Source of the DNA: Escherichia coli
GTDB lineage: Bacteria > Pseudomonadota > Gammaproteobacteria > Enterobacterales > Enterobacteriaceae
DNA length: 64,000 nt
Strand: one strand, 5' to 3'
NCBI RefSeq assembly: GCF_044647545.1
Contig: NZ_CP172818.1
How positions within the stretch are numbered: position 1 is the first letter of the stretch; the number at the start of each line of letters is the position of its first letter. The notes below the pieces were generated by a model, which was not told where the DNA came from, ran no database searches, and saw only the letters and a list, made by a program, of their open reading frames with translations. This document shows, in pieces, positions 1 through 64,000 of the stretch. A program made the position numbers and the translations under genes.

Positions 1-1205
1 GGGTGACGGTACAGCATGTCGTACGGCAGGCCCAGCTCCAGACCAATCTTACGCACTTCGTCTTTGAACAGCTCTTTCAGCGGTTCAACCAGGCCCATCT
101 TCATCTCTTTCGGCAGGCCGCCCACGTTGTGGTGAGATTTGATGACATGTGCTTTACCGGTTGCAGAAGCAGCAGATTCGATAACGTCAGGGTAGATAGT
201 GCCCTGCGCCAGCCACTTCACGTCTTCCAGTTTCAGTGCTTCTTCATCGAATACTTCAACGAAAACGCGACCGATGATTTTACGTTTTGCTTCCGGATCG
301 TTTTCGCCAGCCAGCGCTGACAGGAAGCGATCTTCTGCCGGTACGTGAACAATGTTCAGACCAAAGTGATCGCCAAACATATCCAGAACCTGCTCTGCTT
401 CGTTGAGACGCAGCAGGCCGTTGTCGACGAATACGCAAGTCAGGTTTTTACCGATAGCGCGGTGCAGCAGCATTGCGGTTACGGAGGAATCCACACCACC
501 AGAGAGGCCGAGGATGACTTTATCGTCGCCTACCTGCTCGCGGATGCGAGCTACAGCATCGTCGATAATTTTCGCTGGCGTCCACAGGGCTTCACACTGG
601 CAGATATCACGCACAAAACGCTCCAGCATGCGCATACCCTGGCGAGTGTGAGTCACTTCCGGGTGGAACTGTACGCCATAGAAGCGTTTTTCTTCGTTAG
701 CCATGATGGCGAACGGGCAGCTTTCGGTGCTGGCTACGGTGATGAAGTCGGACGGGATAGCGGTAACTTTATCGCCGTGGCTCATCCAGACATCGAGCAG
801 AGGTTTACCGTCTGCTGTCAGAGCATCTTCGATACCGCGAACCAGTGCGCTGTCGTTTACGACTTCAACCTGCGCATAGCCAAATTCACGTTCGTTAGAG
901 GCTTCAACATGACCACCCAACTGCATTGCCATGGTCTGCATACCATAGCAAACGCCGAATACCGGTACGCCTGCTTCAAAGACATACTGCGGCGCACGCG
1001 GGCTGTTTTCTTCGGTGGTGCTTTCCGGGCCGCCGGAAAGAATAATGCCGCTTGGATTGAAGTCACGAATTTGTGCTTCTGTCACATCCCACGCCCACAG
1101 TTCGCAGTAAACACCCAGTTCACGCACGCGGCGCGCAACCAGTTGGGTGTACTGAGAACCGAAGTCCAGAATGAGGATGCGATGCTTATGAATGTTTTCC
1201 GTCAT
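1..1205 (-). CDS. guaA: GMP synthase (glutamine-hydrolysing), N-terminal ~400 codons; 3' end lies beyond the window start
   Basis: Minus-strand ATG at 1203-1205 translates [27 protein letters not shown]..., recognisable as GuaA. Absent from the ORF track because its stop is outside the window. The long plus-strand track ORFs 3..320 and 345..1208 are antisense shadows. Confidence 0.92.
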
Positions 1206-1273
1206 TGACGCTTATTCCGAGGCAAGTGAAACAGATAATATAAATCGCCCGACATGAAGTCGGGCGAAGAGAA

Positions 1274-2740
1274 TCAGGAGCCCAGACGGTAGTTCGGGGA
1301 CTCTTTAGTAATGGTCACGTCGTGAACGTGGCTTTCCTGAATGCCCGCACCGCTGATACGTACAAACTCCGCTTTAGTACGCAGTTCGTCGATAGTACCA
1401 CAGCCGGTCAGGCCCATACAGGAGCGCAGGCCGCCCATCTGCTGGTGAATGATCTCTTTCAGGCGACCTTTATAGGCCACGCGACCTTCGATACCTTCCG
1501 GCACCAGTTTGTCGGCAGCGTTGTCGCTCTGGAAGTAACGGTCAGAAGAACCTTTGGACATCGCGCCCAGAGAGCCCATCCCACGGTAAGACTTGTAAGA
1601 ACGGCCCTGGTAGAGCTCGATTTCACCTGGGGATTCTTCAGTACCCGCCAGCATGGAACCTACCATCACCGCGCTTGCACCAGCAGCGATAGCTTTGGCG
1701 ATATCGCCAGAGAAACGAATACCACCGTCAGCGATAACCGGAATCCCGGTGCCTTCCAGGGCTTCTACTGCGTCAGCAACGGCGGTGATCTGCGGAACAC
1801 CTACGCCAGTCACGATACGCGTCGTACAGATAGAGCCAGGGCCGATACCGACTTTAACCGCGCTGCAACCAGCTTCTGCCAGAGCGCGTGCCCCCGCAGC
1901 TGTTGCCACGTTGCCGCCGATGATTTGCAGATCCGGATATTTAGCACGAGTTTCACGGATACGCTGCAGAACGCCTTCAGAGTGACCGTGAGAGGAGTCG
2001 ATCAGCAGAACGTCAACGCCTGCGGCAACCAGCGCGTCGACACGCTCTTCGTTACCAGCGCCAGCGCCAACCGCTGCACCAACACGCAGACGGCCTTGCT
2101 CGTCTTTACAGGCGTTCGGTTTACGTTCCGCTTTCTGGAAGTCTTTCACAGTGATCATGCCGATCAGGTGGAATTCGTCATCAACCACCAGCGCCTTTTC
2201 AACGCGTTTTTCGTGCATTTTTGCCAGCACCACTTCACGGGCTTCGCCTTCACGCACGGTTACCAGACGCTCTTTCGGCGTCATGTAAACGCTAACCGGT
2301 TGATTCAGATCGGTCACAAAACGCACGTCACGACCGGTGATGATGCCGACCAGTTCGTTTTCTTCGGTAACCACCGGGTAACCCGCAAAGCCGTTACGTT
2401 CAGTCAGTTCTTTCACTTCACGCAGGGTGGTTGTCGGCAGCACGGTCTGCGGATCAGTTACCACGCCAGATTCGTGTTTTTTCACACGGCGAACTTCTTC
2501 TGCCTGGCGTTCAATGGACATGTTTTTGTGGATAAAGCCGATACCGCCTTCCTGAGCCAGAGCAATAGCCAGGCGCGCTTCCGTTACGGTATCCATTGCT
2601 GCGGAAAGCATAGGGATATTCAGACGAATAGTTTTCGTCAGCTGGGTGCTGAGGTCAGCAGTATTCGGCAGAACGGTAGAATGAGCAGGAACGAGGAGAA
2701 CGTCGTCAAACGTCAGAGCTTCTTTAGCGATACGTAGCAT
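1274..2740 (-). CDS. guaB: IMP dehydrogenase
   Basis: Track ORF 1274..2809 contains [18 protein letters not shown]... after a 23-codon upstream extension; start set at the internal Met to give 488 aa with CBS and IMPDH catalytic regions. Confidence 0.95.
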
Positions 2741-4245
<1,505 letters not shown>

Positions 4246-4268
4246 AAAAATCGCGTAAAAAGGTGCAT

Positions 4269-4488
4269 TAAGCCAGCACGAATTCAACGCGTTTTTTCGA
4301 TATTAAACCATGCCCATGCTGACAGAAGTAATCCACTGCACCACAAGCTTTTAACACCTGCAACGCCTGATGACACTCAGGACAAAGTGCCTTGATTTCG
4401 GTAAATTTTCTCCCGCAAGATCGACAACGAGCATCTCGCCGTTATCCTGATCAAGCATCATGCTAGATTGTGGACAATGCAGTTCCAT
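4269..4488 (-). pseudogene. yfgJ: yfgJ-like zinc-ribbon small protein, frame-disrupted
   Basis: Minus-strand ATG at 4486-4488 gives MELHCPQSSMMLDQDNGEMLVV... and stops after 45 codons. A second frame encodes ...ARCRSCGRKFTEIKALCPECHQALQVLKACGAVDYFCQHGHGLISKKRVEFVLA* ending at 4269-4271. The start-to-stop span is 220 nt, not a multiple of 3. Too short in either frame to appear in the ORF track. Confidence 0.45.
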
Positions 4489-4557
4489 ATGAAACGCTCC
4501 ACATTCGCAGCCATTCCCTCTCCGTTCAGAAAGGGAAAGCAGATAAAAACACGATAA

Positions 4558-6030
4558 TTACTTACTTTTCTTGATGTGCTTCATCAGACGCTTACGCTTG
4601 CGCATCTGAGTCGGCGTCAGGGTATTACGCTTGTTCGCATACGGGTTTTCCCCTTCTTTGAACTGAATACGAATCGGCGATCCCATTACGTCCAGCGATT
4701 TGCGGAAGTAGTTCATCAGGTAACGCTTGTAGGAATCAGGCAGGTCTTTCACCTGATTACCGTGAATCACCACAATCGGCGGGTTATAACCCCCGGCGTG
4801 GGCATATTTCAGCTTCACTCGACGACCGCGTACCAGCGGCGGTTGGTGATCTTCAACCGCCATCGTCATGATGCGCGTCAGCATAGAGGTCCCCACACGA
4901 CGGGTGGAGCTGTCATACGCTTCACGTACTGATTCAAACAAGTTACCAACACCACTGCCGTGCAAGGCAGAGATAAAGTGCACACGAGCAAAATCGATAA
5001 AGCCCAGACGGAAGTCCAGCGTCTCTTTCACCTGCTCTTTCACTTCCTGGCTCAGGCCGTCCCACTTGTTCACTACAATCACAAGTGAGCGCCCACTATT
5101 GAGAATAAAGCCCAGCAAGGAGAGATCCTGATCGGAAATACCTTCACGCGCATCAATCACCAACATCACCACGTTGGCATCTTCAATGGCCTGCAACGTT
5201 TTGATTACCGAGAACTTCTCTACCGCATCGGTGATTTTGCCGCGTTTACGTACGCCAGCGGTGTCAATGAGCACATACTCACGTCCGTCGCGTTCCATTG
5301 GAATGTAGATACTGTCACGCGTCGTGCCAGGCATGTCGTAAACAACAACGCGTTCTTCACCGAGAATACGGTTAGTGAGCGTAGACTTACCGACGTTCGG
5401 ACGACCCACAATCGCCAGTTTGATCGGCAGACTTTGCGGGTCGAAGTCGTCTTCCTCTTCTTCTTCGCCGTTCTCTTCCGCTTCAAATTGCGCCCAGTAT
5501 TCGGCGTCTTCGTCGACTTCTTCTTGCGGTGCGAGATCTTCCATCCACGGCAGCAGCACGTGCTCCAGCAGACTTAATACGCCACGACCGTGAGACGCGG
5601 CGATCGGGTAGATTTCACCTAAACCAAGCGAGTAGAAATCAACCACTGCCTGATCGGGATCCAGACCGTCAGTTTTGTTTGCCACCAGGAAGGTCGGTTT
5701 TTCACGGGAGCGCAGATGTTTAGCAATCGCTTCATCCGCCGGCATCAGGCCCGCGCGCGCATCCACCATAAACAGTACGACGTCCGCTTCTTCAATCGCC
5801 AGCAGCGACTGTTCCGCCATGCGGGTTTCTACACCGTCTTCTGTGCCATCAATCCCGCCGGTATCAATGCAGATAAACTCACGGCCTTCAATTTCCGCAC
5901 GACCGTACTTACGGTCACGAGTCAGACCCGGGAAATCCGCAACCAGCGCATCTCGGGTGCGAGTTAGACGGTTAAATAACGTGGATTTTCCTACGTTAGG
6001 GCGCCCGACAAGCGCGACCACAGGTACCAT
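4558..6030 (-). CDS. der: Ribosome-associated GTPase Der (EngA), tandem GTPase domains
   Basis: Track ORF 4558..6069 contains [22 protein letters not shown]... after a 13-codon extension; two G domains (GRPNVGKS repeated); 490 aa. Confidence 0.93.
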
Positions 6031-6147
6031 GTTTAAAGCCTCATTTTTATAAATCATCAGACAACGCACGCTATATTCGTGTCGTTGTTAAAAACAGGAA
6101 AACGGCCCCTGTCCAGGAGCCGTTTTCAAAGTGAACGACAGAGACGA

Positions 6148-7326
6148 TTAACGTGTAATAGAGTACACGGTTCCGTCTTTTGCCTGGATCAGCAGTTTGC
6201 CGTCAGCGGCAACCGGTTCAGTCTGGAAACCGGAACTATCAACTTTTTGCTGGGCAACGAAACGACCATCTTCGACGTTAATCCAGTGCAGATAACCTTC
6301 ACTGTCACCTACCACCAGGTTGCCATTATACAGCACCGGAGAAGTCAGCAGGCGATGCAGCAGATCGCTTTGTGTCCACAGCGTAACGCCGCCATCAATG
6401 GTCAACGCCATCACCCGGTCATTTTGATCGACCAGATAGATGCGATTGCCGTCGACGATGAAATCATTCACCGAACCCAGTTCGCGTTTCCACATAATCT
6501 GACCACTGCGCAGATCAAGCGCCGTCAGGTTACCATTATAGGCCAGCGCGAAAACAACGCCGTTAACAACGACGGGTGTCGTGTCAACATCGCTCAGACG
6601 GTCAATTTCGGTAGAACCGGTCGCCTGGGAAATACGCTGCTGCCAAATCATCTGGCCCTGTTCCATCAGCACTGCGCTGACGCGACCATTATCGCCACCC
6701 ACGACGGCCGCACCAAAAGCCGTTGCCGGCGCAGACTCGCCACGCAAAGAGAGCGAAGGCATATCGAGGTTAACTGTCCATTTGACAGCGCCGTCAGCTT
6801 CGTTCAGCGCTTGTAACTGACCGTTACTGGTGTGGATTAACACCAGACCGTCGCTGACCACCGGACGCGAAAGTGCTTCACCCGCGACTTTAGTTTGCCA
6901 TGCCACAGTACCATCGCTGGTATTCAGCGCGTAAACCTGCGCCTTTTCGCTGCCAATGTAGACATGCCCACCAGACACGGTCACACCGCCAGAAAGTAAT
7001 GCAGGCTCTTTAGAGAACCAGCCATCTTTCTCGGCCAGGCTGACAGACCAGATTTCTTTGCCATCATCCGCATTCAGCGCTTTTACTAAACCAGCGCGGT
7101 CCGCTGCATAGACAACGTTGTCCGCCAGTGCCGGATGAAGATTGGAATAGAAGTTGCCAATGCCGCTACCAACGGAAGTGCTCCACGCAGTAGTCGGCGT
7201 AAACTGGTTTTCAACGGTTGGCAATGGGGACATCTTTACCACATCTTCTTCGCTGTTAAACAGCGAACAGCCGCTTAAAAGGGTAACGGAAAGCAGTCCT
7301 GGCAGCAGTAATTTACGCAATTGCAT
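6148..7326 (-). CDS. bamB: Outer membrane protein assembly factor BamB (lipoprotein, beta-propeller)
   Basis: 392 aa, MQLRKLLLPGLLSVTLLSGCSLF... with lipobox LSGC and PQQ-like repeats. Confidence 0.93.
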   Translation of the reverse strand: MQLRKLLLPGLLSVTLLSGCSLFNSEEDVVKMSPLPTVENQFTPTTAWSTSVGSGIGNFYSNLHPALADNVVYAADRAGLVKALNADDGKEIWSVSLAEKDGWFSKEPALLSGGVTVSGGHVYIGSEKAQVYALNTSDGTVAWQTKVAGEALSRPVVSDGLVLIHTSNGQLQALNEADGAVKWTVNLDMPSLSLRGESAPATAFGAAVVGGDNGRVSAVLMEQGQMIWQQRISQATGSTEIDRLSDVDTTPVVVNGVVFALAYNGNLTALDLRSGQIMWKRELGSVNDFIVDGNRIYLVDQNDRVMALTIDGGVTLWTQSDLLHRLLTSPVLYNGNLVVGDSEGYLHWINVEDGRFVAQQKVDSSGFQTEPVAADGKLLIQAKDGTVYSITR

Positions 7327-7336
7327 CGGGTCCCTC

Positions 7337-7957
7337 TCAGATGGACAAATTATTAATTTTCATCTGCATCATTTCGCTCAGTGCCGGGGTAACATCGCTT
7401 TTCACGCCTGCTTCCCATGCACTACGCGCACCTTGCTTATCACCTTTGCTCAGCAATGCTTCGCCACGCAGGTCGGCAACAATGGCAGCCCACCCTTCAC
7501 CTTTGATGGTATCGAGGGTCTTCAGCGCGGCATCAGCCTGCTTGAGCTGTACCTGAACGCGGGCAAGACGCAGATTTATCACGGCTTTGAGATTTTCATC
7601 GCTCGTGTCCGCCAATCCCTGTTGTAACTGGGTGGCAGCTTTCTCTAGTTCATTTTTGTCAACAAATTGCTGCGCAAGTTCCAAAGAAGCCAGCGCACCA
7701 TAGGTATTTTTATTTTCAGCAGCAAATTTTTCCGCCGCCGGGATGCTATCCGGTTTGCCTTCGCTCACTGCGGTAACCGCATTTTGATAGGCAAGAGAAG
7801 CGGAGCGTGCAGAATCAACCTGATGGCTATTCCAGTAGCGCCAGCCAATCAGTGCGCCAACGCCCAAAATCACCCCAACAGCCAGTGCTTTGCCATTTTC
7901 AGCAAAAAAGCGTTTAACCGCTTCAACCTGGTCGTTTTCGTTCTCGTAAATTTCCAC
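7337..7957 (-). CDS. yfgM: Ancillary SecYEG translocon subunit / TPR-like membrane protein YfgM
   Basis: 206 aa, MEIYENENDQVEAVKRFFAENGKALAVGVILGVGALIGW...; single TM segment followed by a TPR-like domain. Confidence 0.9.
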   Translation of the reverse strand: MEIYENENDQVEAVKRFFAENGKALAVGVILGVGALIGWRYWNSHQVDSARSASLAYQNAVTAVSEGKPDSIPAAEKFAAENKNTYGALASLELAQQFVDKNELEKAATQLQQGLADTSDENLKAVINLRLARVQVQLKQADAALKTLDTIKGEGWAAIVADLRGEALLSKGDKQGARSAWEAGVKSDVTPALSEMMQMKINNLSI

Positions 7958-7974
7958 GCTGTCCTTCTCCTTCC

Positions 7975-9249
7975 TTAACCCAGTAACGTGCGCAAATGCG
8001 CGGCTACGCTATCCTGCGCAACTGCCGTTTGCTCACCAGAGCGCAAATCCTTCACTACTGCTGTGCCGTTAGCCACTTCAGACTCACCCAGCACCACAGC
8101 AACGCGGGCACCCCATTTATCAGCACGGGCAAACTGTTTCTTAAAGTTGCCGCCGCCGTGGTTGGTCATCAATTTCACGCCCGGTAATTCATCACGCAGA
8201 CGCTCAGCTAATGCCATAGCCGCAGATTGTGTATCAGCACCTGAAGCCACCAGGTATATATCGACAACAGGATCGGCTTTAAATTCCGGATTAACGGCCT
8301 GTACTAACAATACAAGACGTTCGAGGCCCATCGCAAAACCGACAGCCGGTGTTGCACGACCGCCCAGTTGTTCCACCAGACCGTCATAACGACCGCCTGC
8401 ACACACGGTGCCCTGGGAGCCGAGACTGTTAGTCACCCACTCGAAAACGGTACGGTTATAGTAATCCAGACCACGCACCAGACGCTGGTTGACGGTGTAA
8501 GCGATCCCCGCGCTCTCAAGCAGTTTGCACAGACCGGCAAAATGCTCACGAGATTCCTCGTCCAGATAATCGCCTAATGCCGGAGCGTCGTTGAGAAGCG
8601 CCTGCACTTCCGGATTTTTTGAATCCAGCACGCGCAGCGGGTTAGTGTACATGCGGCGTTTGCAGTCTTCGTCCAGCTTTTCTTTATGCTGCTCAAGGAA
8701 TGCCACCAGCGCATCGCGGTAATTGGCGCGTGCTTCCAGCGAACCGATAGAGTTCAGCTCAAGAGTTACGTGCTCGGAAATACCCAGCGCGCGCCACCAG
8801 CGGGCAGTGAGCATAATCAGTTCGGCGTCGATATCCGGACCTTGCAGACCGAAAACTTCGCAGCCCAACTGATGGAACTGACGATAACGCCCTTTCTGCG
8901 GACGCTCGTGACGGAACATAGGCCCGATATACCACAGACGCTGTTCCTGATTGTACAGAAGACCATGCTCGATGCCGGCGCGTACACAGCCCGCCGTCCC
9001 TTCAGGGCGCAGAGTCAGGCTGTCGCCATTGCGATCCTCAAAGGTGTACATCTCTTTTTCAACCACGTCGGTGACTTCACCAATCGCACGTTTGAATAGC
9101 GGGGTCTGCTCTACAATCGGCAAGCGGATTTCACTGTAACCGTAGCTGCCGAGCACGTTTTTCAGTGTGCCTTCAATGCGCTGCCAGATGGCCGTTTCGC
9201 CAGGCAGGTAATCGTTCATGCCGCGAATGGCTTGAATGTTTTTTGCCAC
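7975..9249 (-). CDS. hisS: Histidine--tRNA ligase
   Basis: 424 aa, [33 protein letters not shown]...; class II aaRS motifs. Confidence 0.95.
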
Positions 9250-9359
9250 GTTTATTCTCTTTCTGAATATAAAAATGAACCCTCAACGCTTCCCTCAATG
9301 TTTCGGGAGCCATGCGGGTTCAATCATACACGGGAAGCGAGGCGCTTCCCATCACGTTA

Positions 9360-10478
9360 TTATTTTTCAACCTGCTGAACGTCAATTCGACGCGCTTCGT
9401 CCAGCTGACTGGCTTTCGCACGAATGCGCGCTTCCAGCTGGTCGATCATATCGTTGTTGTCCAGACGGTCTTTGCGCACGCCATCTTCATAGAGGCCGCT
9501 TTTCTTGTTGCCGCCGGTGACGCCGAGTGTAGAAACCAGCGCCTCACCTGGGCCATTCACCACGCAGCCGATAATCGAAACGTCCATCGGAGTGATGATA
9601 TCTTCCAGGCGTTGCTCCAGCGCGTTAACCGTACCGATAACATCAAACTCCTGACGCGAACAGGTTGGACAGGCGATGAAGTTGATCCCGCGCGAACGGA
9701 TACGCAGCGATTTCAAAATATCGAAACCGACTTTGATCTCTTCGACCGGATCGGCCGCCAGCGATACGCGCAGCGTGTCGCCGATGCCTTCAGACAGCAG
9801 CAGACCTAAACCAATGGCGGATTTAACCGCCCCGCTGCGCGCACCACCCGCTTCGGTGATCCCCAGATGCAGCGGCTGATCGATCTGTTTTGCCAGCAAA
9901 CGATAAGACTCAACAGCGAGGAAGACGTCAGACGCTTTCACGCTGACTTTGAACTGATCGAAGTTCAGGCGATCGAGATGATCAACATGACGCATGGCGG
10001 ATTCCAGCAACGCCTGCGGCGTCGGTTCGCCATACTTTTCTTGCAGATCTTTTTCCAGCGATCCGGCGTTAACGCCAATACGGATCGGAATGTTTTTATC
10101 GCGCGCACAGTCAACCACCATGCGAATACGCTCTTCATTACCGATATTGCCAGGGTTAATACGCAGACAATCGACGCCGTATTCCGCTACTTTCAGCGCA
10201 ATGCGATAGTCGAAATGGATGTCAGCCACCAGCGGCACGTTAACCTGCTGTTTGATGAGTTTGAACGCTTCTGCCGCGTCCATCGTCGGTACGGAGACAC
10301 GGACGATATCAGCGCCAACACGTTCCAGCGCCTTGATTTGATTGACCGTTGCTTCGACGTCTGTCGTACGCGTATTGGTCATGGACTGTACGGCGATGGG
10401 AGCACCATCGCCAATCGGCACATTCCCAACGTAAATACGTGTTGATTTTCTACGTTGAATTGGAGCCTGGTTATGCAT
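9360..10478 (-). CDS. ispG: 4-hydroxy-3-methylbut-2-en-1-yl diphosphate synthase (IspG/GcpE)
   Basis: 372 aa, [36 protein letters not shown]...; C-terminal CPTCSR iron-sulfur motif. Confidence 0.95.
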
Positions 10479-10504
10479 GAAAAATCTCCCGCGTTACCCG
10501 TCTG

Positions 10505-11515
10505 TTACTGCGCCGGTGATTGTTCGGCATTGAGGGTCAGACGCGCAACCTGGTTAGTTCTGATAAAACGACTCAGATCGACAGGTTTCCCTTGATACTG
10601 GATCTGTACTGCGGCTGGCGCACCAATTTTCAGTTTGTACGGTGCCTGGCCGGTTAAGTTCAAATTACCGTCTTTACGCTGCATACCGCTAAACAGTTTT
10701 TTACCGGTAGCATCGGTGACTTCCAGCCAGCAATCGGCAGTAAAGTTCATCACCAGCGCATTCGGGTCAACCGCCGGCGTAGTCACGCCAGCCTGATCGG
10801 TTGGCAACGGCGCAGCGCCATCTGGTGTTGTTGTTGCCGCTGGTGCCGGAGTCGCAGCGGTATCAACATTTGCCTGCGAAGGTGGAACAACCGCATTCTG
10901 TTGTGAATCGACGGTTGGCGATGGAGCCGTCGTCGCGGCAGGTGTTTGCGTGTTAGTTGCGGTGGTATCCACCGGTGATGTCGGCGTGGTCGCCATAGCC
11001 TGATCTGTGGTTGTCGACGTATCTAACGGTACACTCTGGCTTTGATTATTATTCAGTTCCGCAGAAGATTGATCGGCCATAGTGGTGATCTCTTCCTGCT
11101 GAGCTTTGTGGTCTTGCCACCACCAGGCACCGCTCAGGCCAATAACCACAAACAACACCAGCCAGGTGAAGGTCATCAGCCAGCCGTCACGTTTTTTGCG
11201 GCGTTTACCGAGGGAAAAACTCTGCATCGGCGCAACTTTTGCAGCCCGTAGTGGAGCCTGCTTTTCCAGCCCTGGCAGCAGTTCTTCTTCTGGAATATGT
11301 ACCAGACGCGCATAAGAGCGGATATATCCGCGCAGGAATGTTGAAGCAAGATCGGCGGGTGCCTTATCTTCTTCAATGTCGCGTACCGTGGAAACCTTCA
11401 GGCAAAGTCGCTCGGCAACGGCCTGTTGACTAAGTCCTAGTTGTTCGCGAGCATTACGCAGGCGAGCGCCGGTAGTAAGTGCTTCATTTTGGTCGTGCGT
11501 GGCTTCAGTATTCAT
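10505..11515 (-). CDS. rodZ: Cytoskeleton protein RodZ (HTH domain, TM segment, low-complexity Thr/Pro/Ala linker)
   Basis: 336 aa, [37 protein letters not shown]...; long T/P/A-rich periplasmic linker. Confidence 0.9.
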
Positions 11516-11799
11516 TCGCTGCAGGTACGTTTAAATGAGAATTGAGATGCCGGTGAACCATCATGCTCACCCACACCGCGAAACATCCGTTAAGTTAACC
11601 GTTATCATACAGTATAAGACCGTCTGTGTGCTCGTGACAAAGCCCACATTCACTAAGGCTAACTTACTGTTGCATCGTTACATACTGCCTTAAAGTCAGC
11701 AAAAACGCACCGTTAATATTGACCAGACAATTGCAACTTAATACTTCATTCATAAAAGATTACGCCACGGTACATAAAGTAACCGTGGCGTAATGGCTA

Positions 11800-12954
11800 T
11801 CAGACCGCTTTAATATCGATGGCTTCACCCTGCATCCGTTTACGCAGGGTACGTTTCGTACGGTCGATAACATCGCCCGCCAACTGACCACAGGCAGCAT
11901 CGATATCATCACCACGAGTTTTACGCACAATAGTGGTGAAACCGTAGCTCATCAGCACTTTAGAGAAACGGTCGATACGACTGTTTGAGCTGCGTCCATA
12001 CGGCGCGCCAGGGAACGGGTTCCACGGGATCAGGTTGATCTTACACGGCGTATCTTTCAGTAGCTCCGCCAGTTGGTGCGCGTGTTCAGTGCCGTCGTTA
12101 ACGTGGTCAAGCATCACGTATTCAATAGTGACTCGGCCCTGATTGGCGTTGGATTTCTCCAGATAACGGCGTACCGCAGCAAGGAACGTTTCGATATTGT
12201 ACTTTTTGTTGATCGGCACAATTTCGTCACGAATTTCGTCGTTCGGCGCGTGCAGGGAAATTGCCAGTGCAACGTCGATCATATCGCCCAGTTTATCCAG
12301 CGCCGGAACTACACCGGAAGTGGAAAGCGTCACGCGACGTTTTGACAGGCCAAAACCGAAATCATCAAGCATGATTTCCATCGCCGGAACGACGTTGTTC
12401 AGGTTGAGCAGCGGCTCGCCCATACCCATCATCACGACGTTAGTGATTGGGCGCTGACCGGTGACTTTTGCTGCGCCGACAATTTTCGCCGCACGCCACA
12501 CCTGACCGATAATTTCCGATACCCGCAGGTTGCGGTTAAAGCCCTGCTGGGCGGTGGAACAGAATTTACACTCCAGCGCACACCCCACCTGCGAAGAGAC
12601 GCAGAGCGTGGCACGGTCGTCTTCCGGGATATACACCGTTTCGACGCGCTGATCGCCAACGGCAATTGCCCATTTAATGGTGCCGTCAGATGAACGCTGT
12701 TCTTCAACCACTTCCGGTGCACGGATTTCCGCCACCTCTTTCAGTTTGCCGCGCAACACTTTGTTGATGTCGGTCATCTCATCAAAGTTGTCGCAGCAAT
12801 AGTGATACATCCACTTCATCACCTGATCGGCGCGGAAGGGTTTTTCACCTAAATCTTTAAAAAACTCCCGCATCTGCTGACGGTTGAGATCCAGCAGGTT
12901 GATTTTTCCATCTTTAGTGGTGACGTTTTCAGGTGTGACTAATTGTTCAGACAT
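11800..12954 (-). CDS. rlmN: Dual-specificity rRNA/tRNA adenine-C2 methyltransferase RlmN (radical SAM)
   Basis: 384 aa, [32 protein letters not shown]...; CALECKFC radical-SAM cysteine motif. Confidence 0.93.
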
Positions 12955-13103
12955 ATGCTATTCCGGCCTCGTTATTACACGTTATGGCCCCTGGAGGGTT
13001 GAAAAAAGAAACGCCCCGGTGAGCGGCTGCTCGTCCGGGGGCGCTGCATTGTACAAATTCTGGCGCACGGATGCCACGTTTGCACGTAGCATTTACGAAA
13101 TTA

Positions 13104-13535
13104 TTAACGGGTGCGCGGGCACACTTCGCCTTCGCCGAAGAAATAAGCGATTTCGCGAGCGGCAGATTCGACGGAATCAGAACCGTGGGTACCATTTTCG
13201 GTCAGGCTGTCAGCGTAATCAGCACGCAGAGTACCGGCCAGTGCGTTTGCCGGATTGGTCGCGCCCAGCAGATCGCGGTGACGCTGAACAGCATTTTCAC
13301 CTTCCAGCACGGAAACAACGATCGGGCCAGAAGTCATGAATTCAACCAGACCATCAAAGAACGGTTTTCCATCGTGTTCAGCATAAAAGCCACGAGCCTG
13401 TTCAACGGTCAGGTGCAGCATTTTGGTGCCGACAATTTTGAACCCTGCAGCTTCAAAGCGCGCAAAGATACTACCAATCACGTTTTTTGCTACCGCGTTC
13501 GGTTTGATGATGGAAAAAGTACGTTCAATAGCCAT
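13104..13535 (-). CDS. ndk: Nucleoside diphosphate kinase
   Basis: 143 aa, [39 protein letters not shown]... Confidence 0.95.
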
Positions 13536-13683
13536 TTTTACCTCTGTAAATTGTTCTGTTGTTGTCTGTACCAGCGTACGAGATGGCGCGGATTATAATG
13601 AGCAACAGAGCCGTTGACTATTGATGAAGGTAACATTTTTTTAAAATAAACCCAGTTTAAGCAACAATCAGGGGCAAAACAGA

Positions 13684-15996
13684 CTATTGCATGACAAATT
13701 TCACTGTCGCTATTTGCCCCACCTCATCCATCACCAGCAATTGATAATCGCCTTTATCCGTCAAATGCAGGGTCACGTTGCGCCCACGTTCAGTTAACGG
13801 TTCGCCGTTCAGAAACCACCAGCGTTCACCTGCCCCTCCACTTGATTGTAACGGCAAAGTCGCTTCCGCTGCGCCCGGTAAACGTTTAATAATCGCGCCA
13901 TCGCGCACACCTGTTAGCTGCAGCGGGAGTTGTGCATCGTGACCGTATGGCGGGCAAATTGTCGAGGCCGGTGGCAAGCGCACAGCGCGACGTTCTGATG
14001 CGGGCAGCCAGGGTTCCAGCGGTAGCGGCCAGACATTTATCATTTCTTGTCGCGCCTGAGGGCAATCAGCGGCAACACGTTTGCCGTTTTCATCCAGCCA
14101 GATGGGGAAACGAATGCCATTAATGCCTTCCTGCTCCGGCAGTAATAGAGTTGGCGGCTGACTCCCGTCCAGCAGCCAGGTTGCCAGGCGGCGGCGACAG
14201 TTACTGTCACCTTCCGGCAAAGACTGTCCGCCCGGCCAGCAGATAACGCCACGACTTACAGAGTCAGGACGTGGGTCTTCCGGCAGATTCGCACTGCGCG
14301 ACAGTAAGATATTATTGACCTGATTCAACAATGGTACGGCGCTGGCAAAGCCAAACTGACCAACAACGGGCGTGCCGTCCGGTCTGCCAGTCCAGATCCC
14401 AATGACATAGCGAGCGTTAACCCCAATCGCCCAGGCATCACGATAGCCATAGCTGGTGCCCGTTTTCCATGCCAGTGGGGCGACGCGCGGCAAGGCACCA
14501 TCCGGCAAGGGTTGCGCTTCATCAGCCATAATCCGGCGAATGATCCACGCAGCCCCCGACGACATTAAAGGCCGTTCAAGCAGCGGATCATCAGGCTGTA
14601 AGCGCAATTTACCTGCCTTGCCGTGGCGAGCAAACGCGGTATACGCTGCCGCCATATTTTCCAGTTTTGCACCAGCGCCGCCGAGAATGAGCGAAAGATT
14701 CGGCGCAGCACCGTTGGGCAAATATAACGGCAATCCAGCATTGCGTAACTTTGCCGCAAACCGTTTCGGTCCATAGGCTTCCAGCACCTGCACAGCAGGT
14801 AAGTTCAGCGATCGCACCAGCGCCTCACTCATGCTGATCGGCCCATGAAAACCGCTGTCAAAGTTGCCAGGTCGGTAATCACCGGTGCGTCGGGGGACGT
14901 CTTGCAACAGCGATGCCGGGTGGATCAAGCCTTCATCCAGCGCCAGACCATAAACAAACGGTTTGAGCACCGATCCTGGCGATCGGATCGCATTGACCAT
15001 ATCAACATGACCAAAGCGTGAATCATCGTTGAGATCAACCGATCCCACCCAGCCGCGAACACGCATATCGGTATGATCAACCACGATCATCGCCAGTGAG
15101 CTGCGCGGTGGCAATCGTCCTTTCCAGTTTTGCGCCAGTTCTTCCAGACGTCGTTGAAGACCGGCATCCAGCGTAGTAACGATTTTGTCGCTTTTGCTTT
15201 TACCGAGCATCATGCGCGAAAACAGCGGTGCCAGTTGCGGCATTTGTCGGGGTGCCAGCCAGATGGGTTCTTCCCTTGACTCTTTTACCTGCTCACGGGA
15301 CCACACACCTTGCACGGCCATCCTTTCGAGCACTTTATTACGCGCGGCTTCGGCACGTTCCGGCCAGCGATCCGGGCGCAGTCGGCTGGGCGCTTGCGGC
15401 AACACCGCCAGCATTGCCGCCTCGGAATAGCTTAAATTCGCAGGCGATTTTCCGAGATAAGCCCAACTTGCCGCACCGATCCCCTGCAACGTACCGCCAA
15501 ACGGAGCGCGGTTAAGATACAAGGTCAGAATTTCACGCTTAGACAGATGCCACTCCAGTTGCAACGCGCGCCAGAGCTGGCGAATTTTGCCGCCAAATGT
15601 TTTGGGGTGAGGATCAAGCAGACGAGCAACCTGCATAGTGAGCGTGCTGCCACCGGAAATAACCCTTCCCGAAGTGAGATCTTGCCATGCTGCGCGCGCC
15701 ACCGAGAATGGATTCACCCCCGGATGCTTCCAGAACCAGCGATCTTCATAATTGATCAGCGCTTCAAGGTAACGTGGAGAAACATCTTCGATTGTTACCG
15801 GATAACGCCAGATGCCTTCCGCATCGGCAAAGCGCCAGAGCGGCGTCCCATCCTGCGCCACAACCACTCGTGCGGGATTGACTTCATGCAGCGGTAGAGG
15901 CCAGAGTTTATCTGCTCCCCACGCTGCAAGAAAAAGGAGAAATGGCGCAGCTGCCAGCGTTATCCAGCAGCCGCGTTTGGTTAACAAGCGAGGCAT
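13684..15996 (-). CDS. pbpC: Penicillin-binding protein 1C (bifunctional glycosyltransferase/transpeptidase family)
   Basis: 770 aa; start codon abuts the yfhM stop, implying co-transcription. Confidence 0.9.
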   Translation of the reverse strand: MPRLLTKRGCWITLAAAPFLLFLAAWGADKLWPLPLHEVNPARVVVAQDGTPLWRFADAEGIWRYPVTIEDVSPRYLEALINYEDRWFWKHPGVNPFSVARAAWQDLTSGRVISGGSTLTMQVARLLDPHPKTFGGKIRQLWRALQLEWHLSKREILTLYLNRAPFGGTLQGIGAASWAYLGKSPANLSYSEAAMLAVLPQAPSRLRPDRWPERAEAARNKVLERMAVQGVWSREQVKESREEPIWLAPRQMPQLAPLFSRMMLGKSKSDKIVTTLDAGLQRRLEELAQNWKGRLPPRSSLAMIVVDHTDMRVRGWVGSVDLNDDSRFGHVDMVNAIRSPGSVLKPFVYGLALDEGLIHPASLLQDVPRRTGDYRPGNFDSGFHGPISMSEALVRSLNLPAVQVLEAYGPKRFAAKLRNAGLPLYLPNGAAPNLSLILGGAGAKLENMAAAYTAFARHGKAGKLRLQPDDPLLERPLMSSGAAWIIRRIMADEAQPLPDGALPRVAPLAWKTGTSYGYRDAWAIGVNARYVIGIWTGRPDGTPVVGQFGFASAVPLLNQVNNILLSRSANLPEDPRPDSVSRGVICWPGGQSLPEGDSNCRRRLATWLLDGSQPPTLLLPEQEGINGIRFPIWLDENGKRVAADCPQARQEMINVWPLPLEPWLPASERRAVRLPPASTICPPYGHDAQLPLQLTGVRDGAIIKRLPGAAEATLPLQSSGGAGERWWFLNGEPLTERGRNVTLHLTDKGDYQLLVMDEVGQIATVKFVMQ

Positions 15997-18900
15997 TTAC
16001 GGTCTGACAATCAGCAAATCTTCAGCCGCGCCGGTCGCCCGCCATTGGGGAACATACATTGATTCCACCATCGGTTGCGGTACCTGATACGTTCCCGGCG
16101 TCACCGCCCGCGCCAGATACACCAGCGTTACCGGTTGGTATTCATCAACGGCAACCGCCGCCACAAAGCGATCGTCACGGAACTCAATGTGCTTAATGCT
16201 CGCCTGCTGCATCTGGTTCAGTAAGTTTTGCACTTCGCCACCACTTTGCTCCAGGCTGGCGCTACCGTTCGCCAGATTCTGGTTTTCCAGTTCCAGACCC
16301 GCAGGCAGCAGATCCACGACTAACGCATCCGGCACGCTGTTACTGGCTTTTACCTGCAACCAGACCAGCACCAGATCGCCGCTACGTAACGAGTCCAGCG
16401 ATTTGCTCTTACCATCAGTACCAAGAATATGACGCTCGATTTGCAGCACATTGTTCGCCGGTAAAGGTGCGGATTGCGGATAACCGCTGGCATCCACACG
16501 CAGCCATAACGGCTGATCGCCACTGTTGGTCACCTGCAAGGTGGCAAGTTGATCACTATTCAGATTGCTGTTTAGCGTTTTCTCGCCTGTCAGCGGCTCA
16601 GCTGAGAAAGAGGTTTGCGCCTGCCATTTACCCGGTAAATCCTGAACCGTACGGGCAGCCAGGAACAACGCGTTACTTTCCTGCGTCGATAGCCAGCGTT
16701 CACCAAACGCCTGCTGCGAAAGCGTATTCAGCAAAGTGTTCTGCTCATCGGGTAGCAGTTTATTTTCTTCCAGCAAGGAGAGCATTAACGCGTTGTCGCG
16801 CAGTGGGCTACCGTAATCACCCAGCCATTTCCGCTCATCATTACGCGGCGTTTTCAGCGCCAGCGCAATTGCTTCTTCACCACGCGTCGCATCACCCATG
16901 GTTTTCAGCGCAACGCCAAGTTGCAGCAGCGGTAAACCAGAAGCGGCATCTGCACGATGCTCCCAGATTTCACGCAGCGCACCCAGTGGAGCTTTTTGCT
17001 GACGGGCCAGCACCAGCGCAGCGTAAGACTGTACGGCGAATTTACTGGCTTTGAGATTATCCGCATACGGAATCGACATCATGCCCGGATCTTGTAAATA
17101 GCGCAGTAGACGCTCATTCCCCCGGTTAATGGCGTCTGTCGGCACGCTGTAACCCTGCTCACCTGCGCGGACCAGGAAATCCATCACGTAAGCCGTCAGC
17201 CAGTACTCTTCATCACCGTTTTTATCCCACAGCGCAAAGCCACCGTTATCACGTTGCATTTGCAGTAAACGAGAAATGCCGATATCGACTGCCGCACGGC
17301 GCTTCTCATCACTGTCGCCTTTGATGCCCAACGCCTGCAGTTGGGCTGCGTTGGTGTAAAGTGACGGGAACAGGCCGCTGGCGGTTTGCTCCAGACAACC
17401 GTACGGATACGCTTTTAACTCTTTGATATAACGTGCAATATTCAACGGTGGTTTGCCGCTCAACAACAATTGCCCTTCCAGCGTAACAGGCGAGAAGTTT
17501 TGCAATCCATCAGCTGGAATCGCCCATGTCTCACCAGGCTGCAACGCCGTACCGTAATTGACCGTTTGTGCCGGGAATGCCGGACGGACGCCGATTTTCC
17601 ACTGTTTATGCTGATCGGCAACGGTTTCCCCCGGTAACGCTAACCCGCTAATGGTGGCCTGAATGTCACCATCGCCAAACCCCGTCAGAGCACGCACCGG
17701 GATAAACAGCGTAGTACGCACCCCTGGCGCTAATTCAACGGCTGCGGGTGAATCGCTGACCAGTTCAAGCAAACCACTGGCGGTCAGGGCAACGTTCAGT
17801 TTTTGCGGTTTATCGGTAAGATTAGTGATATCCAGCGTCAGACGCGAGGTATCGCCACTCGCCATAAAGCGCGGCATGTTCAGTTCAGCAATCACCGGTG
17901 CGGCAACTATCACTTTGCTTTCGTTGCTACCGAAGTCATCTGCCGTCCAGGCTTGCGCCATGACGCGCAATTCACCGTTAAAATCGCCAATCGGCAGTGC
18001 AACCGAGCCTTCGCCCTGTTCGTTGAGCGTTACCGGCAGCGCCTGCTGCGCGACAATATTGACGTGATTGACCGGCGGTTTACCACCACGTTTCAGCTCA
18101 TCACCATCGCCACCGAAACGCAGAGCTGCCAGACGCCCCTGACCTTCAATAACCTGACCGTAAATATCGTAAATGTCTGCGCCATAGCGTTTCTGACCAA
18201 AGAACGCCTGCCACGGATCTGGCGTAACGTAGCCAGTAATATTCAGCACACCACTATCAACGGCAGACACCAGCACATTCACCTGTTTAGGCTTCTCGCC
18301 ATTTTTAGTGCTGGCTTTAATTTTCACGGTTAATGGTTGATTGGGACGCATTTTTGCTGGTGTTTCCAGCGCCAGATCGAGGCGACGGTTTTCATCACCA
18401 AGCGGCAGATGCAACACACCAACCGCGCGTTTTGGCGTCGCGGAGCGAGATTTATCGCCAGGACGCACCACCAGCGTACTCAAATAAAGATCATGACGAT
18501 TCCAGGTTTTATTGACCGGAATCGTCAGATCCAGCCCTTGAGCCGGAACATCAATCTCTTGCCACCACAGCGGCCCTTCACTGGACTCGACCATCGCATA
18601 ACCTTTACCCGCCGTTGGCGCAGCAATATGCAACTTAATGGTATCGCCAGGGCGATAACTGGCTTTATCCAGTTTCAGCGTGACACGGTCGGGTCGCACG
18701 GCACCGCTCCCGTCGCTGTTGTCCTGCCAGCTATAGCCAGCCCAGAAACGCACACTACTGACCGCTTCATTCGGCGCTTTGACTTCCAGACGATAAGCGC
18801 CCCACTCTACCGGGAAACTGACCTTGCCGGTTTCGTCCGCTTTCAGATCCAGAGTTTGTTCATTTTCGATCAGATCTTTTTGATCAAACTGTGACTGCCA

Positions 18901-20955
18901 GCCTTCATCTTCTGACCAGTTCCAGTAGTAATCGCGGCGTTCGCGAATCAGGCGCACCTGCAAGCCCGACACGGCTTTTTTTACGCCTTGCGCATCGCTA
19001 TAAACGATGTCAAAAGCGGCGTTACTGCCTTCATCAACAATGGGCTGTTTCACAGTGCTGTCAGTGCGATAATCGTAAGCCGATTTCGAGGCGAACTGCG
19101 GACGGATCCCCGGCAATGCATCGGCAGGCCAGATAGCCTGCTCAGCGCGGCGCGTCACCGGGCGACCGCCCGATTCCAGCAAACTACCCTGGAAAATAAC
19201 CTGTAATGGGGAATGCGTTTCCTTCCACTGGCTTTCTGTAGAAACTTCGCCACGCCCTTTATCATCCAGCGTCAACTGAACTTCATCCAGCGTGCGGGAA
19301 AGATTTTCGGCAGCTATCTCGCCGAATTCGAAACCAGGTAAGGCTGACACAGCTTCACGCAGTGGGCGCAGGAAAAGTTGCCCTTGCAAAATATTACCAT
19401 TAGCAGGCGCACCATACAGGTAGTACCCCACCACGGAGAATTTCACTTCATCTTTCGGCGTTAGCGGGGTTTTCTCACCGGTCAGATTCAGCGCCATGCG
19501 CTCTGGCATAAAATCTTCGACGTGGAAATCCCACATCCGGTACTGGTTATCGCCCGTGTTAGCGCGAATATGCCACATACCGGTTGCCGCATTGCTATCG
19601 AGTGGCCAGGTAAAGTGGTAGAGGCCATTCTCCGGCTGACTAACGACGCTCCTGAGTACCTGCCCGTCGGGTTTAATCACGTCTAACTTGATGGGTTGAT
19701 CGGGCAATGCTTTACCGTCTGCATCACGCAGCAAACCATTGAGGATGACCGTTTCACCCGGGCGATAAAGATCGCGCGGGCCAAACATGAAAAACTGTTT
19801 GCTATAGCCCGGCGCGCCAGCAATGTTAAATTCCGCTAAGTCCAGCGCCGGGAGTTTTAAATCGAGTAGCGTTGTCTGACCGTCTTTACGCGCCAGCAGT
19901 AATGCCGCATTTTTATCATTTTCCAGCTGCACATGCCCCTGAGCATCACTGGTTGCCTGAGTCAGAGTCTGCCCTTTCTCATTTAATAAAGAGACTTCTA
20001 TTCCTTGCTGGGCCGCGCCGTTTTCCAGACTTTGGGTAAAGATATCCAGACGATTGTGATAACGGTGAGCTGAAACGCCGATATCACTTAACGTAAACAG
20101 CGTCGCGGGATTACTGTAATCGTAACGTCCAGCCTGATTCATCACAGCCAGATACACGCCTGCCTGCTGAAGCGGTTTGATATCGCCCAGCGGCAGCAAT
20201 AATTTTTCACGGGTGTTACGCGCAGGATTGAGATCAAACCGTCCAGTGTAGACCAGATCCGCCATCTGCAGCAGTTTGTCTGACTGCCAGTTCGCCAGCG
20301 AATTGCGGTATTCCCATTGGCTAATGAAAGCGGGCAGTGATTCTGGTTTCACACGGAAGAAGTTAACATCGACATTGTTAACGTTGAGCGCCATTACCGG
20401 CAGCCCTTCAATAACTTTACCAGGTAACAACGAACCACGGCTGGCAAAACCGACGCTGGGTTGGATATCACGGGTAGTTATAGTTTTTTCGTCATCTTTA
20501 CTGAAGGTTGCGTTGTTGAGTGCTTTGACCTCCTTGCCAATAGTGACGATCAAATCACGTTTCGGTTCGAGGTGGCGTAAACGCAACTCTTTAAGATTAT
20601 CTGACAGCTCCCAGGCACCATCCACTTTGCCGCTTTTCTTATCGACGACATGGATAACGCGTGAGAAATCCTGATCCGGGTCGAGAGGAATGGAGAACGT
20701 CAGCACCAGCGTGGCTGCGCCATCAAGTTGAACTTCAGAGAGATCCAGCAATGTCAGCGCCTTACCGGCACTCTGTTGGGCCAGTTTTTGTCGCTCCGGC
20801 GCGGAAAGTTTTGCTGAACTCACGTTTTCTGAAGAGGCCGCTTTAGTAACTTCAGAAGGCGCATCTTTTTTCACCGCTGTTGGCGCGTTATCGTTGTTGT
20901 CGCACCCTGCCAGCGCCAGCATTAGCATGCAGGCGGCTACGCGTAACTTTTTCAT
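15997..20955 (-). CDS. yfhM: Alpha-2-macroglobulin family lipoprotein (ECAM)
   Basis: 1652 aa, MKKLRVAACMLMLALAGCDNN... (lipobox LAGC); very large periplasmic protein. Confidence 0.9.
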   Translation of the reverse strand: MKKLRVAACMLMLALAGCDNNDNAPTAVKKDAPSEVTKAASSENVSSAKLSAPERQKLAQQSAGKALTLLDLSEVQLDGAATLVLTFSIPLDPDQDFSRVIHVVDKKSGKVDGAWELSDNLKELRLRHLEPKRDLIVTIGKEVKALNNATFSKDDEKTITTRDIQPSVGFASRGSLLPGKVIEGLPVMALNVNNVDVNFFRVKPESLPAFISQWEYRNSLANWQSDKLLQMADLVYTGRFDLNPARNTREKLLLPLGDIKPLQQAGVYLAVMNQAGRYDYSNPATLFTLSDIGVSAHRYHNRLDIFTQSLENGAAQQGIEVSLLNEKGQTLTQATSDAQGHVQLENDKNAALLLARKDGQTTLLDLKLPALDLAEFNIAGAPGYSKQFFMFGPRDLYRPGETVILNGLLRDADGKALPDQPIKLDVIKPDGQVLRSVVSQPENGLYHFTWPLDSNAATGMWHIRANTGDNQYRMWDFHVEDFMPERMALNLTGEKTPLTPKDEVKFSVVGYYLYGAPANGNILQGQLFLRPLREAVSALPGFEFGEIAAENLSRTLDEVQLTLDDKGRGEVSTESQWKETHSPLQVIFQGSLLESGGRPVTRRAEQAIWPADALPGIRPQFASKSAYDYRTDSTVKQPIVDEGSNAAFDIVYSDAQGVKKAVSGLQVRLIRERRDYYWNWSEDEGWQSQFDQKDLIENEQTLDLKADETGKVSFPVEWGAYRLEVKAPNEAVSSVRFWAGYSWQDNSDGSGAVRPDRVTLKLDKASYRPGDTIKLHIAAPTAGKGYAMVESSEGPLWWQEIDVPAQGLDLTIPVNKTWNRHDLYLSTLVVRPGDKSRSATPKRAVGVLHLPLGDENRRLDLALETPAKMRPNQPLTVKIKASTKNGEKPKQVNVLVSAVDSGVLNITGYVTPDPWQAFFGQKRYGADIYDIYGQVIEGQGRLAALRFGGDGDELKRGGKPPVNHVNIVAQQALPVTLNEQGEGSVALPIGDFNGELRVMAQAWTADDFGSNESKVIVAAPVIAELNMPRFMASGDTSRLTLDITNLTDKPQKLNVALTASGLLELVSDSPAAVELAPGVRTTLFIPVRALTGFGDGDIQATISGLALPGETVADQHKQWKIGVRPAFPAQTVNYGTALQPGETWAIPADGLQNFSPVTLEGQLLLSGKPPLNIARYIKELKAYPYGCLEQTASGLFPSLYTNAAQLQALGIKGDSDEKRRAAVDIGISRLLQMQRDNGGFALWDKNGDEEYWLTAYVMDFLVRAGEQGYSVPTDAINRGNERLLRYLQDPGMMSIPYADNLKASKFAVQSYAALVLARQQKAPLGALREIWEHRADAASGLPLLQLGVALKTMGDATRGEEAIALALKTPRNDERKWLGDYGSPLRDNALMLSLLEENKLLPDEQNTLLNTLSQQAFGERWLSTQESNALFLAARTVQDLPGKWQAQTSFSAEPLTGEKTLNSNLNSDQLATLQVTNSGDQPLWLRVDASGYPQSAPLPANNVLQIERHILGTDGKSKSLDSLRSGDLVLVWLQVKASNSVPDALVVDLLPAGLELENQNLANGSASLEQSGGEVQNLLNQMQQASIKHIEFRDDRFVAAVAVDEYQPVTLVYLARAVTPGTYQVPQPMVESMYVPQWRATGAAEDLLIVRP

Positions 20956-21161
20956 TTTTCATCCCTGCCACAATGGCCCGTTAGCAACGTCGAATAATTA
21001 TTATGCGTGAGAATTTACGTTATGTAATTCAGTATCACGCCCATACAATCCGAATTTTAGTGAGAATTGTGGCTCAGACAGCCAAATCAGCCTCTTTTGC
21101 TTGTCGCTTTTCACTAAACATCCGACAATTTAGCCTAACCCCGGCAAAAATGGAGATGCCT

Positions 21162-22007
21162 ATGTCCACGACATGGTTTGTAGGAGCCGACTGGCTCGCC
21201 GAACATATTGATGACCCGGAAATTCAGATTATCGATGCCCGCATGGCGTCGCCTGGACAGGAAGATCGTAACGTTGCTCAGGAGTATCTGAATGGACATA
21301 TTCCCGGCGCAGTGTTTTTTGATATCGAAGCGCTTTCTGATCACACTTCCCCGCTTCCGCACATGCTGCCGCGCCCGGAAACGTTCGCCGTGGCGATGCG
21401 TGAGTTAGGCGTTAACCAGGATAAGCACCTGATTGTCTATGACGAAGGTAATCTTTTCTCAGCCCCACGAGCATGGTGGATGCTGCGCACCTTTGGTGTA
21501 GAGAAAGTGTCGATTCTGGGGGGTGGACTTGCAGGCTGGCAGCGCGATGTTCTGCTGTTAGAAGAAGGTGCAGTAGAGCTGCCGGAAGGAGAGTTTAACG
21601 CCACGTTTAATCCTGAAGCCGTGGTGAAAGTCACCGATGTGTTATTGGCAAGCCATGAAAATACGGCGCAAATTATTGATGCCCGCCCGGCTGCACGTTT
21701 TAACGCAGAAGTTGATGAACCTCGCCCAGGTTTACGTCGCGGACATATTCCCGGTGCATTGAACGTTCCGTGGACGGAACTGGTGCGCGAAGGCGAATTA
21801 AAAACGACCGATGAACTGGATGCGATATTTTTTGGTCGCGGCGTCAGCTATGACAAACCGATTATCGTCAGCTGCGGCTCTGGTGTAACGGCAGCCGTGG
21901 TTTTGTTGGCACTCGCGACGCTGGATGTGCCAAACGTGAAACTGTACGACGGCGCATGGAGTGAATGGGGCGCACGGGCAGATTTACCGGTTGAGCCATT
22001 GAAATAA
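21162..22007 (+). CDS. sseA: 3-mercaptopyruvate sulfurtransferase (tandem rhodanese domains)
   Basis: Track ORF 21003..22007 contains MSTTWFVGADWLAEHIDDPEIQIIDARM... after a 53-codon extension; start set to give 281 aa; active-site CGSGVTA present. Confidence 0.9.
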   Translation: MSTTWFVGADWLAEHIDDPEIQIIDARMASPGQEDRNVAQEYLNGHIPGAVFFDIEALSDHTSPLPHMLPRPETFAVAMRELGVNQDKHLIVYDEGNLFSAPRAWWMLRTFGVEKVSILGGGLAGWQRDVLLLEEGAVELPEGEFNATFNPEAVVKVTDVLLASHENTAQIIDARPAARFNAEVDEPRPGLRRGHIPGALNVPWTELVREGELKTTDELDAIFFGRGVSYDKPIIVSCGSGVTAAVVLLALATLDVPNVKLYDGAWSEWGARADLPVEPLK

Positions 22008-22023
22008 GCTTTTTACAGGCAAT

Positions 22024-22053
22024 AAAAAACCGCCGAATTTGGCGGTTTTTTAT
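22024..22053 (+). terminator. Rho-independent terminator downstream of sseA
   Basis: Hairpin AACCGCCGAATTTGGCGGTT followed by a T tract, 17 nt after the sseA stop. Confidence 0.6.
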
Positions 22054-22469
22054 TGCTGGTCTGTTCCCTCAATATACCAAACACCCACGACACAAACTCC
22101 TAACCTCTTTCAACAAAAAATTTCTTTATTATATCCACTGCGGCCCTTTCCGCCAACTTAAAAAATGTTCGGTAATAAAATAACCTGGCTTATTAGTCCG
22201 AATTCGGACAAATATAAACAAATCAGCTCAATATTAAAAATACTAATCGGTAAAAGATATTACTTAAACGTGTAAATTCACTTTCTTTAAACAACAAAAA
22301 ACCGCCAAAATCAGGCGGTTTTTTGTTGCTGGTTTGGTTCGCGGCCTTTCCAGCAGATTGGCTTGTGTTGCATGAGCAACGCAGGTGCTTCACAGCAAAG
22401 CAATACTCGCCAGTAACTCTCTTTTTGTCAAGCGAAAGAGAGTAATCATTGTTTATTTAGCGTATTATC

Positions 22470-22757
22470 GACACCGGCCCTTTCCGCCGTCTCGCAAACG
22501 GGCGCTGGCTTAAGGAAAGGATGTTCCATGGCCGTAAATGCAGGTGTTTCACAGCGCTTGCTATCGCGGCAATATCGCCAGTGGTGCTGTCGTGATGCGG
22601 TCTTCGCATGGACCGCACAATGAAGATACGGAGCTTTTGTATCGTACTTATTGTTTCTGGTGCGCTGTTAACCGAGGTAAATAATAACCGGAGTCTCTCC
22701 GGCAACAATTTATTGGTGGTTAACAACCTTCAGAACAGCAGGTAAGCCCGAATGCCG
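22470..22757 (+). ncRNA. ryfA: RyfA-family small RNA locus; boundaries approximate
   Basis: Position between sseA and sseB matches where ryfA sits in E. coli K-12. Ends at hairpin ATGCCGCCCTTTGGGGCGGCAT plus ATTTT (22731-22757). 5' end not determinable from sequence alone. Confidence 0.35.
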
Positions 22758-22776
22758 CCCTTTGGGGCGGCATATT

Positions 22777-23553
22777 TTAGATTATCCGGTTCTGTTTAAA
22801 GTCACGCAAAAAACCACCCCAGCGACGTTCATAGAATGGCACAATATGTTCGGTAATAAAGTGGCTAATTCCTTTTTCCCCTTTTTTCACCTGACAAATA
22901 TCGATGGGTTCATCGCCAGGTAATGTATCGGTCGCTACACTTCCCGCCGCCTGAATAATTTCTTCGATATCACCATCGGCTTCAATGCCAATAAGTAAAT
23001 TAGGCTGTGCCTCTTTGTTCTCTTTAATTGAACAAATAAAAGCACGCTTCACCGGCTTAATAGTTTTAAATAAGGTGGTGAGAGAATCAATCATTTGTGC
23101 TGGTGGCTCTGCGACTTCCGATAATATCAGCGATTCACCGCCCTCCAGTACTTCCTGGCTGCTCAGCGGATTTCCTTCTTCACCAATCAACAAACTGATT
23201 TCACGCGGCATAAATTCTTTACCGGTTGGCAGTTTGGCATTAAGGAAGAGCGTTTCGCCAAGGGTCATCTCAAACAATGTGCGAACGGGCATTACGACAA
23301 ATGCCTGTTCGTCTTCAACCGCCTGTTGAAGTGCTTCTAACGAGGTAAAAAAAGGAATGACGCTGGTGCCGTCTTCTTTTTCCCAGTGCTGTAAATCAAG
23401 CGCGCTATCTTCAACCACAGCCTCGCCCTGCGCCGCCGTACCCGGCACCCAGACGGTGGATTCCAGTAGAGTACGGAAAAAGGCCGGGCGGTGCGCCGGT
23501 TCGGTTGCTGCTTTTTCCAGCAGGTCTTCAAGTTCATTTTTTGTTTCGGACAT
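22777..23553 (-). CDS. sseB: Enhanced serine sensitivity protein SseB
   Basis: Track ORF 22777..23562 contains MSETKNELEDLLEKAATEPAHRPAFFRTL... after a 3-codon extension; 258 aa. Confidence 0.88.
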   Translation of the reverse strand: MSETKNELEDLLEKAATEPAHRPAFFRTLLESTVWVPGTAAQGEAVVEDSALDLQHWEKEDGTSVIPFFTSLEALQQAVEDEQAFVVMPVRTLFEMTLGETLFLNAKLPTGKEFMPREISLLIGEEGNPLSSQEVLEGGESLILSEVAEPPAQMIDSLTTLFKTIKPVKRAFICSIKENKEAQPNLLIGIEADGDIEEIIQAAGSVATDTLPGDEPIDICQVKKGEKGISHFITEHIVPFYERRWGGFLRDFKQNRII

Positions 23554-23589
23554 AAGAACCACAATTCATTCAACGTTCGGGGCACAAGT

Positions 23590-23688
23590 GCCTGATGCGC
23601 CATACTTATCAGGCCTACAAGGGATTCACAATTTGTTGAATTTGCAATACTTTGTAGGCCGGATATGGCGTTTACGCCGCATCCGGCA
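23590..23688. repeat. REP (repetitive extragenic palindromic) element pair
   Basis: GCCTGATGCGCCATACTTATCAGGCCTAC and GTAGGCCGGATATGGCGTTTACGCCGCATCCGGCA in inverted orientation between sseB and pepB. Confidence 0.7.
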
Positions 23689-23695
23689 TATTAGT

Positions 23696-24979
23696 TTACG
23701 CCGTTAACAGATTAGCAATCGTGCGCACACCAAGTCCCGTAGCACCCGCAGACCACTGTTCAACCGGCGCTTTACGGTAAGTCGCCGAGCAGTCGATATG
23801 CAGCCAGCCTTGCTGATAGTTCTCAACAAAGTGCGACAGGAAGCCCGCCGCCGTGCTCGCGCCTGCCGGGTACGCCGCGCTTCCGGTATTGTTCAGTTCG
23901 GCAAAGTTAGACGGCAGCTGGCTGCGGTGGAACTCCGCCAGCGGCAGACGCCAGAACGGTTCATTCTCCTGCGCGGCACTCGCCAGCAAGCGACCGGCAA
24001 GCGCATCGTCAAAACTGAACAGCGCGTGATAATCATTACCCAGCGCAGTTTTCGCCGCCCCGGTGAGGGTCGCCGCATCAATGATCAGTTCCGGTTTCTG
24101 CGCACTGGCATCAATCAGGCCATCGGCCAGCACCAGACGCCCTTCCGCATCAGTGTTCATCACTTCAACTTTTTTACCGTTGCGATAGGTAATAATATCG
24201 CCCAGTTTGAACGCGTTGCCGCTGATCAGGTTATCCGCACAGCAGAGGAACAGCTTCACGCGCTTGTTCAGTCCGCGCGTAATGGCAAACGCCAGCGCCC
24301 CGGTAACCGTTGCCGCGCCGCCCATGTCCGACTTCATCGAGTCCATAAATGCGGTCTGTTTGATGCTGTAGCCGCCGGAGTCAAAAGTGATGCCTTTACC
24401 AACCAGGCACGCGTACACTGGCGCTTCTTTATCGCCAGTTGGGTTGTAATCCAGCGCCAGCAATACCGGAGAACGTTCTGAACCGCGTCCGACGGTGTGC
24501 AGCCCCATATAACCTTGATCACGCAGATCTTCGCCTTTGGTGATCCGGTAAGTCACACAATCGCCCGCGACATTGCTGATCAGATCAACAGCACGCTGTG
24601 CCAGTTGCGATGGCCCCAGTTCTTCTGCCGGTGCGTTGATGGTGTCACGCACCCAGTCGATGATCATCAGGCGGTTATCCAGTTCCTGGCGCTGGGCATC
24701 GTCCAGATCCGGCCACTCCACTTTACGCGTGCCTTTCGGGGCTTTGTAACCTTGCCAGAATGCCCAGCAGCGATCCGCATCCCAGCCTTCTCCGCTTAGC
24801 TGAACATGCTTGATGCCCAGACCATCAATCTTGCGCGCCGCACGCTGGATAAGCCCCAGATCGTCTGCCCCGTTCAAATGCAGGGTAATGCCATCATTAT
24901 TAATGCTGTAAGTTGCTTTTTCTCCCCAGCGCGCATCGGCAGGTTGGATAGAGAGGGTAATTTTCATCGCTTCTGTCAT
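23696..24979 (-). CDS. pepB: Peptidase B (M17 leucyl aminopeptidase family)
   Basis: Track ORF 23696..25027 contains [30 protein letters not shown]... after a 16-codon extension; 427 aa. Confidence 0.93.
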
Positions 24980-25027
24980 TTTAGTTATCCTTATTCGTTT
25001 AACGCAAAACGGGTCCCCCCAGCCCAT

Positions 25028-25228
25028 TTACTCGGCCTCGTCAAGCCAGACCAACAAAATCGCTTCGAGGATTTTTTCGTTGGATGCCTGCGGGTCGTCG
25101 TCGAAATCTTCCAGATCGCAAATCCACTGATGCATATCGGTGAATCGAACCGTTTTCGGATCAAGATCGGGATACGCATCGTACAGTGCTTCGCCAATTT
25201 CGCGGCTATCGGTCCACTTAAGTCCCAT
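25028..25228 (-). CDS. iscX: Fe-S cluster assembly protein IscX
   Basis: 66 aa, [47 protein letters not shown]... Confidence 0.9.
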
Positions 25229-25239
25229 ACTAACCTCTG

Positions 25240-25575
25240 TTAATGCTCACGCGCATGGTTGATAGTGTAACGCGGGATTTCGACCACTAAATCTTCGTCG
25301 GTAACGCGCGCCTGGCAGCTTAAACGGCTTTCCGGCTCCAGTCCCCAGGCTTTGTCCAGCATGTCGTCTTCCTGCTCTGAGCTTTCCGGCAGCGAGTCAA
25401 AACCTTCACGAACGATGCAGTGGCAGGTGGTGCAAGCACAGGATTTTTCACAGGCGTGTTCAATCTCGATACCGTTACGCAGCGCAACGTCGAGAATGGT
25501 TTCACCACTATTCGCTTCCAGAACAGCGCCATCAGGGCAGAGATCCTGATGAGGCAAAATAACAATCTTTGGCAT
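25240..25575 (-). CDS. fdx: [2Fe-2S] ferredoxin of the isc operon
   Basis: 111 aa, [53 protein letters not shown]... Confidence 0.93.
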
Positions 25576-25576
25576 A

Positions 25577-27427
25577 TTAAACCTCGTCCACGGAATGGCC
25601 TTTCAGCGCACGACGAACCGACTGGTCCATGCGGCGAGCGGCGAAATCCTGGGTTTGTTTGTCTACGTTTTTAATCGCTTGTTCGATGGCGTCAACATCA
25701 TCGCCCTGCGCCACTTCACTCAGGTGAGCGGCAGCATCGTCGATATCCTGACGTTCTGCGGCGCTTAACAGCGCGGCATCAGCAGCCAGCGCGCCGTGCA
25801 GACTTTCCAGCACACGCGCCGCTTCTACTTTTTGTTCTGCCAGCATACGGGCTTTTACGTCCTGCTCGGCATAGCTCATTGAGTCTTTGATCATCGAAGC
25901 GATTTCGCTATCGGTCAGACCGTAAGACGGTTTGACCTGAATAGACGCCTCAACGCCGGTGGATTTCTCCATCGCCGTCACGCTCAAAAGACCGTCGGCA
26001 TCGACCTGGAACGTTACGCGAATATGCGCGCCGCCAGCCGGTAGCGCCGGGATACCACGCAGTGCAAAACGCGCCAGCGAGCGGCAGTCCTGCACCAGTT
26101 CACGTTCACCCTGCATCACATGGATAGACATTGCCGTCTGACCATCTTTAAAGGTGGTGAAATCCTGGGCGCGGGCCACCGGAATCGTGGTATTACGCGG
26201 GATCACTTTCTCCACCAGGCCGCCCATGGTCTCGAGGCCCAGCGACAGCGGGATCACATCCAGCAACAGCATTTCGCTGTCCGGCTTGTTACCCACCAGA
26301 ATATCCGCCTGAATCGCCGCGCCAATAGCGACGACTTTATCCGGGTCGATAGAAGTCAGCGGTGGACGACCGAAAAATTCGCCTACTCGTTCACGCACCA
26401 GCGGCACGCGAGTAGAACCGCCCACCATCACCACTTCCAGCACTTCATCAGCTTCTACGCCCGCATCTTTCAGCGCGCGACGACAAGCCAGTAAGGTTCG
26501 TTTTACCAGTGGCGCGATCAGTTCATTGAATTGTTCACGGCTGATTTCGCCCTGCCAGCCCGCAACGTTAACGGTCACAGAGTCCGCATCGCTCAGCGCG
26601 ATTTTGGCTGCAATGGCGGCATCCAGCAGTTCACGCTGAACGCGGTTATCGCTACGATCAGGAATGCCCGCCTGCTCGCGAATATAATCCGCCAGCAGAT
26701 GGTCGAAATCATCGCCGCCGAGCGCGGAATCACCGCCGGTTGCCAGCACTTCAAACACGCCGCGACTTAAGCGCAGAATGGAAATATCAAACGTCCCGCC
26801 ACCGAGGTCATAAACGGCGATCACGCCTTCCTGACCGGAATCCAGCCCGTAGGCGATAGCCGCAGCGGTCGGTTCGTTAAGTAAGCGCAGGACGTGAAGG
26901 CCCGCCAGACGCGCCGCGTCTTTGGTGCCCTGACGCTGGGCATCGTCAAAGTACGCCGGAACGGTGATAACTACACCATCCAGCTCGCCTGCCAGGGCTT
27001 CAGTTGCCCGCGCCGCCAGTGCTTTGAGGATGTCCGCAGAAACGCGCACCGGGTTCAGCAGTCCTGCCGCCGTTTCAATCATCGGAAGGCCGTTTTCGCT
27101 GGCCTGGAATTGATAAGGCAGATGTGGATAGCGTTGCTGGATATCAGCCAGCGAGCGCCCCATCAGGCGTTTAACAGAACTAATGGTGTTGGCGGTGTCG
27201 AGCGCTGCGTTAGTACGCGCGTCATAACCCACCGAATGCCCTTGCTGTTGATAGTGAACAACAGATGGCAGCAGGTGACGGCCTTCATGGTCGGCTAACG
27301 TTTCGGCCTGACCGCTGCGCACTGTCGCCACCAGCGAGTTGGTTGTGCCCAGGTCGATACCGGCCGCCAGACGACGCTGATGCGGCGCAGCACTCAAACC
27401 AGGTTCACTAATTTGTAATAAGGCCAT
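25577..27427 (-). CDS. hscA: Fe-S cluster assembly chaperone HscA (Hsp70 family)
   Basis: Track ORF 25577..27481 contains [36 protein letters not shown]... after an 18-codon extension; 616 aa. Confidence 0.93.
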
Positions 27428-27443
27428 GTTTAGCTTCCAGAAA

Positions 27444-27959
27444 TTAAAAATCGAGCAGTTTTTCTTCGAGTTGTTCGGCACTGCTTCGCAGTTTATCGAG
27501 AAAACGCAGCTTACGCACGGTATCCGCCGCCGCGTCCCACGTCTCGTTGTCTAACTGTTCAACCATCAACTGATGGCGGGTATCAAACATCTTTTTCACA
27601 CGTTTGATAAAGCTTTCCAGCCGCGCTTCATCTTTCGCCTGTTCGATCTCGTCCAGTTCTTCGCGCAGTTCCAGCTGTTCCATCAGGAACGCGGTGTCGC
27701 GCACAGTATGCTGCTCGCTGGCGAGATCAAAACCGTGCAAAGAAAGTAAATATTCCGCGCGCATTAACGGATGACGCAGCGTTTGCCAGGCCTGGTTAAT
27801 GGTTGCAGATTGCTGTACGGCGGCGAGTTGTTCCGCCTGGCTTCCGCTGGCGAATTTATCAGGATGATACTGACGTTGTAGATCCTGAAAACGCAGGCTC
27901 AGTGCCTGGGTATCGAGTTGATAACGGGCAGGCAAGCCAAAGAGGGTGAAGTAATCCAT
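27444..27959 (-). CDS. hscB: Fe-S cluster assembly co-chaperone HscB (J-domain)
   Basis: 171 aa, [36 protein letters not shown]... (HPD motif). Confidence 0.93.
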
Positions 27960-28054
27960 AACATTCTCAGGGCTGCGATCCGCCGCGATAACGGCGAATC
28001 AGGTAAAACAAACCCCACGCGCAGGCGACCACGGTGGGGTTATCGGTATGCGCA

Positions 28055-28378
28055 TCAAACGTGGAAGCTTTCGCCGCAACCACACTCATCTTTGACGTTC
28101 GGGTTAGTGAATTTAAACCCTTCGTTCAGGCCTTCTTTTACGAAGTCCAGCTGCGTACCGTCCAGAAATTGCAGGCTTTTGCCATCGACCACGACTTTCA
28201 CGCCTTTGTCTTCAAACACGATGTCTTCCGGCGTCGGTTCGTCAACAAATTCCAGTACATAAGCCATACCTGAACATCCGGAGGTTCTCACGCCCAGACG
28301 CAGGCCAAACCCTTTGCCGCGGTTAGCCAGAAAGGTATTTACTCGCGCTGCTGCACTGTCGCTCAGTGTAATCGACAT
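28055..28378 (-). CDS. iscA: Iron-binding A-type carrier protein IscA
   Basis: Track ORF 28055..28384 contains [40 protein letters not shown]... after a 2-codon extension; 107 aa; C-terminal CGCGESF. Confidence 0.93.
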
Positions 28379-28394
28379 AACCAAACCTCAACTC

Positions 28395-28781
28395 TTATTT
28401 TGCTTCACGTTTGCTTTTATAGTCCGCAATGGCGGCTTTGATCGCGTCTTCTGCCAGAATAGAACAGTGAATTTTCACCGGCGGCAGTTCAAGTTCTTCA
28501 GCAATATCGGTGTTTTTGATCGCCTGCGCTTCGTCGAGAGACTTCCCTTTCACCCATTCGGTGACCAGGGAGCTGGAAGCGATAGCAGAACCGCAGCCGT
28601 AAGTTTTAAAACGCGCGTCTTCAATGATACCTTCATCGTTGACTTTAATCTGCAACTTCATCACGTCGCCACAGGCCGGTGCACCCACCATGCCGCTGCC
28701 GACGTTCTCGTCGTTGTTGTCAAAGGAACCCACGTTACGCGGATTCTCGTAATGGTCGATAACTTTTTCGCTGTAAGCCAT
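28395..28781 (-). CDS. iscU: Fe-S cluster scaffold protein IscU
   Basis: 128 aa, MAYSEKVIDHYENPRNVGSFDNNDENVGSGMVGAPACGDVMKLQIKV... Confidence 0.95.
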   Translation of the reverse strand: MAYSEKVIDHYENPRNVGSFDNNDENVGSGMVGAPACGDVMKLQIKVNDEGIIEDARFKTYGCGSAIASSSLVTEWVKGKSLDEAQAIKNTDIAEELELPPVKIHCSILAEDAIKAAIADYKSKREAK

Positions 28782-28808
28782 TATAAATTCTCCTGATTCC
28801 GATACCGA

Positions 28809-30023
28809 TTAATGATGAGCCCATTCGATGCTGTTCAGATCCACGCCCTGCTTGTACATTTCCCACAGCGGAGAAAGGTCACGCAGACGACCGATGGATT
28901 TACGAACTAACTCGATGGTGTAGTCGATCTCTTCTTCAGTAGTAAAACGACCTAAAGAGAAACGGATAGAGCTATGTGCCAGCTCGTCGTTCAGCCCCAG
29001 CGCGCGCAGCACGTAGGACGGTTCGAGGCTTGCTGACGTACAGGCGGAACCTGAAGAAACCGCGAGGTCTTTCAGCGCCATAATCAGCGACTCACCTTCA
29101 ACGTAGTTGAAGCTGACGTTGAGAATGTTCGGCGCACCGTGTTCCAGGTCACCGTTCAGGTAAACTTCTTCGATATCTTTGATGCCGTTCCACAGACGGT
29201 TACGCAGGCCGCGCAGACGTTCCATCTCGGTCGCCATCTCTTCTTTTGCGATGCGATAGGCTTCGCCCATACCAACGATCTGGTGAACAGGCAGAGTGCC
29301 GGAACGCATACCGCGCTCGTGACCGCCGCCGTGCATTTGCGCTTCGATGCGTACGCGCGGTTTACGACGCACATACAGCGCACCGATACCTTTCGGGCCA
29401 TAGATTTTGTGACCGGAGAATGACATCAGGTCAACTTTCAACTGGCTCAGGTCGATAGGCAGTTTGCCCACGCTCTGGGTTGCATCAACGTGATAGATAA
29501 TGCCACGAGCACGGCACATTTCGCCGATAGCCGCGATATCCTGCACCACGCCGATTTCGTTATTCACGTGCATGATAGAAACGAGGATGGTGTCGTCACG
29601 CATCGCTGCTTCCAGTTCTTTCAGGTCGATAATGCCGTTACGCTGCGGTGCCAGGTAGGTGACTTCGAAACCTTCGCGCTCCAGCTGACGGCAGGTATCC
29701 AGTACCGCTTTGTGTTCGGTTTTACTGGTGATGATGTGCTTGCCTTTTTTCTGATAAAAGTTGGCTGCACCTTTGATCGCCAGGTTGTCAGATTCGGTTG
29801 CACCAGAGGTAAAGACGATTTCACGCGGGTCAGCGCCGACCAGATCGGCAATCTGATTACGGGCGATATCAACCGCTTCTTCAGCCTGCCAGCCGAAACG
29901 GTGAGAACGGGAGGCCGGGTTACCAAAGGTTCCGTCCATCGTCATAAACTGCATCATTTTCTCGGCAACACGCGGGTCCACCGGCGTGGTTGCGGAGTAG
30001 TCGAGATAAATCGGTAATTTCAT
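28809..30023 (-). CDS. iscS: Cysteine desulfurase IscS (PLP-dependent)
   Basis: Track ORF 28809..30047 contains [41 protein letters not shown]... after an 8-codon extension; 404 aa; [15 protein letters not shown]-lysine motif. Confidence 0.95.
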
Positions 30024-30134
30024 TGCTCTATAAACTCCGTACATCACTCAATGCAAGGAACCAGGCTACCGGCTGGATGTACGACCGTGTTTACGGAGTG
30101 TTTAGCACTCCGGCCTGATTCTGAATTCTTTTTA

Positions 30135-30623
30135 TTAAGCGCGTAACTTAACGTCGATCGCGTCTTGTGTGCGGGTGCGTGGCGCGTCGTGAGTATGCTG
30201 ACGACCAGACACATCCAGCACTTCCTGGTTATTAACCAGTTCGCCTAAAGTAATGTTATTGAGAAAACCGGTAAGACGGTCGCTCAAATCACGCCACAGC
30301 GCGTGGGTCAGGCATTTATCGCCGCCCTGGCAGCCGCCTTTACCCTGACAACGGGTGGCATCTACAGATTCGTCAACGGCGCTAATCACTTCGCCAACGG
30401 CGATGCTGCTGGCATCTTTGCCTAACAGATAACCACCGCCTGGTCCACGTACGCTGGAAACCAGACCATTTTTACGCAGACGGGAAAACAGTTGTTCCAG
30501 ATAAGAAAGGGAAATTCCCTGACGTTCGGAAATATCAGCCAACGGTACCGGGCCCGCTTCAGAGTTGAGCGCAACGTCAAGCATTGCGGTCACGGCATAG
30601 CGCCCTTTAGATGTCAGTCTCAT
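30135..30623 (-). CDS. iscR: Fe-S cluster assembly transcriptional regulator IscR (Rrf2 family)
   Basis: 162 aa, [46 protein letters not shown]...; three-Cys cluster-ligand region. Confidence 0.93.
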
Positions 30624-30679
30624 GTCTTACTTCACCTCAAACTCGCCCCTGCCCGGGGTTTTTTATTGTAAAAGTGGGG

Positions 30680-30765
30680 GTATTGCATAGCAGGGTCAAG
30701 TCTGACATTCCCGAGTAAATTGGTCAACTATTTACTTGACTGATTTAGTCGGGTATTTAACCTTC
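30680..30765 (-). promoter_or_regulatory. iscR promoter region with IscR autoregulatory operator-like sequences
   Basis: Minus-strand reading ...TAAATAGTTGACCAATTTACTCGGGAATGTCAGACTTGACCCTGCTATGCAATACC... upstream of the iscR start. Resemblance to IscR type-1 sites is from memory; exact footprints not verifiable here. Confidence 0.45.
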
Positions 30766-30798
30766 AGTGCCATTTTTTTATCGTGGCGTTTGTACCTG

Positions 30799-30873
30799 TT
30801 GTCGGATGCGGTGTGAACACCTTATCCGACCTGGACCAAGCCTGATAAGACGCGTTAAGCATCGCATCAGGCA
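30799..30873. repeat. REP element pair
   Basis: TGTCGGATGCGGTGTGAACACCTTATCCGACC and GCCTGATAAGACGCGTTAAGCATCGCATCAGGCA between the iscR promoter and the trmJ stop. Confidence 0.65.
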
Positions 30874-30880
30874 ACCACTG

Positions 30881-31621
30881 TTATTCGGCCTTGTTACCTT
30901 TATTCTGCTGCTCAATAGAAGCCAGAATCCCGCGCAGGATATTCAATTCCTGGCTTTCCGGGCGTGCACGGGTAAACAGACGGCGCAATTTATTCATCAC
31001 CTGCCCCGGATGGTTTTCACGGATAAAACCGGTTGCCAGCAGCGTTTGCTCCAGATGACCATAAAAACGCTCCAGATCATCGACCAGCGGATACGGCGTC
31101 TCTTCATGCTCGACCTGCTCGCCATTTTCCTGAGTTGCCAGCCAGGCCATGCGCACTTCATAGGCAATAACCTGAACCGCCATCGCCAGGTTCAGCGAAC
31201 TGTATTCCGGGTTAGCCGCAATCGCGACATGATAATGGCATTTCTGCAGCTCTTCATTGGTCAAGCCGACGCGCTCGCGACCAAACACCAGCGCCACCGG
31301 GGTATTTGCCGCTTCAGCGACGCTTTTCAGACCGCATTCGCGCGGGTCGAGCATCGGCCACGGCAGCGTGCGAGAACGTGCGCTGGTGCCCACCACCAGG
31401 CTACAACCAGCCAACGCTTCGTCGAGCGTATCGACGATGTGCGCATTACCAATCACATCGCTGGCCCCTGCTGCCAGGGCAATCGCCTGGGAGTCGGGTT
31501 TCACCAGTGGATTAACCAGCCACAGATTGGTTAATCCCATTGTTTTCATGGCACGGGCAACAGAACCCATATTGCCGGTGTGTGACGTCTCCACCAGCAC
31601 AATTCGAATATTTTGCAGCAT
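30881..31621 (-). CDS. trmJ: tRNA (cytidine/uridine-2'-O-)-methyltransferase TrmJ (SPOUT family)
   Basis: 246 aa, [39 protein letters not shown]... Confidence 0.9.
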
Positions 31622-31739
31622 TGTCTTTCTTCGTCTAAAGATTATTCGCGCATCTTATCATAAAACGAAGACAGATGCCGATCTCGCTGCTATACTCTGC
31701 GCCGTTTTCCCGTTCTTTAACATCCAGTGAGAGAGACCG

Positions 31740-32543
31740 ATGCATCCGATGCTGAACATCGCCGTGCGCGCAGCGCGCAAGGCGGGTAATTTAATTGCCA
31801 AAAACTATGAAACCCCGGACGCTGTAGAAGCGAGCCAGAAAGGCAGTAACGACTTCGTGACCAACGTAGATAAAGCTGCCGAAGCGGTGATTATCGACAC
31901 GATTCGTAAATCTTACCCACAGCACACCATCATCACCGAAGAAAGCGGTGAACTTGAAGGTACTGATCAGGATGTTCAATGGGTTATCGATCCACTGGAT
32001 GGCACTACCAACTTTATCAAACGTCTGCCGCACTTCGCGGTATCTATCGCCGTTCGTATCAAAGGCCGCACCGAAGTTGCTGTGGTATACGATCCTATGC
32101 GTAACGAACTGTTCACCGCCACTCGCGGTCAGGGCGCACAGCTGAACGGCTACCGTCTGCGCGGCAGCACCGCTCGCGATCTCGACGGTACTATTCTGGC
32201 GACCGGCTTCCCGTTCAAAGCAAAACAGTACGCCACCACCTACATCAACATCGTCGGCAAACTGTTCAACGAATGTGCAGACTTCCGTCGTACCGGTTCT
32301 GCGGCGCTGGATCTGGCTTACGTTGCTGCGGGTCGCGTTGACGGTTTCTTTGAAATCGGTCTGCGCCCGTGGGATTTCGCGGCAGGCGAGCTGCTGGTTC
32401 GTGAAGCGGGCGGCATCGTCAGCGACTTCACCGGTGGTCATAACTATATGCTGACCGGTAACATCGTTGCTGGTAACCCGCGCGTTGTTAAAGCCATGCT
32501 GGCGAACATGCGTGACGAGTTAAGCGACGCTCTGAAGCGTTAA
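31740..32543 (+). CDS. suhB: Inositol monophosphatase family protein SuhB
   Basis: 267 aa, MHPMLNIAVRAARKAGNLIAKNYETPDAVEASQKGSNDFVTNVDKAAE...; WVIDPLDGT motif. Confidence 0.93.
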   Translation: MHPMLNIAVRAARKAGNLIAKNYETPDAVEASQKGSNDFVTNVDKAAEAVIIDTIRKSYPQHTIITEESGELEGTDQDVQWVIDPLDGTTNFIKRLPHFAVSIAVRIKGRTEVAVVYDPMRNELFTATRGQGAQLNGYRLRGSTARDLDGTILATGFPFKAKQYATTYINIVGKLFNECADFRRTGSAALDLAYVAAGRVDGFFEIGLRPWDFAAGELLVREAGGIVSDFTGGHNYMLTGNIVAGNPRVVKAMLANMRDELSDALKR

Positions 32544-32687
32544 TGACTCAGGCGGGTGATATCACTCACCCGCCCTCGCCTTTCAGGCGCTATTCCGAAA
32601 TACTTCCTCACCGCTTTACTTTCTTTCGTCACTCTCCCACCATCTTTCCCCGATTAATGGATGATAAAGAAGTCGCAAGGAAAGGTT

Positions 32688-33542
32688 ATGGCGCTGCCAG
32701 TGAACAAACGCATTCTCAAAATTCTGTTTATTCTCTTTGTTGTTGCCTTCTGCGTTTATTTAGTGCCGCGCGTCGCCATCAACTTCTTCTATTATCCTGA
32801 CGATAAAATATACGGTCCCGACCCCTGGTCGGCGGAATCCGTCGAATTTACGGCTAAGGACGGTACTCGTCTGCAAGGCTGGTTTATTCCTTCTTCGACG
32901 GGCCCTGCTGATAACGCCATTGCTACCATTATTCATGCTCACGGCAATGCCGGAAATATGTCCGCCCACTGGCCGCTGGTCAGTTGGTTACCCGAGCGTA
33001 ATTTCAACGTTTTTATGTTTGATTATCGCGGGTTTGGTAAATCAAAAGGCACGCCGTCCCAGGCCGGATTGCTGGACGATACGCAAAGTGCCATCAATGT
33101 GGTGCGCCATCGCAGTGATGTAAACCCACAACGGCTGGTGCTGTTCGGGCAGAGTATTGGCGGGGCGAATATTCTGGATGTTATTGGTCAGGGTGATCGT
33201 GAAGGCATACGTGCGGTGATCCTCGACTCCACATTTGCCTCTTATGCGACCATCGCCAACCAGATGATCCCCGGCAGTGGCTACTTACTTGATGAGAGTT
33301 ACAGCGGCGAAAATTACATCGCCAGCGTCAGCCCGATCCCGCTTTTACTCATTCACGGTAAAGCTGATCACGTTATCCCATGGCAGCACAGCGAAAAGTT
33401 GTATAGCCTGGCAAAAGAGCCAAAACGGTTGATCCTAATCCCGGATGGCGAACACATTGATGCTTTTTCCGATCGTCACGGCGATGTTTATCGCGAACAG
33501 ATGGTGGATTTTATCCTTAGCGCGTTGAATCCGCAGAACTAA
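32688..33542 (+). CDS. yfhR: Alpha/beta-hydrolase fold protein YfhR (membrane-anchored putative esterase/peptidase)
   Basis: MALPVNKRILKILFILFVVAFCVYLV... with GQSIGG nucleophile elbow. Alternative upstream ATG at 32661 (track ORF) cannot be excluded. Confidence 0.8.
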   Translation: MALPVNKRILKILFILFVVAFCVYLVPRVAINFFYYPDDKIYGPDPWSAESVEFTAKDGTRLQGWFIPSSTGPADNAIATIIHAHGNAGNMSAHWPLVSWLPERNFNVFMFDYRGFGKSKGTPSQAGLLDDTQSAINVVRHRSDVNPQRLVLFGQSIGGANILDVIGQGDREGIRAVILDSTFASYATIANQMIPGSGYLLDESYSGENYIASVSPIPLLLIHGKADHVIPWQHSEKLYSLAKEPKRLILIPDGEHIDAFSDRHGDVYREQMVDFILSALNPQN

Positions 33543-33732
33543 CCCATGATCGCTAGCACGATAATCATTCACAAAACCACCTTAAGACATGCTAATCCAC
33601 TGGTCAGAACAATTTAAGATGAGAAAAATTCTGTGACGCTTGCCAACATTTCTGATGATTAGCATTCCCTTCGCCATTTCCCTGAGCAAACTTTAGCTAT
33701 TCTTATCAATTATGCTTATGGGAGATCTACAG

Positions 33733-35013
33733 ATGATGCCTACGCTTGCTCCACCATCTGTCCTTTCGGCTCCCCAGCGCCGCTGCCAGATCTTGCTGAC
33801 GCTCTTTCAGCCGGGGTTGACCGCCACCACGGCAACTTTCAGCGAGCTTAATGGTGTGGATGATGATATTGCCAGTCTTGATATCAGCGAAACAGGACGA
33901 GAGATCCTGCGCTATCATCAACTCACACTGACTACTGGTTATGACGGTAGCTACCGGGTTGAAGGTACAGTGCTTAACCAACGTTTGTGTTTATTTCACT
34001 GGCTACGACGTGGTTTCCGTCTGTGTCCGTCATTTATTACCAGCCATTTCACCCCCGCCCTGAAGAGTGAACTGAAGCGGCGCGGAATTGCGCGTAACTT
34101 TTACGACGATACCAATCTACAAGCGTTAGTGAATCTCTGCTCCCGACGGCTGCAAAAACGCTTTGAAACGCGCGATATTCATTTCCTGTGTCTGTATCTG
34201 CAATATTGTTTGCTGCAACACCACGCTGGAATTACGCCTCAGTTTAATCCGCTCCAACGTCGCTGGGCGGAATCCTGCCTTGAATTTCAGGTAGCGCAGG
34301 AAATTGGACGCCACTGGCAGCGTCGGGCGCTCCAGCCTGTACCGCCTGATGAGCCACTGTTCATGGCATTACTTTTTTCCATGTTGCGGGTTCCCGATCC
34401 ACTGCGGGATGCGCATCAGCGGGACAGACAACTGCGTCAGTCTATCAAACGTCTGGTAAACCATTTTCGTGAGCTGGGAAATGTTCGTTTTTATGATGAA
34501 CAGGGGTTGTGCGATCAGCTTTATACCCACCTCGCCCAGGCGTTAAATCGCAGTTTGTTTGCCATCGGTATTGATAACACCCTGCCGGAAGAGTTCGCCC
34601 GCCTGTATCCACGCCTGGTGCGCACCACCCGCGCGGCGCTGGCCGGATTTGAAAGTGAATACGGCGTCCATCTTTCTGATGAGGAAAGCGGTCTGGTCGC
34701 GGTGATTTTCGGTGCCTGGCTAATGCAGGAAAACGACCTGCATGAGAAACAGATTATTCTACTGACCGGGAATGATAGCGAGCGAGAAGCGCAGATTGAG
34801 CAGCAGCTACGCGAAATAACGTTACTGCCGCTCAACATTAAACATATGTCGGTAAAGGCATTTTTGCAGACAGGCGCTCCGCGCGGCGCGGCACTGATTA
34901 TTGCGCCTTATACCATGCCGTTACCGCTCTTTTCACCACCGCTGATCTATACGGACCTGACGTTGACAACACATCAACAGGAGCAGATCCGCAAAATGCT
35001 CGAATCAGCATGA
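33733..35013 (+). CDS. csiE: Stationary-phase inducible protein CsiE
   Basis: Track ORF 33712..35013 contains MMPTLAPPSVLSAPQRRCQILLTLFQPGL... after a 7-codon extension; 426 aa. Its 3' end overlaps the convergent hcaT 3' end by 9 nt. Confidence 0.85.
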   Translation: MMPTLAPPSVLSAPQRRCQILLTLFQPGLTATTATFSELNGVDDDIASLDISETGREILRYHQLTLTTGYDGSYRVEGTVLNQRLCLFHWLRRGFRLCPSFITSHFTPALKSELKRRGIARNFYDDTNLQALVNLCSRRLQKRFETRDIHFLCLYLQYCLLQHHAGITPQFNPLQRRWAESCLEFQVAQEIGRHWQRRALQPVPPDEPLFMALLFSMLRVPDPLRDAHQRDRQLRQSIKRLVNHFRELGNVRFYDEQGLCDQLYTHLAQALNRSLFAIGIDNTLPEEFARLYPRLVRTTRAALAGFESEYGVHLSDEESGLVAVIFGAWLMQENDLHEKQIILLTGNDSEREAQIEQQLREITLLPLNIKHMSVKAFLQTGAPRGAALIIAPYTMPLPLFSPPLIYTDLTLTTHQQEQIRKMLESA

Positions 35014-36144
35014 GGGAACAACTTTCGGGCGCAAAAACATTGCCGGAAGCGCCACCAGCGCCATCACCCAGAACACGCCGTGGCCGAGATATTGATACAG
35101 GAAACCGGCGAAAACGGTCATGATGGCGATACTGCCGCCCATCGCGACGGCAGAGTAAACCGCCTGTAAACGGATGACTTCGCTACCCTGGCGAGCAGCA
35201 ATGTAGCGCATAGCGGCCAGATGGCACACGGTGAAGGTGCCGCAATGCAAAATTTGCACCATAATCAACCACAGTAGCTCAGTGGTTGCCCCCATAATTC
35301 CCCAACGCAATACCCCACATACTGCCGAGATCAGCAACATATCACGGGCGCTACAACGGCGGAAAAGCTTATTACTCAGCGCAAAGATAATGACTTCTGC
35401 CACCACGCCCAGCGACCACAAATAGCCCACCGCCGAGGCCGAGTAGCCAGCTGCCTGCCAGTAAATGGCGCTAAAACCGTAATAGGCCGCATGTGCCCCC
35501 TGCAATAAACAAACGCAGGCCAGAAAGCGCCAGTTCTGGCGAACCAACGCCAACCACGCAGACCAACCGGTGCTCTCCTGCTGGCGGCTTGCCCCTTGTG
35601 GCTGAATCGTCGGACGGATGAGAAAGCCGAGCAGCATGGATGCCACGCCCAACGTCAACAGCGCGAGGATCACCCGATAATCAAACATACTGACCAGTTT
35701 GCCCGTCAGCGCCGAGCCAATGACAAACGCTACCGAGCCCCACAGTCTCACTTTGCCGTAATCAAGCGGGAACTGCTTTTGCCACGTATTCGCCAGTGCA
35801 TCGGTCAACGGTACCAGCGGTGAGAAAAAGAGGTTAAAGCCAATCATCACCAGCATCAGCCACGCTACGTGCGCCCCCGCCCAGAAGGCGACAGCAAAGA
35901 GAAGTGTCAGCAGTGCCAGCACGCGCAAGGCGGAAATCAGGCGGGAAGGATCGCTGACGCGGGGCGCGATGAGCAAACTCCCGAGGAAACGGGCAACCAG
36001 ACCCGCCCCCAATAACAGGCCGATGGTTTCTGGCGTTAAACCAATACCTTTAAGCCAGACGCTCCAGAAAGGTAGAAAAATGCCGTAACTAAAAAAGTAT
36101 GTGAAATAACCGAGCGCCAACCAGCGCGTGGATTGCAAAACCAT
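35005..36144 (-). CDS. hcaT: MFS transporter HcaT (putative 3-phenylpropionate permease)
   Basis: 379 aa, MVLQSTRWLALGYFTYFFSYGIFLPFWSVWLKGIGL...; 12-TM MFS profile. Confidence 0.88.
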   Translation of the reverse strand: MVLQSTRWLALGYFTYFFSYGIFLPFWSVWLKGIGLTPETIGLLLGAGLVARFLGSLLIAPRVSDPSRLISALRVLALLTLLFAVAFWAGAHVAWLMLVMIGFNLFFSPLVPLTDALANTWQKQFPLDYGKVRLWGSVAFVIGSALTGKLVSMFDYRVILALLTLGVASMLLGFLIRPTIQPQGASRQQESTGWSAWLALVRQNWRFLACVCLLQGAHAAYYGFSAIYWQAAGYSASAVGYLWSLGVVAEVIIFALSNKLFRRCSARDMLLISAVCGVLRWGIMGATTELLWLIMVQILHCGTFTVCHLAAMRYIAARQGSEVIRLQAVYSAVAMGGSIAIMTVFAGFLYQYLGHGVFWVMALVALPAMFLRPKVVPSC

Positions 36145-36303
36145 GAGTCCCTCCCGTCAGGAGGCGTTAGTCTGGGGTTAATCGAATGTTGGTGCAAGTT
36201 GAAAAATAAGAATATTCGAGCCTGCTTCCTGATGTCTGTAACGCCAGTTCACAAGCACTAAAAAACTGCGAGCCGCGACGCATGTTGCAAAAATAATGCG
36301 TAA

Positions 36304-37194
36304 TTATGCCGTTACGCATGCCAAACGTTCCTGCACAATGGCGATGAAATCGCGTAATGCCGGCTTCATCTCCCCTTTCTTCCACGCCATCAGTAAAGCA
36401 ATGGCAGGCACATTTCCGGCAATGGGTCGAAATACCACCTGGCCGGTATTAAAATTATTCATATAACCGGGTATCAAAGTGACGCCCAGCCCCATCCCCA
36501 CCAGATTCATGGTCACCAGAATATTCGTTGCCACCTGGACGATATTTGGCTGGCTGTTTTCTTGCGCAAACCACGCTTTAACGATCGGCGCAAGCGAACC
36601 GGAATACGCTGGATCAGTACTGACGAAATTCACGCCATCCAGTTGCACGGCAGTGATCTCTTTTTCATGTGCTAAAGGGTGATCAACCGGTAACACCACC
36701 ACTAATGGTTCGTCAAAAAGCTCCAGATAATCAATCTCCGGGCTATAAACGGGATGGCGCATTAAGCCGACGTCGAGTTCACCACGGCGAATTTTTTCTT
36801 CCTGTTCCGTGGTGATTAAACTCACCAGCTCAATTAAGGTGTCTGGCTGTCTGAGACGAAACATCGGTAATACTTTTGGCAGTAAATTCACTTCCGCCGA
36901 TGGCACAAAGCCAATGGTTAATTGTCTGTCTTCCTGAACAATTTTCCGCGCCCGTAATTTGGCATTTTCCGCTTGTTCGAGGATTGCCAGCGCGTCCTGG
37001 AGAAAACATTCTCCCGCCGCCGTCAATGCGACTTTGCGCTTATCCCTCACCAGTAACGGAACACCGACACAGTTTTCAAGATCGCGGATCTGGCTGCTTA
37101 ACGAAGGCTGTGAGGTATGCAGTTTTTCCGCCGCACGGGTAAAGTTCAGTGCCTGCGCCACTGCGACGAAATAGCGTAAATGCCGTAGTTCCAT
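36304..37194 (-). CDS. hcaR: LysR-type transcriptional activator of the hca operon
   Basis: Track ORF 36304..37287 contains MELRHLRYFVAVAQALNFTRAAEKLHTSQPSLSSQIRDLE... after a 31-codon extension; 296 aa. Confidence 0.9.
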   Translation of the reverse strand: MELRHLRYFVAVAQALNFTRAAEKLHTSQPSLSSQIRDLENCVGVPLLVRDKRKVALTAAGECFLQDALAILEQAENAKLRARKIVQEDRQLTIGFVPSAEVNLLPKVLPMFRLRQPDTLIELVSLITTEQEEKIRRGELDVGLMRHPVYSPEIDYLELFDEPLVVVLPVDHPLAHEKEITAVQLDGVNFVSTDPAYSGSLAPIVKAWFAQENSQPNIVQVATNILVTMNLVGMGLGVTLIPGYMNNFNTGQVVFRPIAGNVPAIALLMAWKKGEMKPALRDFIAIVQERLACVTA

Positions 37195-37293
37195 CACCTT
37201 CCCCTTGTTATCGAAAAAACGTCTCAGCTGGTAGAAATTAACTATTTCACATATTAGCAGCCAACCAGCAACATCCTTATGGCACAAAAATAG

Positions 37294-39205
<1,912 letters not shown>

Positions 39206-39206
<1 letters not shown>

Positions 39207-39526
39207 TGAATCGAATTTATGCGTGTCCCGTTGCGGATGTGCCGGAGGGTGAGGCTCTCCGGATCGATACCTCGCCCGTCATCGCCCTGTTCAACGTAGG
39301 CGGCGAGTTTTATGCCATTAACGATCGTTGCAGCCATGGTAATGCGTCGATGTCAGAAGGGTATCTGGAAGATGACGCCACGGTGGAGTGCCCGCTGCAC
39401 GCCGCCAGTTTTTGCCTGAAAACGGGGAAAGCATTATGCCTGCCCGCCACCGATCCGCTAACCACTTATCCAGTACACGTTGAAGGTGGTGACATCTTCA
39501 TCGACTTACCGGAGGCGCAGCCATGA
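39206..39526 (+). CDS. hcaC: 3-phenylpropionate dioxygenase ferredoxin component (Rieske)
   Basis: 106 aa; [11 protein letters not shown]...CPLHAASF Rieske ligands; 1-nt overlap with the hcaF stop. Confidence 0.9.
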
Positions 39527-40335
39527 GCGATCTGCATAACGAGTCCATCTTTATTACCGGCGGCGGTTCGGGATTAGGCCTGGCGCTGGTCGAGCGATTT
39601 ATCGAAGAAGGCGCGCAGGTTGCCACGTTGGAACTGTCGGCGGCGAAAGTCGCCAGTCTGCGTCAGCGATTTGGTGAACATATTCTGGCGGTGGAAGGCA
39701 ACGTGACCTGTTATACCGATTATCAACGCGCGATCGATCAGATCCTGACTCGTTCTGGCAAACTGGATTGTTTTATCGGCAATGCGGGCATCTGGGATCA
39801 CAATGCCTCACTGGTTAATACTCCCGCAGAGACGCTCGAAACCGGCTTCCACGAGCTGTTTAACGTCAACGTACTCGGTTACCTGCTGGGCGCAAAAGCC
39901 TGCGCTCCGGCGTTAATCGCCAGTGAAGGCAGCATGATTTTCACACTGTCAAATGCCGCCTGGTATCCCGGCGGCGGTGGCCCGCTGTACACCGCCAGTA
40001 AACATGCCGCAACCGGACTTATTCGCCAACTGGCTTATGAACTGGCACCGAAAGTGCGGGTGAATGGCGTCGGCCCGTGTGGTATGGCCAGCGACCTGCG
40101 CGGCCCACAGGCGCTCGGGCAAAGTGAAACCTCGATAATGCAGTCTCTGACGCCGGAGAAAATTGCCGCCATATTACCGCTGCAATTTTTCCCGCAACCG
40201 GCGGATTTTACGGGTCCGTATGTGATGTTGGCATCGCGGCGCAATAATCGCGCATTAAGCGGTGTGATGATCAACGCTGATGCGGGTTTAGCGATTCGCG
40301 GCATTCGCCACGTAGCGGCTGGGCTGGATCTTTAA
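39523..40335 (+). CDS. hcaB: 2,3-dihydroxy-2,3-dihydrophenylpropionate dehydrogenase (SDR family)
   Basis: 270 aa; N-terminal ITGGGSGLG Rossmann motif; 4-nt overlap with hcaC. Confidence 0.9.
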
Positions 40336-41547
<1,212 letters not shown>

Positions 41548-41643
41548 CCAGGATAATTAGCGAATATCTCAATGCCTGGGGCGTGGCGAGGTGCCAGAGT
41601 GTGTATTACGTTTAAATCACATTATCTTGCAAAGGGATTGGTT

Positions 41644-42066
41644 ATGAACACACTACGTTATTTTGATTTTGGAGCTGCCCGCCCCGTTTTGTTATTAATT
41701 GCCCGTATCGCCGTGGTCTTAATTTTCATTATTTTTGGTTTTCCCAAAATGATGGGCTTTGACGGTACGGTCCAATATATGGCCTCGCTGGGCGCGCCGA
41801 TGCCGATGCTGGCAGCTATTATTGCGGTAGTTATGGAAGTGCCCGCCGCGATATTAATCGTGCTTGGCTTTTTCACCCGTCCGCTGGCGGTGCTGTTTAT
41901 TTTCTACACGCTGGGTACAGCGGTAATTGGTCACCATTACTGGGATATGACCGGCGATGCGGTTGGGCCAAATATGATTAATTTCTGGAAGAATGTCAGT
42001 ATCGCTGGCGCATTCCTGCTGTTGGCAATTACCGGGCCGGGGGCGATTTCTCTCGATCGCCGTTAG
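41644..42066 (+). CDS. yphA: DoxX-family inner membrane protein
   Basis: Track ORF 41572..42066 contains [35 protein letters not shown]... after a 24-codon extension; 140 aa, multi-TM. Confidence 0.8.
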
Positions 42067-42070
42067 GAAA

Positions 42071-42105
42071 GATGCCGGATGTGGCGTGAACGCCTTATCC
42101 GGCAT
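42071..42105. repeat. REP element
   Basis: GATGCCGGATGTGGCGTGAACGCCTTATCCGGCAT between yphA and yphB. Confidence 0.6.
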
Positions 42106-42113
42106 TTTATAAA

Positions 42114-42986
42114 TTACAGCAACGCAACCCGCAACGACATCTCTGAAGTTGTTGATTCCCCTGGTGCAAGCGCAATGAGGTCACCACCTTCCGGGCGATG
42201 ATGGTCATCCGGCGCATGACTCATCGGTTCCAGACAGAAGAAATCAAACGCATATCCTTTATCAAACGCCGGGTCGGAAACAAAGATGAAATAACACGGT
42301 GCAGGCGGCGTCGTTTCCATGATGATGGCATAACCCTCCTGCGGCTGCTCGATGCGGGCCTGACCATTCCATCCGGCAAAACCATTGTTTACCCACTGGC
42401 GCGGCAACGGCGTGAGCTGGTTAAAATCCAGTTCCTGCGGTAGCTGCTCGCAAAACTCACCCGCCAGCCACTGCTCCCGCTCCAGCCAGTAACCGCTCGC
42501 CTGTGCCTGAATCCGCGTTTGCGGCGACAACGGAAAATAAGGATGCCAGCCGGTACCAAATGGCAGCGTCTCTGCCCCTTGATTGGTAACAGCGAGCGTC
42601 ACCGTCAGCGTATCCGCCGTTAAATGAAACGCCTGACTTACCCGATAGTGATAAACACCGCTGCGATGTTCATACACCAGACACAAGCTATCTTCGCTGC
42701 GCGAGACACATTGCCACTCGCCCAACCAGCCGTCGCCGTGCAGATAGTGCGCATCCCACTCAACATTCGGTTGCAGTTGATACTCACGCCCCTGCCAGAC
42801 AAAACGATTGCCGCTCACCCGGTTTGCAAACGGCACCAGCGGAAAACAAGAGGCATCGGTTGCCACACCGCTTTTTTTACCGGGACGTAAGAGCGGCGTC
42901 GCGTCACGCCAGAAGCCTTCGATGACGCCGCCCCGGTCAGAAACGTCCAGCTTTAGCGGCCCGTGAGATAAGGTATAGATGGTCAT
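42114..42986 (-). CDS. yphB: Aldose 1-epimerase (mutarotase) family protein
   Basis: 290 aa, MTIYTLSHGPLKLDVSDRGGVIEGFWRD... Confidence 0.85.
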   Translation of the reverse strand: MTIYTLSHGPLKLDVSDRGGVIEGFWRDATPLLRPGKKSGVATDASCFPLVPFANRVSGNRFVWQGREYQLQPNVEWDAHYLHGDGWLGEWQCVSRSEDSLCLVYEHRSGVYHYRVSQAFHLTADTLTVTLAVTNQGAETLPFGTGWHPYFPLSPQTRIQAQASGYWLEREQWLAGEFCEQLPQELDFNQLTPLPRQWVNNGFAGWNGQARIEQPQEGYAIIMETTPPAPCYFIFVSDPAFDKGYAFDFFCLEPMSHAPDDHHRPEGGDLIALAPGESTTSEMSLRVALL

Positions 42987-42997
42987 CCGCTGACTCC

Positions 42998-44059
42998 TTA
43001 ATCCGGGAAGTTAATCACAACTTTCCCGCATTTACCGCTCGCCATCAGCGCATAGGCATCTCCTGCCTGTTCCAGTGAGAAGCGATGGGTAATGGCATTA
43101 CGCGGCCACAGTTTCCAGTCCGTTAAATCGTGGGCGCATTTTTCCATATGGAACAGACTGGTCACCCAGGAGCCGATAATCCGCCGTTGATGGTGCATCA
43201 GGTCGGCGCTAACCTCGAACTCGACTTTTCCGGTTTCACCAATGTAAACCACGCGTCCCCAGTCAGCAGTGGATTGCAGTGCCAGCAAGCGACCTGCGGC
43301 ATTACCGGAACAATCGAGCGCAACATCCGCGCCACCGTGGGTGAGTTCGGCGATAATCTGAGGCAGACCTTCGGTGGTTGCTAAATAGCCGTGATCCATC
43401 ACCCCTAACTGTTTAGCCATCGCCAGACGTTCCGGCAGCATATCAACGCCGATGATCCGTTTTGCACCGCGACCTTTCGCCAGCATCATCGCCATCATGC
43501 CGACCGGCCCCAGACCGACCACCAGCACGTTATCACTGCCGGAAACTTCGCCGCGCAAAATCCCTTCATACGCTGTACCAACGCCGCAACTGATAAACGC
43601 ACCATCTTCATAGCTCAGCGCGTCCGGGAGCAGGATCAGATCTTTTTCTTCCGCCAGCAGGTATTCAGCATGGCCGCCGTCACGCTGCCAGCCGTAAGCC
43701 GCTTTTCCTTCGCCAGTACAAGAGATAGGAAAACCACGACGGCAGTTCGGGCAAAAACCACAGCCAGAAATGTGATACACCAGCACACGGTCGCCCTCTT
43801 TAAAATGGTGGCAGCCTAGCCCCATCGCCACAATTTGCCCGCACGGTTCATGACCGTTGATAAATCCCTGGTATAACGGTTTATCGGGTGCCGCCGCCGT
43901 AGCGCGGTGCTGGTGGTAGATATAGTGGACATCGCTTCCGCAAATTCCGGAGGATTTCATTTTGATCAGTACCTGGTTAATACCCGGCGTCGGCACCGCA
44001 ACTTCCCGCAGATCGACGGTCGAATTTCCTGGTAAATAAGCTGCCAGCATCGTTTTCAT
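42998..44059 (-). CDS. yphC: Zinc-dependent alcohol/sugar dehydrogenase (MDR family)
   Basis: Track ORF 42998..44092 contains MKTMLAAYLPGNSTVDLREVAVP... after an 11-codon extension; 353 aa; GHEPCG zinc motif and GLGPVG NAD motif. Confidence 0.85.
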   Translation of the reverse strand: MKTMLAAYLPGNSTVDLREVAVPTPGINQVLIKMKSSGICGSDVHYIYHQHRATAAAPDKPLYQGFINGHEPCGQIVAMGLGCHHFKEGDRVLVYHISGCGFCPNCRRGFPISCTGEGKAAYGWQRDGGHAEYLLAEEKDLILLPDALSYEDGAFISCGVGTAYEGILRGEVSGSDNVLVVGLGPVGMMAMMLAKGRGAKRIIGVDMLPERLAMAKQLGVMDHGYLATTEGLPQIIAELTHGGADVALDCSGNAAGRLLALQSTADWGRVVYIGETGKVEFEVSADLMHHQRRIIGSWVTSLFHMEKCAHDLTDWKLWPRNAITHRFSLEQAGDAYALMASGKCGKVVINFPD

Positions 44060-44124
44060 AAATCCCTCATTAACAATACGATTAATTTTCATCCCTGCCG
44101 CACCCGCGCCAGGGGCGTTTAGGT

Positions 44125-45123
44125 TTAGCGTTTCGCTTTACTGCTTCGCTGAGTCAGCAAGATATTCGCCAGCACCGCCACCACGATGATGACGCCGCGC
44201 ACCACCTGCTGGAAAAAGGAGTTAATCCCTAGCAGCACCAGACCGTTACCGATTAGCGTAATCACCAGTACGCCAAGCAGCGTACCGAACAACGAGCCGC
44301 GACCGCCGGAAAGCGCCGTACCGCCGACCACGACCGCGGCGATGACGTCAAACTCCAGACCGTTTGCGGCACCTGCGTTACCGGAACCGAGGCGCGCCGC
44401 CAACAAAATGCCGGTCACCGCCGCTAATAATCCCGAAAGGGTAAAAATAAGAATGCGTACCCGACGAACGTTAATACCGCACAACTGCGCTGCAGTGGCA
44501 TTACCGCCAACAGCAAAAACCGAGCGCCCGAAAGCGGTTTTGCGGCTAATGAACACAAACAGCGCAAATAACACCATCATGATCAGCGCGGATACCGGCA
44601 CACCGAGAAATTGTCCGCCCAGCCAGTCCAGCACTTCGTTTTCGTTAATTGGCACTGGCAAGGCGTTCGTCATAAACAGCCCCATTCCGCGCAGGGCGCT
44701 CCATAAACCCAGCGTGGCAACAAAACTTGGCACATTAAACACGCCGCGCAGCACCCCGGCGAGCGTTCCCATCAGCGCACCTAACAGCAACACCAGCAGA
44801 CAAGCAATCGCCAGCGGAACGTCAAATTGCAGCAAAAACGCCAGGCACACTGAAACAAAAGCCACCATCGGCCCAACGCTGACATCAATTTCACCGGAGA
44901 TAATAATCAGCGTCATCGCCCAGGCGGCGATCCCGATGGTGGCAGCATCGCGCAGCACGTTCATCTGGTTATTCAATGAGATAAAGCCAGGCGCGTTCAG
45001 GGAGAAGACCAGATAAAGAATGGCAATCACCACCAGCAAACCGATCTCATTAATATGGCGACTGACAAATTGTTTGAGCGAGACGCTCTTGCCCTGCGGC
45101 AATGGTAATGACGAAGCAGACAT
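44125..45123 (-). CDS. yphD: Sugar ABC transporter permease
   Basis: 332 aa, multi-TM; adjacent to yphE/yphF. Confidence 0.88.
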   Translation of the reverse strand: MSASSLPLPQGKSVSLKQFVSRHINEIGLLVVIAILYLVFSLNAPGFISLNNQMNVLRDAATIGIAAWAMTLIIISGEIDVSVGPMVAFVSVCLAFLLQFDVPLAIACLLVLLLGALMGTLAGVLRGVFNVPSFVATLGLWSALRGMGLFMTNALPVPINENEVLDWLGGQFLGVPVSALIMMVLFALFVFISRKTAFGRSVFAVGGNATAAQLCGINVRRVRILIFTLSGLLAAVTGILLAARLGSGNAGAANGLEFDVIAAVVVGGTALSGGRGSLFGTLLGVLVITLIGNGLVLLGINSFFQQVVRGVIIVVAVLANILLTQRSSKAKR

Positions 45124-45147
45124 CTTCAGGTTCCTCGGTAAAATTCA

Positions 45148-46659
45148 TCAGTGCACAGACAGAATGGCGGACATCAGCTCATCCACATTGACCGGCGAGT
45201 GAAACTCCTGCGAGAACGTACCGTGCTGTAATAACAGGATGCGGTCACACACCAGCGGCAACTCCTCCACTTCACTGGAGATAAACACCACGCTTTTTCC
45301 TTCGGCAGCCAGCTCGCGGACAATACGGTAAATCTGCTGTTTGGCTTCGATATCGACGCCACGCGTTGGCTCGTCGAGCAACAAAATCTGGCTGGCGGCA
45401 TAGACCCAACGACCGATCACCACTTTTTGCTGATTGCCGCCAGAAAGCGTGCCGATGGGCGTTTCGCTACTGGCGGCCTTGACCGTCATCCGCTGCATCA
45501 CCTCTTCGGTCAGGCGGCGGATGGTGGACCATTGCAGCACACCGTTGGCGCTGATTTTTTGCCGATTGGTCAGCACTGTATTTTCGTCAACGCCCAGCCA
45601 GGGAATGATCCCCGCTTCTTTGCGGTTTTCTGGCGTATAGCCAATGCCGCGTTTCAGCATGTCGTCGTAATCGGGGCGCGTGATTTTCTCGCCGTTGATA
45701 ACAATTTCGCCCTGTTCATACGTCTCCAGCCCAACTATGGCTTTCAACAATTCACTGCGCCCTGCCCCCAGCAGGCCAGCAATGCCGAGCACTTCGCCGC
45801 GACGTAGCGTAAAGCTGATATCCTCCAGCTTGGGCTTATGGCGTAACGCACGGACTTCCAGCACGGCTTGATCCATAATTTCCTGAGGGGCAACCGGCGC
45901 AATATCAACGTGATCGCGCCCGAGCATTAGCGACACAATATGATGCGTAGAGGTGTTTTCGAGCATCACATCGCCCGCTACCTGACCATCGCGCATAACG
46001 GTGGCACAGGAGGCAATGCGGCGAATTTCTTCCATCCGGTGGCTGACATAAATCACCGCCACGCCCAGTGCCGACATCTTTTTCACCGCGCTGATCACCA
46101 GTTCAACTTCCGCACTGGCAAGCGAGCTGGTGGGTTCATCAAGAATGACCACGCGCGGCTCGCCCTTCATCACCCGCGCAATTTCCACCAGTTGCTTTTG
46201 CGCCGGGCTTAGCGTTGAAACAAGTTGTTCAGGGCTAACGTCAACGCCCAACGCCTGCAAGCAACGTTGGGCGTCCTGCGCCATTTGCAGGTAATCAATC
46301 ATGCCGTTGCGGCGGGGCCACTGACCGAGGCAGAGGTTTTCCGCCACAGTCAGTCCCTCCACCAGACTTAACTCCTGATAAACCGCACGAACCCCCAGTT
46401 CAGCGGCACGGCGAGTCAGCGTAGCTTCGTCACCTTCCAGTCGCGTCTCGCCAATCCAGATATCACCGCTATCCGGACGTTCACTGCCGGTAAGCATTCG
46501 AATGAGGGTCGATTTGCCCGCGCCGTTTTTGCCTAACAGCGCACGAACTTCGCCTTTATTGAGCGTGAAGTTAACGTTATCCAACGCAACGACGCCGGGG
46601 TAACGCTTATTTCCTGCCACCACTTTTGCTACCGGGACTGCCTCTGTTGCCGTGAACAT
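45148..46659 (-). CDS. yphE: Sugar ABC transporter ATP-binding protein (tandem ABC domains)
   Basis: 503 aa; two Walker A motifs (GKNGAGKST and the second half) and LSGGNQQK signature. Confidence 0.9.
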   Translation of the reverse strand: MFTATEAVPVAKVVAGNKRYPGVVALDNVNFTLNKGEVRALLGKNGAGKSTLIRMLTGSERPDSGDIWIGETRLEGDEATLTRRAAELGVRAVYQELSLVEGLTVAENLCLGQWPRRNGMIDYLQMAQDAQRCLQALGVDVSPEQLVSTLSPAQKQLVEIARVMKGEPRVVILDEPTSSLASAEVELVISAVKKMSALGVAVIYVSHRMEEIRRIASCATVMRDGQVAGDVMLENTSTHHIVSLMLGRDHVDIAPVAPQEIMDQAVLEVRALRHKPKLEDISFTLRRGEVLGIAGLLGAGRSELLKAIVGLETYEQGEIVINGEKITRPDYDDMLKRGIGYTPENRKEAGIIPWLGVDENTVLTNRQKISANGVLQWSTIRRLTEEVMQRMTVKAASSETPIGTLSGGNQQKVVIGRWVYAASQILLLDEPTRGVDIEAKQQIYRIVRELAAEGKSVVFISSEVEELPLVCDRILLLQHGTFSQEFHSPVNVDELMSAILSVH

Positions 46660-46681
46660 AGGGACCTCTGCGAATCAGCGA

Positions 46682-47665
46682 TTAGGGCAGACCATCAACG
46701 TGCGTTGCCAGCCACTGTTTACCGTCTTCCGTTTTGGTATAGAGATCGATAGGCACCTGAATCACTTTTTCACCGTCGGCTTGTTTATTGATAACCTTCA
46801 AAGTTTGCGCGAAAACAGCATTGCCCATTTTCTTACCGGAAATATCCACCACCGCTTTCAACACCTGATTGTTTTCCAGCTCCTGAGCAATTTCAGTGGT
46901 CATATCCGAACCGAAAACAGCAATTTTTCCGGCCTGATTTTGATTACGTACCGCTTTTACCGCGCCGAGTGTCGCTCCGCCCGATTCCCCCATAATGGCG
47001 TTGAGATCCGGCGTGGAGATAATCAGTTTTTCACCAACGGAAATCGCTTTATCTAAAACAGTCCCTTCCTGATTAGCGACTATTTGCGCGCCGGGAACGC
47101 GGGATTTTAATACTTCTTCAAATCCTTTACGTCGCTGCACACAAACTTCAAAGGCTTCGCAATTGATGACGGCAATTTTCGGCTGGTCAATTTTGTTGGC
47201 AATAAAATAATCGGCGGCAGCATTACCCAGTTTTTTACCAAATTCCAGCGGATCGCCGACCAGATACGCCGAGACATATTTATCGACGCCTTTTTGATTA
47301 ATACAGGTGTTGTAGCAAATCACCGGAATACCCGCTTCACTGGCGCGACGAACGGTACGGCTACTGCCATTTTCAGACACTGCCGATAAAATAATGGCAT
47401 CGACATTACGCGCCACGAGGGTATCAACAAAGGTACTTTCTTTCGAAATATCACCCTGGGCGTTAGTTTCAATTAACTGTACCTGTACTGAAGAATCTTT
47501 TGCCGCATCCTGAACGCCCTGACGCACGCCAGCGTAATATCCCTGGGTATCAAGGTATATTGCGCCAATGGTCATTTCTTTATCCGCAGCCCTGGCAAAT
47601 AGTGCGCTACCTAATAGCGTAGCTATTAATAATAGATTACGGGTTATTCTCATTTTTTTAGGCAT
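46682..47665 (-). CDS. yphF: Periplasmic sugar-binding protein of ABC transporter
   Basis: 327 aa, MPKKMRITRNLLLIATLLGSALFARA (signal peptide) followed by a periplasmic-binding fold. Confidence 0.88.
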   Translation of the reverse strand: MPKKMRITRNLLLIATLLGSALFARAADKEMTIGAIYLDTQGYYAGVRQGVQDAAKDSSVQVQLIETNAQGDISKESTFVDTLVARNVDAIILSAVSENGSSRTVRRASEAGIPVICYNTCINQKGVDKYVSAYLVGDPLEFGKKLGNAAADYFIANKIDQPKIAVINCEAFEVCVQRRKGFEEVLKSRVPGAQIVANQEGTVLDKAISVGEKLIISTPDLNAIMGESGGATLGAVKAVRNQNQAGKIAVFGSDMTTEIAQELENNQVLKAVVDISGKKMGNAVFAQTLKVINKQADGEKVIQVPIDLYTKTEDGKQWLATHVDGLP

Positions 47666-47761
47666 AGTGCCTCCTGTAGGGTTTTTATTTACAACGGCTC
47701 ATTTTAATTATTTGAGCGTGAGCGGCAGCGCGTGCCGCTCAAATATTACAGTTAATAGGGT

Positions 47762-50700
47762 TTAGTGAACGTAGTTAAAAATAAAAGGCATCACAGTGGT
47801 GAATAATGCCGCTTTCGGCCAGGCCGGATTAATCGCCGTCAATTCAGCGCGAGCAGATTCATAGTGCGCAACCTCCCCGAGTCCCGCGGACGCCAGCATC
47901 GCCACCATCAGGCATTTTTCTTTATGCTGCTGTTGTAAATCGCCATACAGCGACAACAGGTCAGGTTGTGAAACAGCAAAGAAATCCGCCTCAATACTGG
48001 TTTTCGCCATCTCTTGCGCCCACTGTTTCATTTCACTAAACAGTTGCTGTGCGATTTGTTGTTCGCCCAGCAGTCGCAGCGCCATTCCTTGCCAGAAGAG
48101 ATAATCAACCGGCTGATCGTTGTAATAACTGTGAATGTTAATGGTGCGATCGCCAGTCGCCGCCAGACGTAAACAACGCATCGCTTCAGTTTCATCACCC
48201 TGCGCGTTGGCGCATATCGCCTGCCAGAACCAGATGTCGTTATCAGTTTGCCCCGGTAAACGGCCTTCGCTTAAATTCTCCGGATAATGCAGCGCGGCAT
48301 GAAGCAGTTCGCTGGCCTGCTGCGGCTCTCTGGCATCAAGATGCTGCCAGGCGCGTAATAACTGGTTGAGGATAAATTGACTGGTGATCTTCCCTTCCCC
48401 GCCTTCCCACGGGTGGAATTTGCGCGTGGCGAGAATGTCCGCCGCTTTGTCTGCCTGCCCCGTGAGATGCCACAAATTGAGCAGTTCTGCGGTCATGTCG
48501 TCGCGTTTCAGCGCAATTTCCAGATTATTTTCCAGACGCGCCAGTCGTTTCTCCGGTGTGGCTCCGCTTAACTTATCCAGCAAATCCCGTTCGAAAAGCA
48601 GACGTGCATCCTGCGGCGCAAGCTGATAAGCATTATCAAGATAACGCGCGGCCAGCTCATAATCGTGTTGCTTATTCCACGCATGGATCGCTAACCCGCG
48701 CCAGCCGTCGGCAAACTCCGGCGACATCTCTACGCAACGTTGCCATAAAGTAATGGCTTTGTTGTAGCTGCGCTTGTTGTAGTAGAAGCAGGCCAGTAAA
48801 TGACGGGCAAACCAGCACTCTTCAATACTCTCCAGCGCCGCCACTTCTTCCAGCGTATTCGGGAAACGGACAAACTGCGGGAAGACATCAATGGCTTTTG
48901 CGACCAGTTCGCCGCGTTCGGCTTTCGGCAATAAACTCGCCTGCAGATAAAGCGGCAGCGTGCGCTGGCAGTCCAGTGCGTTCAGCATCTCTGCCGCCAG
49001 GGTGGGCATTCCCCAGTTAATCAGTTGCCCGGCGGTCATCAGGGCGTTAACGTCGCGTCCCTGACACAGACCGCGCCACTGCGCGAGGGCTGATTCGCTA
49101 CGACCATCGAACCAGTTCAGCCACCACAGAGTGGCGTTCAGCGGATAATCGCGCAGCAGTTTCTCGCGCTGCAAACGCGCGTTGTCCTGACGACCACTTA
49201 ACACCAGCAGCAGATTATGCAGGCAAAGCACTTCCTGATTGGTTGGGCAGGCGCGAAGACTTTGTTGGCAAAAATCCAGACCAGCATCGAAGTGACCATT
49301 ACGCGCCGCCAGTCGTGCCAGACCATAATAGCCGCCTGCTTTACTATTGCCGCTCCAGACCGCCCGCCAGAAATCCTCTTCGGCTTGTTGATATTGTCCC
49401 TGACGTTCGTAAGCACTGGCGCGAATCAAACTGGCCTGTCCGCACTGCGGATTTTTGTTCAGCGCATGTGCGCGTTTCAGCGCCTGAGTGGCATACGCCA
49501 CCGTTTGCGGGAAGTCGGCGCGGTTATATTCCAGCATCGCCAACGCCAGGTTACAGCGATAATCCAGCAAGTCCAGCGCCACGCCGCGCAGGTAGTAATC
49601 GAAGGGGGAACGGCTGGCATGATGATATTGCTCCAGATGCTGACCGATAAACCAGGCTTCATCTGTACTGGTAATGTCTTGTGCTGACAGTGGCGCTTTG
49701 GCGACGTCCGGCAACGGCAACTCTTGCGGCTGATGTTCCTGATAACTCAGTATGATATTGCCGTCGGCATCGGAGAGCTCAATGGTTAGTCTGTCAGGAT
49801 TGATACCGTGCAACACGCCCTGGATGGCGGTCGCTGGCATCAGTGCCACGGCATCATCAAGTAACGCGTTGCATTTGCCGATTTCGCGGATCGCCAGGCG
49901 GTATCCGTTCAACGGAGAGATGGCATACAGCCCCCACTCAATCCCCCGCTCACTACGCTGGAGTTTTATCACCGCATCGCGGGAGGCATTTTGCACCATG
50001 CCCAGAGAATGGTAAGGCAGGAAATACTGCTCGAAACGCTTCTCTTCGTACGCATCAAGCCAGGTAAAATCAGGCTGGTTATCGGCAAAAATACCGGTCA
50101 TCAGTTCGATATACGGGCCGTTATTGTCGGTCAGACTCTTATCCCACGCCTGGCCAAATTCGCTGTGTCCCCAACTCCACTGTTTTTTACCTGGCGCAAT
50201 ATGGTGGTTGGCAACGTGCAGCAAACCGCCATCTTCATCGTGACACCACGCGCCAACAAAATCGTACTGTGATTTTTCAGCCATATATGAGGTTGGAACA
50301 GGCACATTTTTATAGCGAGAAATGTCCACTCCAGCGGAGTAGTCCACTTTGTAGTAAGTGCCGGTGGCGATGGGGAAAGCAGAGACGGCCCGTTTGCCGT
50401 GATCAAACACCGCCGTTACATCCGGCGGGAAGACGCTCTGATGCCCTTCCCCCCCTTTCACTGCCGGGTTGGCCCACCACAAGAAATGACGCGGCGTGGC
50501 GTTGCCGTTATAGACGCGGCTGGCGATTTCCAGCGCCGCCCGGTCAGGGCGCAGGGTGAAACCTGTCATCACCTGTAAACCATGCATCGGCTCCGTTTCG
50601 CCTACCCACACTGTCTGTGCGCCGTCTTCATGGGCTTCGAGGGTGAAATCAACGGGCATAAAGGTGGTCGGGCGATGGTGTTGCGGCCAGTTAAACTCAA

Positions 50701-51043
50701 TCCCGCCGGAGATCCACGGTCCCAGCAGCCCCACCAGCGCAGGTTTAATGACTTCATTGTGATAGACAAAATCGCGCTGTTTCACTTTATCCCATGCGCG
50801 ATGCACCCGACCGCCCAGTTCCGGCAGGATCATCACTTTGATGTAGTCATTTTCCAGCCACACCGCCTGCCAGGATTTCAGGGTTTTCTGCTCGCTCAGC
50901 GTATCGGTCACGCCGTAGGGATAAACCGCGCCGGACGATCCCTGATAAACGCGATTTTCCAGGAACATGGGATGTATATCCTGCGGCCCGGTTTCATAGG
51001 TCGGGATCTCAACGCGCTCTTGCCACACTTTTACTGGAGTCAT
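47762..51043 (-). CDS. yphG: Large uncharacterised protein with C-terminal TPR-like repeats
   Basis: Track ORF 47762..51136 (1124 aa); probable start at MTPVKVWQERVEIPTYETGP... (1093 aa). Function not assignable from sequence. Confidence 0.8.
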   Translation of the reverse strand: MTPVKVWQERVEIPTYETGPQDIHPMFLENRVYQGSSGAVYPYGVTDTLSEQKTLKSWQAVWLENDYIKVMILPELGGRVHRAWDKVKQRDFVYHNEVIKPALVGLLGPWISGGIEFNWPQHHRPTTFMPVDFTLEAHEDGAQTVWVGETEPMHGLQVMTGFTLRPDRAALEIASRVYNGNATPRHFLWWANPAVKGGEGHQSVFPPDVTAVFDHGKRAVSAFPIATGTYYKVDYSAGVDISRYKNVPVPTSYMAEKSQYDFVGAWCHDEDGGLLHVANHHIAPGKKQWSWGHSEFGQAWDKSLTDNNGPYIELMTGIFADNQPDFTWLDAYEEKRFEQYFLPYHSLGMVQNASRDAVIKLQRSERGIEWGLYAISPLNGYRLAIREIGKCNALLDDAVALMPATAIQGVLHGINPDRLTIELSDADGNIILSYQEHQPQELPLPDVAKAPLSAQDITSTDEAWFIGQHLEQYHHASRSPFDYYLRGVALDLLDYRCNLALAMLEYNRADFPQTVAYATQALKRAHALNKNPQCGQASLIRASAYERQGQYQQAEEDFWRAVWSGNSKAGGYYGLARLAARNGHFDAGLDFCQQSLRACPTNQEVLCLHNLLLVLSGRQDNARLQREKLLRDYPLNATLWWLNWFDGRSESALAQWRGLCQGRDVNALMTAGQLINWGMPTLAAEMLNALDCQRTLPLYLQASLLPKAERGELVAKAIDVFPQFVRFPNTLEEVAALESIEECWFARHLLACFYYNKRSYNKAITLWQRCVEMSPEFADGWRGLAIHAWNKQHDYELAARYLDNAYQLAPQDARLLFERDLLDKLSGATPEKRLARLENNLEIALKRDDMTAELLNLWHLTGQADKAADILATRKFHPWEGGEGKITSQFILNQLLRAWQHLDAREPQQASELLHAALHYPENLSEGRLPGQTDNDIWFWQAICANAQGDETEAMRCLRLAATGDRTINIHSYYNDQPVDYLFWQGMALRLLGEQQIAQQLFSEMKQWAQEMAKTSIEADFFAVSQPDLLSLYGDLQQQHKEKCLMVAMLASAGLGEVAHYESARAELTAINPAWPKAALFTTVMPFIFNYVH

Positions 51044-51154
51044 GGTGCCCTCAATATTAACAAGACATACTGAATTAAAAGATTTGTGGCAGTGTATTGA
51101 ACAATCTGGCAATGTTTTCGCGGAATAATCACGCAATTAACTAAACAAGGTTTA

Positions 51155-52354
51155 GTGAAGATGAGAGCCTGCATTAATAATCAACAGATTCGCCACCATA
51201 ACAAATGCGTGATTCTGGAACTGCTGTACCGGCAAAAGCGCGCCAATAAATCAACGCTGGCCCGGCTGGCGCAAATTTCGATTCCGGCAGTCAGTAATAT
51301 TTTGCAGGAACTGGAAAGCGAAAAACGGGTGGTGAATATCGACGATGAAAGCCAGACGCGCGGGCATAGTAGCGGTACATGGCTGATTGCGCCGGAAGGA
51401 GACTGGACGCTGTGCCTGAACGTGACGCCCACCAGCATTGAGTGTCAGGTCGCTAATGCCTGTTTAAGTCCGAAAGGCGAATTTGAACGCTTTCAGATTG
51501 ACGCTCCAACGCCGCAGGCGCTGCTGTCCGAAATCGAAAAATGCTGGCATCGCCACCGTAAATTGTGGCCGGACCGCACCATCAATCTGGCTCTGGCAAT
51601 CCACGGTCAGGTTGATCCGGTGACTGGCGTGTCGCAAACCATGCCGCAAGCGCCGTGGACAACGCCGGTTGAGGTAAAGTATCTGCTGGAAGAGAAGCTC
51701 GGCATTCGGGTGATGGTCGATAATGACTGCGTGATGCTGGCGCTGGCGGAGAAATGGCAAAATAATTCGCAGGAACGGGATTTCTGCGTGATCAACGTTG
51801 ATTACGGCATTGGCTCGTCGTTCGTGATTAACGAGCAAATTTATCGCGGCAGTTTGTATGGTAGCGGGCAAATTGGTCACACCATCGTTAATCCGGATGG
51901 CGTCGTCTGCGACTGCGGGCGTTACGGCTGCCTGGAAACCGTCGCCTCGTTAAGCGCATTAAAAAAACAGGCCCGGGTATGGCTAAAATCACAACCGGTT
52001 AATACTCAGCTTGATCCTGAAAAACTAACTACCGCGCAGTTAATCGCTGCCTGGCAGAGTGGAGAACCGTGGATCACCAGTTGGGTTGATCGCTCTGCCA
52101 ACGCCATTGGTTTGAGTCTGTATAACTTCCTCAACATCCTCAATATTAATCAGATTTGGTTGTACGGTCGCAGTTGTGCCTTTGGTGAGAACTGGCTTAA
52201 TACCATTATTCGCCAGACGGGATTTAACCCGTTCGACCGCGACGAAGGACCGAGCGTGAAAGCGACGCAAATTGGCTTTGGGCAATTAAGCCGCGCACAG
52301 CAGGTGCTGGGAATTGGCTATTTGTATGTTGAGGCGCAGTTACGGCAGATTTGA
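51155..52354 (+). CDS. yphH: ROK-family (NagC/XylR-like) transcriptional regulator
   Basis: 399 aa in track; N-terminal wHTH (STLARLAQISIPAVSNILQELE) and ROK sugar-kinase-like domain with CDCGRYGCLE zinc motif. Divergent from the yphG-B gene run; exact start uncertain. Confidence 0.85.
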   Translation: MKMRACINNQQIRHHNKCVILELLYRQKRANKSTLARLAQISIPAVSNILQELESEKRVVNIDDESQTRGHSSGTWLIAPEGDWTLCLNVTPTSIECQVANACLSPKGEFERFQIDAPTPQALLSEIEKCWHRHRKLWPDRTINLALAIHGQVDPVTGVSQTMPQAPWTTPVEVKYLLEEKLGIRVMVDNDCVMLALAEKWQNNSQERDFCVINVDYGIGSSFVINEQIYRGSLYGSGQIGHTIVNPDGVVCDCGRYGCLETVASLSALKKQARVWLKSQPVNTQLDPEKLTTAQLIAAWQSGEPWITSWVDRSANAIGLSLYNFLNILNINQIWLYGRSCAFGENWLNTIIRQTGFNPFDRDEGPSVKATQIGFGQLSRAQQVLGIGYLYVEAQLRQI

Positions 52355-52410
52355 TGGCGCAATAACGTAGAAAGGCTTCCCGAAGGAAGCCTACAGATTA
52401 ACCGTTTCGC

Positions 52411-53664
52411 TTATGCGTAAACCGGATAACGTGCGCAGATGTCGAGAACTTTACCTTTGATGCGCTCGATAACAGCTTCATCATTGATGCTGTCCAGCAC
52501 GTCACACATCCAGCCAGCCAGTTCTTTCGCTTCGGCTTCTTTAAAGCCACGACGGGTAATCGCCGGAGTACCTACACGAATACCGGAGGTCACAAACGGG
52601 CTCTTCGGATCGTTCGGTACGCTGTTTTTGTTGACGGTGATGTTAGCACGGCCCAGAGCGGCGTCAGCTTCTTTACCGGTCAGGTTTTTATCAACCAGAT
52701 CAACCAGGAACAGGTGGTTATCAGTGCCGCCGGAAACCACTTTGTAGCCGCGTTCCAGGAACACTTCTACCATCGCTTTAGCGTTTTTAGCGACCTGCTG
52801 CTGGTAAGTTTTGAACTCAGGCTCCATCGCTTCTTTCAGAGCAACCGCTTTACCAGCGATTACGTGCATCAACGGGCCGCCCTGACCACCAGGGAAAACG
52901 GCAGAGTTCAGTTTTTTGTACAGCTCTTCGCTACCACCTTTCGCCAGGATCAGGCCGCCGCGCGGACCCGCCAGGGTTTTGTGAGTGGTGGTAGTAACAA
53001 CGTGAGCATGAGGAACCGGGTTCGGGTAGACGCCAGCAGCAACCAGGCCCGCAACGTGCGCCATATCAACGAACAGGTAAGCACCGATGCTGTCAGCGAT
53101 TTCACGCATTTTCGCCCAGTCCACCACGCCGGAATATGCAGAGAAGCCACCGATAATCATTTTCGGTTTGTGTTCTTTGGCTTGTTTTTCCAGATCGGCG
53201 TAGTCGATATGACCGGTAGCATCGATACCGTAAGGAACGATGTTGTACAGTTTACCGGAGAAGTTAACCGGAGAACCGTGAGTCAGGTGACCGCCATGCG
53301 CCAGGTTCATACCCAGAACGGTATCGCCTGGTTCCAGCAACGCAGTGTACACCGCAAAGTTAGCCTGGGAGCCGGAGTGCGGCTGGACGTTAGCGTAGTC
53401 AGCGCCGAACAGTTCTTTCGCACGATCGATCGCCAGTTGTTCAACGATATCAACATACTCGCAACCGCCGTAGTAGCGTTTGCCCGGATAACCTTCAGCA
53501 TATTTGTTGGTCAGCTGAGAACCCTGCGCCTGCATTACGCGAGGGCTGGTGTAGTTTTCGGAGGCGATCAGTTCGATGTGCTCTTCCTGACGTACTTTTT
53601 CCTGCTCCATAGCCTGCCACAGTTCGGCATCATAATCGGCAATGTTCATTTCACGCTTTAACAT
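52411..53664 (-). CDS. glyA: Serine hydroxymethyltransferase
   Basis: Track ORF 52411..53670 contains [38 protein letters not shown]... after a 2-codon extension; 417 aa. Confidence 0.95.
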
Positions 53665-53942
53665 CCGCATCTCCTGACTCAGCTAACAATAAAATTTTTG
53701 GCCTTTATAGGCGGTCCTGTTGGACAACGGCGAACAGTATAACCGAATCATTGTGCGATAACAGGTCTTGACAAAGGAATTTACGCAAACGATTACCTTC
53801 AGGCTGCGCAAGGCTTTGGAGAATAAAGAGCTTGCAACCGGAAACGGATTTCTTTTCAGGTTTGTGATGCAAATTTTTCACTTCATCACATTCTTTCTGA
53901 AAAACACCAAAGAACCATTTACATTGCAGGGCTATTTTTTAT

Positions 53943-53965
53943 AAGATGCATTTGAGATACATCAA
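53943..53965. promoter_or_regulatory. NsrR-type operator in the hmp promoter
   Basis: AAGATGCATTTGAGATACATCAA, an imperfect inverted repeat matching the NsrR consensus as I recall it, 27 nt upstream of the hmp ATG. Confidence 0.55.
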
Positions 53966-53991
53966 TTAAGATGCAAAAAAAGGAAGACCAT

Positions 53992-55182
53992 ATGCTTGAC
54001 GCTCAAACCATCGCTACAGTAAAAGCCACCATCCCTTTACTGGTGGAAACGGGGCCAAAGTTAACCGCCCATTTCTACGACCGTATGTTTACTCATAACC
54101 CAGAACTCAAAGAAATTTTTAACATGAGTAACCAGCGCAATGGCGATCAACGTGAAGCCCTGTTTAACGCTATTGCCGCCTACGCCAGTAATATTGAAAA
54201 CCTGCCTGCGCTGCTGCCAGCGGTAGAAAAAATCGCGCAGAAGCACACCAGTTTCCAGATCAAACCGGAACAGTACAACATTGTCGGTGAACACCTGTTG
54301 GCGACGCTGGACGAAATGTTCAGCCCGGGCCAGGAAGTGCTGGACGCGTGGGGTAAAGCCTATGGCGTACTGGCTAATGTATTTATCAATCGCGAGGCGG
54401 AAATCTATAACGAAAACGCCAGCAAAGCCGGTGGCTGGGAAGGTACTCGCGATTTCCGCATTGTGGCTAAAACACCGCGCAGCGCGCTTATCACCAGCTT
54501 CGAACTGGAGCCGGTCGACGGTGGCGCAGTGGCAGAATACCGTCCGGGGCAATATCTCGGCGTCTGGCTGAAGCCGGAAGGTTTCCCGCATCAGGAAATT
54601 CGTCAGTACTCTTTGACTCGCAAACCGGATGGCAAAGGCTATCGTATTGCGGTGAAACGCGAAGAGGGTGGGCAGGTATCCAACTGGCTGCACAATCACG
54701 CCAATGTTGGCGATGTCGTGAAACTGGTCGCTCCGGCAGGTGATTTCTTTATGGCTGTCGCAGATGACACACCAGTGACGTTAATCTCTGCCGGTGTCGG
54801 TCAAACGCCAATGCTGGCAATGCTCGACACGCTGGCAAAAGCTGGCCACACAGCACAAGTGAACTGGTTCCATGCGGCAGAAAATGGCGATGTTCACGCC
54901 TTTGCCGATGAAGTTAAGGAACTGGGGCAAGCACTGCCGCGCTTTACCGCGCACACCTGGTATCGTCAGCCAAGCGAAGCCGATCGCGCTAAAGGTCAGT
55001 TTGATAGCGAAGGTCTGATGGATTTGAGCAAACTGGAAGGTGCGTTCAGCGATCCGACAATGCAGTTCTATCTCTGCGGCCCGGTTGGCTTCATGCAGTT
55101 TGCCGCGAAACAGTTAGTGGATCTGGGCGTGAAACAGGAAAACATTCATTACGAATGCTTTGGTCCGCATAAGGTGCTGTGA
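53992..55182 (+). CDS. hmp: Flavohemoprotein (nitric oxide dioxygenase)
   Basis: Track ORF 53971..55182 contains [33 protein letters not shown]... after a 7-codon extension; 396 aa; globin, FAD and NAD domains. Confidence 0.93.
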
Positions 55183-55188
55183 TTTGAT

Positions 55189-55214
55189 GTTGCCGGATGG
55201 AAACATCCGGCAAC
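55189..55214. terminator. Hairpin between convergent hmp and glnB (probable bidirectional terminator)
   Basis: GTTGCCGGATGG-AAAC-ATCCGGCAAC perfect stem-loop immediately after the hmp stop. Confidence 0.55.
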
Positions 55215-55226
55215 CCTTGACGCGGT

Positions 55227-55601
<375 letters not shown>

Positions 55602-55625
55602 CTAAACGTAACACATAACGCCAAT

Positions 55626-56960
55626 TCATTCCTTGAAATCGTTTGCATCCAGCTCGTGTCGGGAAAGCAGTTTATAAAATTCTGTCCGGTTGCGCCCCGC
55701 CATTCTCGCCGCGTGGGTGACGTTGCCTTTGGTAATTTGCAGCAGCTTACGCAAATAGTTGAGTTCAAACTGATTACGTGCCTCAACAAAGGTTGGCAGC
55801 GCCGTATTTTCACCCTCCAGCGCCTGCTCTACTAATGCATCACTAATCACCGGAGATGAGGTCAGCGCCACGCACTGTTCAATCACGTTGACCAACTGGC
55901 GTACATTACCCGGCCAGCTAGCGGTCATCAGGCGTTTCATTGCATCGGTGGAGAACGCGCGGACAAACGGTTTATGTCGCTCTGCCGCCTGGCGCAACAG
56001 GTGATTTGCCAGTAGCGGAATGTCTTCTGTGCGCTCTGCCAGAGCCGGAATTTTCAGGCTGACAACGTTGAGGCGGTAATAGAGATCTTCACGGAATTCC
56101 CCGCGCGCCATCGCTTTTGGCAGGTCGCGGTGAGTGGCGGAAATAATCCGCACGTCGATATCAATATCGCGGTTACTGCCCAGCGGGCGCACTTTACGCT
56201 CCTGCAACACGCGCAGCAGTTTGACCTGCAACGGTGCAGGCATATCGCCAATCTCATCGAGAAATAGCGTACCGCCTTCCGCCGCCTGGAATAAACCTTC
56301 GCGATTGCTGACAGCGCCAGTAAACGCACCACGCGCATGACCAAACAGCTCCGACTCCAGCAATTGCTCGGGCAATGCGCCACAGTTAATAGCAATAAAT
56401 GGTTTGCTGTTGCGCGGGCTGGCGTTGTGGATAGCCTGGGCGAAAATCTCTTTCCCGGTGCCGCTCTGGCCGTTAATCAAAACGCTAACGTCTGATTGCG
56501 CCACCAGCCGCGCCTGTTCCAGCAAACGCAGCATCAGCGGGCTGCGGGTGACAATCGCCTCGCGCCAGCGTTCGTCGGTGGCTGGCGCGGATTGTTCCAG
56601 CGCATCGTCAATTGCCTGATATAGCGCGTCTTTATCGACAGGCTTGGTGAGAAAACTGAACACGCCCTGCTGTGTTGCAGCAACGGCATCGGGAATAGAA
56701 CCATGCGCGGTAAGAATAATTACTGGCATTCCCGGCTGCACTTTCTGGATTTCAGCAAACAGCTGCATACCGTCCATTTCATCCATCCGCAGGTCGCTGA
56801 TGACTAAATCTACTTTTTCGCGATTCAGTACCCGTAATCCTTCAGCGCCACTTTCCGCCGTGACCACGCTGTAGCCTTCGCTGGTCAGGCGCAGGCCAAG
56901 CAGTTTCAGCAATCCCGGATCGTCATCGACCAATAATAAATGCGCAGGTTTATGGCTCAT
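55626..56960 (-). CDS. glrR: Sigma54-dependent two-component response regulator GlrR (QseF)
   Basis: Track ORF 55626..57062 contains [25 protein letters not shown]... after a 34-codon extension; 444 aa; receiver, AAA+ (GESGTGKE-like, GAFTGA) and HTH domains. Confidence 0.9.
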
Positions 56961-57663
56961 CAGGAGTGACCTCATCGGTGGATGGCGCGGGCTTTTCACT
57001 CTCGTGCGGCGTATCCGGCGAGAAATTTCCAGCCGGTTTGCGGGTCGAGAGCTGGCGTTCAATATCGGTCAGGTTTTCCAGCTTGCGGGTAGTGAGTTCC
57101 AGTTGCTGTTGTAGAACGTGATGTTGCTGGCGCAAAGTATCCAGCTCGCTGTCGCTGGACTGCTGGAGTTTACTGTAGCGTTGGCGCTCTTCCGCCAGTT
57201 GCAGTTGCAGCGCCTGACCGTCGCGCCAGAGTTGATACAGAGGGCGAACCTGTGCCGGGATCTCGGTACTTAGCGCATCAATGCGCGCGACCAGCTGGCG
57301 GCGCTCATACGGCGTAATTTTGGCGTCGGCGAGCAAAATCCCTTGTTTAAAGGTATTTTGCCAGCTGCCGTCGTCATATTGGCGGGCTTGCTGACGCGAC
57401 TGCGCAGGCATTAAACGATCAGCACAATCCATCGCCCGCAGCCAGTAAAGCGGATTGGTTTCGGTTGATTTACCTTGCAGCGCCCAGATGTCGCTACATT
57501 CAGTAGAAAGATAGTCAGCCAGTTGATAAACCGGAATTTTTTCTTCTGCTGGCGTATCAATGGCTGGCTTATTGTGACTCTGCACGCAACCCAGCAATGC
57601 CAGACATGGCAGCCCTGCCAGCCACAGCCGTCGGGGCAATAATCGTTGAAAAATGTGTCGCAT
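56950..57663 (-). CDS. qseG: Outer-membrane lipoprotein QseG (YfhG)
   Basis: Track ORF 56950..57669; start taken at MRHIFQRLLPRRLWLAGLPCLALLGCVQS (lipobox LLGC). 3' end overlaps the glrR start by 11 nt. Confidence 0.85.
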   Translation of the reverse strand: MRHIFQRLLPRRLWLAGLPCLALLGCVQSHNKPAIDTPAEEKIPVYQLADYLSTECSDIWALQGKSTETNPLYWLRAMDCADRLMPAQSRQQARQYDDGSWQNTFKQGILLADAKITPYERRQLVARIDALSTEIPAQVRPLYQLWRDGQALQLQLAEERQRYSKLQQSSDSELDTLRQQHHVLQQQLELTTRKLENLTDIERQLSTRKPAGNFSPDTPHESEKPAPSTDEVTPDEP

Positions 57664-57827
57664 ATTCACCAGACTTAAAGCCTATCCCAGTGGGCGTAAT
57701 TGTTGCAGGCAGTTTGGACATGGACAGCGCGGAGAAACCGGAGCGTACATGTCGTACGTGAAGATTTCGAGCACTGCCCGGGGCCAAACTGGCAAATAAA
57801 ATAGCCTGATGGGATAGGCTGTTAGCA

Positions 57828-59255
57828 TTATTTCGTGTTTTTCGACGACGGTAATTCAATGCGGAAACAAACATCTTGCCCGCTCTCGTCGACCAGATAC
57901 AGTTCCCCTTGCATACGGCGAATACAATCCCTGGCAATGCTTAATCCCAGACCGCTGCCCTTCACCGCCCCTTTTCGCTGGTGGCTTCCCTGAAAAAAGG
58001 GTTCGAAGATCATGGCGCGTTCCTCTTGCGGAATGGGCGTGCCTGTATTGATGACATCAATATAAACCCGCGCACCATGTAAACTGCTGCGAAGGCAAAT
58101 GTTACCGGATTCAGCCCCGTAGTGCACCGCATTGGAGTAAAGATTATCCAGTACGCTCATCAGCAGCATTGGCTCCGCCAGGCAAGCTGTTGCTTTGAGA
58201 TCAACGTCGGTATGCATCATTTTAGCCCGTGCGGGCAGGCTATGAGCAGAAACTACTGTCTCCACCAGCGGTGCTAACTCAACATTCTCCAGTTCCACCG
58301 CACTGTCCGCTTGTTTACGGTTGTAATCAAGCAGTTGTTCGATCAGTTTTTGCAAATTGCGGCTGCTGCTATCAAGGATGCTCACCACCTCTTTTTGCTC
58401 GGGCGTAAGCGGCCCGACAACCTGGTCAGCCAGTAATTCAGTGCCCTCGCGCATACTCGCCAGCGGGGTTTTTAATTCATGAGATAAATGTCTTAAAAAT
58501 TGATGGCGTTGGGATTCCAGCCATGACAGGCGCTCACTTAACCAAAGAATACGTTGCCCAACCGAGCGTAACTCGCTCGGTCCACTGAACGAGACGCTAT
58601 TGCCCAGAGAACGCCCTTCCCCCAGCCGGTTGATCATGCGCTCGATATTTTTCACCGGCCCGATAATCATCCTCGTGAAAAGTAGCACCATCACCAGACT
58701 CACCAGAAATAGCACCAGCGATTGCCAACCAAAATATTGCCCACGTTCGGCGATTTCACGCTGAAGTTGCTGCCCACGAGAGAACACCACTGTGCGCGTG
58801 GCCTGCACCATTTCGGTATTGGCACTGGCAAAGGCTTCCAGACGCGCGGCGGCAGCAGCATCGGGACCGCTGTTGTTACACTGAAGTTGAGCCAGATTAT
58901 TCAAATCCTGACGTAATGCCTGGTAGAGTTTATCGTCCGGCAGCACGCCTGCGTGGGCATCGAGCATTTCGCTATAACGCTTGCGCTGGCTTTGATAAAC
59001 CTTCGCAAGCGTAGGGTCGTCCAGCACGCAATACTGACGGTAGCTGCGCTCCATTTCCAGTGCCGCGTTGGTCATCGCTTCACTGCGCCGGGCATCAATA
59101 AGCGTAGTGCGGTTAACCAGCGCCGCCTGATCGCTAAGCGCATTCAGGCTTTGCCAGGCTTGCCATGCCAGCACCAACAGGGGTAGCAGAATCAGCAAAA
59201 ATGCCAGCATTACCAGTTGTCGTAATGAGCGGGGAAAAACGGGCCAGCGTTTCAA
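57828..59255 (-). CDS. glrK: Sensor histidine kinase GlrK (QseE)
   Basis: Track ORF 57828..59318 extends upstream into the glmY terminator. Probable start is a TTG at 59253-59255 reading (M)KRWPVFPRSLRQLVMLAFLLILLP..., giving 475 aa; HAMP, HisKA (SHELKTPL) and HATPase domains. Confidence 0.85.
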   Translation of the reverse strand: MKRWPVFPRSLRQLVMLAFLLILLPLLVLAWQAWQSLNALSDQAALVNRTTLIDARRSEAMTNAALEMERSYRQYCVLDDPTLAKVYQSQRKRYSEMLDAHAGVLPDDKLYQALRQDLNNLAQLQCNNSGPDAAAAARLEAFASANTEMVQATRTVVFSRGQQLQREIAERGQYFGWQSLVLFLVSLVMVLLFTRMIIGPVKNIERMINRLGEGRSLGNSVSFSGPSELRSVGQRILWLSERLSWLESQRHQFLRHLSHELKTPLASMREGTELLADQVVGPLTPEQKEVVSILDSSSRNLQKLIEQLLDYNRKQADSAVELENVELAPLVETVVSAHSLPARAKMMHTDVDLKATACLAEPMLLMSVLDNLYSNAVHYGAESGNICLRSSLHGARVYIDVINTGTPIPQEERAMIFEPFFQGSHQRKGAVKGSGLGLSIARDCIRRMQGELYLVDESGQDVCFRIELPSSKNTK

Positions 59256-59311
59256 GGTGTTACTCTCGTCAGACGCGAATAGCCTGATGCTAACCGAGGG
59301 GAAGTTCAGAT

Positions 59312-59497
59312 ACAACAAAGCCGGGAATTACCCGGCTTTGTTATGGAATAAGGCGGTGCCTAACTCGACGTTTCGCCCGAGGGTTGATATAGCTACGCTG
59401 ATATCAGAAGTTGGACGGCAGGCACCTTGTTGTGCGTCATTCGAATTTTATGTAGCACGTCCCGAAGGGGCTGACATAAGTCGGTGAATGAGCCACT
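59312..59497 (-). ncRNA. glmY: GlmY small RNA (regulator of the GlmZ/glmS cascade)
   Basis: Minus strand reads AGTGGCTCATTCACCGACTTATGTCAGCCCCTTCGGGACGTGCTACATAAAATTCGAATGACG...AAAGCCGGGTAATTCCCGGCTTTGTTGT, matching GlmY as I recall it; intrinsic terminator hairpin at the 3' end. Not in the ORF track. Confidence 0.8.
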
Positions 59498-59508
59498 GGT
59501 TACTATTA

Positions 59509-59524
59509 TGCAGTAACTGTGCCA
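59509..59524 (-). promoter_or_regulatory. Sigma54 (-24/-12) promoter of glmY
   Basis: Minus strand TGGCAC-AGTTA-CTGCA (GG-N10-GC spacing), with the GC element about 13 nt upstream of the glmY 5' end. Confidence 0.7.
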
Positions 59525-59612
59525 ATAAAGAAAATAGTTTGGTAACGTACTGATTGTACGCTGTTTTGAAGGGGTTATGGCTTCTTCGCTATTTGGCTGT
59601 AAATCAGCCACT

Positions 59613-59726
59613 GTGTCGCTAAAAAGAGACAACTTAAGATAAACTTATTAGATGCCATTAAAATCAATTAGTTAAGTGTCGCCAGAAAGCGACACGGTAA
59701 ACCACCCATTGTCGTGATTTACAGAC
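59613..59726. promoter_or_regulatory. Three GlrR-type activator binding sites upstream of glmY
   Basis: Three 18-bp inverted repeats of form TGTCN10GACA: TGTCGCTAAAAAGAGACA (59613-59630), TGTCGCCAGAAAGCGACA (59676-59693), TGTCGTGATTTACAGACA (59709-59726), at about -116 to -229 from the glmY 5' end. Confidence 0.65.
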
Positions 59727-59735
59727 ACAAAAAAG

Positions 59736-59760
59736 CTCCCGAAGTTGGGAGCTTATAATA
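59736..59760 (-). terminator. Rho-independent terminator of purL
   Basis: Minus strand hairpin GCTCCCAACTTCGGGAGC followed by TTTTTTGT, about 50 nt downstream of the purL stop. Confidence 0.6.
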
Positions 59761-59811
59761 GTAGTTGGTGCTTAATGCCTCATCCGGCTGCAAAACCAAT
59801 GGGTTGACGGC

Positions 59812-62800
59812 TTACCCCAACTGCTTACGTGCATTGCGGAAAATACGCATCCACGGCCCATCCTCGCCCCAGTTTTCCGGATGCCAGGAGTTACTGACAG
59901 TACGGAAAACACGTTCCGGGTGCGGCATCATAATGGTGACTCGACCGCTTTCAGTCGTGACCGCCGTAATACCATTCGGAGAACCGTTCGGGTTAGCCGG
60001 GTATGTTTCAGTGACTTTGCCGAAGTTATCGACATAGCGCAGTGCCACCAGCCCTTTGCTTTCCAGTGCCGCCAGATGCGCCGCATCACGCACTTCCACG
60101 CGCCCTTCACCGTGAGAGACAGCAATCGGCATCTGCGAGCCCACCATCCCCTGCAACAGCAGCGACGGGCTTTGGGTTACTTCTACCAGACTGAAACGCG
60201 CTTCAAAGCGATCGGAGGTGTTACGCACAAAACGTGGCCACAACTCGCTACCAGGGATCAGTTCACGCAGATTAGACATCATCTGGCAACCGTTACATAC
60301 CCCCAGCGCCAGCGTTTGCGGACGGTGGAAGAAGGTTGCAAACTCATCGCGTACACGGTCATTGAACAGGATAGACTTCGCCCAACCTTCACCGGCACCC
60401 AGTACATCACCGTAGGAGAAACCACCGCACGCGACCAGGGCGTGGAAATCCTCCAGGCCCGTGCGTCCAGCCAGCAGGTCGCTCATATGCACGTCGATAG
60501 CATCGAAGCCTGCACGGTGGAAAGCTGCCGCCATTTCAACATGCGAGTTCACGCCCTGCTCACGCAGTACGGCAACTTTCGGACGTGCGCCAGTGGCAAT
60601 ATACGGTGCTGCCACATCTTCGTTGATATCGAACGACAGTTTCACATTCAGGCCCGGATCGGCGTCGTTTGATTTCGCCTGGTGCTCCTGGTCAGCACAC
60701 TCCGGGTTGTCACGCAGACGCTGCATCTGCCAGGTAGTTTCTGCCCACCAGACACGCAACGTGGTGCGGCTTTCGCTAAATACAGTCTGCCCGTTGGCAG
60801 TAATCACAAAATGGTCACCGGAAACCGCCTGCCCTACATAATGGACGCAATCCGCAAGCCCATGCTGCGCCAGTACGGACTCGACCGCTTCACGGTCAGC
60901 GGCACGAACCTGAATCACCGCACCCAGTTCTTCGTTAAACAACGCCGCCAGGCGATCGTCACCCAGAGAGGCGATATCTGCGTCAATGCCACAATGACCA
61001 GCAAAGGCCATTTCCGCCAGCGTTACCAGCAGGCCGCCATCAGAGCGGTCGTGATATGCCAGCAGCTTACGTTGTGCAACCAGCGCCTGAATCGCGTCAT
61101 AGAAGCCTTTCAGTTGCGCAACATCGCGTACATCTGCCGGTTTGTCGCCAAGCTGACGATAAACCTGCGCCAGCGCCGTTGCGCCCAGCGCGTTATTGCC
61201 TTTGCCCAGATCAATCAGCAGTAATGCGTTATCTTCGGTAGAAAGCTGCGGCGTGATGGTGTGACGCACATCTTCCACACGGGCAAATGCAGAAATCACC
61301 AGCGACAGCGGCGACGTCATTTCGCGCTCTTCGTTACCTTCCTGCCAGCGGGTTTTCATCGACATAGAGTCTTTACCCACCGGGATCGTCAGGCCCAGCG
61401 CCGGACAAAGTTCTTCGCCCACAGCTTTAACGGCTTCATACAGGCCCGCATCTTCACCAGGGTGGCCTGCCGCCGCCATCCAGTTGGCGGAAAGTTTAAT
61501 GCGTTTGATATCGCCAATCTGTGTTGCGGCAATATTGGTTAACGCTTCACCGACCGCCAGACGGGCAGAGGCGGCGAAATCCAGCAGCGCAACCGGCGCA
61601 CGCTCGCCAATCGCCATCGCTTCGCCGTAGTAGCTATCGAGGCTGGCGGTAGTGACCGCGCAGTTAGCGACCGGCACCTGCCACGGACCCACCATCTGAT
61701 CGCGCGCTACCATGCCGGTTACGCTGCGGTCACCAATGGTCACCAGGAAAGTTTTCTCCGCCACGGTCGGCAGGTGCAGCACGCGTTTCACCGCGTCAGC
61801 AATGGTAATCCCTTCACGAACCAGCGCATCACCCTTCGCTTTCAGCGTTTGTACTTCGCGGGTCATCTTCGGCGTTTTACCAAGCAGTACGTCCAGCGGC
61901 AGATCGATCGGCTGATTATCAAAATGACGATCGTGCAAAGAAAGATGTAATTCTTCGGTGGCCTCGCCAATCACCGCGTATGGCGCGCGCTCACGCTTAC
62001 ACAGTTCGTCAAACAGCGGTAACTGATCGGCAGCAACCGCCAGCACGTAGCGTTCCTGGGATTCGTTACACCAGATTTCCAGCGGGCTCATGCCCGGTTC
62101 GTCGCTCAGGATATCGCGCAGTTCGAATTTACCGCCGCGCCCGCCGTCGCTCACCAGTTCCGGCATGGCGTTAGAAAGACCGCCTGCGCCAACGTCGTGG
62201 ATAAACAGGATTGGGTTGGCATCACCAAGCTGCCAGCAACGGTCGATCACTTCCTGGCAGCGACGCTCCATCTCCGGGTTGTCGCGCTGTACGGAAGCAA
62301 AGTCGAGGTCCGCATCAGACTGACCAGATGCCATGGAAGACGCCGCGCCGCCGCCAAGACCGATGTTCATTGCCGGGCCGCCGAGAACGACCAGCTTCGC
62401 ACCAACGTTGATCTCGCCTTTTTGTACGTGATCGGCGCGAATGTTGCCGATCCCACCCGCCAGCATGATCGGTTTGTGATAACCGCGCAGCTCTTCGCCA
62501 TTGTGGCTGTTCACTTTTTCTTCATAAGTACGGAAGTAGCCGTTCAGTGCCGGGCGACCAAATTCGTTGTTAAACGCCGCGCCGCCCAGCGGGCCTTCGG
62601 TCATGATGTCCAGCGCGGTGACAATGCGCTCAGGCTTACCGAAATCTTCTTCCCACGGCTGTTCAAAGCCCGGAATACGCAAGTTGGATACGGAGAAACC
62701 GACCAGACCGGCTTTCGGCTTTGCGCCACGCCCGGTGGCACCTTCATCGCGGATTTCACCGCCGGAACCGGTCGCCGCGCCCGGCCACGGAGAAATCGCC

Positions 62801-63699
62801 GTCGGGTGGTTGTGAGTTTCGACTTTCATCAGAATATGCGCCGGTTCCTGATGGAAATCGTAGCGGCCCGTTTCGTGGTCAGCAAAGTAGCGGCCCACTT
62901 CAGACCCTTCCATGACGGCGGCGTTATCTTTATAAGCAGAGAGAACGTGATCCGGCGTGGTTTCGAAGGTGTTTTTGATCATCTTGAACAGCGATTTCGG
63001 CTGCTGTTCACCGTCGATAATCCAGTCGGCGTTAAAAATTTTGTGACGGCAGTGCTCGGAGTTCGCCTGCGCGAACATATACAGCTCGATGTCGTTCGGG
63101 TTACGACCAAGCTTTGTGAACGCATCCTGCAGATAGTCAATCTCATCTTCCGCCAGCGCCAGACCAAGACGCAGGTTAGCGTCGATTAGCGCCTGACGGC
63201 CCTGCCCCAGCAAATCAATGCTGGTGACCGGGGTTGGCTGATGATGAGCAAACAACTGCTCTGCATCATCTAAAGCAAAAAAGACCGTTTCCATCATGCG
63301 GTCGTGCAGTTCAGCGGTCACCTGCTGCCATTGTTCATTAGTCAGCGTACCGGCTTCTATATAGTAAGCCACGCCGCGCTCAAGGCGGTTTACCTGTTGT
63401 AGACCGCAATTATGGGCGATATCGGTCGCTTTCGAAGACCAGGGAGAGATGGTGCCAGGACGCGGGGTCACCAGCAGGAGTTTGCCTTGCGGGGCGTGGC
63501 TGGCGAGTGCCGGGCCATATTTCAGCAGGCGTTCAAGTTGTGCGTGCTCATCATCGTTTAACGGCGCATTGAGGTCAGCAAAATGGACATACTCGGCGTA
63601 AATATTGTGAACCGGGAGCCTGGCAGCCTGAAAACGTGCCAGCAGTTTGTTGATTCGGAATGCCGACAATGCAGGCGAACCACGCAGAATTTCCATCAT
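59812..63699 (-). CDS. purL: Phosphoribosylformylglycinamidine synthase (FGAM synthase, large single-chain form)
   Basis: Track ORF 59812..63855 contains [40 protein letters not shown]... after a 52-codon extension; 1295 aa. Confidence 0.95.
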
Positions 63700-63776
63700 A
63701 AGTCTCTCGTCTTCTAAGCTTTCGGTGTACCCAAGGGGGGGGAAACGGGCGTCATTATAAAGAATCTGATGCGCTG

Positions 63777-63792
63777 ACGAAACCGTTTGCGT
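63777..63792. promoter_or_regulatory. PurR operator (pur box) in the purL promoter
   Basis: ACGAAACCGTTTGCGT, a near-perfect palindrome matching the pur-box consensus ACGCAAACGTTTTCNT on the opposite strand, about 80 nt upstream of the purL ATG. Confidence 0.55.
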
Positions 63793-63957
63793 GGAAATAA
63801 AATCACCATCGTGAATTAGCAACGCGTGCCGCCAATGGCTGTAATAAGTTGCCAACTGGCGCAGGTTTACGCAAAATGCCGCTCATTTATGAGTAAACCT
63901 TTCACTATTATTACGTTTTTTCAAGCTGGGACGCGCACGACACAGAGAATTAACTAA

Positions 63958-64000
63958 TTGAAAAAATTAAAGATTAATTATCTGTTCATCGGCATTCTGG
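63958..64000 (+). CDS. mltF: Membrane-bound lytic murein transglycosylase F, first 14 codons only (runs off the window end)
   Basis: TTG AAA AAA TTA AAG ATT AAT TAT CTG TTC ATC GGC ATT CTG reads (M)KKLKINYLFIGIL, matching the MltF signal peptide as I recall it. TTG start and identity are tentative. Confidence 0.5.
   Translation, partial: MKKLKINYLFIGIL

Follow-up and report, generated by a model that had tools for sequence, protein, structure and literature searches.

A split yfgJ in an ST648-clade Escherichia coli chromosome probably belongs to a 356-nt non-biological chimera rather than to lineage gene decay

Does the broken yfgJ locus between der and xseA in this Escherichia coli sequence record gene decay in a lineage, or is it an error of the sequence itself? 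The locus lies in a window of 64,000 nt (the whole stretch of DNA analyzed here), in which a zinc-ribbon reading frame opens on the minus strand in one frame and closes in another. A preliminary description made from the letters had called it a pseudogene or a sequence error; this pair of choices was supported by comparison with other genomes, which favored an error of the sequence, in the form of a chimeric consensus, rather than natural pseudogenization. The identity of the gene and the split of its frame are real features of the sequence as written, and the elements of the locus are the following.

2902–4245, plus strand: xseA, 447 codons, ending in a tail that is hybrid and frameshifted, with a lesion at about 4225–4231 (456 aa in K-12, 455 aa in ST648)
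4268–4441, minus strand: C-terminal frame of yfgJ, RRDARCRSCGRKFTEIKALCPECHQALQ...VEFVLA and the stop, corresponding to positions 18–66 of the 67 in the PF07191 model
4351–4488, minus strand: N-terminal ORF of yfgJ, ATG at 4486–4488, 45 codons, MELHCPQSSMMLDQDNGEMLVVDLAGENLPKSRHFVLSVIRRCRC, starting MELHCPQSS and losing the frame after DQDNGE
4405–4411, minus strand: yfgJ lesion 3, one additional in-frame codon, a blend (GGGAGAAAATTTACC) between the K-12 and ST648 alleles
4435–4437, minus strand: yfgJ lesion 2, net +2 relative to K-12 and −1 relative to the ST648 allele, frame-breaking
4458–4466, minus strand: yfgJ lesion 1, TGT to TCT (zinc ligand Cys8 to Ser, at 4466) with a compensating −1/+1 indel pair, turning CQHV into SSMM
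4558–6030, minus strand: der (ribosome biogenesis GTPase), intact, 100% identical to ST648-clade genomes

The yfgJ-like zinc-ribbon identity given in the preliminary description was borne out by alignment with K-12 YfgJ (b2510; 71 aa; PF07191, Zn_ribbon_6/DUF1407), by a match of the C-terminal frame to the PF07191 Zn_ribbon_6 profile (E 1.4e-21) and by a match of the frame-repaired gene to PDB 2JNE, the solved structure of E. coli YfgJ (124.8 bits). Similar to K-12 yfgJ, the broken gene lies directly downstream of der and tail-to-tail with xseA, and the position directly downstream of der is also found in other Enterobacteriaceae loci. YfgJ and PF07191 represent a family of double zinc ribbons with a poorly defined role in the cell; 2JNE is an NMR structure of the E. 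coli protein, and 2JRP is the entry for the Salmonella homologue. The window copy matches the family profile, and it contains no single ORF of ∼71 aa. The first cysteine ligand motif of YfgJ (CPxC at residues 5–8) is altered as well, with CPQS in place of CPQC. In the sequences compared, the N-terminal zinc ribbon of K-12-type YfgJ is strongly derived (QCQHVLDQDNGHARCRSCGEFIEMK); ST648-type and other Enterobacteriaceae YfgJ proteins share xCxxPLERNGETAHCxxCxKDFTVQ, and the C-terminal ribbon is almost invariant.

The ORF list and the translation confirmed the minus-strand ATG at 4486–4488 and the 45-codon ORF that it opens, which begins MELHCPQSSMMLDQDNGEMLVV in translation, and also the destruction of the first CxxC (CPQS) through the change of TGT to TCT. 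The clean C-terminal zinc-ribbon half was likewise found where it had been described, in another frame offset by two bases from the 45-codon ORF, reading ...ARCRSCGRKFTEIKALCPECHQALQVLKACGAVDYFCQHGHGLISKKRVEFVLA up to the stop codon at 4268–4270; it has no full-length start codon, its sole start being an internal TTG that yields only a 31-aa ORF (4268–4363). Counted from the ATG to the TAA that closes the conserved C-terminal half, the locus (4268–4488, minus strand) spans 221 nt (221 mod 3 = 2), so that the earlier statement of a length not divisible by 3 holds and the figure of 220 nt does not. Aligned with K-12 yfgJ (216 nt, 71 aa), the window copy carries four changes, in agreement with the proposal of at least two lesion patches near 4456–4467 and 4396–4437; it differs from K-12 YfgJ in lacking a single open frame, in the replacement of Cys8 by Ser and in net indels of +2 and +3. 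The CAATCT of lesion 1 is also present in the ST648 allele in another register, and the states at 4458–4463 and 4466 were found in none of 10 natural yfgJ alleles. At lesion 2 the window reads GGCGAGATGCTC, compared with GGC--CATGCGC in K-12 (+2) and GGCGAGACTGCTC in ST648 (−1).

Judged by sequence identity, the window is part of an ST648-clade E. coli chromosome. Positions 1–4201 (guaA to xseA) and 4558–8500 (der to hisS) showed 100.0% identity to many complete genomes of this clade, which include ST648 (NZ_CP008697.1), MS6198, ECONIH1, IMT16316 and FDAARGOS_497. The whole 64 kb is collinear with strain ST648, minus an island, and no private SNP of the window was found across the 64 kb in comparison with strains ST648 and FDAARGOS_497. 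The public assembly of strain ST648 has single-base indels of its own relative to the window and FDAARGOS_497, at window-equivalent positions 22807, 41869, 59728 and 63735; two of these fall in genes annotated there as frameshifted (sseB and yphA), both of which are annotated as intact in FDAARGOS_497, and the window agrees with the latter.

In all of those relatives xseA and der lie ∼12 kb apart, and the interval is occupied by an adhesin gene of 8 kb, by sinI and sinH, and by a yfgJ that is intact (71 aa) and belongs to a different allele, the ST648 type (WP_022645978.1, MELNCPICKTPLERNGETAHCATCDKDFTVQALCPECHQALQ...). The comparison with close relatives that had been proposed as a check thus returned an intact yfgJ in every one examined, as a different allele beside the 12-kb island. 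The sinH, sinI and giant adhesin genes, present between yfgJ and xseA in all close relatives, are absent from the window, and unlike the intact ST648-type gene that the island follows, the window copy is a blend with K-12 sequence. ST648-type yfgJ (WP_022645978.1) borders an ila/CS54-like island (sinH, sinI, ratA-like adhesin), and the presence of the ila/CS54-like cluster between xseA and yfgJ is known to vary, the region being either empty or filled (PMC12928451). The anomaly is larger than the yfgJ ORF, taking in the end of xseA, and its limits are given below.

4201/4202, no strand: abrupt change from ST648-type xseA to K-12-type sequence
4202–4557, no strand: orphan patch of 356 nt, bounded on the right by der, replacing ∼12 kb (giant adhesin, sinI, sinH, ST648-type yfgJ)

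Up to the junction, xseA positions 4077–4201 were 100% identical to ST648 and ∼30% divergent from K-12 (31 of 100 positions). The ST648 protein ends in ...GDGVVISEVSAVTKSRKPRKKA before its stop, and the XseA tails of the window and K-12 differ from each other. Among real genomes, chromosomes with the island (ST648-type) and without it (K-12-type) diverge by ∼30% over the final ∼125 nt of xseA, mostly at third codon positions, with the XseA tails still alignable as protein; yfgJ and the der–yfgJ spacer diverge to a similar degree. This pattern of divergence suggests that the ila island and its immediate flanks may have a history separate from, and much older than, that of the surrounding chromosome.

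To resolve its composition, the patch was aligned with ten alleles, five of the K-12 type and five of the ST648 type (S-type). Positions 4202–4303 proved to be almost pure K-12-type sequence, the ST648 counterpart of this part (the xseA end and the DNA beyond) being too divergent for alignment at the DNA level, and positions 4304–4557 are a per-site mosaic of K-12 and ST648 states. Over 4268–4557, the 133 informative columns comprised 71 K-12 states, 38 ST648 states and 24 that were neither, with 34 switches between the K and S types in 290 nt, alternating every 1–5 nt, between alleles ∼25% divergent. Twenty-two states occurred in 0 of the 10 alleles, and these were clustered at the lesion sites. 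In comparison with K-12, the patch is nearly identical over its final ∼100 nt, and the C-terminal half is ∼95% identical as protein; DNA identity is 84% over 293 nt, with ST648-allele bases at the 38 informative columns. The K-12 and ST648 yfgJ alleles themselves align poorly, at ∼75% identity. Where the K-type alleles disagree among themselves, the patch has the K-12 allele, e.g., CGATC (CRSCG), and where the S-type alleles disagree it has ST648's own, e.g., CAGGCG (His-Gln-Ala), the other YfgJ proteins examined having His-Gln-Pro or His-Lys-Pro at this place; CCTGAGTGTCAT is a further ST648-specific state. Since the patch follows both K-12-specific and ST648-specific states, both of its parents are modern alleles, and an ancient intermediate is ruled out.

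The patch has no counterpart in the collections searched, although a sequence missing from databases may still exist in nature. It was exactly matched in 0 of 5,426 complete E. coli genomes, among which the best DNA identity was 87% over 401 nt, 84.3% for the gene with its leader and 79.7% for the 5′ part; all of the best matches were K-12-type alleles, a type of yfgJ carried by 3,659 of these genomes. The 4201/4202 junction was absent from the same 5,426 genomes and its 32-mer from the JGI metagenomes, and a patch-specific 25-mer had no exact match in the metagenome collection. Neither the 447-aa XseA nor the 45-aa ORF was recorded among 153 billion gene positions, in an index that includes SRA-wide assemblies and in which the ST648 XseA, used as control, was recorded in 8,769 blocks. 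The frame-repaired protein found nothing nearer than K-12 YfgJ (85%) among 5.8 billion clusters. No allele closer than 71% amino acid identity, and no K-12-type yfgJ allele, was seen among the best 80 of 140 GTDB species-representative loci. One record at 95–99% identity appeared in the patch search; it was not reproduced with a gene-only query and is probably a short flank match. One of the 5,426 genomes labeled E. coli gave no match to the guaA–xseA or der–hisS core genes and is possibly mislabelled or aberrant.

The only other private differences between the window and the ST648 clade were found at the following places.

22063–22164, no strand: site A, the first of ST648's two tandem ryfA/timP units missing
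22223, no strand: a single C deleted, a deletion-only difference from ST648
25003–25024, no strand: site B, five small deletions within a terminator hairpin, deletion-only relative to ST648
30834–30836, no strand: site C, 13 nt missing within a REP element, deletion-only relative to ST648
52392–52393, no strand: site D, TTTTTCA missing after a terminator hairpin, deletion-only relative to ST648

At site A, one ryfA copy was counted in the window and two in ST648 (Rfam), K-12 being likewise without ST648's additional copy; both ryfA/timP (type I toxin) units are present in all ST648-clade genomes. The 68 nt at 22064–22131 are all contained, in order, in the true ST648 sequence, and look like what would remain after the loss of roughly half of its bases, mostly G: the longest common subsequence was 68 of 68, shuffled sequence reaching 54.8 on average and 60 at most. 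The surroundings are G-poor (a 106-nt stretch with only 6 G), and the match to the IS128 sRNA fell from 213 to 188 bits. Bisulfite-like G-to-A conversion and adapter sequence were considered as sources of the G-poor 22064–22131 and rejected; inspection supported neither, and the stretch can be derived from the true sequence by deletions alone. Neither site A nor sites B and C were shared by any of the complete genomes checked. Sites B–D each fall at a place where K-12 has an additional REP/BIME block of ∼130–170 nt, and the large structural differences (>100 nt) that separate ST648 from K-12 across the 64 kb number five, coinciding exactly with sites A–D and the yfgJ patch. The window contains no insertion of more than 10 nt relative to K-12.

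Decay of a lineage gene would leave traces in relatives or lie a few mutations from a known allele; the arrangement recurred in no independent assembly or relative, and the 34 switches and 22 novel states in 290 nt place it well beyond such a distance. That the split gene is functional, being read by programmed −1 ribosomal frameshifting or giving two peptides, is scarcely credible. The N-terminal ORF does overlap the start of the open C-terminal frame, and a shift could in principle join both, but the overlap (GAT AAC GGC GAG ATG CTC) contains no slippery heptamer (no X XXY YYZ motif at 4430–4450), the Cys8 zinc ligand is lost, and the arrangement is conserved in no other genome. An old third yfgJ allele, intermediate between those of K-12 and ST648, which became a pseudogene and either descended or was introduced from an Escherichia lineage not yet sampled, is very improbable. 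Repair of one base (GAGA-TGCTC to GAGACTGCTC) and of Ser8 gives a plausible and intermediate-looking YfgJ of 73 aa; against this stand the lack of any relative, intact or broken, nearer than 85% amino acid identity in the searches, the modern parentage indicated by ST648's own HQA and a K-12-specific state among the K-like ones, and flanks that are 100% ST648 up to the edges of the patch. As to donors elsewhere in the genus, Escherichia whittamii and other Escherichia representatives have ST648-like alleles with 64–67% amino acid identity, and such a donor was rejected on a survey of the best 80 of 140 loci, a set in which E. fergusonii and E. albertii do not figure directly.

A very recent private event deserves more consideration and is still unlikely: an ST648 cell may have lost the ila island through recombination with incoming K-12-like DNA, with an inactivated hybrid yfgJ and truncation of the xseA tail as the scar. 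The xseA–yfgJ interval is known to vary, being empty or holding an ila/CS54-like cluster (PMC12928451), donors of K-12 type are plentiful (3,659 of 5,426 genomes), and the given sequence is internally consistent. Homologous replacement would nevertheless carry donor sequence through xseA 4077–4201, which is 100% ST648-type; 34 parental switches in 290 nt cannot arise by crossovers between alleles ∼25% divergent; and the event, seen in no other assembly, must coincide with four other deletion-only lesions and zero SNPs. In one form of such a scar in real DNA, left once by loss of the ila island in an ST648 cell, a heteroduplex of incoming K-12-type and resident strands would have been resolved mismatch by mismatch into an extremely fine-grained hybrid, with deletions clustered at hairpins and REP elements in that cell; this too is rather improbable.

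The composition of the patch is chimeric, the patch is unique in the collections searched, and it occurs together with the other lesions of the window. A natural sister strain is expected to differ mostly by SNPs, and the window has none and five complex lesions, which argues for a non-biological reading. The broken yfgJ is accordingly best explained, with good probability on these sequence comparisons, as part of a 356-nt non-biological chimera and not as lineage gene decay. We infer a pipeline of the kind of reference-guided consensus, of gap patching with partial polishing, or of some other lossy copying. Assemblies that are reference-guided, patched or partially polished can carry artefacts of reference bias or chimeric consensus, and the window resembles such artefacts in that it lacks insertions relative to the scaffold, keeps scaffold sequence where sample data cannot align, has divergent stretches converted only in part and with spurious frameshifts, and shows lesions only at sites of structural variation. 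It is unlike the textbook outcome of any one pipeline at sites B–D and in the G-poor subsequence of site A.

For the chimera, the true locus would be expected to read xseA, giant adhesin, sinI, sinH, an intact ST648-type yfgJ (71 aa, WP_022645978.1) and der. ST648-type data may have been fitted to a K-12-like structure, or some other step may have re-derived the sequence with loss, so that large insertions relative to K-12 would be dropped and K-12 sequence kept wherever no close ST648 counterpart could overwrite it. Between the poorly aligning yfgJ alleles, differences would be converted only in part, producing a base-by-base blend with out-of-register joins, and these joins would account for the Cys8-to-Ser change, the yfgJ frameshift and the frameshifted XseA tail. 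Some observations speak against parts of this scheme. Sites B–D carry ST648-type sequence with additional losses and not K-12 sequence, the divergent xseA 4077–4201 was converted perfectly while yfgJ was not, and the G-poor subsequence at 22064–22131 is an unusual type of error; a plain K-12 consensus does not account for these. The simple form, a K-12 reference with SNPs applied, was set aside as weakened by the ST648-type sites B–D, and the broader form of a K-12-like structure was kept. Raw long-read error was rejected: random errors could not yield states specific to ST648 and to K-12, and the remainder of the 64 kb is free of errors. Graph-based chimerism in a mixed or metagenomic assembly was rejected too; its contigs would contain real k-mers only, and the patch is at most 84–87% identical to any real allele.

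The broken yfgJ holds no biological novelty, and neither the yfgJ break, nor the XseA tail, nor the missing island should be taken as biology; the value of the finding lies mainly in quality control. A real patch would amount to an oddity of recombination and repair, with no new gene or system, and a true mismatch-by-mismatch scar would represent unusual natural recombination and repair between sequences ∼25% divergent. The window illustrates a general signature by which such a chimera may be recognized from the assembled sequence alone: the flanks match a known clade exactly, private SNPs are lacking, every lesion coincides with a structural difference from a common reference, and two known alleles alternate site by site. 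ST648 is an ExPEC-associated clade, and a reading at face value would wrongly score this ST648 strain as having no sinH/sinI/adhesin island, a yfgJ pseudogene and a truncated large subunit of exonuclease VII.

Follow-up and report, generated by a model that had tools for sequence, protein, structure and literature searches.

Two genes on the minus strand of the window, as the 64,000-nucleotide stretch of Escherichia coli DNA analysed here will be called, meet without an intervening nucleotide: yfhM, which encodes an alpha-2-macroglobulin (A2M), and pbpC, which encodes the penicillin-binding protein PBP1c. This arrangement raises the question of whether the synthesis of PBP1c depends on that of YfhM, and the further question of whether the two proteins act as partners. 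An earlier, sequence-only reading of the locus took the abutment to imply an obligate operon and a described defence-and-repair pairing.

The two genes and their junction

The features on which the argument depends are the following.

15997..20955, minus strand: yfhM, 1652 aa, type I bacterial alpha-2-macroglobulin (ECAM), with stop codon TAA at 15999-15997 (ORF list)
13684..15996, minus strand: pbpC, 770 aa, class A penicillin-binding protein PBP1c, with start codon ATG at 15996-15994 (ORF list)
15994..15999, minus strand: junction TAAATG, the yfhM stop followed by the in-frame pbpC start
20902..20955, minus strand: YfhM signal peptide with lipobox LAGC (residues 15-18, Cys18) and Asp at +2 (translation, motif coordinates)
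17386..17397, minus strand: thioester motif CLEQ, Cys1187-Gln1190, in the TED domain (motif search)
21000..21028, minus strand: promoter-like site ATTACA-17-CATAAT, 9/12, upstream of yfhM (consensus scan only)
13536..13683, minus strand: pbpC-ndk spacer, 148 nt, with no terminator-like hairpin
13620..13592, minus strand: promoter-like site for ndk, TAGTCA-17-TATAAT, in the pbpC-ndk spacer (consensus scan)

Re-reading the minus-strand sequence at the junction (...attgtcagaccgTAAATGcctcgc...) bore out the claim that the yfhM stop (15997) and the pbpC start (15996) are directly adjacent: the spacer is 0 nt, and a single stop codon divides two open reading frames which share a frame. The same gene boundaries appear in the RefSeq annotation of MS6198, which is 100% identical to the window over 13400-21300, and the genes abut likewise in K-12 MG1655. 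A 61-mer from the junction is matched in 5425 of 5426 complete E. coli genomes, and among the matches listed it is full-length and free of indels in every genome that carries pbpC. TAAATG is also unchanged in an alignment of the window with K-12, a B2 UPEC strain, a divergent E. coli (94% protein identity), E. albertii and Citrobacter youngae. The locus belongs to the E. coli core genome, and the abutment is not the accident of a single strain. It is flanked by ndk and rlmN downstream and by the divergent sseA upstream, and its GC content (0.50-0.575), which resembles that of the flanks, speaks against anomalous composition or recent horizontal transfer. Past 21300 the window carries a single ryfA/timP copy, against two timP copies in the MS6198 annotation.

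The identity of YfhM as a type I bacterial alpha-2-macroglobulin is secure. Eleven A2M-family Pfam domains (bMG1, A2M_bMG2, bMG3, MG2, bMG5, bMG6, A2M_BRD, A2M, TED, CUB_A2MG and bMG10) score above their cutoffs across residues 59-1637, and the protein matches the solved ECAM structures 4RTD, 4ZIQ and 5A42, with 3615 bits to 4RTD. It is 98% identical to K-12 YfhM, one codon (K-12 Ser1373) being missing. The N-terminus reads MKKLRVAACMLMLALAGC-D, with the lipobox Cys followed by Asp, and Asp at +2 is an inner-membrane retention signal of the Lol pathway. [quoted passage not shown] In the CLEQ motif the C, E and Q are invariant across an alignment of 14 homologous sequences, while the L varies (the derived pattern allows L, A or S). 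K-12 ECAM traps proteases covalently after bait cleavage, according to literature cited in PMC4498604 and PMC3328433, and the YfhM of the window would, as a periplasmic lipoprotein anchored in the inner membrane, be expected to trap them through its bait region and CLEQ thioester.

The identity of PbpC as PBP1c, the third class A peptidoglycan synthase, is likewise secure. Full-length matches are obtained to NCBIfam NF008414 (1567 bits, cutoff 1121) and to TIGR02073 (914.5 bits, cutoff 494), and the Pfam architecture consists of Transgly (60-226), Transpeptidase (330-519) and BiPBP_C (PF06832, residues 687-767, E-value 1.3e-17), the last being the domain which sets PBP1c apart from PBP1a and PBP1b. 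The glycosyltransferase motifs, sought as EDxxFxxHxG and GGSTxTxQ, are present as EDRWFWKHPG from residue 84 (EDRWF 84-88) and GGSTLTMQ from residue 115 (GGSTLT 115-120), and the transpeptidase motifs, sought as SxxK, SxN and KTG, as SVLK 342-345, SLN 396-398 and KTG 511-513. The N-terminus is a hydrophobic anchor, and the protein is 98.6% identical to K-12 PbpC by tblastn. Profile matches, motifs and K-12 identity thus confirm the names that both gene products had been given from sequence.

Signals for the expression of pbpC

No Shine-Dalgarno (SD) sequence is found in the 22 nt upstream of pbpC: the anti-SD duplex has an energy of +0.4 kcal/mol, a pairing weaker than that of about 95% of the 22-mers within yfhM, while the values for the neighbouring genes are -6.0 (yfhM), -7.1 (ndk), -5.9 (rlmN) and -6.4 kcal/mol (sseA). 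The start codon lies within predicted local structure, with a mean unpaired probability of 0.35. The missing SD makes a stronger case for coupled expression, and because no separate ribosome-binding site serves pbpC, whose AUG stands directly after the UAA, PBP1c would most likely be produced by reinitiation.

Scans with simple sigma-70 and intrinsic-terminator consensus sequences, which are blind to Rho-dependent termination and to weak promoters, located neither a sense-strand sigma-70-like promoter within yfhM nor a terminator-like site between the two genes, these being the signals that the sequence-only reading had named as evidence against it. The 206-nt divergent spacer between yfhM and sseA holds the promoter-like site at 21000..21028, which is a candidate operon promoter. 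At the other end, the pbpC-ndk spacer shows no significant RNA structure (fold z-score -0.16). A search of Rfam returned no RNA family within the yfhM-pbpC locus, its sole matches (ryfA and IS128) lying beyond sseA, and neither gene is mentioned in the SMRT-Cappable-seq and TetRP start-site supplementary tables. PBP1c is likewise absent from Egan & Vollmer 2015.

From these signals we infer that yfhM and pbpC are co-transcribed and translationally coupled. The reading that we favour for this well-known core pair, with a probability of about 0.8, is that a single bicistronic mRNA would start from a promoter between yfhM and sseA, and that ribosomes would end at the yfhM UAA and restart at the adjoining pbpC AUG, a case of termination-reinitiation coupling. 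The synthesis of PBP1c would thereby be tied to that of YfhM, at an equal or lower level, and the junction predicts that no PBP1c is made if yfhM is not translated.

Conservation of the pair and rival explanations

Conservation of the gene pair across Proteobacteria had been proposed as a check, and it was evaluated on the best 80 of 562 matches, all of which come from Enterobacterales or Pseudomonas and do not amount to a survey of all Proteobacteria. In 78 of these 80 loci pbpC lies downstream of the A2M gene on the same strand. It does so too on two of three contigs with more distant homologues, the two genes overlapping by 4 nt on one of them, which comes from a metagenome, and the gene order is kept at A2M identities down to 44-46%, which includes a Campylobacteraceae contig as well as the one with the overlap. 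The junction itself varies by lineage. Escherichia and Citrobacter have a spacer of 0 nt, most other Enterobacteriaceae one of 1 nt, and Mangrovibacter, Pantoea, Hafnia and Cedecea one of 3-12 nt. In Yersinia, Serratia, Photorhabdus, Xenorhabdus, Proteus and Providencia the spacer measures 48-82 nt and contains a hairpin, which resembles a terminator in each of the three loci scanned; most Pseudomonas have a spacer of 417 nt or more, often with a small opposite-strand ORF which has no significant Pfam match. Among the loci compared, spacers of 0-1 nt are restricted to Enterobacteriaceae and two unclassified metagenome assemblies. The check therefore divides in its outcome: the pairing is widely kept, but the tight junction is a feature of Enterobacteriaceae alone.

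The strength of the SD sequence changes with the length of the spacer. The 26 loci with spacers of 0-1 nt, drawn from Enterobacteriaceae and the two metagenome assemblies, have a very weak SD or none (anti-SD pairing of -1.7 to +0.6 kcal/mol, and at least -0.6 kcal/mol in all but two), whereas loci with long spacers usually have one, reaching -7.8 kcal/mol in Yersinia and Serratia; such a pattern would be expected if translation across short spacers depended on coupling. A bolder proposition, which we advance tentatively and at somewhat less than even odds, is that PBP1c in Enterobacteriaceae would be made only by SD-less reinitiation (UAA-AUG or UAA-N-AUG), as a fixed fraction of YfhM, and that the pair would form a graded series across Enterobacterales and Pseudomonas, from independent to fully fused. 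At one end of the series the two genes would be expressed independently, an SD being present and either a terminator-like hairpin or a gene on the opposite strand lying between them. If the proposition is true, the series would be a natural stepwise tightening or loosening of the coupling of a defence protein to a repair enzyme. Lineage-specific junctions, such as those of Yersinia or Proteus, which have both a hairpin and an SD, provide natural controls for the question of whether co-expression matters.

The pair can also be broken. E. coli NCTC9100 has kept yfhM but is missing pbpC and ndk, and this loss, together with the hairpins and opposite-strand ORF seen in relatives, indicates that the yfhM-pbpC link is not obligatory in evolution. 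Three A2M loci (L049, L087 and L060) have no pbpC in the downstream sequence at hand, which for L060 extends 2.7 kb. The obligate operon of the sequence-only reading is supported, as an inference from sequence, by the lack of a separating promoter or terminator in the scans and of a pbpC SD.

One rival to the coupled bicistronic mRNA is that pbpC is expressed partly or mainly alone, from a promoter inside yfhM served, for example, by a stress sigma factor, so that the abutment would reflect genome compaction. A genomic-SELEX peak of the RpoE holoenzyme, of type D, does lie inside yfhM near window position 18534 (PMC5493296), roughly 2.5 kb upstream of pbpC, and the terminator-like hairpins and SD sequences of other taxa indicate that independent expression of pbpC exists elsewhere. 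The SELEX signal, however, records in vitro binding of unknown orientation, and the only matches to the sigma-E consensus GGAACTT-N15-17-TCAAA reach 9/12, one on each strand, and lie far from the peak, the best of them about 440 nt away, so that neither makes a convincing sigma-E promoter. The sigma-70 scan was negative on the sense strand of yfhM, and even if an internal promoter were present, a pbpC without an SD would still need ribosomes translating the 3' end of yfhM. We consider separate expression improbable. The common frame of the two genes, divided by one stop codon, raises the different prospect that occasional read-through of the UAA yields a functional YfhM-PBP1c fusion, but the 1-nt spacer of most other Enterobacteriaceae shifts the frame of pbpC, and we reject the fusion on the ground that these relatives do not keep the genes in one frame. 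The membrane anchor at the N-terminus of PBP1c would, moreover, probably be topologically wrong behind a periplasmic domain, and of the stop codons used by E. coli UAA is the most efficient, which also counts against read-through; the chance of such a fusion is very slight.

Whether the two proteins cooperate is a separate matter from their coupled synthesis. The proposal that YfhM captures proteases and PBP1c repairs the wall after a breach of the outer membrane is a hypothesis from the literature only: it was put forward by Budd 2004 from gene adjacency, as related in PMC4498604, PMC7554673 and PMC6131605, and cooperation between YfhM and PBP1c has been called "tempting to speculate" (PMC7554673). 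The sequence-only reading was right that the pairing is already in the literature, but the defence-and-repair role which it presented as described is this adjacency-based hypothesis. It could be an over-interpretation of conserved synteny, YfhM and PBP1c acting independently. No role of PBP1c is known under laboratory conditions, and the first phenotype reported for it, in 2018, is unrelated to YfhM (PMC7554673, PMC6131605). The lack of pbpC in NCTC9100 and downstream of the three A2M loci, and the wide variation in junction architecture, point in the same direction. Against this stands the persistence of the gene order in 78 of 80 loci and down to 44-46% A2M identity, which is beyond what drift alone usually preserves. 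Mere synteny is in our judgement unlikely.

Comparison with known systems

The pair itself is already known: its RefSeq annotation is identical, it is near-universal in E. coli, and its adjacency has been discussed since 2004. The locus therefore has little discovery value, and its remaining worth is as a tidy, testable case of a proposed partnership between YfhM and PBP1c. The K-12 locus, yfhM (b2520) and pbpC (b2519), has the same order, strand, flanking genes and TAAATG as the window, from which it differs by about 29 amino acids of YfhM, including the missing codon, with no structural difference.

Coupled gene pairs of the UAAAUG, AUGA and UGAUG types resemble yfhM-pbpC in having an adjacent stop and start and a downstream gene without an SD, although the coupling of yfhM-pbpC is a prediction from sequence. 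[quoted passage not shown] The presence of both motifs together with a downstream pbpC assigns the A2M of the window to type I. Its closest counterpart in arrangement is the pair of type I A2M and PBP1c described by Budd et al. 2004 (Salmonella Sa-A2M, 4U48), in which a thioester lipoprotein is encoded directly upstream of pbpC, as here; elsewhere the junction type of this pair varies by lineage, unlike the 0 nt of the window. The pair has been described as an operon and an adjacency-based partnership (PMC4498604, PMC3328433, PMC5764988, PMC7554673).

Abutment of yfhM and pbpC

The two genes occupy adjacent minus-strand ORFs, here given by window coordinates:

20955..15997, minus strand: yfhM, alpha-2-macroglobulin (A2M), 1652 aa
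15999-15997, minus strand: yfhM stop codon TAA
15996-15994, minus strand: pbpC start codon ATG
15996..13684, minus strand: pbpC, PBP1c, 770 aa

The ORF table and re-extraction of the sequence (minus strand, ...attgtcagaccgTAAATGcctcgc...) agree that the spacer is 0 and that both genes share one frame, with a single stop codon between them; the coordinates assigned to the two codons by the sequence-only reading were exact, and the abutment is confirmed. RefSeq boundaries of both genes are exactly those of the window ORFs, the same abutment occurs in K-12 MG1655 (yfhM 2647326..2652287, pbpC 2645013..2647325), and the neighbours are ndk and rlmN downstream and the divergent sseA upstream.

The window is E. 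coli chromosome, and the locus is a known core-genome one with existing annotation. Several strains match window 13400-21300 at 100% identity, and this stretch is found in 5425 of 5426 complete E. coli genomes, the same fraction in which a 61-mer over the junction is matched; because the match covers 61 nt in every listed genome with pbpC, the junction there is free of indels. When the window is aligned with K-12, a phylogroup-B2 UPEC strain, E. albertii, Citrobacter youngae and a divergent E. coli, TAAATG is unchanged while the third-codon positions beside it vary. The exception, the sole such case among the 5426, is NCTC9100 (NZ_LR134239.1 1235110-1242158), where the 61-mer is matched over only 49 nt and rlmN directly follows yfhM, so that pbpC and ndk have been deleted.

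On the upstream flank, the mechanical sseA ORF (21003-22007, 334 aa) aligns to its family model only from residue 54, and the start used in RefSeq and K-12 is the ATG at 21162 (281 aa), which leaves a 206-nt divergent spacer to yfhM. The sseA-sseB spacer (22007-22777) holds the following:

22138-22338: IS128 (Rfam)
22474-22778: ryfA (Rfam)
22608-22745: candidate timP-like ORF of 45 aa within ryfA, so named purely from its position, since timP is located within ryfA in K-12

This spacer is polymorphic: MS6198, identical to the window over yfhM-pbpC, differs here in having timP twice, together with an incomplete piece of sseB, where the window has timP once. Window 21900-23700 is matched at 99% identity or more in only 64 genomes.

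Expression signals and a model of coupling

Pairing of the 16S anti-Shine-Dalgarno (anti-SD) sequence with the 22 nt 5' of the pbpC start codon has an energy of +0.4 kcal/mol, and about 95% of the 22-mers sampled within yfhM pair more strongly; the corresponding values are -6.0 for yfhM, -7.1 for ndk, -5.9 for rlmN and -6.4 for sseA. The pbpC start codon also sits within predicted local structure. The promoter or terminator separating the genes that had been named as counting against an operon was not found by consensus scan, which detected no sense-strand sigma-70-like site anywhere within yfhM and no terminator-like hairpin between yfhM and pbpC. The nearest sense-strand promoter-like sites, and a further good one for ndk, are as follows:

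21028-21000, sense (minus) strand: upstream of yfhM
15114-15086, sense (minus) strand: within pbpC
13620-13592: promoter-like site for ndk, TAGTCA-17-TATAAT, in the pbpC-ndk spacer (13536-13683)

The missing SD of pbpC implies coupling by reinitiation, and in the best-supported model, in which we infer both co-transcription and coupling, yfhM and pbpC would be carried on one bicistronic mRNA and pbpC would be translated by termination-reinitiation at UAA-AUG. The reading of the pair as an “obligate operon” is supported by an SD-less 0-nt junction that is free of consensus signals, but it goes further than what is demonstrated. Because the spacer 3' of pbpC contains no terminator-like structure (fold z-score -0.16), transcription may continue past pbpC into ndk.

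One published result points the other way from the bicistronic reinitiation model: genomic SELEX placed an RpoE-holoenzyme binding peak within yfhM (K-12 2649866; PMC5493296), equivalent to about window 18534; the peak represents in vitro binding and carries no orientation. No convincing sigma-E consensus was found near that position, and the best sense-strand sigma-E-like match is GAAACGT-16-TCAAT at 18094.

The gene pair and its junction in relatives

One genome per species was scanned with an alignment of the C-terminal 503 residues of YfhM and 13 homologues, and the best 80 of 562 matches, all from Enterobacterales or Pseudomonas, were compared. Of these 80 loci, 78 have pbpC on the strand of the A2M gene and downstream of it.

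A2M-pbpC spacers in the compared loci; lengths above 12 nt are approximate, because pbpC start codons there were picked heuristically
0 nt: 8 loci; Escherichia, Citrobacter; SD absent
1 nt: 17-18 loci; Enterobacter, Kluyvera, Kosakonia, Pluralibacter, Phytobacter, Pseudescherichia, Lelliottia and others; SD missing or very weak (down to -1.7 kcal/mol)
3-12 nt: 7 loci; Mangrovibacter, Pantoea, Hafnia, Cedecea group
28 nt: 1 locus; Pseudomonas asuensis
48-82 nt: 15 loci; Yersinia, Serratia, Photorhabdus, Xenorhabdus, Proteus, Providencia, a few Pseudomonas; pbpC usually with an SD (down to -7.8 kcal/mol in Yersinia and Serratia)
116-239 nt: 4 loci; Budvicia, Moellerella, Morganella, Providencia vermicola
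at least 417 nt: 25 loci; Pseudomonas

The pair is therefore widely conserved, but a junction with neither spacer nor SD is a trait of Enterobacteriaceae. Three distant A2M homologues (44-49% identity) gave a mixed outcome: a Campylobacteraceae contig has a 42-nt spacer, a third contig is without any pbpC, and in a metagenome contig (L086, 44% identity) the called pbpC and the A2M gene share 4 nt (2444-2447), which indicates tight coupling outside Enterobacteriaceae as well.

A terminator-like site between the genes, absent in the window, is present in relatives. Loci with 48-82-nt spacers carry a strong hairpin (-15 to -48 kcal/mol) directly 3' of the A2M stop, and this hairpin scored as terminator-like in the three loci scanned, from Proteus penneri, a Providencia genome and Photorhabdus cinerea. 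GC-rich examples directly 3' of the stop, in coordinates of each locus, are:

L062, 7520-7551
L043, 7517-7556
L033, 7523-7560

In these taxa the hairpins may attenuate or terminate transcription between A2M and pbpC. U-rich tails follow the hairpin in all three scanned loci, and similar hairpins are seen in L031, L036-L041, L045 and L046, the taxa concerned being Morganellaceae, Yersiniaceae and Budvicia.

The two genes are separated in 21 Pseudomonas loci by a conserved, hydrophobic opposite-strand ORF of 97 aa (58-100% identity among loci):

L050, 7620-7910, minus strand: hydrophobic 97-aa ORF, MQVESFFEWLGQALG...; also, for example, in L069, L078, L072 and L053

A Pfam search with this ORF gave no significant match. 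An overlapping same-strand ORF of 86 aa looks like its antisense shadow.

The encoded proteins and their proposed partnership

Papers citing Budd et al. 2004 (PMC4498604, PMC3328433, PMC3735191, PMC5764988, PMC6131605, PMC7554673) trace to that study both the adjacency of type I (thioester) A2M genes to pbpC and the idea of a periplasmic defence-and-repair pair. The pairing had been presented as already described; the idea is indeed published, but the function is not a demonstrated fact. Since these papers write of the partnership as “proposed”, “postulated” or “tempting to speculate”, and since the first PBP1c phenotype, reported in 2018, is unrelated to YfhM (PMC6131605), a functional partnership of YfhM and PBP1c is best treated as a hypothesis. 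The present work makes only modest additions, namely the missing pbpC SD, with the reinitiation coupling that it implies, and a series of junction types that changes with lineage.

PbpC has every sequence-testable hallmark of PBP1c: its score with the NCBIfam PbpC equivalog is 1567 bits (cutoff 1121), and it contains Transgly, Transpeptidase and BiPBP_C domains, and has intact catalytic motifs (EDRWF, GGSTLT, SVLK, SLN, KTG). YfhM is 98% identical to K-12 YfhM and one codon shorter. The absent codon corresponds to Ser1373 of K-12 (window ~16837-16839, YfhM residues 1372/1373), and the allele carries about 28 substitutions relative to K-12; neither the missing codon nor the substitutions affect any domain or motif.

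YfhM likewise has every sequence-testable hallmark of a type I A2M. Its Pfam set is complete (bMG1, A2M_bMG2, bMG3, MG2, bMG5, bMG6, the bait-region domain, A2M, TED, CUB and bMG10), and the solved structures that it matches are 4RTD, 4ZIQ and 5A42 for ECAM and 4U48 for Salmonella. Its signal peptide carries the lipobox LAGC (Cys18, Asp at +2), and residues 1187-1190 form the thioester motif CLEQ. Type II A2Ms (MagD/YfaS-like), in contrast, lack the lipobox Cys and CXEQ and are located in a six-gene operon; the A2M of the window belongs to type I.

Follow-up and report, generated by a model that had tools for sequence, protein, structure and literature searches.

The region between sseA and sseB in the 64,000-nt stretch of Escherichia coli DNA analyzed here (hereafter, the window) is, with a probability of about 0.85, a tandem timR-timP array in which the second unit is intact and the first is a dead remnant that scores as the Rfam family IS128. 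The locus comprises two timR-timP (ryfB-ryfA) type I toxin-antitoxin units running from sseA to sseB, each built from an A-tract/GC-stem/T-tract hairpin, a minus-strand TimR/RyfB gene that would use this hairpin, a divergent promoter region and a plus-strand ryfA gene encoding the 41-aa TimP. At its far end, unit 1 carries 82-87 nt copied from the 3' end of sseB, and an AT-rich spacer of 113 nt connects it to hairpin 2. The hairpins themselves would represent the 3' terminators of two paralogous minus-strand TimR/RyfB antitoxin sRNA genes. Both the duplicated ryfA/ryfB (timP/timR) arrangement and IS128 are already known, and the only unusual feature of the window is a probable assembly artefact. 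The discovery value is small, the element being an Rfam family and the duplicated arrangement having been published; a practical consequence is that annotators of the sseA-sseB locus should check the minus strand, where the 'terminator modules' would belong to the 3' ends of antitoxin sRNAs.

Andresen et al. identified ryfA as the gene of the toxin TimP and the divergently encoded sRNA TimR as its repressor, the two forming the type I toxin-antitoxin system timP/timR (PMC7667032); the mechanism of TimP/TimR is the subject of PMC11228461. Experiments on TimP toxicity and on repression by TimR come from Salmonella only, and TimR-like sequences in other enterobacteria have intrinsic terminators after them (PMC7667032). 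Shigella dysenteriae carries tandem ryfA1 and ryfA2 genes, each with a divergent RNA of ~100 nt, RyfB1 or RyfB2, upstream (Fris et al. 2017, PMC5333039). The features of the locus in the window are as follows.

21162-22007, plus strand: sseA (3-mercaptopyruvate sulfurtransferase), an ORF whose protein is annotated as sseA in relatives
22019-22056, both strands: hairpin 1, an inverted repeat with its core at 22020-22055, CAATAAAAAACCGCC-GAATTT-GGCGGTTTTTTATTG, from an inverted-repeat search
22058-22125, minus strand: remnant of the unit-1 timR/ryfB1 gene and promoter region, an exact subsequence of a relative, with the pairing region lost
22126-22154, plus strand: remnant of the ryfA1 promoter -10 (TATTAT + AT left by deletions), start-site equivalent at ~22140 and the 5'-most ~14 nt of ryfA1 (GGCCCTTTCCGCC), recognized through direct repeat D1
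22155-22164, plus strand: AACTTAAAAA, the remains of the ryfA1 leader ...CAAGCGGGCGCTGGCTTAAGGAAAGG after G-rich base loss, from alignment to a relative
22165-22179, plus strand: ATGTTCGGTAATAAA, the junction of a 325-nt deletion, consisting of ATGTTC and the tail of the sseB' pseudogene fragment (17/18 match to 22843-22860)
22180-22291, plus strand: the IS128 'body', an AT-rich spacer between the units, 113 nt in relatives and present at one locus only
22292-22328, both strands: hairpin 2, CAACAAAAAACCGCC-AAAATCA-GGCGGTTTTTTGTTG, from the inverted-repeat search
22297-22396, minus strand: unit-2 timR (ryfB2-type) antitoxin sRNA, by homology to K-12 b4811
22403-22431, minus strand: predicted timR promoter TTGACA-17-GAGTAT, read from the sequence and positioned from the 5' end of K-12 timR
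22474-22778, plus strand: ryfA2/timP mRNA with variable region TGTTT (RF00126, 314.5 bits)
22620-22745, plus strand: timP coding sequence, a 41-aa ORF (NF040796 toxic_TimP)
22752-22773, plus strand: ryfA2/timP terminator, from a terminator scan
22777-23553, minus strand: sseB, an ORF supported by annotation in relatives

The original prediction had described two near-identical hairpins downstream of sseA, each flanked by A and T runs, and our results bear out this description. Hairpin 1 had predicted folding energies of -26.3 kcal/mol on the plus strand and -25.1 kcal/mol on the minus strand, and those of hairpin 2 were -23.0 and -25.7 kcal/mol, respectively. None of 200 shuffled sequences folded as stably on either strand, and z scores against the shuffles ranged from -5.8 to -8.0 in the four cases (2 hairpins x 2 strands). 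The stems contain CCGCC/GGCGG with A6 and T6 tracts at their flanks, placing U6 after the GC stem on both strands, so that both hairpins combine a stable GC stem-loop with a U-tract on each strand, as is characteristic of bidirectional intrinsic (Rho-independent) terminators. A simple terminator scan of the window called neither hairpin, since pairing between the A and T tracts lengthens the stem. There are exactly two instances of the core pattern AAAAAACCGCC-N5-8-GGCGGTTTTTT in the whole 64 kb vs 0 expected from shuffles. One compensated pair distinguishes hairpin 1 from hairpin 2 (CAAT/ATTG vs CAAC/GTTG, a change from T-A to C-G), and the two share the 3' flank CTGGTYTG.

We propose that hairpin 1 would terminate sseA on the plus strand and, in relatives with intact units, also the unit-1 TimR/RyfB1 sRNA on the minus strand, while TimR of unit 2, on the minus strand, would end at hairpin 2, which on the plus strand would close the unit-1 ryfA/IS128 slot. 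Since the hairpins are symmetric, plus-strand transcription from sseA or from the first ryfA slot would therefore be stopped as well. In K-12, the annotated 3' end of timR (b4811) falls in the equivalent of hairpin 1, and reads of the sRNA ECS011 end in the homologue of hairpin 2 (PMC3175480).

Judged from its sequence, unit 2 (22292-22778) is intact, with TimR, ryfA2 and timP all present. It contains the ryfA RNA and TimP ORF that define this type I toxin-antitoxin family, the ORF scoring 79.8 bits against NF040796 (cut-off, 45). Predicted pairing of the unit-2 TimR with the 5' region of ryfA gave a duplex of -64.1 kcal/mol, compared with -41.2 +/- 4.0 kcal/mol in shuffles; the unit has a divergent sRNA complementary to the 5' region of the toxin mRNA, and this sRNA is followed by a predicted intrinsic terminator (hairpin 2 on the minus strand, -25.7 kcal/mol, U6). 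Unit 2 accordingly shares with the described timP-timR system a divergent ~100-nt sRNA, a terminator, complementarity to the 5' end of ryfA and a 41-aa TimP ORF, whereas unit 1 of the window is without the toxin ORF and the pairing region and keeps only its terminator, degraded sequence from the sRNA and ~14 nt from the start of ryfA.

The layout of the locus is seen directly in close relatives. The flanks of the window match 82 E. coli genomes at >=99% identity, and the best matches reach 100.0% over 12 kb upstream. All members of this clade that were examined except one carry two complete units with two timP genes and ryfA matches of 312.6 and 314.5 bits; the single exception has an IS or other disruption at the locus. 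An 87-bp partial sseB pseudogene is annotated between the two units in the relatives. In NZ_AP022161.1, the two units can be aligned over their whole length, starting exactly at the hairpin and reaching GGTAATAAA (ending ...ATGTTCGGTAATAAA in the sseB tail), with identities of 84% in the hairpin module, 69% in the timR body, 88% in the promoter region, 71% in the variable region of ryfA, 97% in the rest of ryfA and 100% in the sseB fragment. The sseB' fragment of this relative is identical to its sseB at 82/82 positions, and the corresponding 3' end of sseB in the window (22777-22860, antisense) is the segment that was copied into the end of unit 1. The variable regions in the relatives are CGCGT in unit 1, which resembles ryfA1, and TGTTT in unit 2 (ryfA2). 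This pair corresponds, in this order, to RyfA1/RyfA2 of S. dysenteriae, whereas the window retains only the TGTTT (ryfA2) copy, its ryfA1 unit having collapsed. The suggestion of a duplicated sibling unit was therefore correct, in that the hairpins start two tandem timR-timP (ryfB-ryfA) units.

Traces of this duplication can also be recognized within the window. CGGCCCTTTCCGCC starts at 22141 and 22475, and ATGTTC lies at 22165 and 22521. Both pairs of motifs had been predicted, the first of them at 22144 and 22474, and both exist, with coordinates that were off by 1-3 nt. The pairing of the second ATGTTC, which had been taken to belong with the ryfA leader, does not hold, as the ATGTTC between the hairpins continues as the tail of the duplicated sseB 3' fragment; the hexamer is common to the ryfA1 leader and this fragment. 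Direct repeat D1 joins the 22126-22154 region with 22466-22488, and direct repeat D5 joins the timR region (22297-22396) with 22537-22555. A self-comparison of the window, which had been proposed as a check, found similarity past the hairpins in part of the interval. The similarity of the promoter/start motif was reached by 0 of 300 shuffles and the match of ATGTTCGGTAATAAA to the sseB tail was significant (1/300), while that of 22057-22130 was borderline (13/300) and none was detected for 22186-22291, all in shuffle tests confined to the window. The interval between the hairpins is AT-rich (GC, 0.24-0.39), and its GC skew is strongly and unusually negative.

Alignment to the relative clarified the state of unit 1. 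When gaps were tolerated, window positions 22064-22164 proved to be an exact subsequence of the ryfB1-promoter-ryfA1 leader of NZ_AP022161.1; the longest common subsequence between 22064-22163 and the 180 nt of the relative was 100/100, compared with 76.7 +/- 2.1 in shuffles. In this patch, 80 nt are missing in ~45 micro-deletions of 1-12 nt, which removed 40 of 45 G residues, and there are 0 substitutions. The further 325-nt deletion, between the two ATGTTC repeats, takes out timP1 and the body of ryfA1. There is no RF00126 match between 22057 and 22291, and unit 1 has neither a ryfA RNA nor a TimP ORF. Hairpin 1 is present, but the predicted interaction of the unit-1 minus-strand relic with ryfA (-33.5 kcal/mol) is at the level of shuffles (-33.1 +/- 3.5 kcal/mol), indicating that the complementarity of a divergent antitoxin sRNA is gone. 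A blastn search of 5,426 E. coli genomes found no match to 22057-22164, and an exact 24-mer from this segment was absent from the GTDB species representatives and JGI metagenomes. We infer that the unit-1 remnant does nothing.

Two minor features of this remnant were noted. A promoter-like sequence on the minus strand, TTGGCG-17-TATAAT (22156 to 22128), was rejected as a promoter candidate: both hexamers were made by the deletions, and promoter-like sites are no more frequent in this region than in shuffles. On the plus strand, the slot keeps a -10 box, the start-site equivalent (homologous to the G at which K-12 ryfA starts) and a strong predicted terminator, and a short RNA of ~200 nt is possible.

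The order in K-12 MG1655 is sseA, hairpin 1, the minus-strand gene timR (b4811), whose end lies in hairpin 1, a ryfA-type promoter with GGCCCTTTCCGCCG, and IS128, followed by hairpin 2, a second timR-like region, its promoter, ryfA/timP and sseB. We found ryfA at 5,591 places in 5,425 genomes, and ~3% of the genomes have two or more copies. The AT-rich spacer was present in 2,241 of 5,426 complete E. coli genomes (41%), always on the chromosome and nearly always as a single copy. With the spacer in 41% of genomes and >=2 ryfA copies in only ~3%, most spacer-bearing strains would therefore hold a relic first unit, as K-12 does. At least three types of left junction were found at unit 1, namely those of K-12, Rb-50 and the window.

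The region between the hairpins is already catalogued as a doubtful RNA, IS128, a candidate sRNA that emerged when the intergenic regions of E. coli K-12 were screened computationally (Rfam RF00125). In the window, RF00125 matched 22138-22338 on the plus strand over the full length of the model (1-209) with 188.4 bits (E, 2.5e-42), exceeding the gathering score of 80 bits; the K-12 match scored 261 bits and that in a two-copy relative 213 bits. The match lies between sseA and ryfA/sseB, syntenic with that of K-12 (L001 1516-1724), and ends at the same hairpin 2. The 5' ~40 nt differ: in K-12, IS128 is preceded by an intact timR and promoter and shows the junction CCGCCG/TGTTCGG, whereas the window has the deletion-derived AACTTAAAAA. 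In two-copy relatives, the match takes in the sseB' fragment together with the spacer and hairpin 2 and lies past the terminator of ryfA1 itself. A second, weak RF00125 match on the end of sseA and hairpin 1 (27 bits) is accounted for by the hairpin alone. The best explanation of IS128 is that it is a scar left by the loss of a ryfA/timP copy, made up of the ryfA promoter and first nucleotides, the duplicated sseB tail, an orphan spacer and the terminator of the next TimR. This reading supports the removal of IS128 from lists of sRNAs.

The spacer shows no sign of selection and looks to be evolving at the neutral rate, as K-12 and the clade of the window differ at 8/114 positions plus one indel in the spacer and at 25/422 four-fold degenerate sites of sseA, sseB and pepB. 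It is not recognizable as a decayed sseA 3' end or as further sseB 3' sequence (Smith-Waterman against dinucleotide shuffles, p ~0.56 and 0.12, respectively). A simple tandem duplication would be expected to leave sseA 3' sequence at this position, and no such similarity was detectable. Searches of phages, true plasmids, the remainder of the window and the corresponding loci in other species of Escherichia and Citrobacter gave no homologue of the spacer; the lone match in the plasmid collection is a 4.9-Mb record that is really a chromosome. In the representatives of other Escherichia species, the locus consists of one unit, and the spacer is absent.

The original prediction had raised a second uncharacterised small transcript between the hairpins, and this idea was not supported. 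In its most explicit form, IS128 would be a genuine, independent plus-strand sRNA transcribed from the retained ryfA1-type -10 (~22126-22131), starting at ~22140 and ending at hairpin 2. The full-length RF00125 match, the conservation of the -10/start motif with ryfA, the strong predicted terminator downstream and the retention of the element in 41% of E. coli genomes all speak for such an RNA, as does a 90-95 nt signal obtained with a double-stranded probe in the original report (cited in PMC3175480). However, in K-12 neither deep sequencing (0 reads) nor a strand-specific northern blot detected plus-strand IS128; the RNA at hairpin 2 is instead a 71-nt minus-strand sRNA, ECS011/IS129, to which the signal belongs (PMC3175480). 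We found that the ECS011 sequence is that of the unit-2 timR-like region of K-12. Furthermore, the body of IS128 diverges at the neutral rate, the match in two-copy relatives merely covers sequence past the ryfA1 terminator, the sequence upstream of the -10 is riddled with deletions and a promoter scan finds no plus-strand promoter there, and overexpression of IS128 in a K-12 screen had no effect on biofilm, motility or fimbriae (PMC4606813). An independent IS128 RNA is therefore improbable, and the interval is better described as a catalogued element in a unit that has lost its toxin gene and pairing region.

Two other readings of the interval are far less probable still. An ATG-initiated ORF of 36 codons does exist between the hairpins (22165-22275, MFGNKITWLISPNSDKYKQISSILKILIGKRYYLNV), but we give almost no credence to a small protein made from it: K-12 has GTG for ATG and a TAA stop after 17 codons, the closest relatives carry an extra C that shifts the frame, such that the ORF exists only through the 1-base deletion at 22224, and there is neither a Shine-Dalgarno sequence nor an NCBIfam match. 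Public gene calls contain no entry for the exact product of this ORF, nor for either of two ORFs unique to the allele of the window. Similarly, the hairpins could in principle be the terminal inverted repeats of a small, non-autonomous MITE-like element carrying the AT-rich segment, given that each hairpin is a palindrome, such that the two also form an inverted repeat with 79-81% complementarity and a separation of 236-245 nt. This too is extremely unlikely, as the AT-rich body sits at one chromosomal locus in all 2,241 genomes and on no true plasmid or phage, the homology between the units runs far past the hairpins (timR, ryfA, sseB'), and neither dispersed copies nor a target-site duplication were seen. 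The tandem timR-timP array with a relic first unit remains the preferred reading.

The condition of this first unit in the window calls for separate consideration. When the window was compared with NZ_AP022161.1 over 4557-64000 (~59 kb), we found 0 substitutions, and every difference was a deletion in the window; the lone apparent mismatch, at 22164, vanishes when the patch is aligned to the ryfA1 leader. The deletions lie at five sites.

22064-22164: the unit-1 patch
22224: a single C, in the spacer
25004-25025: the terminator hairpin between pepB and iscX
30835-30837: a REP element between iscR and trmJ
52393: the U-tract of the terminator between glyA and yphH

The deletions specific to the window are probably a sequencing or assembly artefact rather than a real allele, because similar deletion-only patches occur at the three other intergenic hairpin, REP and terminator sites. 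The micro-deletions are clustered, free of substitutions and biased towards G, and they lie in structured or repeated intergenic DNA; this combination fits consensus errors remaining from long-read sequencing together with a collapsed tandem repeat. It is appreciably less likely that the state of unit 1 is a natural allele, in which ryfA1/timP1 was lost by a deletion at the ATGTTC microhomology and ryfB1 then decayed. Loss of unit 1 did arise independently elsewhere, as the K-12-type junction is found in ~2,000 genomes and Rb-50 has another junction, and the spacer is far more widespread (~41% of genomes) than multiple ryfA copies (>=2 in only ~3%). In addition, the 325-nt deletion has a plausible 6-nt microhomology, and all five patches fall outside coding sequence, a pattern also compatible with real mutations filtered by selection. 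On the other hand, we know of no mutational process that fits such G-biased, deletion-only clusters, here ~45 micro-deletions within 100 nt that removed 40 of 45 G residues with 0 substitutions. The flanks, free of substitutions over 59 kb, leave no time for such decay, patches of the same kind recur in three unrelated places between genes, namely a terminator hairpin, a REP element and the U-tract of a terminator, and the sequence is unique with respect to the 5,426 genomes, the GTDB representatives and the JGI metagenomes. A more exotic and improbable alternative would be a genuine mutational process that is directed at structured intergenic DNA and leaves G-biased, deletion-only patches. 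The patches look technical, and they would mislead motif and RNA analyses of this assembly.

The zorO-orzO, ibs-sib and ldr-rdl loci of E. coli are other tandem type I toxin-antitoxin loci that pair a toxin mRNA with an antisense or non-overlapping sRNA and vary in copy number among strains. Their sequences are unrelated to timR-timP; zorO-orzO is also cited in the Shigella study (PMC5333039). A further, doubtful possibility is that the hairpin-spacer junction is a recombination joint at which toxin and antitoxin pairs are reshuffled, leaving expressed orphan sRNAs and a conditional plus-strand IS128 RNA with a role of its own; we consider this improbable. It would fit the layout of K-12, since the cognate TimR lies ~400 nt from ryfA there, and a mismatched RyfB1-type sRNA, ECS011, is expressed beside ryfA. 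Finally, the K-12 genes b4607 and b4608 ('ryfB' and 'ryfC') were considered as genes of the sseA-sseB locus and rejected, as both map to 2.698 Mb; the names RyfB1 and RyfB2 of Fris et al. differ from these in meaning.

The first ~85 nt of ryfA, the gene encoding TimP, recur as a diverged direct repeat in the timR gene region, which is transcribed in the opposite direction (timR region, window 22340-22400; ryfA, 22475-22560). The variable regions of timR and ryfA co-vary across lineages, as seen in the window and in three loci from other genomes (L018, L021 and L022); in other Escherichia species, for example, GCAGGCACCCCACAGTG pairs with GCAGACACCCCACAGTGC. In K-12 MG1655 (locus L001, 1357-1860), b4811 is the TimR that matches the TGTTT variable region of ryfA, and this gene adjoins sseA, with ~400 nt separating it from ryfA. 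The sRNA gene immediately 5' of K-12 ryfA is of the CGCGT (RyfB1-like) type, mismatched to ryfA, and it is expressed, being ECS011/IS129. Furthermore, K-12 ryfA joins a ryfA1-type promoter (TATCCACTGC) to a ryfA2-type variable region, which suggests that units have recombined with each other in the past.

The ATGTTC of the ryfA leader in the window opens a 24-codon ORF (MFHGRKCRCFTALAIAAISPVVLS; 22521-22595, plus strand). This ORF follows AAGGAAAGG and overlaps the site at which TimR pairs. Because the equivalent frame in the ryfA1 of relatives reaches a stop after 5 codons, it is probably not conserved as a peptide.

The window was also compared with NZ_AP022161.1, an E. coli genome carrying two full tandem timR-timP units between sseA and sseB. 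Over ~59 kb, no substitutions were found and the differences consisted of deletions only, including the following.

Deletion sites in the window relative to NZ_AP022161.1
25004-25025, pepB-iscX terminator hairpin
30835-30837, REP element in the iscR/trmJ interval
52393, glyA-yphH terminator, 7 nt missing from its U-tract
22224, IS128 body (the AT-rich spacer between the two units), one C missing

Every one of these four sites is intergenic, and the deletions have the look of consensus errors that remained in the source assembly. A promoter-like site on the minus strand, TTGGCG-17-TATAAT (22156 to 22128; 10/12 matches), is directed at hairpin 1, the terminator at the start of the first unit. 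Both of its hexamers are products of window-specific deletions, and the site is therefore probably meaningless. Identity to NZ_AP022161.1 ends upstream of 4557: in the adhesin region adjoining sinH, substitutions are dense at 4298-4556 and the sequence before 4281 is without alignment. This loss of identity in 1-4556 looks like an ordinary recombination boundary.

Disrupted or rearranged loci were observed in other genomes. In E. coli 06-00048 (locus L005, 480-2010), the IS3-family element ISEcB1 sits inside the loop of hairpin 1, and timR is joined directly to the ryfA variable region, with the ryfA promoter and leader deleted. In two genomes whose SseA protein is the same (loci L012, 2538-2987, and L011, downstream of 2550), ryfA1 is disrupted; one carries ~171 nt extra within ryfA1, and its timP call is truncated to 28 aa, and in the other neither the ryfA terminator nor sseB was found within 1.3 kb, probably owing to an insertion. 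Finally, Escherichia whittamii (locus L021, reverse strand, 520-700) has a ~180-nt insertion in the interval between the ryfA terminator and sseB; the insertion appears to resemble an ERIC/IRU repeat.

Follow-up and report, generated by a model that had tools for sequence, protein, structure and literature searches.

The ryfA locus of Escherichia coli is a timP/TimR toxin-antitoxin pair, and two short frames in its leader are very probably incidental

Related toxin-antitoxin systems

The closest described relative of the locus analyzed here is the timP/TimR system of Salmonella enterica (ryfA/STnc2070; RyfA1/RyfB1 in Shigella). Salmonella TimP is toxic when overexpressed and is located in the inner membrane, and TimR represses the translation of timP (PMC7667032). 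[quoted passage not shown] In a reconstituted system, timP translation depended on the SL1 stem, the pseudoknot and the pairing of site 2 with site 4 (PMC11228461, PMC13000454). To free the Shine-Dalgarno (SD) sequence, pairing of site 2 (C57-G59) with the 5' flank of SL4 is required; in the inactive form site 2 pairs with site 1 instead, the switch being made up of the site 1-2, 1-3 and 2-4 pairings (PMC13000454). Toxicity, membrane location and the switch mechanism were taken from this literature.

Other systems resemble the locus in part. In tisB/IstR-1, the RBS of the toxin lies in a stable hairpin, a pseudoknot upstream of it is required for 30S recruitment and the antitoxin binds far upstream of the RBS (PMC13000454). 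However, the tisB mRNA needs processing by a nuclease whereas the timP mRNA switches by refolding alone, and the sequences are not homologous. In zorO/orzO and other divergent chromosomal type I systems, the toxin mRNA and the antitoxin do not overlap and share a pairing repeat of 18-19 nt (PMC5333039); zorO belongs to another toxin family, and timP uses a structural switch instead of processing. The likeness to hok/mok/sok of plasmid R1 and to CopA/repA, where a short ORF precedes or overlaps a structured toxin RBS and an antisense RNA binds inside it, is superficial. The upstream ORF of hok/mok is conserved and required, whereas the two short frames described below were not conserved and the +53 AUG and SL2 are dispensable in Salmonella (PMC11228461).

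Identity of the locus and the TimP frame

The window, which is the whole stretch of 64,000 nucleotides of E. coli DNA that was analyzed, was examined here for family membership, anatomy, coding and non-coding signatures, covariation and TimR complementarity. A ryfA small RNA had been supposed at this place in an earlier note on the same DNA, and the Rfam covariance model RF00126 agreed with it, giving a match of 314.5 bits (gathering score 80) at 22474-22778 on the plus strand that spans the entire model (positions 1-296 of 296). The locus is flanked by sseA, ending at 22007 (+), and sseB (22777-23562, -), and these neighbours are common to the E. coli, Salmonella and Citrobacter loci. E. coli K-12 MG1655 carries timP (b4812) and timR (b4811), with RefSeq/K-12 annotation at the homologous positions. 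The locus is therefore a chromosomal type I toxin-antitoxin pair, timP/TimR, that has already been published.

The transcription start was placed by gap-free alignment of the leader to a Salmonella enterica locus (L123), with the TimP ATG set as +145. Since the L123 leader aligned without gaps and all published landmarks were in place (AUG at +53-55, G56-C57-C58-G59, UAG at +77-79, AUG at +145 and UAA at +259-261; PMC11228461, PMC13000454, PMC7667032), +1 of the window corresponds to 22476. In this numbering ATG 22521 is +46, ATG 22528 is +53 and ATG 22620 is +145, and C57/C58/G59 of Salmonella correspond to 22532-22534. The features are collected in Table 1.

Table 1. Features of the timP/timR locus, in positions of the window
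Feature	Position	Strand	Remarks
timP mRNA (= ryfA RNA)	22476-22778	+	+1 placed at 22476; Rfam span 22474-22778
SL1 lower stem	22479-22485 (CCUUUCC) with 22514-22520 (GGAAAGG)	+	97.3% paired, 2/7 pairs compensated
Site 1 (CGCUGGC), pseudoknot arm in upper SL1	22503-22509	+	pairs with 22577-22583
AAGGAAAGG, the supposed RBS	22512-22520	+	GGAAAGG part, 22514-22520, is the 3' arm of the SL1 lower stem
ORF-A	22521-22595	+	24 aa, MFHGRKCRCFTALAIAAISPVVLS; AUG at +46; in the 5'UTR, in frame with timP; judged non-coding
ORF-B	22528-22623	+	31 aa (32 codons with stop); AUG at +53; in the 5'UTR; published putative uORF
Further overlapping ATG-ORFs	22538-22684 (48 aa), 22608-22745 (45 aa)	+	same strand
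Site 2 (GGCCGU)	22530-22535	+	with site 4 (active form) or site 1 (inactive form)
Site 2-4 helix	22530-22535 with 22597-22602	+	100% paired; none compensated, one pair varies one-sidedly
Site 1-2 pairing		+	94% paired, 1/5 pairs compensated
SL1-SL3 pseudoknot	22503-22509 with 22577-22583	+	99.3% paired, 4/7 pairs compensated
TimR-binding site (SL2 5' side and loop)	22537-22555	+	putative, by complementarity
SL2 stem	22540-22547 with 22554-22561	+	96.4% paired
SL3	22563-22596	+	92.5% paired, 3 compensated pairs; holds site 3 (GCCAGUG, 22577-22583)
SL4	22597-22616	+	sequesters the timP Shine-Dalgarno GGA 22610-22612; site 4 is 22597-22602
timP CDS	22620-22745	+	41 aa, MKIRSFCIVLIVSGALLTEVNNNRSLSGNNLLVVNNLQNSR
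timP intrinsic terminator hairpin	22752-22773	+	terminator scan and Rfam consensus 3' hairpin
timR (antitoxin sRNA; RyfB-like)	22297-22396	-	divergent from timP; ends placed by homology
timR promoter, putative	-35 TTGACA 22431-22426, 17-nt spacer, -10 GAGTAT 22408-22403	-	read from sequence

The window and Salmonella agree in the position between sseA and sseB, the gap-free leader, the TimP start at +145 and a divergent TimR whose 5' end is complementary to SL2, and SL1 to SL4, the pseudoknot and the site 2-4 pairing are all present in the window. They differ in the length of TimP (41 aa here, 38 aa in Salmonella), the C-terminal half of which is divergent, and in the +53 uORF, which has 8 codons in Salmonella and 31 here. 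Unlike Salmonella, the window holds no STM2534-like ORF and carries an IS128 RNA element with a truncated ryfA 5' end upstream of timR.

NCBIfam model NF040796 (toxic_TimP) matched 22620-22742 at 79.8 bits (cutoff 45), and the exact 41-aa protein of the window was found, under the name TimP, on 998 contigs in a collection of about 15 billion proteins. Its best hydropathy window, CIVLIVSGALL, scored 2.90. The ATG and frame of TimP were intact in all 26 homologous copies, which come from nine genera and encode 38-42 aa, and every indel within the ORF was a multiple of 3. In the column-shuffle coding test described below, TimP gave P=0.0003 and was the only significant frame among those tested. 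The TimP ORF is very probably the sole coding region of the RyfA RNA of about 300 nt. By homology to the Salmonella protein, TimP is predicted to be a small toxin of the inner membrane with an uncleaved, signal-like N-terminus. This known toxin ORF was not among the ORFs mentioned in the earlier note. A longer, 45-aa TimP starting at ATG 22608, as used in PMC8205139, was considered and rejected because Salmonella, Rahnella, Erwinia and Y. similis have AAG in place of this ATG and because the validated Salmonella start is +145.

The minus strand from 22396 to 22297 was identical to K-12 timR (b4811) at 90 of 101 positions, including the first 26 nt, and ended in a terminator hairpin (22292-22328) with a U run behind it. 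The two genes share a 19-nt direct repeat: 22378-22396 and 22537-22555 are identical at 17 of 19 positions. Since both differences are C/T, they become G-U pairs in the RNA duplex, so that the first 19 nt of TimR form 19 contiguous base pairs with 22537-22555, two of them G-U. The whole-molecule duplex energy of TimR and timP (RNAduplex, -66 kcal/mol) was discarded as uninformative, being barely beyond that of shuffled sequences (mean -56.6, minimum -84). The promoters of timP and timR were assigned from homology and from reading the sequence; Salmonella timR is preceded by the same -35 and -10 motifs in the same position, and a consensus promoter scan of the locus called neither promoter.

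The leader and its short reading frames

Two short ATG frames in the leader, ORF-A and ORF-B, had been singled out in the earlier note, where a good RBS and a small toxin-like peptide were proposed. The sequence AAGGAAAGG, with its SD-like motif, was found right before ATG 22521 as described, and the 24-codon ORF that follows reads MFHGRKCRCFTALAIAAISPVVLS and contains the 14-residue hydrophobic run (F10-L23), with 2.55 as the best 11-residue Kyte-Doolittle window. The overlapping ORF at ATG 22528, the '+53' putative uORF start of Eleftheraki and Holmqvist, was also present, its length being 31 aa and not the 33 codons given before. The description of the motif as a good RBS did not hold. GGAAAGG directly adjoins ATG 22521 (0 nt), the AGGA upstream of it leaves a spacer of 4 nt, and the spacing is better for ATG 22528 (6 nt) than for ATG 22521 (0-4 nt). 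Furthermore, GGAAAGG was paired with CCUUUCC in both the MFE and the centroid fold as well as in the stem supported by covariation, although this part of SL1 could open transiently. ORF-A and ORF-B thus exist largely as described, but they are not beyond what chance would give: 65% of dinucleotide-preserving shuffles of the 305-nt ryfA had an ATG-ORF of 24 codons or more, and 8% had one with an SD-like tetramer upstream. No NCBIfam family matched ORF-A, ORF-B or ORF-C, and the exact ORF-A and ORF-B peptides were absent from the collection of about 15 billion proteins.

For comparison, 26 ryfA copies, each confirmed with Rfam, were assembled from Escherichia (among them K-12, E. whittamii and E. 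marmotae), Shigella flexneri, Salmonella, Citrobacter, Superficieibacter, Yersinia, Rahnella, Erwinia and Kalamiella, and the 21 copies with an intact SL1 were used for the ORF-A and ORF-B counts. The Salmonella, Citrobacter, Shigella and Kalamiella copies were gathered by a TimP profile search and contig look-ups. A contig scan with the SL4 pattern gave 15 enterobacterial matches among the 120 listed; most of the matches were chance matches in GC-rich genomes, and Salmonella was not among them. The coding test followed the manner of RNAcode, with a home-made score (observed minus expected BLOSUM62 given the nucleotide changes), a column-shuffle null and 15-18 related sequences.

Neither short frame behaved as a coding sequence. 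The coding test gave P=0.74 for ORF-A, about 0.1 (0.09-0.13) for ORF-B and 0.72 for ORF-C. In the ORF-A frame the synonymous fraction of changed codons was 0.10 compared to 0.22 in the null, and changes per codon position were 25, 22 and 14, position 3 changing least, which is the opposite of a coding pattern. An apparent coding signal of ORF-B from naive pairwise comparison (z=4.2-4.8) was set aside in favour of the column-shuffle value, because the pairs are phylogenetically dependent.

The starts and stops varied as well. ATG and 24 codons of ORF-A were kept in 10 of the 21 copies; the start codon was missing in seven (S. enterica subsp. salamae has ATA instead, a Citrobacter TCG, three Yersinia AGT, Erwinia AAT and a Salmonella island copy CGT), and the product was altered in four (a stop at codon 6 in E. 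whittamii, a frameshift in S. flexneri and loss of the stop in two Kalamiella copies, where the frame reads through into TimP). ORF-B had no start codon in 9 of 21 copies; elsewhere it started with ATG or GTG and had 8, 18, 20, 23 or 31 codons. The earlier note had made its proposal depend on codon-level conservation of these ORFs, and none was found across the homologous ryfA loci. When start-less copies are included, 16 of 21 have an open ORF-A frame of 24 codons. We did not take this as evidence of coding since frames B and C were largely open too, and openness is uninformative because stops are rare in a GC-rich, conserved leader. Occasional translation of ORF-A in some lineages may nevertheless be imagined, given this openness, the frame shared with timP and the read-through in Kalamiella.

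The RNA structure, on the other hand, was conserved. Pairing was counted in a 21-sequence alignment over the Rfam and published lower and upper stems of SL1, SL2, SL3, SL4 and the pseudoknot, and 96.7% of cells were paired compared to 38-51% when the 3' partners were slid. Compensatory double changes were found in 13 pairs, a number reached in none of 500 shuffles. All seven SL4 pairs were invariant in the 21 sequences, so that covariation is silent on SL4 either way. The leader sequence is conserved for RNA elements and not for protein; the sequence of ORF-A and ORF-B is conserved because it builds these elements.

Variation within E. coli was surveyed in 5,426 complete genomes, where three alleles of the SL2 region were counted: the type of the window and K-12 (1,973), the E. 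whittamii type (2,982) and a third type (548). In SK1144, one genome read for the majority allele, ORF-A was reduced to MFRDR*, the ORF-B start was GCG and TimP was intact. A G-to-A polymorphism at 22531 alters an amino acid in both ORF-A and ORF-B, and its effect on the RNA is merely that the site 2-4 helix has an A-U in place of a G-U pair. The +46 AUG is kept in the allele of the window, in K-12, in S. enterica subsp. enterica and in Rahnella.

Alternative explanations and the meaning of the locus

Taken together, the locus is very probably a timP/timR pair in which TimP is the only coding ORF and ORF-A and ORF-B are incidental frames of a regulatory leader. The first 144 nt of the timP mRNA make up this leader of four stem-loops, in which a linker with the +46 and +53 AUGs leads into site 2, then SL2 and then SL3. 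SL2 would be bound by TimR and SL3 forms the pseudoknot with SL1; the UGA of ORF-A is at the foot of SL4, the stem-loop that hides the TimP SD sequence. If the published Salmonella work applies, the SL1-SL3 pseudoknot and the site 2-4 pairing would free this SD for TimP translation, and TimR (22396 to 22297, minus strand) would block the switch by pairing with 22537-22555.

The most probable alternative is compatible with timP/TimR. RyfA might also be a trans-acting regulatory RNA, with its 5' conservation partly due to target pairing or ProQ binding, and we regard this as possible but on the unlikely side. In UPEC, ryfA-deletion phenotypes were complemented by alleles with the TimP-like ORF destroyed (PMC8205139), and overproduction of Shigella RyfA1 reduced ompC mRNA (PMC5333039). 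However, the cited papers define no target pairing site, and the conserved and covarying positions are fully explained by the published intramolecular switch. RyfA has reportedly been studied in APEC as well, one of the papers dealing with ProQ binding.

Far less probable is a second, pseudoknot-independent route to TimP by low-level initiation at ORF-A where the +46 AUG is kept. A ribosome on ORF-A would then open SL2-SL3 and stop translating 2 nt short of SL4; the Kalamiella ORF-A, which has lost its stop and is in frame with timP, would yield an N-terminally extended TimP. The +46 ORF would be a lineage-specific modulator of the toxin switch, the published work having mutated +53 only. Because of the SL2-deletion result and the comparative data, we give any functional role of the +46 AUG the same very low chance.

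Coupling of timP to an upstream ORF was raised as an idea by the authors of PMC7667032. In this explanation ORF-A or ORF-B would be a regulatory uORF like that of mok/hok or CopA/repA, whose translation unwinds SL2-SL3 and is blocked by TimR. Termination at the foot of SL4 would help ribosomes to reach the TimP start, the ORF-A stop (22593-22595) being separated from SL4 by 2 nt and from the TimP AUG by 24 nt; TimR binds within both ORFs, and the published uORF tests cover the +53 AUG and the deletion of SL2. On the other hand, AUG53 to AAG and the SL2 deletion, which lies inside both ORFs, left timP translation unchanged in Salmonella (PMC11228461), and translation needs the SL1 stem, the pseudoknot and the site 2-4 pairing instead (PMC11228461, PMC13000454). 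Furthermore, conservation is seen in TimP and in the RNA structure but not in the starts and stops of the two ORFs. A uORF of this kind is highly improbable. A GFP fusion to a putative RBS and ATG of Shigella ryfA1, with a predicted product of 30 aa, yielded no protein (PMC5333039), and this 30-aa ORF may be the homolog of ORF-B.

Least probable of all is an independent, hydrophobic, toxin-like membrane peptide translated from ORF-A, which the comparative data leave close to refuted. In its favour are the ATG with an SD-like motif before it, the hydrophobic character of the C-terminal half, the ATG and 24-codon frame kept in 10 of 21 copies (Salmonella enterica included) and the overlap of the TimR site with codons 6-12, an overlap that is expected because TimR acts on TimP through SL2. 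Against it, the coding test failed (P=0.74), with synonymous changes below chance and codon position 3 changing least. Yersinia, Erwinia, one Citrobacter, S. enterica subsp. salamae and a Salmonella island copy lack the start; E. whittamii and the majority-allele representative have an early stop, and in S. flexneri the frame is shifted. The SD-like motif, 0-4 nt from the AUG, is tied up in a covarying stem. The hydrophobic run spans no more than 14 residues, the peptide occurs neither among about 15 billion proteins nor in NCBIfam, and 65% of shuffles contain such an ORF by chance. [quoted passage not shown]

With timP/timR as the preferred reading, timP should be labelled as a CDS at 22620-22745 and timR at 22297-22396 (minus strand), and ORF-A and ORF-B should not be annotated as genes. 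The purine-rich 'RBS' is the arm of a conserved helix and the 'hydrophobic peptide' a by-product of GC-rich stem sequences. The locus neatly illustrates that a structured leader can come to contain an SD-like motif followed by an ATG and a hydrophobic frame. The whole of it belongs to the published timP/TimR system, in which the +46 AUG is a minor detail.

Allele types of the TimR-binding region

The region of the timP leader that forms SL2 and is bound by TimR (window 22537-22561) occurs in E. coli as three discrete allele types, with counts of 1,973, 2,982 and 548 over 5,426 complete genomes. The timR-like sequence upstream agreed with the SL2 allele type in every case examined. Allele types accompanied by a matching timR resemble 'specificity types' for a pair of toxin and antitoxin RNAs, and can be likened to the RyfA1/RyfA2 siblings of the literature.

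The timR-like modules were compared between the window (22050-22131 and 22297-22396) and the K-12 locus (L002, 1057-1156 and about 1380-1480). Two such modules are found in K-12, the annotated one directly after sseA and a second one adjoining ryfA. The sseA-proximal timR is cognate to the K-12 timP SL2, while the 5' end of the ryfA-adjacent module, GCAAGCGCGTCTCAGCGG, fits the SL2 found in the majority E. coli/E. whittamii allele and not that of K-12 itself. The window lacks the sseA-proximal copy, with unrelated sequence at 22056-22131 instead, and its cognate timR adjoins timP. This differing arrangement suggests that allele types have recombined into mosaics.

IS128 and other structured RNAs

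The IS128 RNA lies upstream of timR and begins with a ryfA-like segment: 22132-22154 is a 23-nt copy, 87% identical, of 22466-22488, which comprises the ryfA promoter-proximal sequence and the first bases of SL1. This start is followed by AT-rich sequence unrelated to ryfA and then by a bidirectional terminator that it shares with timR. The IS128 element (22132-22338, plus strand) has the look of a timP 5' end that was duplicated and truncated. K-12 carries this element too. Other Rfam RNAs of the window, GlmY, the iscRS stability element and sroE, all fit a position near 57 min on the E. coli chromosome.

Rfam RNAs matched in the window
RNA	Position	Strand	Match
IS128 RNA	22138-22338	+	RF00125, 188 bits
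GlmY sRNA	59350-59497	-	145 bits
iscRS stability element	30025-30134	-	136 bits
sroE sRNA	9269-9360	-	117 bits

The TimP start and rearranged timP copies

Twelve nt before the TimP start is another in-frame ATG (window 22608-22619), located in the SL4 loop/3' arm. It would give a 45-aa form, MDRTMKIRS..., which is the version in the UPEC paper (PMC8205139) and also appears in some Citrobacter annotations. Since Salmonella, Rahnella, Erwinia and Y. similis have AAG in place of this ATG, 22608 was rejected, and 22620 stands as the conserved start.

Kalamiella (L130) has two tandem ryfA/timP copies (1053-1353 and 1545-1845) in another setting, flanked by psiE and ubiC-like genes. The stop of ORF-A, the short leader frame opening at +46, is lost there (CGCGAA), and therefore the +46 frame continues into TimP, giving 72 aa. 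In Salmonella serovar Winslow (L131), a second-type timP copy encoding a Yersinia-like TimP of 39 aa lies beside a gene for a DNA methylase, suggesting that it is part of a mobile island. Some E. coli also have two timP genes with a partial sseB pseudogene between them, and the initial search gave up to three matching places per genome. In E. coli FDAARGOS_497 (L134) the two genes lie at 34-159 and 716-841, and the second encodes a TimP identical to that of the window. An annotated 63-aa 'hypothetical protein' of E. albertii (P0033) consists of MTVNAGTPQCLLSRQYRQWCCRDAV joined to RCFCIVLIVSGALF..., the frame of ORF-B, another short leader ORF, continued into TimP. A deletion that took out SL4 together with the start of TimP apparently made the junction, and the protein probably reflects mistaken annotation of a locus in decay.

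Deletion between the 19-nt repeats

SL1 and both promoters were missing from five of the 26 ryfA copies, those of E. marmotae (L128), C. farmeri (L132), C. amalonaticus (L079), Y. aleksiciae (L115) and Y. similis (L070). In these copies SL2 is fused straight onto the timR-antisense module, which forms the 5' end. Recombining the window in silico between its two 19-nt repeats, 22378-96 and 22537-55, gives a sequence nearly identical to that of E. marmotae. The deletion goes through the repeat that provides toxin-antitoxin complementarity and recurs in three genera. The TimP ORF is still intact in all five.

Follow-up and report, generated by a model that had tools for sequence, protein, structure and literature searches.

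The yph genes of Escherichia coli raise the question of which sugar is imported by the transporter that they encode, and what is done with that sugar by YphG, the very large protein encoded beside it. The window analyzed here was a stretch of 64,000 nucleotides of the E. coli genome (GCF_044647545.1, NZ_CP172818.1).

Composition and conservation of the yph locus

The segment 41644-52354 was identified as the yphA-yphH region. All eight ORFs were found at the coordinates given by a first-pass annotation of the sequence (Table 1), and the RefSeq annotation contained the same genes, with hcaD and glyA as flanks. Pfam confirmed every named family, namely DoxX, Aldose_epim, ADH_N with ADH_zinc_N, BPD_transp_2, two ABC_tran domains, Peripla_BP_4, DUF5107 with TPRs, and ROK with a winged HTH, in the order of the genes from yphA to yphH, and the diagnostic motifs were intact across the yph proteins. 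The earlier assignments of yphF/E/D to a periplasmic-binding-protein ABC importer, of yphB to the mutarotase family, of yphC to the Zn-dehydrogenases, and of yphH to a divergently transcribed ROK regulator all agreed with these domains and with the residues described below. The first-pass annotation had further described an inducible catabolic locus with a substrate that could not be deduced. The assignment to sugar import and catabolism, together with a divergent ROK regulator, was borne out; however, the substrate is not wholly undeducible, because the gene context points to a monosaccharide-size product of beta/alpha-galactosidase-type enzymes.

Table 1. Genes, protein domains, and non-coding elements of the yph region, with positions counted from the first nucleotide of the window
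Feature	Position	Strand	Description
yphA	41644-42066	+	DoxX-family membrane protein, 140 aa
REP-type palindrome	42042..42104		between convergent yphA and yphB; inverted repeat I10; overlaps last 25 nt of yphA
yphB	42114-42986	-	aldose 1-epimerase (mutarotase), 290 aa
yphC	42998-44092	-	Zn-/NAD-dependent MDR dehydrogenase, polyol/threonine-dehydrogenase branch
yphD	44125-45123	-	CUT2-type ABC permease
yphE	45148-46659	-	fused double-ABC ATPase, 503 aa
yphF	46682-47665	-	periplasmic sugar-binding protein, signal peptide
GC-rich hairpin	47719..47741	-	9-bp stem, in the yphG-yphF spacer
Second candidate YphH operator	47749..47767	-	CACTAAACCCTATTAACTG; overlaps yphG stop codon, upstream of yphF
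yphG	47762-51043	-	DUF5107 + TPR protein, 1093 aa
TPR solenoid of YphG	47765..49666	-	codons 460-1093; about 17 helical hairpins, from TPR Pfam matches and model helices
Linker domain of YphG	49724..50008	-	codons 346-440; small all-beta sandwich, from model secondary structure; covered by 5CD6 superposition of 544 residues
DUF5107 domain of YphG	50009..51043	-	codons 1-345; aldose-1-epimerase (mutarotase) fold; most conserved part; holds invariant E313
Candidate YphH operator O1	51139..51157		19-bp palindrome ACTAAAC-CTT-GTTTAGT; 4 nt before yphH ATG, 95-113 nt before yphG ATG
yphH	51161-52354	+	ROK-family transcription factor, divergent from yphG

The gaps from yphB through yphF measured 11-32 bp, while 96 bp separated yphF from yphG and 117 bp separated yphG from yphH. 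Of 5426 complete E. coli genomes, 5425 matched region 41000-53000 with 95-99% identity (megablast). The yph genes belong to the core genome of E. coli and to its unexplained "y-ome". The first-pass annotation had taken the transporter to be without a published substrate, and neither a substrate for the transporter or cluster nor a function for YphG could be found in the full-text literature by gene names, operon spellings, b-numbers, DUF5107, or 5CD6/BDI_1685. A 2023 review still listed yphFED as a putative sugar transporter.

The ABC importer, the mutarotase YphB, and the dehydrogenase YphC

The YphF protein matched Peripla_BP_4 (2.3e-33), and its N-terminus, MPKKMRITRNLLLIATLLGSALFARA, had the form of a signal peptide. 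The best PDB match of YphF was 5HSG (1e-24), followed by the ribose, YtfQ, and Mgl binding proteins. Two ABC_tran stretches were present in the single polypeptide of YphE, for which AraG, XylG, and AlsA were the nearest NCBIfam models, and YphD matched BPD_transp_2 (3.4e-36), with RbsC and AraH as the nearest models. A secreted binding protein, a double-ABC polypeptide, and a permease of this family are the marks of a CUT2 sugar importer, and YphFED is accordingly identified as a CUT2-type periplasmic-binding-protein ABC importer. No substrate-defined transporter equivalog (Rbs, Ara, Xyl, Als, Mgl, Ytf, or Lsr) reached its NCBIfam cut-off, as the scores against the cut-offs were 225/398 for YphD, 456/689 for YphE, and 64/335 for YphF.

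Comparison with the CUT2 operons of E. coli (rbs, als, ara, mgl, and ytfQRT-yjfF) revealed the same three-part transporter with a fused ATPase of about 500 aa, and the same clustering of catabolic genes and a repressor with the transporter. Unlike these operons, the yph cluster carries a ROK regulator instead of a LacI/RpiR regulator, lacks a kinase or isomerase that belongs to a known pathway, has a transporter below every substrate-defined equivalog cut-off, and has the DUF5107-TPR protein as its conserved catalytic partner.

The Aldose_epim match of YphB (1.5e-52; 179 bits against a cut-off of 27) was accompanied by identity to PDB 3NRE. The canonical R56, H83, H148, and E253 were conserved in 16 orthologues, by which YphB is predicted to be an intact mutarotase. 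YphC contained the catalytic Zn ligands C51 and H81-E82, the Cys4 loop of the structural Zn (C111/C114/C117/C125), and a Rossmann motif GLGPVG at residues 193-198 with D217, by which it is identified as an intact NAD/Zn dehydrogenase.

Architecture and fold of YphG

The ATG start giving 1093 aa was favoured by homologue alignments over a longer TTG ORF of 1124 aa. YphG matched DUF5107 (PF17128) over residues 39-324 with 188.9 bits against a cut-off of 24.4. A first structural model built from 24 close homologues had a pLDDT below 50 in the N-domain and was replaced by a model built from a 68-sequence alignment. YphG is cytoplasmic. Structure prediction and fold comparison, which the first-pass annotation had proposed as a check, divided it into an N-domain of mutarotase fold, followed by a beta-sandwich and then by a TPR solenoid. 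YphG had been described as a protein with no assignable catalytic motif; this description could not be maintained, as DUF5107 adopts the beta-sandwich of the galactose-mutarotase fold and retains the Glu motif of mutarotases. In a colinear, domain-restricted profile alignment of low confidence (hhalign E 0.002-0.02), E313 of YphG was aligned on the mutarotase catalytic Glu (E253 of YphB), and it was invariant in the family alignment. The surrounding motif, IELMTG..DNQPDF.WL.P.E, matched the mutarotase motif CLE.Q..PD..N.P.F...L.PGE.

The relationship to the aldose 1-epimerase superfamily (GalM/YeaD/YphB) was distant. Identity was only 8-15%, no Pfam or NCBIfam model of the superfamily was matched, and the N-domain gave no hit to Aldose_epim (PF01263) even at an E of 10. 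Full-length comparison of DUF5107 with the GalM and YphB profiles was not significant; over all runs against mutarotase profiles, hhalign E values were 0.002-0.16 and the full-domain probability was at most 13%. The catalytic His positions of mutarotases were not alignable, since they fall in gaps of the low-confidence alignment, where S112 and W190 could be placed by eye. YphG has other invariant residues, including H122, H123, R124, H215, K286, and K287, and differs from the superfamily in that its N-domain is joined to a beta-sandwich and to a TPR solenoid some 630 residues long. The solenoid carries the conserved, non-structural loops PWEGGEG and NLGEG, which were recognized as conserved alignment columns.

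A PDB profile search with YphG retrieved just TPR proteins and 5CD6, a structural-genomics entry for BDI_1685 of Parabacteroides distasonis, for which no publication or ligand could be found in the full-text literature. BDI_1685 has only 580 aa and does not contain the C-terminal half of the YphG solenoid. Purifying selection on yphG is strong, and strongest in the part encoding the N-domain: dN/dS was 0.06-0.09 overall, 0.06 against E. albertii, and 0.013-0.03 for that domain.

The YphG family and its gene neighbourhoods

The YphG family comprised 1138 clusters (50% identity) with E<1e-30, carried by at least 599 species genomes, and the architecture of about 1090 aa was kept down to about 28% identity. 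Besides E. coli, the protein is conserved in Bacteroidota, Lachnospiraceae, Paenibacillus, Bifidobacterium, and marine Flavobacteriia. Neighbours were surveyed in 88 loci from several phyla, with each neighbour family named from one representative; the 80 scanned loci were the best-scoring of at least 599. Regulators of the ROK or AraC family were present in 65 of the 88 loci, adjacent and divergent in 45, and the most frequent transporter was an XylE-like MFS sugar porter (44/88), followed by a CUT2 ABC ATPase (20/88). A mutarotase of the YphB, GalM, or DUF4432-like type occurred in 25 loci, a GH2_20-like or GH35 enzyme in 33, and GH36 or GH97 in nine. The characterised members of subfamily GH2_20, to which the GH2 partner belongs, are beta-galactosidases (PMC12243196). 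Minimal modules were found as ROK, YphG, MFS, and YphB in Aeromonas, Serratia, Citrobacter, and Hafnia, and as AraC, MFS, and YphG in Sphingobacteriia. YphG is thus the conserved core across phyla, and the ABC transporter and YphC, being replaceable or absent in relatives, are lineage-specific.

In the Bacteroidota loci, the GH2_20, GH35, and GH36 partners carry signal peptides and YphG does not, with the MFS porter lying between them; YphG therefore appears to act on what passes the sugar porter. About 20 of 115 family members were secreted, which argues for a YphG chemistry that requires neither ATP nor NAD. The modules resemble the transporter-mutarotase-kinase modules for galactose (gal/mgl) in combining a sugar porter with a mutarotase-fold protein downstream of galactosidases; however, they do not contain GalK or GalT. 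The galactose module of Bacteroides is arranged as galM-transporter-galK. YphG is not simply a substitute for GalM, because GalM or YphB often co-occurs with it.

In the Firmicutes loci, the GH2_20 and GH35 partners were cytoplasmic. Genes downstream of YphG in several Firmicutes loci looked unrelated, being separated by large gaps or having housekeeping functions.

YphH and its candidate operators

YphH matched ROK (1.3e-32) and contained an N-terminal MarR/HTH_24 winged HTH at residues 16-54. The ROK zinc motif CxCGxxGC was present as CDCGRYGC at residue 250. A ROK gene was adjacent and divergent in 15 of the 16 loci having one. Against the NCBIfam models of NagC and Mlc, YphH scored below the cut-off (112 vs 650). 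It resembles the ROK repressors NagC, Mlc, and XylR in its winged HTH, its sugar-sensing ROK domain with zinc motif, its divergent gene arrangement, and its palindromic operator candidate, with a predicted half-site of ACTAAAC; it differs in scoring far below the cut-offs of NagC and Mlc. YphH was reported to branch separately, in a small group of its own, and to have an atypical linker motif (PMC4288165).

Two 19-bp palindromes in the region are predicted, as candidates, to be YphH operators. Palindromes of the O1 type form a phylogenetic footprint: they occupied the O1 position next to the ROK gene in 12 gamma-proteobacterial loci, against just 5 stray matches in 1.82 Mb of loci. The pattern, which was partly derived from these sites, occurred only twice in the 64-kb window against 0.13 expected. 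For the second copy, a motif at the same position was found in E. albertii and a weaker one in Budvicia. No match to a CRP site better than chance was found in either yph intergenic region, and the promoter scan gave no more sites than shuffled sequence.

Expression of yphEF was reported to be increased in glucose-uptake mutants, and YphF was increased on a non-PTS sugar. On levoglucosan, YphF increased 3-4.6 fold alongside many other transporters; levoglucosan was set aside as evidence for the substrate since the rise of so many transporters was judged to reflect general catabolite derepression.

Proposed function of the yph operon

The genes yphG-F-E-D-C-B may form a scavenging operon, repressed by YphH, for a free sugar of monosaccharide size and probably of galacto-configuration, on which YphG would perform a committed, cofactor-free step at the anomeric centre. 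This model is put forward tentatively, with somewhat less than even confidence. The imported sugar would be the product of beta/alpha-galactosidase-type exo-enzymes, such as D-galactose or another galacto-configured aldose, which other bacteria may produce for themselves and E. coli may take up ready-made. The YphG reaction on this free reducing sugar could employ a ring-opening chemistry derived from that of mutarotases, in which E313 would serve as the base, and may be a conversion of furanose and pyranose ring forms or of aldose isomers rather than simple anomerisation. YphB might supply the anomer needed by YphG or by downstream kinases. YphC may be an addition in Enterobacterales by which the product, or a polyol related to it, is oxidised or reduced, a role that is a guess. 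YphH would act through the two palindromes, one at the start of its own gene and one at the yphG/yphF junction, until released by the sugar.

Several points count against this model. The sequence link between YphG and mutarotases is weak, and for the two His residues that serve catalysis or positioning in mutarotases, no counterpart could be aligned in YphG. E. coli already possesses GalM, GalK, GalP, and Mgl for D-galactose, and the yph cluster encodes no kinase. The conserved loops of the solenoid are also left unexplained.

Across the family, YphG and its more than 1000 sequence clusters may represent a new enzyme class, for which the chances are judged to be just short of even. In this class, the active site would derive from a mutarotase, be capped by a TPR solenoid, and catalyze an unrecognised cofactor-free step on galactose-type sugars, either as a new ring-form or aldose isomerase or as a new glycoside hydrolase family. 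In gut, soil, and marine bacteria, the step would be the first committed reaction of a widespread route that follows the GH2_20, GH35, and GH36 galactosidases, and E. coli would use this route to cross-feed. The question thereby shifts from the cargo of the ABC transporter to the role of a mutarotase-fold/TPR protein. Its pairing with sugar porters and with galactan/arabinogalactan-type exo-glycosidases suggests a missing step in the final metabolism of plant and algal galactans, as well as a cross-feeding niche for E. coli.

Alternative explanations

A less likely alternative is that YphG founds a new glycoside hydrolase (or lyase) family, in which case a small galactoside or disaccharide resistant to ordinary exo-glycosidases would be imported and cleaved in the cytoplasm, and the released sugar would be mutarotated by YphB. 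The many invariant acidic and aromatic residues of YphG exceed a monosaccharide-size set, the apparent loss of the mutarotase His residues fits a changed chemistry, and the cytoplasmic GH2_20/GH35 partners of Firmicutes imply that oligosaccharides enter the cell. A GPH (MelB-type) glycoside transporter is used in two gamma-proteobacterial loci. Secreted YphG relatives in SusC/D loci adjoin GH16, sulfatases, and CBM9 modules, one carrying CBM9 as a fusion and another preceding a CBM9 protein, and these neighbours suit an enzyme with glycan or oligosaccharide substrates no less well than they suit the scavenging model. However, the dominant transporters are monosaccharide types with RbsB-like binding proteins or XylE-like porters, the exo-galactosidases of Bacteroidota are periplasmic and act upstream of the porter, and YphG matched no CAZy-type glycoside hydrolase or polysaccharide lyase family or solved catalytic domain. 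The frequent mutarotase partner and the kept Glu motif also suit a free reducing sugar, as the scavenging model has it.

A non-enzymatic YphG, which would bind sugar and serve as a TPR scaffold or sensor to modulate either the neighbouring ROK or AraC regulator or the transporter, is considered improbable. A very long TPR solenoid is a protein-interaction module, the mutarotase His residues are apparently not kept, and YphG lies mostly beside a divergent regulator; however, regulators are ordinarily encoded next to the first gene of the operon that they control, and the partner changes between ROK and AraC with YphG unchanged. Furthermore, members with signal peptides in polysaccharide-utilisation loci cannot reach cytoplasmic regulators, and an N-domain with about 40 near-invariant polar residues and so low a dN/dS is typical of an active site.

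Still less probable is a polyol or cyclitol (e.g., inositol-type) route centred on YphC, with YphG peripheral. The best NCBIfam matches of YphC, L-threonine 3-dehydrogenase (Tdh; 168 vs 380) and scyllo-inosose 3-dehydrogenase (IolM; 167 vs 450), scored equally, and YphF weakly matched a rhizopine-binding protein model; however, every such score was far below its cut-off. When growth on myo-inositol was tested, it was very weak (OD about 0.017 for the wild type), and a yphC knockout grew worse still, an effect that was marginal and common to unrelated knockouts (PMC3423039). Two mutarotase-fold proteins would make no sense for a substrate with no anomeric carbon, and YphC, present in 10 of the 88 YphG loci, is a lineage-specific accessory.

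Decay of the cluster into a cryptic remnant that no longer functions in E. coli is scarcely credible: neither a phenotype nor an inducer is known from the literature, one genome has a split yphG gene, and truncated YphG products are common in sequence collections (e.g., clusters of 900 aa with 1109 member sequences, P0009, and of 692 aa with 1402, P0033), but the full-length cluster holds 18305 member sequences, many truncations may be assembly breaks, and the near-universal presence of the cluster, the low dN/dS against E. albertii, the intact motifs, and the conserved candidate operator footprint all speak against decay.

yphA and non-coding elements

The first-pass annotation had grouped yphA with the cluster, which did not hold for the operon. 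The YphA protein matched DoxX (2.6e-20), and its gene is convergent to yphB with a REP element between them; yphA therefore probably lies outside the sugar operon. Homologues of yphA were found near a ROK gene in just 2 other genera. The REP palindrome, likely a transcript end or stabiliser, gave a sub-threshold match to Rfam naRNA4 (38.9 bits against a gathering score of 59.5); apart from this match, no riboswitch or sRNA was detected with Rfam, and no other repeats were found. The region 47690-47775, which contains the hairpin of the yphG-yphF spacer, had a predicted RNA folding energy of -21.4 kcal/mol (z = -2.66).

Organization and conservation of the yph locus

The region between 41000 and 53000 was matched in 5425 of 5426 complete E. 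coli genomes using megablast, with at least 80% query coverage in 5368. The gene order and coordinates of the first-pass annotation were exact, RefSeq annotation giving hcaD, yphA-yphH and glyA, and each gene family it had named could be confirmed using Pfam and NCBIfam; no NCBIfam equivalog with a defined substrate reached its cut-off for the yph proteins. Diagnostic motifs were intact, as seen in the YphF signal peptide, CDCGRYGC in YphH, and the catalytic and structural Zn ligands, GLGPVG and D217 in YphC. The six minus-strand genes are separated by 11-32 bp, with the exception of yphG-yphF (96 bp). Since yphA lies on the opposite strand, convergent to yphB with a REP-type palindrome in between, it was not counted in the operon; the earlier description of a yphA-yphH cluster thus holds for the sites of the genes and not for the membership of yphA.

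Features of the yph region and of YphG
Feature	Position	Strand	Assignment	Basis
yphA	41644-42066	+	DoxX	Pfam/NCBIfam
REP-type palindrome (GCCGGATG...CATCCGGC)	42042-42104		spacer of convergent yphA/yphB	Rfam naRNA4, 38.9 bits, sub-threshold (gathering score 59.5)
yphB	42114-42986	-	aldose 1-epimerase	Pfam/NCBIfam
yphC	42998-44092	-	Zn-dependent MDR dehydrogenase	Pfam/NCBIfam
yphD	44125-45123	-	CUT2-type ABC permease	Pfam/NCBIfam
yphE	45148-46659	-	CUT2-type double ATPase	Pfam/NCBIfam
yphF	46682-47665	-	CUT2-type periplasmic binding protein	Pfam/NCBIfam
Second palindrome copy	47749-47767	-	overlaps yphG stop codon, upstream of yphF	
yphG	47762-51043	-	DUF5107 + TPRs	Pfam/NCBIfam
Candidate YphH operator, 19-bp palindrome (CACTAAAC-N3-GTTTAGTG type)	51139-51157		4 nt before yphH start codon	
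yphH	51161-52354	+	winged HTH + ROK	Pfam/NCBIfam
YphG N-terminal part	residues 1-345		large beta-sandwich	AlphaFold model
YphG middle part	residues 346-440		small beta-sandwich	AlphaFold model
YphG C-terminal part	residues 460-1093		~17 helical hairpins	AlphaFold model

YphFED is a standard CUT2 importer that matches no model at the level of substrate; YphB is an ordinary mutarotase with a solved structure, and YphH is a divergent ROK regulator. The locus is thus of a known kind, an inducible sugar operon, built around the uncharacterised YphG family, in agreement with the inducible catabolic locus proposed previously from the gene arrangement. It is no surprise in itself and represents a well-defined, easily testable gap in the carbohydrate metabolism of E. 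coli and the gut microbiome. The full-text literature searched contained neither a published substrate for the transporter, which would have refuted the earlier view, nor a published function for YphG, YphB, YphC or YphH. A 2023 review lists yphFED as a merely "putative" sugar transporter, and YphH, the third ROK repressor of E. coli, has been noted as uncharacterised and as forming a branch of its own (PMC4288165). Up-regulation of yphEF in glucose-transporter mutants and the 3-4.6 fold higher YphF during growth on levoglucosan, together with many other sugar-binding proteins, look like catabolite derepression.

YphA (DoxX) homologues adjoin the ROK gene on the far side of the cluster in two YphG-bearing loci of other enterobacterial genera (L013 and L021), which hints at a loose linkage of yphA, though outside the E. 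coli operon. The halves of YphE are asymmetric, with a consensus Walker A (GKNGAGKS) in the first half only, GLLGAGRS at that position in the second, and the LSGG signature confined to the second. The annotated 364-aa YphC product carries an 11-residue N-terminal extension compared with its 353-aa orthologues (loci L013 and L014), and translation may in fact begin at the internal Met of codon 12.

Structure and selection of YphG

YphG has no signal peptide. An AlphaFold model from 24 close homologues was poor in the N-terminal third and was replaced by one from an alignment of 68 diverse homologues (pLDDT 94.9, pTM 0.92). The structure prediction called for earlier thus gave a three-part protein, not a featureless one. 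Its sequence kinship to mutarotases is remote: Pfam Aldose_epim gave no match even at an E-value of 10, and full-length profile comparison with mutarotases was not significant. Domain-restricted hhalign was colinear over ~240 columns (E 0.002-0.02). In this alignment, and in motif comparison with GalM- and YphB-type sequences of the fetched loci, the catalytic Glu of mutarotases is matched by the invariant YphG residue E313 (GPYIELMTG..DNQPDF.WL.P.E in YphG, CLE.Q..PD.PN.P.F..L.PGE in GalM, FCLEPMSHAPD with E253 in YphB). E313 and the modelled N-terminal beta-sandwich speak against the initial view that YphG lacks an assignable catalytic motif. The two mutarotase His residues had no confident equivalent in the alignment; by eye, S112 and W190 stand at those places. 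Other near-invariant residues were H122, H123, R124, H215, D85, K86, K286, K287, D306, D325 and E333. The active site may therefore be mutarotase-derived with altered chemistry. YphG has the mutarotase scaffold but falls outside the aldose-1-epimerase family by sequence, and is a DUF5107 member without a characterised relative.

Near-invariant, non-structural loops were also present in the TPR part (F876-x-PWEGGEG and YPxNLGEG). Purifying selection acts on each of the three parts, dN/dS being 0.013-0.03 for the N-domain and 0.07-0.10 for the solenoid.

A longer 1124-aa TTG ORF of yphG spans 47762-51136, and homologues favour the ATG start that gives 1093 aa. Sequence collections often contain shortened E. 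coli YphG products (900 aa, 1109 member sequences; 692 aa, 1402), and in one E. coli genome (locus L010, 2286-5657) yphG is split into 841 and 244 aa; these may be pseudogenes or assembly breaks.

Distribution and gene neighbours of the YphG family

An exhaustive HMMER search recovered 5616 clusters (50% identity) at E<1e-3 and 1138 at E<1e-30, with the ~1090-aa architecture maintained down to ~28% identity. Scanning one genome per species revealed carriers in at least 599 species genomes; the matches listed included Enterobacterales, Aeromonas, Photobacterium, Lachnospiraceae, Ruminococcaceae, Paenibacillus, Bacillus, Bifidobacterium and many Bacteroidota. The family is uncharacterised, very widespread and enzyme-like. 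For neighbour counts, ORFs were called in 88 loci and clustered by all-against-all BLAST, and recurrent clusters were named from representatives.

Neighbours of YphG in 88 loci (ORF calling and clustering crude; the 80 loci from the scan are those with the best scores among at least 599)
Neighbour	Loci	Arrangement or type
AraC regulator	50	30 adjacent, divergent
ROK regulator	16	15 adjacent, divergent
XylE-like MFS sugar porter	44	28 adjacent, same strand
CUT2 ABC ATPase	20	
Any transporter	59	
Mutarotase	25	YphB-type 15, GalM-type 7, DUF4432-like 3
GH2, ~930 aa	30	18 adjacent
GH35	10	
GH36 or GH97	9	
GH30	5	
Sulfatases	8	
SusC	13	
YphC-type dehydrogenase	10	

Minimal modules were ROK/YphG/MFS/YphB in Aeromonas, Serratia, Citrobacter, Hafnia and an Enterobacter, AraC/MFS/YphG in Sphingobacteriia, and AraC/YphG(/GH2) in Firmicutes. 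The conserved unit is thus a regulator, YphG and a monosaccharide-type transporter, with or without a mutarotase, and the ABC system and YphC of E. coli are a single lineage's version of it.

In marine Flavobacteriia (loci L030, L045-L047, L072, L079 and L085), a recurring sulfatase-MFS-GDSL esterase-GH2_20-YphG-sulfatase(s)-GH2_20 block, flanked by GH30 and two unannotated lipoproteins of ~480 aa, resembles a locus for using a galactan that is both sulfated and acetylated. In two Ruminococcaceae loci (L056 and L059), the genes after YphG encode a metallophosphoesterase, a pair of MDR-type dehydrogenases, one of them YphC-like, and an enzyme of the mannitol-dehydrogenase family. This links YphG a second time, and independently, to redox enzymes of polyols or ketoses.

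Candidate regulatory sites

The palindrome before yphH has a perfect core in E. coli (ACTAAAC-CTT-GTTTAGT) and occurs at the same position beside the ROK gene in 12 gamma-proteobacterial loci, with 5 stray matches in 1.82 Mb of fetched loci. The second copy, also present in E. albertii and in weaker form in Budvicia, is followed by a 9-bp GC hairpin within the 96-bp yphG-yphF spacer (both inside 47719-47767, minus strand). Two sites in the window compare with 0.13 expected, a count that is not independent because these sites contributed to the search pattern; the real evidence is the cross-species positional conservation. We propose both palindromes as putative YphH operators, the second of which, with its hairpin, could be an internal regulated promoter, roadblock or attenuator. 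With or without their own promoter, the transporter genes would share a regulator with yphG, and these shared candidate operators answer, as far as sequence allows, the earlier question of whether yphG is co-expressed with the transporter. No CRP-like sites above chance were found in the yph intergenic regions, and no Rfam elements besides the REP-derived match.

Predicted function of the locus

The GH2 partner matched PDB 8U01 at 1.5e-112 and also the BT4151 exo-beta-1,4-galactosidase model, and could thus be placed in CAZy subfamily GH2_20, of which the characterised members are beta-galactosidases (PMC12243196). In Bacteroidota loci, signal or lipoprotein peptides are present on the GH2_20, GH35 and GH36 partners and absent from the YphG homologues, and an MFS porter stands between them. 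In Firmicutes, YphG and these partners are all cytoplasmic, and in two gamma-proteobacterial loci YphG is accompanied by a glycoside transporter of the MelB type and by a GH36 or GH2_20 that is cytoplasmic. As a common denominator, YphG would act downstream of galactosidase-type exo-enzymes on a sugar-porter-sized compound. The alpha- and beta-galactosidase partners and the frequent mutarotase favour a free galacto-configured aldose as the probable substrate, candidates being D-galactose (in a particular ring or anomeric form), L-arabinopyranose, D-fucose and a modified galactose. Clear signal peptides in ~20 of 115 family members argue for a reaction that needs neither ATP nor NAD(P).

Our tentatively preferred reading is a YphH-repressed scavenging operon for a free, probably galacto-configured sugar, with YphG at the committing step. 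YphH would repress the operon, and YphFED would import the sugar set free by exo-galactosidases of other organisms. YphB would equilibrate its anomers, and YphG would carry out the committed step, converting the sugar at its anomeric centre without a cofactor, possibly by ring-opening chemistry with E313 as base. YphC may be a lineage-specific redox add-on. The data show the domain families, the fold, the conservation, the gene context, the compartment logic and the operator footprint; we infer the sugar, the chemistry and the parts played by YphC and the TPR solenoid.

The main rival, which we consider rather unlikely, is that YphG cleaves a small galactoside as a new kind of glycoside hydrolase or lyase. 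Such a glycan-acting role is kept alive by secreted members found in SusC/D loci near GH16 and sulfatases, one lying between the two, by the fusion of one member to a CBM9-like module and by a separate CBM9 protein that follows another (family proteins P0257 and P0203, loci L090 and L091). A further secreted member of this set is fused to an Exo_endo_phos domain. The secreted members, together with regulator switching, contradict a non-catalytic TPR scaffold or sensor, which is improbable. A YphC-centred polyol or inositol route is more doubtful still, and a yphC knockout is reported to have grown slightly more poorly in a marginal myo-inositol test (PMC3423039). A decaying cryptic cluster is very improbable indeed, being contradicted by both the conservation and the dN/dS values.

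Follow-up and report, generated by a model that had tools for sequence, protein, structure and literature searches.

NsrR and PurR operators in the divergent glyA-hmp control region of Escherichia coli and their conservation across Enterobacterales

NsrR is described as the nitric oxide-sensitive [Fe-S] repressor of hmp, and an NsrR ChIP-seq peak between glyA and hmp was seen in CFT073 (PMC5320621). An earlier NsrR ChIP-chip study of K-12 is known from its citation in the same paper. Rodionov 2005 predicted the motif gATGyAT-N5-ATrCATc at hmp and noted it as conserved, and in Salmonella an hmp promoter probe carrying the NsrR site, given as AAGATGCATTTGATATACATCAT, was shifted by NsrR in an EMSA (PMC10783083). 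On the other side of the spacer, glyA is listed among the targets of PurR, whose binding is enhanced by adenine-derived hypoxanthine. The glyA motif was found by FIMO with P<1e-4, and the ChIP-chip enrichment amounted to 2.08 with adenine compared to 1.13 without (PMC3159470). The site ACGCAAACGATTACCT is also found among the RegulonDB PurR sites in PMC2585596, and RegulonDB grades the glyA PurR site as "confirmed".

With a probability of about 95%, the spacer between both genes carries two independent, already characterised repressor operators, one per divergent gene, namely that of NsrR for hmp and that of PurR for glyA. The control of hmp by NsrR and of glyA by PurR is real, functional and already known, and belongs to the textbook regulation of E. 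coli. The original prediction had considered both sites to be consistent with known regulation, and the exact sequences are indeed contained in the tables of PMC5320621 and PMC3159470. The identity to the published sites, the scores, the positions and the conservation were determined in this analysis, while the in vivo binding is taken from the literature. The discovery value is small and the main use lies in calibration, with two real operators correctly named from the sequence alone. Mildly new are the comparative refinements, i.e. the apparent sharing of DNA by NsrR and FNR in Escherichia, a candidate third half-site at a fixed position, and the location of the PurR box upstream of the glyA core promoter. 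Promoter engineering or NO-biosensor work on the hmp promoter could profit from them.

Spacer, promoters and motif scan

The window, i.e. the whole stretch of 64,000 nucleotides that was analysed, originates from an E. coli chromosome. The 901 bases around the spacer match many E. coli chromosomes with 100% identity and occur a single time in 5,425 of 5,426 complete genomes. RefSeq annotates glyA (serine hydroxymethyltransferase) and hmpA (NO-inducible flavohaemoprotein) on the identical DNA. Positions of MG1655 (NC_000913.3) correspond to the window by a constant offset of 2,631,843, which places the glyA ATG (2685507) at 53664 and the hmp ATG (2685835) at 53992; length and arrangement of the spacer are as in MG1655. 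The interval 53665-53991, predicted to be the glyA-hmp divergent control region, comprises exactly the ATG-to-ATG spacer. Start sites determined in MG1655 by SMRT-Cappable-seq (PMC6131387 supplement) were transferred by the same offset, and conserved blocks were taken from an alignment of spacers of similar length from 46 species. The genes and promoter elements are as follows:

52411-53664, minus strand: glyA coding sequence (serine hydroxymethyltransferase), ATG at 53664; open reading frame and RefSeq annotation of identical DNA
53665-53991, between glyA (minus) and hmp (plus): divergent control region of 327 bp; open reading frames and RefSeq annotation
53992-55182, plus strand: hmp coding sequence (NO-inducible flavohaemoprotein), ATG at 53992; open reading frame and RefSeq annotation of identical DNA
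53728, minus strand: glyA transcription start site; SMRT-Cappable-seq, b2551, 2685571 reverse
53736-53741, minus strand: glyA -10 hexamer TATACT, 8-13 nt before the mapped start; conserved block 53732-53748
53918-53923, plus strand: hmp -35 hexamer TTTACA; conserved block 53913-53925 of the 46-species alignment
53940-53945, plus strand: hmp -10 hexamer TATAAG, 8-13 nt before the mapped start; conserved block 53936-53955
53953, plus strand: hmp transcription start site; SMRT-Cappable-seq, b2552, 2685796 forward

The resulting hmp leader comprises 39 nt. For glyA, only a weak -35 was recognised. A sigma-70 scan proposed TTGTCA-16-AATGAT as the glyA promoter; this combination does not fit the mapped start at 53728, and the -10 hexamer TATACT was preferred. 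An Rfam scan of 53400-54200 returned only noise (mir-67, E 0.57), and no known RNA element explains the conservation of the spacer.

For the comparison across species, loci were retrieved from one-genome-per-species contigs with one degenerate DNA pattern covering hmp codons 25-33, which resulted in 120 loci. Divergent glyA-hmp was found in 80 of the retrieved loci, all from Enterobacterales (81 with the window). The sampled genera include Escherichia, Salmonella, Citrobacter, Klebsiella, Enterobacter, Serratia, Yersinia, Pectobacterium and Dickeya as well as Erwinia, Pantoea, Hafnia, Edwardsiella, Proteus, Morganella, Photorhabdus, Xenorhabdus and Arsenophonus. The hmp -35 hexamer TTTACA was found in nearly all of the 81 hmp upstream sequences.

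Two symmetrised matrices were scanned over both strands of the whole 64-kb window (approximately 128,000 positions). The NsrR matrix was built from the 27 published 11-1-11 sites (PMC5320621 Table 4) minus the site under test, and the PurR matrix from the 28 ChIP-chip motifs (PMC3159470 Table 1) minus the glyA, purL and guaB sites. With these leave-out matrices, which retain some dependence on the motif definition since the published site lists were themselves matrix-selected, the hmp NsrR site reached 18.1 bits (training range 12.4-32.4 bits) and the glyA PurR site 21.5 bits (training median 17.5), each being rank 1 in the window. In random 64-kb first-order Markov windows these scores are reached 0.04 and 0.005 times per window, respectively. 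A matrix scan had been proposed together with the original prediction as a check on both motifs, and its outcome agrees with the published scores: the identical hmp sequence passes the published cut-off, with a PatSer ln P of -18.22 compared to the precision-recall cut-off of -14.28 and a ChIP-seq peak (PMC5320621), and the glyA site showed the FIMO significance given above.

The next-best matches of the NsrR matrix, at 13632-13654, 63964-63986 and 28636-28658, scored 11.7-12.8 bits and lie at or below the weakest training site.

The NsrR operator on hmp and the nested FNR-like box

Three elements were located at the hmp start:

53943-53965, plus strand: NsrR operator, an imperfect 11-1-11 inverted repeat AAGATGCATTT-G-AGATACATCAA; matrix score, published site and conservation
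53952-53965, no strand assigned: FNR-like box TTGAG-ATAC-ATCAA (TTGAGATACATCAA), 9/10 to TTGAT-N4-ATCAA, lying entirely within the right-hand portion of the NsrR operator
53968-53978, plus strand: extra direct NsrR half-site AAGATGCAAAA, 7.4 bits, covering +16 to +26 relative to the hmp start

The definition of the NsrR operator as an 11-1-11 element reportedly goes back to Partridge 2009 and Mehta 2015. The 23-mer AAGATGCATTTGAGATACATCAA is located at 53943-53965, corresponding to -10 to +13 relative to the hmp start at 53953, and the final three bases of the -10 hexamer TATAAG are the initial three of the NsrR box. It had been predicted to be an NsrR-type operator overlapping the hmp promoter, which is borne out by the experimental start site and by the published hmp site: the hmp row of the NsrR 11-1-11 table reads TTGATGTATCTCAAATGCATCTT, the reverse complement of the 23-mer in the window (PMC5320621). 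The additional description as a palindrome is appropriate for the NsrR motif match, but not for the symmetry, with 7 of the 11 arm positions being self-complementary. In the spacer, no inverted repeat was found by the repeat search, and the search for a perfect NsrR palindrome with up to three mismatches gave no match, because the 23-mer has four mismatches to the ytfE-type palindrome (hand count). The 23-mer is recognisable as a motif match and not as a hairpin-type palindrome.

The two halves of the operator differ strongly. The left half AAGATGCATTT showed 15.6 bits, while the right half showed 2.0 bits with a 7/11 match. Compared to the near-perfect ytfE operator AAGATGCATTTAAAATGCATCTT, the 11-1-11 layout is common to both and the left half is identical, whereas the right half AGATACATCAA differs from that of ytfE (AAATGCATCTT) at 4 of 11 positions, at bases belonging to the FNR-like box. 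The hmp site scores 18 bits, and the best of the sites from which the matrix was built reaches 32.4 bits. The hmp site of Salmonella, AAGATGCATTTGATATACATCAT, lies at the orthologous position, comprises an identical left half and likewise contains an FNR-like core, TTGAT-N4-ATCAT (PMC10783083); two substitutions in the right half distinguish it from the E. coli site, with a right half of 10.2 bits in Salmonella compared to 2.0 in E. coli. Compared to the hmp site of K-12 and CFT073, the 23-nt sequence, the distance to the hmp ATG and the flanking genes are identical. Only one SNP in the spacer, at 53806 and outside both operators, separates the window from K-12, so that the same locus in another strain is concerned.

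Among the 81 sites, the NsrR site of E. coli and E. albertii is the lowest-scoring one, with the right half at 2.0 bits compared to a median of 12.6. This low value can be explained by the right half doubling as the FNR-like box. In Escherichia, NsrR and FNR would thus share one stretch of DNA. The centre of the FNR-like box lies at approximately +6.5 from the start at 53953, within 1 nt of +5.5, the position reported for the FNR site at hmp in the literature.

In the sampled species, the Escherichia hmp box was the weakest with 17.2 bits compared to 20-31.5 bits. Near-perfect hmp palindromes such as AAGTTGCATTTAAAATGCAACTT were observed in many distant genera, among them Arsenophonus, Edwardsiella, Xenorhabdus and Pantoea.

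As for the mode of action, a dimer of the [Fe-S] repressor NsrR is expected to bind to the 11-1-11 element at 53943-53965. The box extends from the last bases of the -10 hexamer across the start site to +13 of the transcript, and RNA polymerase should therefore be blocked by bound NsrR, a steric mechanism that we infer here. Nitric oxide would damage the cluster and remove NsrR from the DNA, upon which the NO-detoxifying flavohaemoglobin would be produced.

Downstream of the operator, a partial second copy of AAGATGCA had been predicted. This copy is present, but it starts at 53968 and not at 53970. The repeat search showed that TAAGATGCA forms an exact direct repeat of 9 nt at 53942-53950 and 53967-53975, i.e. 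25 bp apart. In the literature, two motifs are given for the glyA/hmp ChIP-seq peak, AAGATGCATTT with its centre at 44 nt and AAGATGCAAAA with its centre at 19 nt from the ATG, the latter having been entered as a possible motif (PMC5320621 Table 2). Across the 81 species, a half-site of at least 6.8 bits was found at an offset of +25 in 15 and at no other offset between 23 and 44, the background rate being 0.0029 per position. In loci with the +25 half-site the right half of the operator is weaker, with a median of 9.8 compared to 13.6 bits (Mann-Whitney p = 2.5e-4, phylogeny not corrected for); these loci cluster in few clades. The data are suggestive of a third half-site at +25 that compensates for a weak right half. 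A more far-reaching proposal would be that in Escherichia the right half has been ceded to the FNR box, that the TAAGATGCA repeat serves as the compensating third half-site and that NsrR cannot repress fully unless a second dimer binds or another register is used. We consider this proposal rather unlikely.

The PurR operator on glyA

The operator on the glyA side is the following:

53783-53798, no strand assigned: PurR operator ACGCAAACGATTACCT, spanning -55 to -70 relative to the glyA start site; matrix, published site and conservation

The sequence ACGCAAACGATTAC, located at 53783-53796, had been predicted as a half-consensus of the PurR operator on the glyA side. While the assignment to PurR and to glyA holds true, the site is the full 16-mer ACGCAAACGATTACCT and not a half-site. 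It agrees with the perfect palindrome ACGCAAACGTTTGCGT in 13 of 16 positions and contains the central CG. The glyA row of the ChIP-chip table reads AGGTAATCGTTTGCGT, the reverse complement of 53783-53798 (PMC3159470).

Compared to other operators of the pur regulon, for example that of purL (ACGAAACCGTTTGCGT), the 16-bp LacI-family palindrome with the central CG, the strong score and the adenine-enhanced ChIP-chip binding are in common. The difference lies in the position: the purL box overlaps the purL -35, whereas the glyA box lies upstream of the core promoter. It overlaps neither the glyA -35 nor the -10 and is placed between the core promoter and two MetR-like boxes described below. Among 32 PurR-regulated promoters, 14 (44%) carry the motif between -35 and -10, while the operators of purB and purR are located downstream of their promoters, and an overlap with -35 or -10 is not strictly required (PMC3159470). 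The way in which glyA is repressed would nevertheless deviate from the most frequent one.

PurR together with hypoxanthine or guanine would bind to 53783-53798 and cause a modest drop in glyA transcription, which would tie the supply of one-carbon units and glycine to purine sufficiency. Since the box lies upstream of the weak -35, repression most likely proceeds via interference with upstream contacts, either of the alpha subunit of RNA polymerase or of an activator such as MetR, and not by covering the -35 and -10. Purine repression of glyA is modest, about two-fold, and an interference with upstream contacts or with MetR activation would fit this value.

In five E. coli spacers that were compared, the NsrR and PurR operators were invariant and SNPs occurred at 53800, 53803, 53806 and 53808. 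These SNPs crowd 2-10 nt from the pur box, towards hmp; at 53806 the window carries G and K-12 carries A. The 51-bp stretch 53765-53815 is identical to the window in only 611 of 5,422 matching genomes.

Apart from glyA, the published PurR sites of purL, glnB and guaB were recovered at ranks 2, 3 and 6 and represent internal positive controls of the scan. The window therewith contains four documented PurR operators within 64 kb, those of guaB, glyA, glnB and purL. The purL operator ACGAAACCGTTTGCGT at 63777-63792 (PMC3159470 Table 1) is the second best in the window with 20.5 bits; relative to the purL start mapped to 63746 it covers approximately -31 to -46 and therefore overlaps the -35. At 55633-55648, TTGAAATCGTTTGCAT (13.7 bits) is identical to a RegulonDB-derived PurR site (PMC2585596). 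It lies within the final codons of glrR, and its position approximately 35-50 nt upstream of the glnB start at 55598 makes it the probable glnB site; glnB was not detected by ChIP-chip in Cho 2011. The published guaBA motif GCGTAACCGATTGCAT was found at 2794-2809 with 12.5 bits.

Conservation, alternative readings and further conserved blocks

An NsrR-type 23-mer was found in 80/80 of the other glyA-linked loci with 17-31.5 bits. Its distance to the hmp ATG is 38-66 nt in 78 species and 101 nt in the two remaining ones, both Yersinia, and in nearly all loci the 23-mer directly follows the TTTACA-spacer-TAT promoter. The pur box was likewise present in 80/80 species with 10.3-24.1 bits, reaching at least 14.9 bits in 78 of them; its distance to the glyA ATG amounts to approximately 95-137 nt in 75 species and to 151-308 nt in five with longer spacers. 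Where hmp is located apart from glyA, as in Vibrionaceae and others, an NsrR box of at least 18 bits was found in 27 of 32 loci, 35-68 nt before the ATG, while a pur box upstream of hmp was found in none of these 32 loci. The NsrR box is kept and the pur box is absent at hmp unlinked to glyA, and therefore each box goes with one gene, the NsrR box with hmp and the pur box with glyA.

Chance matches in an A+T-rich spacer, with no regulatory role for one or both motifs, could be suspected from the imperfect NsrR palindrome (7/11 in the arms and no inverted repeat found) and from the number of matches to the pur palindrome with three mismatches, of which 0.64 are expected per window by chance. 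However, both sites are rank 1 for their leave-out matrices at random expectations of 0.04 and 0.005 per 64 kb, their conservation is position-specific in 80/80 species from several Enterobacterales families, and the in vivo binding is published (PMC5320621, PMC3159470), so that this explanation can practically be dismissed. A different doubt concerns the identity of the binding protein at hmp, since the 23-mer could be an FNR operator with an incidental likeness to NsrR sites, its real role being anaerobic FNR repression. The nested box TTGAGATACATCAA matches the FNR consensus at 9/10, and Myers 2013 reported that an FNR site at hmp is predicted by matrix and cited earlier evidence for FNR binding at hmp, yet no FNR ChIP-seq peak was found there (PMC3688515), in contrast to the NsrR ChIP-seq peak (PMC5320621). 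Furthermore, conservation within the 23-mer is highest in the left half AAGATGCATTT, most of which is not part of the FNR box. With up to two mismatches, an FNR-like box is present in only 12 of 81 species, while the NsrR box is universal; with at most one mismatch it is limited to Escherichia, Salmonella and some Citrobacter, and Rodionov 2005 described the FNR site as conserved only in E. coli and Salmonella. A mere FNR operator is very improbable on these grounds. Most likely, both functions coexist at the 23-mer with NsrR being dominant. The sharing of the DNA with NsrR may be the explanation for the missing FNR ChIP-seq peak at the matrix-predicted hmp site, a link that we infer. Judged by its letters, the 23-mer also appears to fit an FNR box, and the letters alone do not tell which of the proteins is bound there in a particular condition.

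The assignment of the PurR box to glyA can be questioned in a similar manner, since in a shared control region it might act on hmp also, or on hmp instead of glyA. The box is located in the common spacer approximately 155-170 bp upstream of the hmp start and does not overlap the glyA core promoter. Against an action on hmp, no box occurs upstream of hmp wherever this gene is apart from glyA, and the distance to the glyA ATG is kept at approximately 95-137 nt in 75/80 species while the length of the spacer on the hmp side is variable. In addition, glyA is the gene to which the ChIP-chip study assigned the site (PMC3159470), and purine control of hmp is reported in none of the publications consulted. 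Control of hmp by the PurR box is therefore regarded as improbable, and the reading of two operators with one target gene each is retained.

Between the two operators, two tentative boxes are located in conserved blocks:

53846-53858, no strand assigned: tentative MetR-like box GGATTTCTTTTCA, two mismatches to TGAA-N5-TTCA; conserved block 53844-53862
53868-53880, no strand assigned: tentative MetR-like box TGCAAATTTTTCA, one mismatch to TGAA-N5-TTCA; conserved blocks 53862-53881

The binding of MetR to the glyA-hmp spacer is known from the titles of cited papers. MetR sites commonly come as pairs of TGAA-N5-TTCA boxes; the two boxes in the spacer are 22 bp apart, and TGCAAATTTTTCA was the sole match of the consensus search in the spacer; in the window, the pattern is not enriched over chance. 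Altogether, the conserved blocks of the 46 species comprise the glyA leader with the ribosome-binding site, the glyA -10, TTGTCA, the pur box, 53808-53818, the two MetR-like boxes, the hmp -35, and the hmp -10 with the left NsrR half. On the glyA strand, the conserved TTGTCA at 53769-53774 occupies -41 to -46 relative to the glyA start and is flanked by the weak -35 and the pur box; the conserved GCAAGGCTTTG at 53808-53818 occupies -80 to -90. These two blocks may belong to a secondary promoter or to an upstream element of the promoter, or may be bound by another factor.

Some species deviate from the common spacer length. In Yersinia (Y. similis, Y. pestis, Y. artesiana and Y. thracica), spacers of 540-723 bp or a long hmp leader were observed, and in the enlarged spacers the pur box lies approximately 307 nt from the glyA ATG. 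The enlargement of spacer or leader suggests insertions in the control region.

Variation was also observed in the hmp leader of E. coli. Among 5,220 matching genomes, 1,550 show one or two changes relative to the window in the 56 bp before the hmp ATG. In E. coli AVS0465, one extra A was found in the A-run 53972-53979, between the extra half-site and the hmp ribosome-binding site. The blood isolate E. coli MS14384 (NZ_LR130562.1) carries a tandem duplication of 29 bp in the hmp leader, aligned to 53968-53991, which repeats a stretch beginning with TTTGAGATACATCAATTAAGATGCA and comprising the FNR-like box or NsrR right half together with the extra AAGATGCA half-site; a partial coverage such as in this isolate was seen in at most 5 of the 5,220 matching genomes.
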